Source of the DNA: Candidatus Methanoperedens sp.
GTDB lineage: Archaea > Halobacteriota > Methanosarcinia > Methanosarcinales > Methanoperedenaceae
Direction: 5' to 3'
Assembly: GCA_027460535.1 (NCBI GenBank)
Contig: JAPZAR010000032.1
Coordinates: 1 to 9,102 of the forward strand
DNA length: 9,102 nucleotides
A program made the position numbers and the translations under genes. Positions 1 to 9,102 of the stretch are shown piece after piece. Position 1 is the stretch's first letter. Every line of letters starts with the position of its first letter. The notes beneath the pieces are model-generated. The model had not been told where the DNA came from, ran no database searches, and worked only from the letters and a program-made list of their open reading frames with translations.

Positions 1-1637
1 ACATTACCCGTGTCATCCGAGGTATTTACGTTTGCATGCAATCCGAATAGGCTTGTATTCGTATAATACCGTGTTGCGTTATTTGAATGACATCCTATGC
101 ATCCACCGGTCGTTGTGGGTGTGGGATCATGAAGTTTCTGCGCCTGTGTACCCGGGACATTGACTCCGTGGCAGCCAGAGCAGTCCGCAGTGACCATGCC
201 TGTTGTATCATGTGGAGGATTTGGCGCTGATACAAATTGAGGAGCTTTCTGGACATGGCAGAGAACGCAATCGGCTTTTGCAGTTCCATCAAACGCATCT
301 CCTAATTCTGTTGTGAGTTCATGGAAAGACGAAGTATTATTTGCCCGAATATCCGCTGATACACTGGAATTTGTGTGGCATGTCCTGCATGTGGCATTTC
401 CATTCCAGCCCGGGTCATCATGATTGAACCGGGGAATTGTCTTGTTCAGAGCAGGGAATGGAGAGCTTGCATTCGGCCCATGGCAATAATCACAATATTT
501 CGATGTTGGAACTGCGGGTCTTTGTGCATAGTGAGAAGTTACGTTGGGGATTCCTGCTCCTGGATTTACTGTGACTTTACTGTGACAATCCAGGCAGGAA
601 TAATTTGTTACAGCAGGCAAGTGCGTGCGAACCTTCGGTGCCTGCGGGGCATCGGGCTGACCGCTCCCTGTGTGGCAGTCAGCGCACTGCCGGATATTGC
701 TTTTGTTCATATCCCTGTTAAAGTGACAGGTCCAGCAATCGCTGTTGTTCACCTGGCCAATTCCATCCGTTGTGTTTATATCGACATGCACACCCTGGCT
801 AAAGGCGGTTTTATTAACATTTCCTTGCAAACCACCGGGAATACCATCCACATGACACGAGATACAATCCTCAAAGACGTTCGTCTCGTTCCTGTAGTAG
901 TTATATATTGGGCCGCTGCCGTGGCACCCGTTACAAAAAACATCGCCCCCCGGGTTTTTATATGCACTGCTGTTAATATACCCGTAAACACCGTTTACAT
1001 CCGAACCATAAGCAATGGCAATGTCGCTCCGTGTCATTTTTGGATAATTTGTTCCATGGACATTATGACAGGCTGGGCAGGATTGATAAGAGGTCCTGTT
1101 ATTCAAACCGGCACCCGGATTGAGGTCAAACATGGCACCTCCATCCCAGTTAAAACTGCCGAAGTCATCCAGATGATCCCAGTGGATATTGACCGGGTAG
1201 TTGCGGAAACCGGCCGGAAGAAGGTTAATGAAATTAGTACCTATGGTTGATACATTGATGGGAGGATTCCTGTGATCAATGTCCTGGAAAAATTCTGGCA
1301 GAACGCCCACAACATTTTTTTCAGTATGGCAGTAATAGCAGAGCGAGAAATTTTGTGAATAATAACCTGTGGTCAGAGGACCGGTAATGTTGCTGCCATT
1401 TAATTGTCTTATGAATTGACCATGATTAGTGTCGTTATGATCAGTAGAATTCACATGGCAGTCAATACATTGAATGATGCTGTGGGGATTCGAATCGTAC
1501 AGGGATTGATTGATCGGCCGTGGATTTGGTGATACATGACACCCCCCATTAAAACAGGCATCATTCGGAGATGCACCGAGAACGCCTGGCACAAAAAAAA
1601 CAAAGAGGAGAGCTAACCCAAGGACAATTACCTTCAT
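1..1637 (-). CDS. Multiheme c-type cytochrome, paralog B (N-terminal 545 codons; 3' end lies beyond the left window edge)
   Basis: This gene is not in the ORF track because no stop codon lies in the window. My manual minus-strand translation from the ATG (1637-1635) is open to position 3: MKVIVLGLALLFVFFVPGVLGASPNDACFNGGCHVSPNPRPINQSLYDSNPHSIIQCIDCH...CIGCHSNNATRYYTNTSLFGLHANVNTSDDTGN. It has a hydrophobic signal-peptide-like N-terminus. It carries 13 CxxCH motifs (CIDCH, CYYCH, CPACH, CNGCH, CISCH, CWTCH, CADCH, CLDCH, CDYCH, CRTCH, CVLCH, CSGCH, CIGCH) and one CFNGGCH. It is colinear with the 836-aa neighbour and roughly 75-85% identical to it by eye. Confidence 0.9.
   Translation of the reverse strand, partial: MKVIVLGLALLFVFFVPGVLGASPNDACFNGGCHVSPNPRPINQSLYDSNPHSIIQCIDCHVNSTDHNDTNHGQFIRQLNGSNITGPLTTGYYSQNFSLCYYCHTEKNVVGVLPEFFQDIDHRNPPINVSTIGTNFINLLPAGFRNYPVNIHWDHLDDFGSFNWDGGAMFDLNPGAGLNNRTSYQSCPACHNVHGTNYPKMTRSDIAIAYGSDVNGVYGYINSSAYKNPGGDVFCNGCHGSGPIYNYYRNETNVFEDCISCHVDGIPGGLQGNVNKTAFSQGVHVDINTTDGIGQVNNSDCWTCHFNRDMNKSNIRQCADCHTGSGQPDAPQAPKVRTHLPAVTNYSCLDCHSKVTVNPGAGIPNVTSHYAQRPAVPTSKYCDYCHGPNASSPFPALNKTIPRFNHDDPGWNGNATCRTCHTNSSVSADIRANNTSSFHELTTELGDAFDGTAKADCVLCHVQKAPQFVSAPNPPHDTTGMVTADCSGCHGVNVPGTQAQKLHDPTPTTTGGCIGCHSNNATRYYTNTSLFGLHANVNTSDDTGN
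3..1574 (-). repeat. Copy 2 of a tandem gene-scale duplication (pairs with 2507-4093)
   Basis: The nucleotide and protein sequence is colinear with 2507-4093. The offset is 2504 nt at the left end and 2519 nt at the right end. The 15-nt difference is explained by five single-codon-scale indels. Confidence 0.85.
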
Positions 1638-1681
1638 TTTGATTTTATTTTGGAGTATTTTTGATTTCCGCATTATCTTCC

Positions 1682-4192
1682 TCATGTAACGGTAAAATTC
1701 GCACTTACAACACCGCTCCAATCGCCATTCAGTGGATAATATGGCTTAGACGTATCAGTCTTTGGTGCTGAAGCCATGCCCTTGACGTTGACGGTATAGT
1801 TGCCCTTGAGCTTTGAAGTATCAATGCTGGCGTTCACTGGCTGGATCGATAAGCTGAATCTCCCGCCGACGGGAGTCATATTTGTCCAGTCAATAATCAC
1901 GCCGGAAGCGTTGGCTACCTGATACTGGGCTGCAGCGATCTGCAACATGTCGTCGGTCACGGTAGCCTGGACTCCAGCGGGAACTCCAGATACGACGGGT
2001 GTGGTTATCGATAAACCCGAGATGGTGGGTGGCGTATTTGAATCTTTGTAAAGTACCGAATGATTATCATTTACAGGGAAACTCAGATTCGTCGAGTGAC
2101 AACCTTTACATCCAAGTATTCCGAAAACTGAATGCTTGGGTAACGTATCTATTTTTATTCCCGGCGCATGGAAGGGCAGATCAGGGAGATTGGCATTCTG
2201 GTGGCAGGTCAAACAGTTAATTCCAGAGGCCGTACCTTTTGGCCCGTTGGGGTGGTATTTTAATGTACCATTTAATGGTCGCGGCAGGGGGTCACCTGCG
2301 ATATGGCACCACTTGCAATCCGCTGAACCATGCCTTAAATTATTTTTCATCAGACCGGGGTCTGTGGGTTTGATCGGTCCTGTACCCGCGGCCGTGTGAC
2401 AGTCGTCACAGAAATAAGTATTGTTTTGATTCGCTGCCCCCAGTACCATTCTCATTGTTCCATTCGCCGAACCAAAGTGGCACGTCCTGCAATCGTCATC
2501 TGTAAGGTTATTCAAACCATCAGTATTATTGACGTTCGCATGCTTTCCGAACAAACTCATATTTACATAATATGTCCTTGAGCTGTTTGAATGACATGCT
2601 ATGCATCTGGTGGTCGTGATCTCAGTCACGCTATGGAGTTTTTGCGGCTGTGTACCATTGAGTCCAAGCCCGTGGCATTCATAGCAGTCCGCAGCGGCCA
2701 TGCCTGTAGTGTCATGTGAGGGATCGGGTGCCGATACAAATTGAGGGGCTTTCTGGATATGGCAAAGTACACAGTCGGCCTTTACCGTTCCATTGAATGT
2801 ATCCCCCAGTTCAGTTGTCATATCATGGAAAGAGGAAATATCATTAGCCAGAGGGTCCGCTGATACGCTGGAATTTGTATGGCATGTCCTGCATGTTGCA
2901 TCGGCATTCCAGTCGGGGTCATTATGCGAAAACTCAGGGATCGTCTTATTTACGGCAGGGAATGGAGAGCTCGCATTCGGTCCGTGGCAATAATCACAAT
3001 AGTTCGACGTCGGTACAATGGGTCTCAGTGCATAGTGGGAAGTTATATTGGGGATCCCCGCTCCGGGATTTATTATGGTTTTACTATGACAATCCATACA
3101 GGAATAGTTGGTAACAGCAGGCAAATGTGAATGAATCCTGGGTGCCTGCGGAGCCTCATATGTGCCGTTGCGCGTATGGCAGTCAGCGCACTGCCAGATA
3201 TTGCTCCTGTTCATATCCCTGTTAAAGTGACATGCCCAGCAGTCGCTATTATTCACAAGGCCAATTCCATCCGTTGTGTTTATATCGACATGCATACCCT
3301 GGCTAAAGGCGGTTCTATTAACATTTCCTTGCAAACCACCGGAAATACCATCCACATGGCACGATACACAATCCTCAAAAACGTTCGTTTCATTTCTGTA
3401 ATATTTATAGAACATGCCGTAAGAATGGCATCCATTACAGAATACATCCCCGCCCGGTAATTTGTATTCATAGCTATTAATATATCCAAAGTTTCCAATG
3501 GCATCAGAACCATAAGTAATTGCCAGGTCTTCTCTGGTCATTCTGGGAAAGTTCGTTCCATGGACATTATGACAGGCAGGGCAGGACTCGCGGGAAGACC
3601 TGTTATTGGTCAAGTTCGCACCGGGGTCCAGGTCAAACAGAGCTCCCACGCCCCAGCGTAAACTCCCGAAATCATCCAGGTGATCCCAGTGAATATTTGT
3701 GGGGTAATTTCCTCCGAAACTATAACCAGCCGAAAGATTATTGATGAAATTAGTACCAATATTTGAGACATTGACGGGAGGATTCCTGTGATCAATATCC
3801 ATGACATATCCCGGCAGAACGCCCACGACATTCTTTTCAGCATGGCAATAGTAACACAGGGAGAAATTCTGGGAATAATAACTTGAGGTCAGAGGACCGG
3901 TAATATTGCTGCCATTTAACTGCCTGATAAAAATGCCATGATTCGAGTCATTGACAGGATCGGTAGAGTTCACATGGCAGTCGATACACTTAATTATGCT
4001 ATGGGCATTAGAATTGTAAAGAGACTGGTTGATAGGCCGCGGATTTGGGGATACATGGCACCCCCCATTGAAACAGGCATCGTTCGGGGATGCGCTTGAA
4101 ACGCCCTGAATTGAGAATACGACAAAAGTAAATACAACCAAAAATATTCCTATTATTCCCATACTTTGCTGGAATATCTTTAATTTGCACAT
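1682..4192 (-). CDS. Secreted multiheme c-type cytochrome, paralog A (836 aa; 18 CxxCH + 1 CxxxxCH; heme-free C-terminal domain)
   Basis: This is the 836-aa ORF from the track. The N-terminus, MCKLKIFQQSMGIIGIFLVVFTFVVFSIQGVSSAS, looks like a signal peptide or anchor. An alternative start is M11 at 4162. I count 18 CxxCH heme-binding motifs plus CFNGGCH near the N-terminus, and about 37 N-x-S/T sequons. The last 137 aa (1685-2095) have no Cys or heme motif and look beta-rich. An SD-like AGGATAGGA lies just upstream of the ATG on the minus strand. Only 44 nt, with no T-run, separate its stop (1682-1684) from the paralog B start, which suggests co-transcription. Confidence 0.93.
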   Translation of the reverse strand: MCKLKIFQQSMGIIGIFLVVFTFVVFSIQGVSSASPNDACFNGGCHVSPNPRPINQSLYNSNAHSIIKCIDCHVNSTDPVNDSNHGIFIRQLNGSNITGPLTSSYYSQNFSLCYYCHAEKNVVGVLPGYVMDIDHRNPPVNVSNIGTNFINNLSAGYSFGGNYPTNIHWDHLDDFGSLRWGVGALFDLDPGANLTNNRSSRESCPACHNVHGTNFPRMTREDLAITYGSDAIGNFGYINSYEYKLPGGDVFCNGCHSYGMFYKYYRNETNVFEDCVSCHVDGISGGLQGNVNRTAFSQGMHVDINTTDGIGLVNNSDCWACHFNRDMNRSNIWQCADCHTRNGTYEAPQAPRIHSHLPAVTNYSCMDCHSKTIINPGAGIPNITSHYALRPIVPTSNYCDYCHGPNASSPFPAVNKTIPEFSHNDPDWNADATCRTCHTNSSVSADPLANDISSFHDMTTELGDTFNGTVKADCVLCHIQKAPQFVSAPDPSHDTTGMAAADCYECHGLGLNGTQPQKLHSVTEITTTRCIACHSNSSRTYYVNMSLFGKHANVNNTDGLNNLTDDDCRTCHFGSANGTMRMVLGAANQNNTYFCDDCHTAAGTGPIKPTDPGLMKNNLRHGSADCKWCHIAGDPLPRPLNGTLKYHPNGPKGTASGINCLTCHQNANLPDLPFHAPGIKIDTLPKHSVFGILGCKGCHSTNLSFPVNDNHSVLYKDSNTPPTISGLSITTPVVSGVPAGVQATVTDDMLQIAAAQYQVANASGVIIDWTNMTPVGGRFSLSIQPVNASIDTSKLKGNYTVNVKGMASAPKTDTSKPYYPLNGDWSGVVSANFTVT
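2507..4093 (-). repeat. Copy 1 of a tandem gene-scale duplication (pairs with 3-1574)
   Basis: See the paired feature. The duplication also explains why the plus-strand shadow ORFs at 375-1250 and 2879-3460 resemble each other. Confidence 0.85.
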
Positions 4193-4336
4193 TAGCGTCC
4201 TATCCTAATTGATAGTGTTTAATTTACAGGAAAATAAAACTTTCTCATGATTTTTTATTAAATATACGATAATGATAATTATAGCAGCATTTAAGGAATT
4301 CTTATTGTCATCATTGAACCAATGTCATCCCTGGCC
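4193..4336 (-). promoter_or_regulatory. AT-rich upstream region of the cytochrome operon (candidate archaeal TATA boxes; exact TSS unknown)
   Basis: This is the most AT-rich stretch of the window. On the minus strand it reads ...GCTATAATTATCATTATCGTATATTTAATAAAAAATCATGAGAAAGTTTTATTTTCC... about 40-90 nt upstream of the ATG at 4192. It contains several TATA-like octamers, and I cannot choose between them. Confidence 0.4.
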
Positions 4337-4354
4337 CCAGCCCCCGCATGTCCT

Positions 4355-4399
4355 AAAGCACCCTATTTATATATCCCGCGTTATATCTAAGAGCAGAAC
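4355..4399 (+). promoter_or_regulatory. wecB promoter block, repeat copy 1 (TATA box TTTATATA at 4366-4373)
   Basis: The 45-nt block AAAGCACCCTATTTATATATCCCGCGTTATATCTAAGAGCAGAAC lies directly before the ATG at 4400. The TATA box begins 34 nt upstream of the ATG, which implies a very short or absent leader. There is one mismatch to copies 3 and 4. Confidence 0.6.
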
Positions 4400-4519
4400 A
4401 TGAAGCTCATCTCCATAGTGGGCGCCCGTCCCCAGTTCATCAAGTGCGCGCCGCTGTCCCGGGAACTGCGGAGGGAGCATAAGGAGATACCGATGCACAC
4501 GGGGCAATACTGCGACTGA
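4400..4519 (+). pseudogene. wecB: UDP-GlcNAc 2-epimerase (wecB-like) 5' stub, 39 codons then stop
   Basis: The translation is [39 protein letters not shown]. The first ~60 nt are identical to copy 4 (8670 onward). Similarity to the full gene ends at about 4516. Confidence 0.8.
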
Positions 4520-4553
4520 AGGAAACACCGTTCTAATCAGGCTGTGGCATGTC

Positions 4554-4802
4554 ATGTGGTTGAAAGAGATCATCTGGATTGAAAAGTTCAAATCAAAGAT
4601 AGAGGTGAAGCATAATGTTACCGGTGAAGAAGTCGAAGAGGCCTTGCTCTCAAATGGTTTATTTCGCCGTGCACAGCGAGGTAGAGTGAAAGGAGAAGAT
4701 ATTTATGGTGCATATGGTCGAACTCATTCAGGGCGGTATCTTTTTATAGTATTCATTTATAAATCACCTATGATAGCACTCATAATATCTGCAAGAATAT
4801 GA
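4554..4802 (+). CDS. brnT: BrnT-like (DUF497) ribonuclease toxin, C-terminus apparently frameshifted
   Basis: This is an 82-aa ORF. IIWIEKFKSKIEVKHNVTGEEVEEAL...GRTHSGRYLFIVFIYKSPMIALIISARI fits the DUF497/BrnT pattern as I remember it (W.e.K....KH.V..eE.e ... GR.l.vv ... iISAR). It is followed by a BrnA-like gene. The expected tail (..ER..Y) is encoded in the -1 frame at 4799-4843. Confidence 0.72.
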   Translation: MWLKEIIWIEKFKSKIEVKHNVTGEEVEEALLSNGLFRRAQRGRVKGEDIYGAYGRTHSGRYLFIVFIYKSPMIALIISARI

Positions 4803-4826
4803 CAGTTCAAGAGCGGAAATACTACA

Positions 4827-5090
4827 ATGCCAAAAAAAGTTAAGAAAATACCGGAAGAGTTTAAAACATACGAAGAAGCTGCAGAGTTCTGGGATACCCA
4901 TAACAGCGCAGACTATCTGGATGAATTTGAAGATGTGGAAATTAAGGTCGACATTCAGAAAAGACATTATCTAATAGAATTGGATTCCAGAACAGCAGAA
5001 TTGCTTCAGGAATTGGCGAGGAAAAAAGGAGTTTCTGTCAATTATCTTGCAAATGAATTGCTACAGGGTCAACTTGCAGAAGCGGAATAA
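4827..5090 (+). CDS. brnA: BrnA-like antitoxin (N-terminal FWDTH block, C-terminal ribbon-helix-helix-like region)
   Basis: This is an 87-aa ORF. EEAAEFWDTHNSADYLDE is the block typical of BrnA-type antitoxins. The C-terminal IELDSRTAELLQELARKKGVSVNYLANELL looks RHH/CopG-like. The gene lies immediately downstream of brnT. Confidence 0.75.
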   Translation: MPKKVKKIPEEFKTYEEAAEFWDTHNSADYLDEFEDVEIKVDIQKRHYLIELDSRTAELLQELARKKGVSVNYLANELLQGQLAEAE

Positions 5091-5102
5091 CCTTAATATA
5101 TT

Positions 5103-5125
5103 TATCCAATTGGATATGGTTTTTT
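5103..5125 (+). terminator. Palindrome plus oligo-T tract after brnA
   Basis: A perfect 14-nt palindrome, TATCCAATTGGATA (5103-5116), is followed by TGG and TTTTTT (5120-5125). It lies 13 nt after the brnA stop. Oligo-T tracts are the usual archaeal termination signal. Confidence 0.45.
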
Positions 5126-5225
5126 ATGATTTTTGAATTTATGTGCGATGGGGACGACAATTTACTGCAGATGAACGCTCCGAGTCGCGCCTCGGGAGGC
5201 GCAACCACAAGCCTCCGCATGTTCA

Positions 5226-5270
5226 AAAGCGCCCTATTTATATATCCCGCGTTATATCTAAAAGCAGAAC
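5226..5270 (+). promoter_or_regulatory. wecB promoter block, repeat copy 2 (TATA 5237-5244)
   Basis: The block AAAGCGCCCTATTTATATATCCCGCGTTATATCTAAAAGCAGAAC has one mismatch to copies 3 and 4. The shared upstream extension GCAACCACAAGCCTCCGCATGTTCA (5201 onward) matches 8600 onward. Confidence 0.55.
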
Positions 5271-5461
5271 ATGAAAATCATCTCAATCGTGTGGCTCCCC
5301 CTCAGTTCATCAAGTGCGCGCCGCTATCACGCGAACTGCGGAAGGAGCATGAGGAGATACTTGTGCATACTGGGCAGCATTATGACCATGAATTATCTGA
5401 CATATTATTATCTGATATATTCTTTGAGGAGCCGGATGTACCGAAGCCTGACTCGGAATAG
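5271..5461 (+). pseudogene. wecB: wecB-like 5' fragment with 1-nt deletion (frameshift), 15-nt tandem duplication and truncation
   Basis: After MKIISIV the sequence GTGTGGCTCCCCCTCAGTTC (20 nt) replaces GTGGGCGCCCGCCCCCAGTTC (21 nt). The epimerase sequence continues in another frame: [56 protein letters not shown]. Similarity to the full gene stops at about 5450. Confidence 0.8.
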
Positions 5462-5702
5462 GTTCTGGACTTTGTAAACAAGATCCATGTCAGTCCATCG
5501 AGCCAAGAAATCTAGCAGTCTTTAAATATAAATATAACATAAAAAGTATTTAATGAAAAAACCGGAGGATGAAGCTGCGCAACGATTATTTAAAGCAAGG
5601 GCATGCTTTTTTTGATGACCTGTATACTAAAGGAAATCGAGGAAGGATTTAAGGTTCATAATGATGACAATATAATATTTGGTTTCTTGAGGTGACGATG
5701 GA

Positions 5703-6128
5703 ATGATGAAAAAGAAACTTGTATCTAGAGCCAGCAATGATGAAATTGGAAAGGCAGTATCCGGGCTGAAAAAATTTGGATTTGTTCACTCGATTATCCT
5801 TTTTGGCTCACAGGCTAAGAGGACCGAAAGGACAGATAGCGATGTGGATTTATGTATCATACCGGAGCCGCATGTGGATGTGAGTTTAAAGGAGAGAATT
5901 GCCCTTAATAATGCAGTACCAGAACACATAGATATCTCCTTGTTTGGTGAATTGCCTGTATATATGCGCAAACGGGTTTTTCTTGAAGGGAAGGTGCTTT
6001 ACACGGAAGACCCCTATTACATATTGACCCTTGCAAAGGAAAATGATCTCGAATACTCCAGATACCAAAAGATGAAAAAAGACTACCATAAAGGTGTTAT
6101 GAAGCGTGTCAGGTTAAGGTTGGGATGA
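5703..6128 (+). CDS. mntA: Minimal nucleotidyltransferase (MNT) antitoxin, MntA-like
   Basis: This is a 141-aa ORF. ILFGSQAKRTERTDSDVDLCII is the GS...D.D nucleotidyltransferase-fold signature. An SD-like GAGGTGA (5689-5695) lies 7 nt upstream of the ATG. There is a 4-nt ATGA overlap with the downstream HEPN gene. Confidence 0.85.
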   Translation: MMKKKLVSRASNDEIGKAVSGLKKFGFVHSIILFGSQAKRTERTDSDVDLCIIPEPHVDVSLKERIALNNAVPEHIDISLFGELPVYMRKRVFLEGKVLYTEDPYYILTLAKENDLEYSRYQKMKKDYHKGVMKRVRLRLG

Positions 6129-6568
6129 TTGATTTGGACAGCGAAAGGCTTATTGAAAAAATGGATGAACTGGAAAGGTACCTGAGAGAGCTTGAGGAAT
6201 ACATTCCTCCGGATGAAGAGGATTATTTAAAAAGCGGGATGAGGAAAAGGGCATGTGAAAGGGCATTCCAGTTGGCAAGCGAGAACTTATTGGATATCTG
6301 CAACTTAATAATATCGGAGGAAGGGTTCGGAATACCTGCCGACAGTAAAGATACGGTACGAAAGCTTGGCGAGCATGGTATAATATCAAAATCGCTGGCA
6401 TCCAGACTTGAAGAGCTTATCGGATTTCGAAATCTGCTTGTTCATCAGTATGGAAGAGTGGATGATTCCAGAGCATACAATTATCTGTATGAAGATTCAA
6501 AAGATTTTTATGAATTCCTTGAAGTTATTGAAAAATATATTAATTCCAAAAGTGAATCAGAAAATTAA
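6125..6568 (+). CDS. hepT: HEPN-domain (DUF86) RNase toxin, HepT-like
   Basis: This is a 147-aa ORF. FRNLLVHQY matches the R-x4-H-x-Y HEPN/DUF86 active-site motif. The gene is translationally coupled to the MNT gene through the ATGA at 6125-6128. Confidence 0.88.
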   Translation: MIDLDSERLIEKMDELERYLRELEEYIPPDEEDYLKSGMRKRACERAFQLASENLLDICNLIISEEGFGIPADSKDTVRKLGEHGIISKSLASRLEELIGFRNLLVHQYGRVDDSRAYNYLYEDSKDFYEFLEVIEKYINSKSESEN

Positions 6569-6587
6569 AAGGATCGCCTGAATAATA

Positions 6588-6632
6588 AAAGCGCCCTATT
6601 TATATATCCCGCGTTATATCTAAGAGCAGAAC
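6588..6632 (+). promoter_or_regulatory. wecB promoter block, repeat copy 3 (TATA 6599-6606)
   Basis: The block AAAGCGCCCTATTTATATATCCCGCGTTATATCTAAGAGCAGAAC is identical to copy 4. It starts only 19 nt after the hepT stop. Confidence 0.6.
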
Positions 6633-7507
6633 ATGAAAATCATCTCCATCGTGGGCGCCCGCCCCCAGTTCATCAAGTGCGCGCCGCTTTCCCGGGAACT
6701 GCGGAGTGAGCACGAGGAAGTGCTGGTGCATACGGGGCAGCACTATGACCGTGAGATGTCAGAGATATTTTTTGAGGAGCTTAATATCCCGAAGCCTGAT
6801 TACAATCTGGGCATTGGCTCAGGCAGCCATGGCGAGCAGACAGGGAAGATGCTTATTGAAATAGAGAAAGTGCTTCTGAAAGAAAAACCGGACTTGGTGC
6901 TGGTATACGGTGACACCAACTCCACTCTTGCAGGCGCGCTGGCTGCTGCGAAGCTCCATATAAGGGTGGCGCATGTGGAAGCTGGATTGCGCAGTTTTGA
7001 CAGGAGCATGCCCGAGGAAATCAACAGGGTGCTGACAGACCATATATCTGACCTGTTGTTTTGCCCAGCAGGGAGAACATGACGAATATCATGGGGGCGC
7101 TGGGTGAGGCAGGGGGGGTTGTGGTGTTTCCTGTGCATCCGAGGACTGAGAAATGTCTGAAGGAATATGGGCTGATGATGCCTGGGAATGTGAAGCTGAT
7201 CAAGCCCCTGGGGTATCTGGATATGCTTAAGCTTATGGCAAGTGCGAAGAAGATACTGACCGATTCAGGAGGTATTCAGAAGGAGGCGTATGTGCTCGGA
7301 GTGCCGTGCATCACGCTGCGGGAGAATACGGAGTGGGTGGAGACGCTGGAGGGAGGGTGGAATGTGCTGGTGGGGGCGGATAAGGGCAAGATTATAGAGG
7401 CAGTGAAATGCTGTTATCCATCTGTAACGCAGAAGGATATATTCGGCAGCGCAGGAGCGAGCGGAAGGATTTTAAGCTCCATTGCTGACATTTCATATGT
7501 AATATGA
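6633..7507 (+). pseudogene. wecB: wecB-like UDP-GlcNAc 2-epimerase with internal deletion and frame change (two ORFs, 6633-7082 and 7061-7507)
   Basis: The N-terminal ORF (149 aa) ends ...[18 protein letters not shown]. The second ORF, in another frame, reads (L)[28 protein letters not shown]...LTDSGGIQKEA...PCITLRENTEWVETLEGGWNVLVG. Together they give about 297 aa, against about 360-380 aa for known non-hydrolysing epimerases such as E. coli WecB. The segment between the ..FxPT.. and ..HR.EN.. landmarks, about 70 aa, is missing. The junction lies at about 7065-7075. Confidence 0.75.
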
Positions 7508-7643
7508 GCGAGATGAAATTTCAAAGCAGGGAATCTTATATATTAATAGATTCAAGATGTCAATGGAACATTAAAATGATCTTTAGATCAATGGATTCAA
7601 TATATTTCAAATTCTGATACTGAAGAAACAAGGTCTATAGTAT

Positions 7644-7898
7644 ATGAAAATAATATTTACAGATCATGCTAAGGTCAAGTTCAAAATCTTAAAACAACAT
7701 GGATTTGAAATAAATGAAAAACAAGTTAAAAATATCATAGAAAATCCCGATACTAAGACCAAGGGGAGAAAAGACCGGCTTATTGTTCAAGGTCTGGTTG
7801 ATGATATTCATGTGATAAGAGTTATATGTGAAATTGAGAGTAATAATATTAAAGTTATTACATTTTATCCTACCAGGAGAGAAAGATATGAAAATTAG
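7644..7898 (+). CDS. DUF4258-like putative toxin
   Basis: This is an 84-aa ORF. MKIIFTDHAKVKFKILKQHGFEINEKQVKNIIENP...IHVIRVICEIESNNIKVITFYPTRRE fits the DUF4258 pattern as I remember it (..t.HA..r...rgI....v..vi.nP ... viTvy). It overlaps the downstream DUF2283-like gene by 11 nt. A TATA-like CTTATATATTAAT lies about 90 nt upstream. Confidence 0.62.
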   Translation: MKIIFTDHAKVKFKILKQHGFEINEKQVKNIIENPDTKTKGRKDRLIVQGLVDDIHVIRVICEIESNNIKVITFYPTRRERYEN

Positions 7899-8106
7899 TT
7901 ATAATCGTGAACAAGATATTCTCATGTATGAAGTAAGTGATGAACCTATAGACTATGCTGAGGAAGTTGGACCCATTATAGTTCATTTCAGCAAAAAGGG
8001 AAAACCTGTACTTATGGAGATACTGGATGCAAGCGAATTTATTGCAGTGACAACCAAGATTACCATGCAATCCAGGAATGAAAATCCTGTTGAAGCTCTA
8101 TCATAA
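7888..8106 (+). CDS. DUF2283-like putative antitoxin
   Basis: MKISYNREQDILMYEVSDEPIDYAEEVGPIIVHFSKKGKPVLMEILDASEFI matches the DUF2283 pattern (M.i.YD.e.D.LyI.l......e.E....iil.....G..vGiEIldAS). I prefer the ATG at 7888, which is preceded by AGGAGAGAAAG, over the track start at 7828. The track start would lie inside the toxin gene. Confidence 0.75.
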   Translation: MKISYNREQDILMYEVSDEPIDYAEEVGPIIVHFSKKGKPVLMEILDASEFIAVTTKITMQSRNENPVEALS

Positions 8107-8175
8107 TCTTGTCACAGTTATCTTTCGGGTGATGGCTATAATGCAAGGTAGCTGTGAAGCGTCAAAACTGAAAGA

Positions 8176-8330
8176 GAAAATGGCTGATTCAGGCAAAGCA
8201 CTGGGAGAGGCATGTGATCTGATAGTGCCGTGCATTAAGCTGATGCAAAACACGTAATGGTTGAGGACGCTGGAGGGGTGGAATGTGCTGGTTGGGGGTG
8301 GATAAAAGCAAGATTGTGGGGGCTGGGTTC
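8176..8330 (+). pseudogene. wecB: Degenerate 3' remnant of another wecB-like copy (possibly extending to ~8400)
   Basis: This stretch aligns by eye with 7255-7400 of copy 3. The remnant reads DSGKALGEACDLIVPCIKLMQNT*WLRTLEG-WNVLVGG-DKSKI against DSGGIQKEAYVLGVPCITLRENTEWVETLEGGWNVLVGADKGKI. It has an in-frame TAA (8255-8257) and at least two frame shifts. Confidence 0.6.
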
Positions 8331-8452
8331 AACATATGACATAACTTATTACAGTTCGGCGCACCGATACGAAAACTGGGCAATCTCCTGGCGATAGAAA
8401 TAAACAAACCGCAGATGAAGGCGCCCAGAGTCACGCCTCTGGAGGGCGTGTC

Positions 8453-8475
8453 CACGCATGGCTGCGCCATGCGTG
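8453..8475. repeat. Perfect 10-bp-stem palindrome (CACGCATGGC-TGC-GCCATGCGTG) inside a GC-rich spacer
   Basis: Read directly from the sequence. A second hairpin, CACGCC-TCTGGAG-GGCGTG, lies at 8432-8450. The function of both is unknown. Confidence 0.5.
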
Positions 8476-8624
8476 TGCGCGGAGTCGAGAACCCGCAGGG
8501 TTTCGGCATGATGAACGCAGATTTGCTGACAGGGATTAGGATATATTTGATTACATGAACTATATATTTCCATAGTTGTGGCGCCCTGTGAGAACCGGGG
8601 CAACCACCAGCCTCCGCATGTCCA

Positions 8625-8669
8625 AAAGCGCCCTATTTATATATCCCGCGTTATATCTAAGAGCAGAAC
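8625..8669 (+). promoter_or_regulatory. wecB promoter block, repeat copy 4 (TATA 8636-8643)
   Basis: The block AAAGCGCCCTATTTATATATCCCGCGTTATATCTAAGAGCAGAAC lies directly upstream of the only uninterrupted epimerase reading frame. Confidence 0.65.
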
Positions 8670-9102
8670 ATGAAGCTCATCTCCATAGTGGGCGCCCGTC
8701 CCCAGTTCATCAAGTGCGCGCCGCTGTCAAGAGAACTGCGAAAAGAACATGAGGAAATTTTGGTTCACACGGGGCAGCACTACGACCATGATATGTCAGA
8801 GATATTTTTTGAGGAGCTTAATATCCCGAAGCCTGATTACAATCTGGGCATTGGCTCAGGCAGCCATGGCGAGCAGACAGGGAAGATGCTTATTGAAATA
8901 GAAAAGGTAATGATAAAGGAAAAGCCGGATATCGTTCTGGTCTACGGCGACACCAACTCCACCCTTGCAGGCGCGCTGGCTGCTGCGAAGCTCCATATAA
9001 GGGTGGCGCATGTGGAAGCTGGATTGCGCAGTTTTGACAGGAGCATGCCCGAGGAAATCAACAGGGTGCTGACAGACCATATATCTGACCTGTTGTTTTG
9101 CC
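8670..9102 (+). CDS. wecB: UDP-N-acetylglucosamine 2-epimerase (non-hydrolysing, WecB/MnaA-like), N-terminal 144 codons; continues past the right window edge
   Basis: This gene is not in the ORF track because there is no stop in the window. My manual translation is [144 protein letters not shown]. It shows the classical epimerase N-terminal landmarks (GxRPxx[30 protein letters not shown]). Confidence 0.85.

Follow-up and report, generated by a model that had tools for sequence, protein, structure and literature searches.

Large multiheme cytochromes are the proposed electron route from methane-oxidising archaea to minerals, electrodes and partner cells, and with dozens of cytochrome genes per genome, it is a standing question which of them matter and how the repertoire diversifies. 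Genomes of the Methanoperedenaceae encode 26 multiheme cytochromes on average (PMC7327174), and such cytochromes are upregulated in this family when electrons are passed to iron and to electrodes (PMC10542353, PMC10874420). The window analysed here, which is the entire 9,102-bp contig of a Candidatus Methanoperedens MAG, carries two such genes side by side, here called A and B, and thus raises the question of what the two proteins are and why both are present. Both genes were already in NCBI as proteins of this one MAG, in keeping with the assignment of the DNA to Methanoperedens biology in the first-pass annotation. The record of protein A (P0001, identical in sequence) reads 'hypothetical protein [Candidatus Methanoperedens sp.]', and that of B reads 'NapC/NirT family cytochrome c, partial'.

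Gene A, on the minus strand at 1682..4192 including the stop codon, encodes a complete 836-aa multiheme c-type cytochrome, as judged by its open reading frame, translation, motif count, Pfam matches and identity to P0001. On the same strand, a second reading frame is open from the window's left end to about position 1700. Gene B lies here, at 1..1673 on the minus strand, and its translation, the NCBI model P0013 and the match to the ENA contig L033 identify it as the 5' 60% (557 codons) of a 920-aa paralog. B had been described as invisible in the ORF track, and it is indeed absent from the list, but the cause is trivial: the contig end cuts the ORF, and the listing program leaves out any ORF that is still open at a sequence end.

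The start of B is most likely the ATG at 1673 rather than position 1637, which shortens the 44-nt spacer claimed in the first-pass annotation to 8 nt. With this start, the first residues of B (MRKSKILQNK) align one to one with those of A (MCKLKIFQQS), and both leaders comprise 34 residues ahead of the sequence ASPNDACF; model P0013 uses the same position. The spacer (GGAAGATA; 1674..1681, minus strand) was read directly from the sequence and recurs in an independent gene call on L033, where genes at 1-1404 and 1413-4175 leave the identical 8-nt gap between A and B. Ahead of the B start, a Shine-Dalgarno-like GAGG overlaps the stop codon of A. A spacer this short could not accommodate a promoter or terminator, so the two genes read as a single operon and would be co-transcribed. 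The candidate archaeal promoter of this operon, picked out by sequence reading, is a TATA-like AT-rich element (TATATTTAATAAAAAA; 4251..4266, minus strand) situated 59-74 nt upstream of the A start. Next to the pair, the window holds toxin-antitoxin modules and wecB fragments, which lend no functional support, and scanning it for Rfam families and tRNAs gave no hits. An antisense ORF at 375-1250 was rejected: it matches no family, and in the homologous antisense stretch of A there is no single long ORF but just short ones of 66-109 aa.

The heme-site counts given by the first-pass annotation, 19 in A and 14 in the visible part of B, were both reproduced, with a correction to the kind of motif. 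The sites of A comprise 18 CxxCH motifs and one CX4CH motif (C40-FNGG-C45-H46), which is the first site of the protein and had been taken for CxxCH. Visible B likewise has 13 CxxCH and one CX4CH, and full-length B on L033 has 18 and one, giving 19. This motif density is far above chance, shuffles of A having a mean of 0.09 CxxCH and a maximum of 2. The CX4CH motif is a credible heme site, since a relative (P0021) has a plain CFACH at that position and the motif is kept in 22/22 family members that cover it. All 19 sites of A are colinear with the family, each being matched in 22-25 of 25 members, and B is colinear throughout.

These motifs fall within the heme domain of A (aa 35-719; 2036..4090, minus strand), which was delimited by motif count and family alignment and in which a 90-residue insert without hemes separates hemes 3 and 4. 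The same domain holds 18 conserved non-motif histidines: 18 of the 20 non-motif histidines are at least 90% conserved across the family, as compared with 19 hemes, and these would suffice for almost all of the hemes to be bis-His ligated. Ligation in A and B is thus likely to be mostly bis-His, an arrangement typical of electron-transfer cytochromes and not of catalytic ones. The domain also appears to have grown by internal duplication, as had been proposed. BLASTP of the two halves of A aligned a four-heme unit at aa 252-344 (hemes 5-8; 3161..3439, minus strand), which is seen in the A-versus-B comparison too, with another at aa 503-604 (hemes 13-16; 2381..2686, minus strand), at 32% identity and E 2e-9, and the duplication is supported across relatives as well. 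The recurring module H-x-[DN]-[IV]-N-x-[TS]-[DG]...DCxxCHF was found at A301 and A551.

Profile searches, with Pfam cut-offs of 24.8 bits for PF14522, 25 for PF14537, 24.1 for PF03264 and 30 for PF22113, provided the homology to c-type cytochromes on which the earlier assignment depended. Cytochrome_C7 (PF14522) scored 83.1 bits in A and 62.2 bits in B, and Cytochrom_c3_2 (PF14537) 45.6 and 41.4 bits. By motif and profile, A and B are multiheme c-type cytochromes and ordinary members of the known Methanoperedens repertoire.

Inspection and alignment with the family bear out the signal peptides that the first-pass annotation had ascribed to both proteins, each being a leader of 34 aa in which a basic start and a hydrophobic core precede a V-x-(G/A/S) | ASP site. 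In A, this leader (aa 1-34; 4091..4192, minus strand) has a Lys-rich start, and its V-x-(G/A/S) is conserved before ASPNDACF; that of B (aa 1-34; 1572..1673, minus strand) is colinear with it. A and B are therefore predicted to be secreted, with the leader cleaved before ASPNDACF. No lipobox cysteine lies at or close to the predicted cleavage site of either protein. Within the leaders, A has a cysteine at residue 2 and B has none; the first cysteine to follow in either protein opens the heme motif CFNGGCH, 6 residues past the predicted cleavage site. The 37 N-x-S/T sequons of A, against 12.1 ± 3.0 in shuffles, fit an archaeal surface glycoprotein, and A and B are probably N-glycosylated, heavily so.

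The heme domain of A is followed by a C-terminal Ig-like beta-sandwich domain (aa 720-836; 1685..2035, minus strand), identified from the AlphaFold2 model, Foldseek and purifying selection. It is the sole confidently modelled part of the protein (pLDDT about 75-95), and it is conserved in B. Foldseek returned generic Ig-like/E-set matches, the best of which include the sulfite oxidase dimerisation domain. Modelled without heme, whole A reached a mean pLDDT of 38.8 (25 sequences) and the heme domain 52.6 (55 sequences), which is too low for heme-chain geometry, and a Foldseek search with the low-confidence heme-domain model gave no match.

Full-length B on L033 and all complete orthologs continue from the Ig-like domain into a CarboxypepD_reg (transthyretin-like) domain (...KPTGxIxGxVxxK), which is absent from A, whose protein stops at ...SANFTVT. 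A is the only complete family member without this terminal domain, its last ~85 residues being absent, and the truncation point is the exact boundary between the two domains. Both this truncated end and the A-B junction with its 8-nt spacer are found again in a contig of another NCBI MAG and in the ENA assembly. As A stops at a domain boundary and B continues, the two conduits would differ at their distal or attachment end.

The family to which A and B belong (~920 aa, 19 hemes, extracytoplasmic) is largely confined to Methanoperedens. For a deeper alignment, profile search of a word-indexed protein database added only 7 sequences, and a representative library gave 3,866 matches; a scan of viral contigs found no relatives in that collection, and thus no sign that its viruses carry the family. 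The ~915-925-aa Methanoperedens orthogroup includes a BLZ2 homolog on NZ_NTMG01000006.1 (61% identical) and P0002 (66%). It shares with A the signal peptide, the ASPNDACF start, 19 heme sites in the same order, the histidines and the Ig-like domain, and B shares its complete architecture. Orthologs occur in four other Methanoperedens genomes, including BLZ2, where they are embedded in arrays of genes for large multiheme cytochromes with the same C-terminal module. Elsewhere the orthogroup is present as a single copy between more distant multiheme cytochrome genes, whereas here it forms a close tandem pair.

The comparison of A with B supports the view that the two are old, lineage-specific tandem duplicates, both kept by selection. 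Amino-acid identity is 75% over 547 aa of visible B (BLASTP, 5 gapped positions) and 73% for A against B, with DNA identity of only about 78%. The 'five small indels' of the first-pass annotation correspond to five gapped residues that arise from only three events, and its statement that every heme motif in the aligned part is conserved held for all 14 shared sites. Over 545 and 818 codons, dS is about 1.1-1.25 and dN/dS is 0.14-0.15, with no region relaxed and an omega of 0.15 in the Ig-like domain, in agreement with the earlier suggestion that the duplication is old and that selection acts on both copies. The two pair as sisters in 193/200 bootstraps, and their branch lengths differ little (A 0.186, B 0.142).

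Among characterised systems, the Geobacter modular c7/c3-type polymer cytochromes, of which the dodecaheme GSU1996 is an example, resemble A and B in their repeated short heme modules (PF14522 in 5-6 stretches), their internal duplication and the probable bis-His ligation. A and B differ from these in their archaeal host, their extra beta-sandwich domains and the 90-residue heme-free insert, and no c7/c3-type PDB chain was detectable by sequence or profile search. More generally, neither A nor the family profile found a significant cytochrome match in the PDB. The nanowire cytochrome OmcZ of Geobacter, like A and B, has a heme domain followed by one or more C-terminal beta-sandwich domains, yet it binds 8 hemes rather than 19 and works with the OzpA protease; its chains 7lq5 and 8d9m gave no match at E <= 1 from A or the family profile. 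The window holds no protease gene, and proteolytic processing of A or B would be pure conjecture.

The Shewanella decahemes MtrC, OmcA and MtrF have the role of extracellular terminal conduit that is presumed for A and B, and PF22113, which describes domains II/IV of MtrC/MtrF, matches B at 68.5 bits, against its cut-off of 30, and has no match in A at E <= 1. Unlike these proteins, A and B have no lipoprotein signal and no porin partner, and archaea lack an outer membrane; MtrC-family PDB chains gave no match by sequence or family-profile search. In the S-layer-fused multiheme cytochromes of ANME archaea, the S-layer domain PF07752 is fused to the heme domain, whereas a Pfam scan found it in neither A nor B. 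It is present in the more distant relatives P0045, P0050 and P0203.

Taken together, we consider it probable that A and B form an operon pair of tandem-duplicate, secreted 19-heme conduits for extracellular electron transfer. The pair would be transcribed as one unit from the promoter upstream of A, with translation of B starting 8 nt past the A stop. Each product would be exported by its 34-residue Sec-type signal peptide, cut before ASPNDACF, and probably heavily N-glycosylated, and archaeal CcmABCEF machinery, which has been reported broadly in ANME archaea (PMC9084895), would load 19 covalent, mostly bis-histidine hemes onto it. Outside the membrane, these hemes would form an electron-conducting chain, which would receive electrons from methane oxidation through membrane menaquinol:cytochrome c oxidoreductases and carry them outward to metal oxides, electrodes or partner cells.

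Beyond the contig end, B can be followed on L033, which matches window positions 1-3085 at 99.94%, with 2 mismatches in 3,085 nt, and extends leftward to the 3' end of B, as the first-pass annotation had recommended. The continuation is intact, without an in-frame stop or frameshift, and yields the full-length protein (P0056) of 920 aa with 19 heme sites. The stretch of B at 1..700 (minus strand) is, by its match to contig L034, about 99% identical to a third paralog located elsewhere, here called C. Window positions 1-820 match L034 10851-10032 at 96.1%, and 26 of the 32 mismatches fall in positions 702-816. The assembly probably broke off on the left because of this shared stretch. Downstream, L033 and L034 both join a DUF5658/radical-SAM context, and L035 and L036 reveal two distinct contexts. 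The candidates for the 3' flank of B are the DUF5658/radical-SAM context and an OmcZ context. A B/C-type paralog end adjoins two OmcZ homologs and an S8 protease, a setting in keeping with the conduit reading; those on L036 are true OmcZ homologs, with E values of 7e-47 and 2e-38 to 8d9m and 7lq5, and the OmcZ-like cluster type of Methanoperedens (Ouboter et al. 2024) is upregulated on electrodes (PMC10874420).

Over the 3' 1.1-1.9 kb, B and C share about 99% identity, and both carry the CarboxypepD_reg terminal domain that A lacks; at the N-terminus, A and B have a five-heme module of 270 aa and C a four-heme module of 100 aa. One could read these differences as a recombining cassette system, in which ongoing gene conversion maintains a near-identical common heme core between loci, combined with alternative N-terminal modules and with or without a terminal beta-sandwich. 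This reading is tentative, and we regard it as unlikely. If true, a Methanoperedens population could vary both ends of its extracellular conduits, and A might be a natively 'pre-processed', releasable form, comparable to protease-trimmed OmcZ.

The first-pass annotation had raised a heteromeric or alternately expressed pair as a possibility. The two proteins might thus work together rather than as independent redundant cytochromes, in a heteromeric conduit or co-polymer in which, for example, anchored B carries or nucleates anchor-less A. The tight linkage across the 8-nt spacer favours equimolar co-synthesis, purifying selection acts on both copies, and their C-termini differ systematically. 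The Ig-like domain kept in both is consistent with this arrangement through its match to the sulfite oxidase dimerisation domain, but its fold matches are generic. Moreover, orthologs elsewhere are single-copy, as is P0002 on contig L002, and a partner paralog is thus not required for function. A heteromer is therefore doubtful on present evidence.

The NCBI name of B points to a different reading, in which A and B act as NapC/NirT/NrfH-type quinol dehydrogenases anchored in the membrane, with an uncleaved N-terminal helix and heme 1 fed by menaquinol. These tetraheme proteins do resemble A and B in having an N-terminal hydrophobic helix closely followed by a heme site, and weak matches to NrfH (TIGR03153) span the hydrophobic helix and first heme (residues 13-77 in A, 3-65 in B). 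They reach just 23-26 bits against a cut-off of 134, and those to TorC 16-24 bits against 455. PF03264 passes its cut-off narrowly (A 26.3 bits, B 40.9 bits), but it aligns at residues 230-371, away from the N-terminus. Proteins of 836-920 aa with 19 hemes contrast with the about 140-200 aa and 4-5 hemes of that family, and a signal-peptidase-like V-x-small | ASP site is conserved after the helix in all members of the A/B family. In addition, dedicated menaquinol:cytochrome c oxidoreductase clusters have already been described in Methanoperedens (PMC7327174). With equivalog scores far under their cut-offs and the wrong architecture, membership of the NapC/NirT family was rejected, and a quinol dehydrogenase role is very unlikely.

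It is also highly improbable that only B is functional and that A is a truncated, decaying remnant left by the duplication. A is the one complete family member without CarboxypepD_reg, and its branch is the longer of the two (0.186 against 0.142), but its dN/dS is 0.15 despite a dS of about 1.25. Its 19 heme motifs, conserved histidines and Ig-like domain (omega 0.15) are intact, it contains no internal stop codon, and the truncation falls exactly on a domain boundary. The pseudogene reading was rejected on this dN/dS with all sites intact. Finally, a tandem pair created by collapsed or chimeric assembly of paralogs from elsewhere in the genome is barely credible, for although both contig ends lie in repeats (the B/C shared core at the left, wecB copies at the right) and the assemblies are clearly confused downstream of B, the A-B junction is unique sequence, the two genes being only about 78% identical in DNA, and it is reproduced in the 8,709-bp contig of the second MAG and in L033.

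There is a practical message as well. Near-identical cores break short-read assemblies, and the cytochrome genes in these MAGs are thus systematically truncated, split or wrongly started; in the present case, B is interrupted where the contig ends, and the gene call for C begins at a methionine that lies within a CxxCH motif. As regards the biology of Methanoperedens, the A/B locus introduces no new principle. It is instead a clean worked example of how a cytochrome repertoire diversifies, comprising an old, selected tandem duplicate, a copy (A) without the terminal domain, and a third paralog (C) with a swapped N-terminal module and a near-identical core.

Genes A and B lie on the minus strand of what is an entire MAG contig, A as an 836-codon ORF at positions 1682-4192 and B as an open frame downstream of it, running from ~1700 to the left window end. 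B is indeed missing from the ORF list, as the first-pass annotation observed, but only because the list leaves out ORFs truncated by a sequence end. Its start had initially been placed at ATG 1637, which gave 545 aa and an intergenic gap of 44 nt. The public model of B (P0013) instead begins at ATG 1673, and with this start the leaders of A and B are colinear, at 34 residues each: that of A opens with MCKLKIFQQS and that of B with MRKSKILQNK, and both close with V-x-small followed by ASPNDACF. The A stop and the B start are then separated by 8 nt, a GAGG overlaps the A stop codon, and genes called independently on another assembly show the same 8-nt gap. Since this leaves no space for either a promoter or a terminator, a single operon is the best reading of the pair. 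From an AT-rich, TATA-like element 59-74 nt upstream of A we infer only a candidate promoter of that gene. A 291-codon ORF antisense to B (375-1250, plus strand) had no match in a Pfam search, and the matching antisense stretch of A has only short ORFs; the ORF is most likely spurious and was rejected as a gene.

Both proteins are already in public databases, though uncharacterised. A is identical to the NCBI entry 'hypothetical protein [Candidatus Methanoperedens sp.]', a label that confirms the proposed origin of the DNA in methane-oxidising archaea, and B is entered as 'NapC/NirT family cytochrome c, partial'. A 920-aa protein, P0056, clusters with B at 90% identity; it lies on an ENA contig (L033) that differs from window 1-3085 by 2 mismatches. 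This full-length B is intact, with neither stop nor frameshift, and carries 19 heme sites and 36 N-x-S/T sequons, followed by an Ig-like domain and then a CarboxypepD_reg domain.

The motif counts reproduce the 19 heme sites first reported for A and the 14 for visible B: A has 18 CxxCH motifs and B 13, and in both the first heme site is CX4CH rather than CxxCH (C40-FNGG-C45-H46 in A). Shuffled versions of A contain a mean of 0.09 CxxCH motifs, with a maximum of 2. The first site is kept in 22 of the 22 family members that cover the position, and in one distant member of the family it reads simply CFACH. Outside the motifs A has 20 histidines, and conservation of 18 of them is 90% or higher; these would suffice to give nearly every heme bis-His ligation, a signature of electron transfer rather than of catalysis. 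The 90-residue stretch between hemes 3 and 4 of A and B is heme-free and without a family assignment. With 37 sequons against 12.1 ± 3.0 in shuffles, A shows a three-fold enrichment that fits an N-glycosylated archaeal surface protein. Paralog C, on another contig, has 28, and counts are similarly high in neighbouring cytochromes on the ortholog-bearing contig L001, which suggests heavy N-glycosylation of A, B, C and neighbouring surface cytochromes.

The module described in the first-pass annotation is found at A301 and A551, and the four-heme units around these positions (residues 252-344 and 503-604) share 32% identity (E 2e-9). Larger blocks are repeated in relatives, among them the 1,258-aa P0021, and together these repeats uphold the growth by internal duplication that had been proposed. 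P0036, P0045 and C carry differing N-terminal modules on a common core; on this comparison, modular growth and module exchange in the family have good support.

Neighbour-joining on 23 sequences (837 columns, 200 bootstraps) made A and B sisters in 193/200 replicates and joined them with database protein P0002 into a clade in 200/200. The duplication is thus lineage-specific, and with a branch of 0.186 against 0.142 for B, A is the faster-evolving copy by only a small margin. Amino-acid identity between the two is 73-75%, which places their divergence at the upper end of the 15-25% first estimated. Nei-Gojobori estimates for A against B gave dS 1.12, dN 0.152 and dN/dS 0.136 over the 545 codons in the window, dS 1.25, dN 0.187 and dN/dS 0.15 over 818 codons aligned with full-length B, and regional dN/dS of 0.08 in the N-terminal heme module, 0.18 in the core and 0.15 in the Ig-like domain, all ratios being approximate as dS is near saturation. 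The low, if approximate, value of ~0.15 over 818 codons rules out a reading of A as a decaying remnant; both copies are clearly under constraint, as the claim of selection on each had anticipated.

Complete orthologs are 903-949 aa long, and all but P0017, which has an aberrant end, close with KP[TK]GxIxGxV. Among complete members, A alone ends early, and does so exactly where the final strand of its Ig-like domain is complete. Nearly all of the ~50 close relatives are labelled Methanoperedens, and a scan of species-representative genomes located full-length homologs in ~10 Methanoperedens species (identities of 61% in BLZ2, 48% in MAG MnB_21 and 52% in MAG FeB_1). In an exhaustive profile search, no more than three or four clusters at 50% identity showed the whole architecture. 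Its C-terminal half (hemes 13-19, Ig-like, CarboxypepD_reg) also terminates many cytochromes of 1,200-2,800 aa, and such larger cytochrome genes flank the ortholog in four other Methanoperedens contigs, one of them from BLZ2; multiheme-cytochrome arrays are thus the rule in Methanoperedens. On L001, the flanking cytochromes have 43 and 15 hemes and the same C-terminal tail. Methanoperedenaceae genomes average 26 multiheme cytochromes, and 414 such proteins fall into 82 poorly conserved orthogroups (PMC7327174). Matches of 28-38% identity in Chloroflexota and Nitrospirota mostly cover only the N-terminal module (residues ~67-270), a few from Chloroflexota reaching residue ~570-730, which hints at inter-domain transfer of that module. 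The bacterial proteins with this module are encoded on Chloroflexota/Caldilineales and Nitrospirota MAG contigs (L015-L032), and the module common to them and A/B includes invariant NIHW[DN]HLD and SCPACHNVHG. Downstream of family members, at a distance of a few genes, L033 (9153-10262) and contig L002 (12065-13534) each carry a radical SAM gene, one with a SPASM domain and the other with a B12-binding domain.

Among known cytochromes, A and B display the defining features of the c7/c3-type multiheme proteins. MtrC/MtrF gave a domain-level match in B only, not in A. The NapC/NirT/NrfH assignment, from which the NCBI name of B derives, was rejected: the equivalog models reach only 23-26 of the 134 bits required, the Pfam hit is marginal and falls in the interior of the protein, and neither size nor heme number fits. 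S-layer fusion cytochromes and OmcZ homologs were likewise dismissed, PF07752 being absent and neither 7lq5 nor 8d9m being matched. AlphaFold2 modeling of A with 25 sequences gave a mean pLDDT of 38.8, confident only at residues 720-836, a C-terminal domain that matches generic Ig-like/E-set folds; the heme domain with 55 sequences reached pLDDT 52.6 and pTM 0.33. Foldseek with this low-confidence heme-domain model returned zero matches, and PDB sequence and profile searches found no related cytochrome. With models of low confidence and no PDB relative, a continuous heme chain in A and B is a prediction from the family type.

Paralog C is a 740-aa ORF with 17 hemes at 9719-11941 of L034 (JAPZAT010000035.1, GCA_027460495.1), a contig of 143 kb that belongs to a second MAG in the same NCBI series. 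Its NCBI model of 646 aa starts from an internal methionine within a CxxCH motif and is probably mis-started. Residues 1 to ~100 form a short four-heme module unrelated to A/B and fused to the core at 'DCxxCHVD', and C is homologous to B from the sixth heme of A/B onward. Of its 32 mismatches to the window, 26 fall within 702-816, such that the first ~120 nt of the shared part are diverged; only 6 differences from B occur in the remaining 700 nt, with ~99% identity leftwards of position ~700. This near-identity of the cores points to recent duplication or gene conversion. The same 3' flank follows B in L033 and C in L034. Two contigs of one assembly, L035 and L036, both begin at exactly the same codon of a B/C-type gene; L035 leads into a DUF5658/radical-SAM/glycosyltransferase context, and L036 keeps 96% identity through the last 488 nt before it enters a different one. 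The simplest reading of the contig end inside B would be a two-copy repeat unbridgeable by short reads, in which the 5' part of B or of C leads into the shared core and then into one of two 3' flanks. Co-existing strains may contribute to this pattern.

In the second context (L036 1-10449; ENA ERZ27247940 k141_108712), the B/C-type 3' end is convergent with an S8 peptidase, TIG-domain proteins and two 8-heme cytochromes that are clear homologs of Geobacter OmcZ (8d9m/7lq5; E 7e-47 and 2e-38). Given these two homologs and the S8 protease, B or C therefore adjoins an OmcZ-like cluster. This cluster is similar to the OmcZ/OzpA-like one for which electrode induction is reported in Methanoperedens, where cytochrome subsets including the latter are upregulated with iron or electrodes (PMC10542353, PMC10874420). 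Such a neighbourhood lends circumstantial support to an involvement in extracellular electron transfer.

Respiratory genes are absent from the window to the right of A. There, a wecB-like UDP-GlcNAc 2-epimerase gene is represented by four direct plus-strand copies of its promoter and 5' end (4327-4539, 5198-5451, 6560-7507 and 8597-9102), with the repeated promoter sequence CCCTATTTATATATCCCGCGTTATATCTAAGAGCAGAACATGAA; in the third, Pfam profile positions 131-197 are missing and the coding sequence is divided between two ORFs, and a 3' fragment lies at 8207-8277 (plus strand). Three toxin-antitoxin pairs are interleaved with these copies, namely BrnT/CopG-antitoxin (4554-5090), MntA/HepT (5703-6568) and DUF4258/DUF2283 (7644-8106), and an integrase is absent from 4327-9102. 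Toxin-antitoxin cassettes seem to have inserted repeatedly into a single target and to have duplicated its 5' end; the array accounts for the right-hand contig end. Glycan-related genes occur near family members in the form of these wecB copies and of GT4 glycosyltransferases on L033 and L034.

The description of A and B as tandem paralogous multiheme cytochromes stands with small corrections, and the interpretation placed on it is supported. The pair arose by a tandem duplication specific to its lineage and belongs to a known kind of multiheme cytochrome in Methanoperedens. Two features go beyond the routine: A is without its terminal domain, cut exactly at the domain boundary, and a near-identical core is common to B and the differently headed paralog C. 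Together, these point to ongoing module exchange in the gene family.
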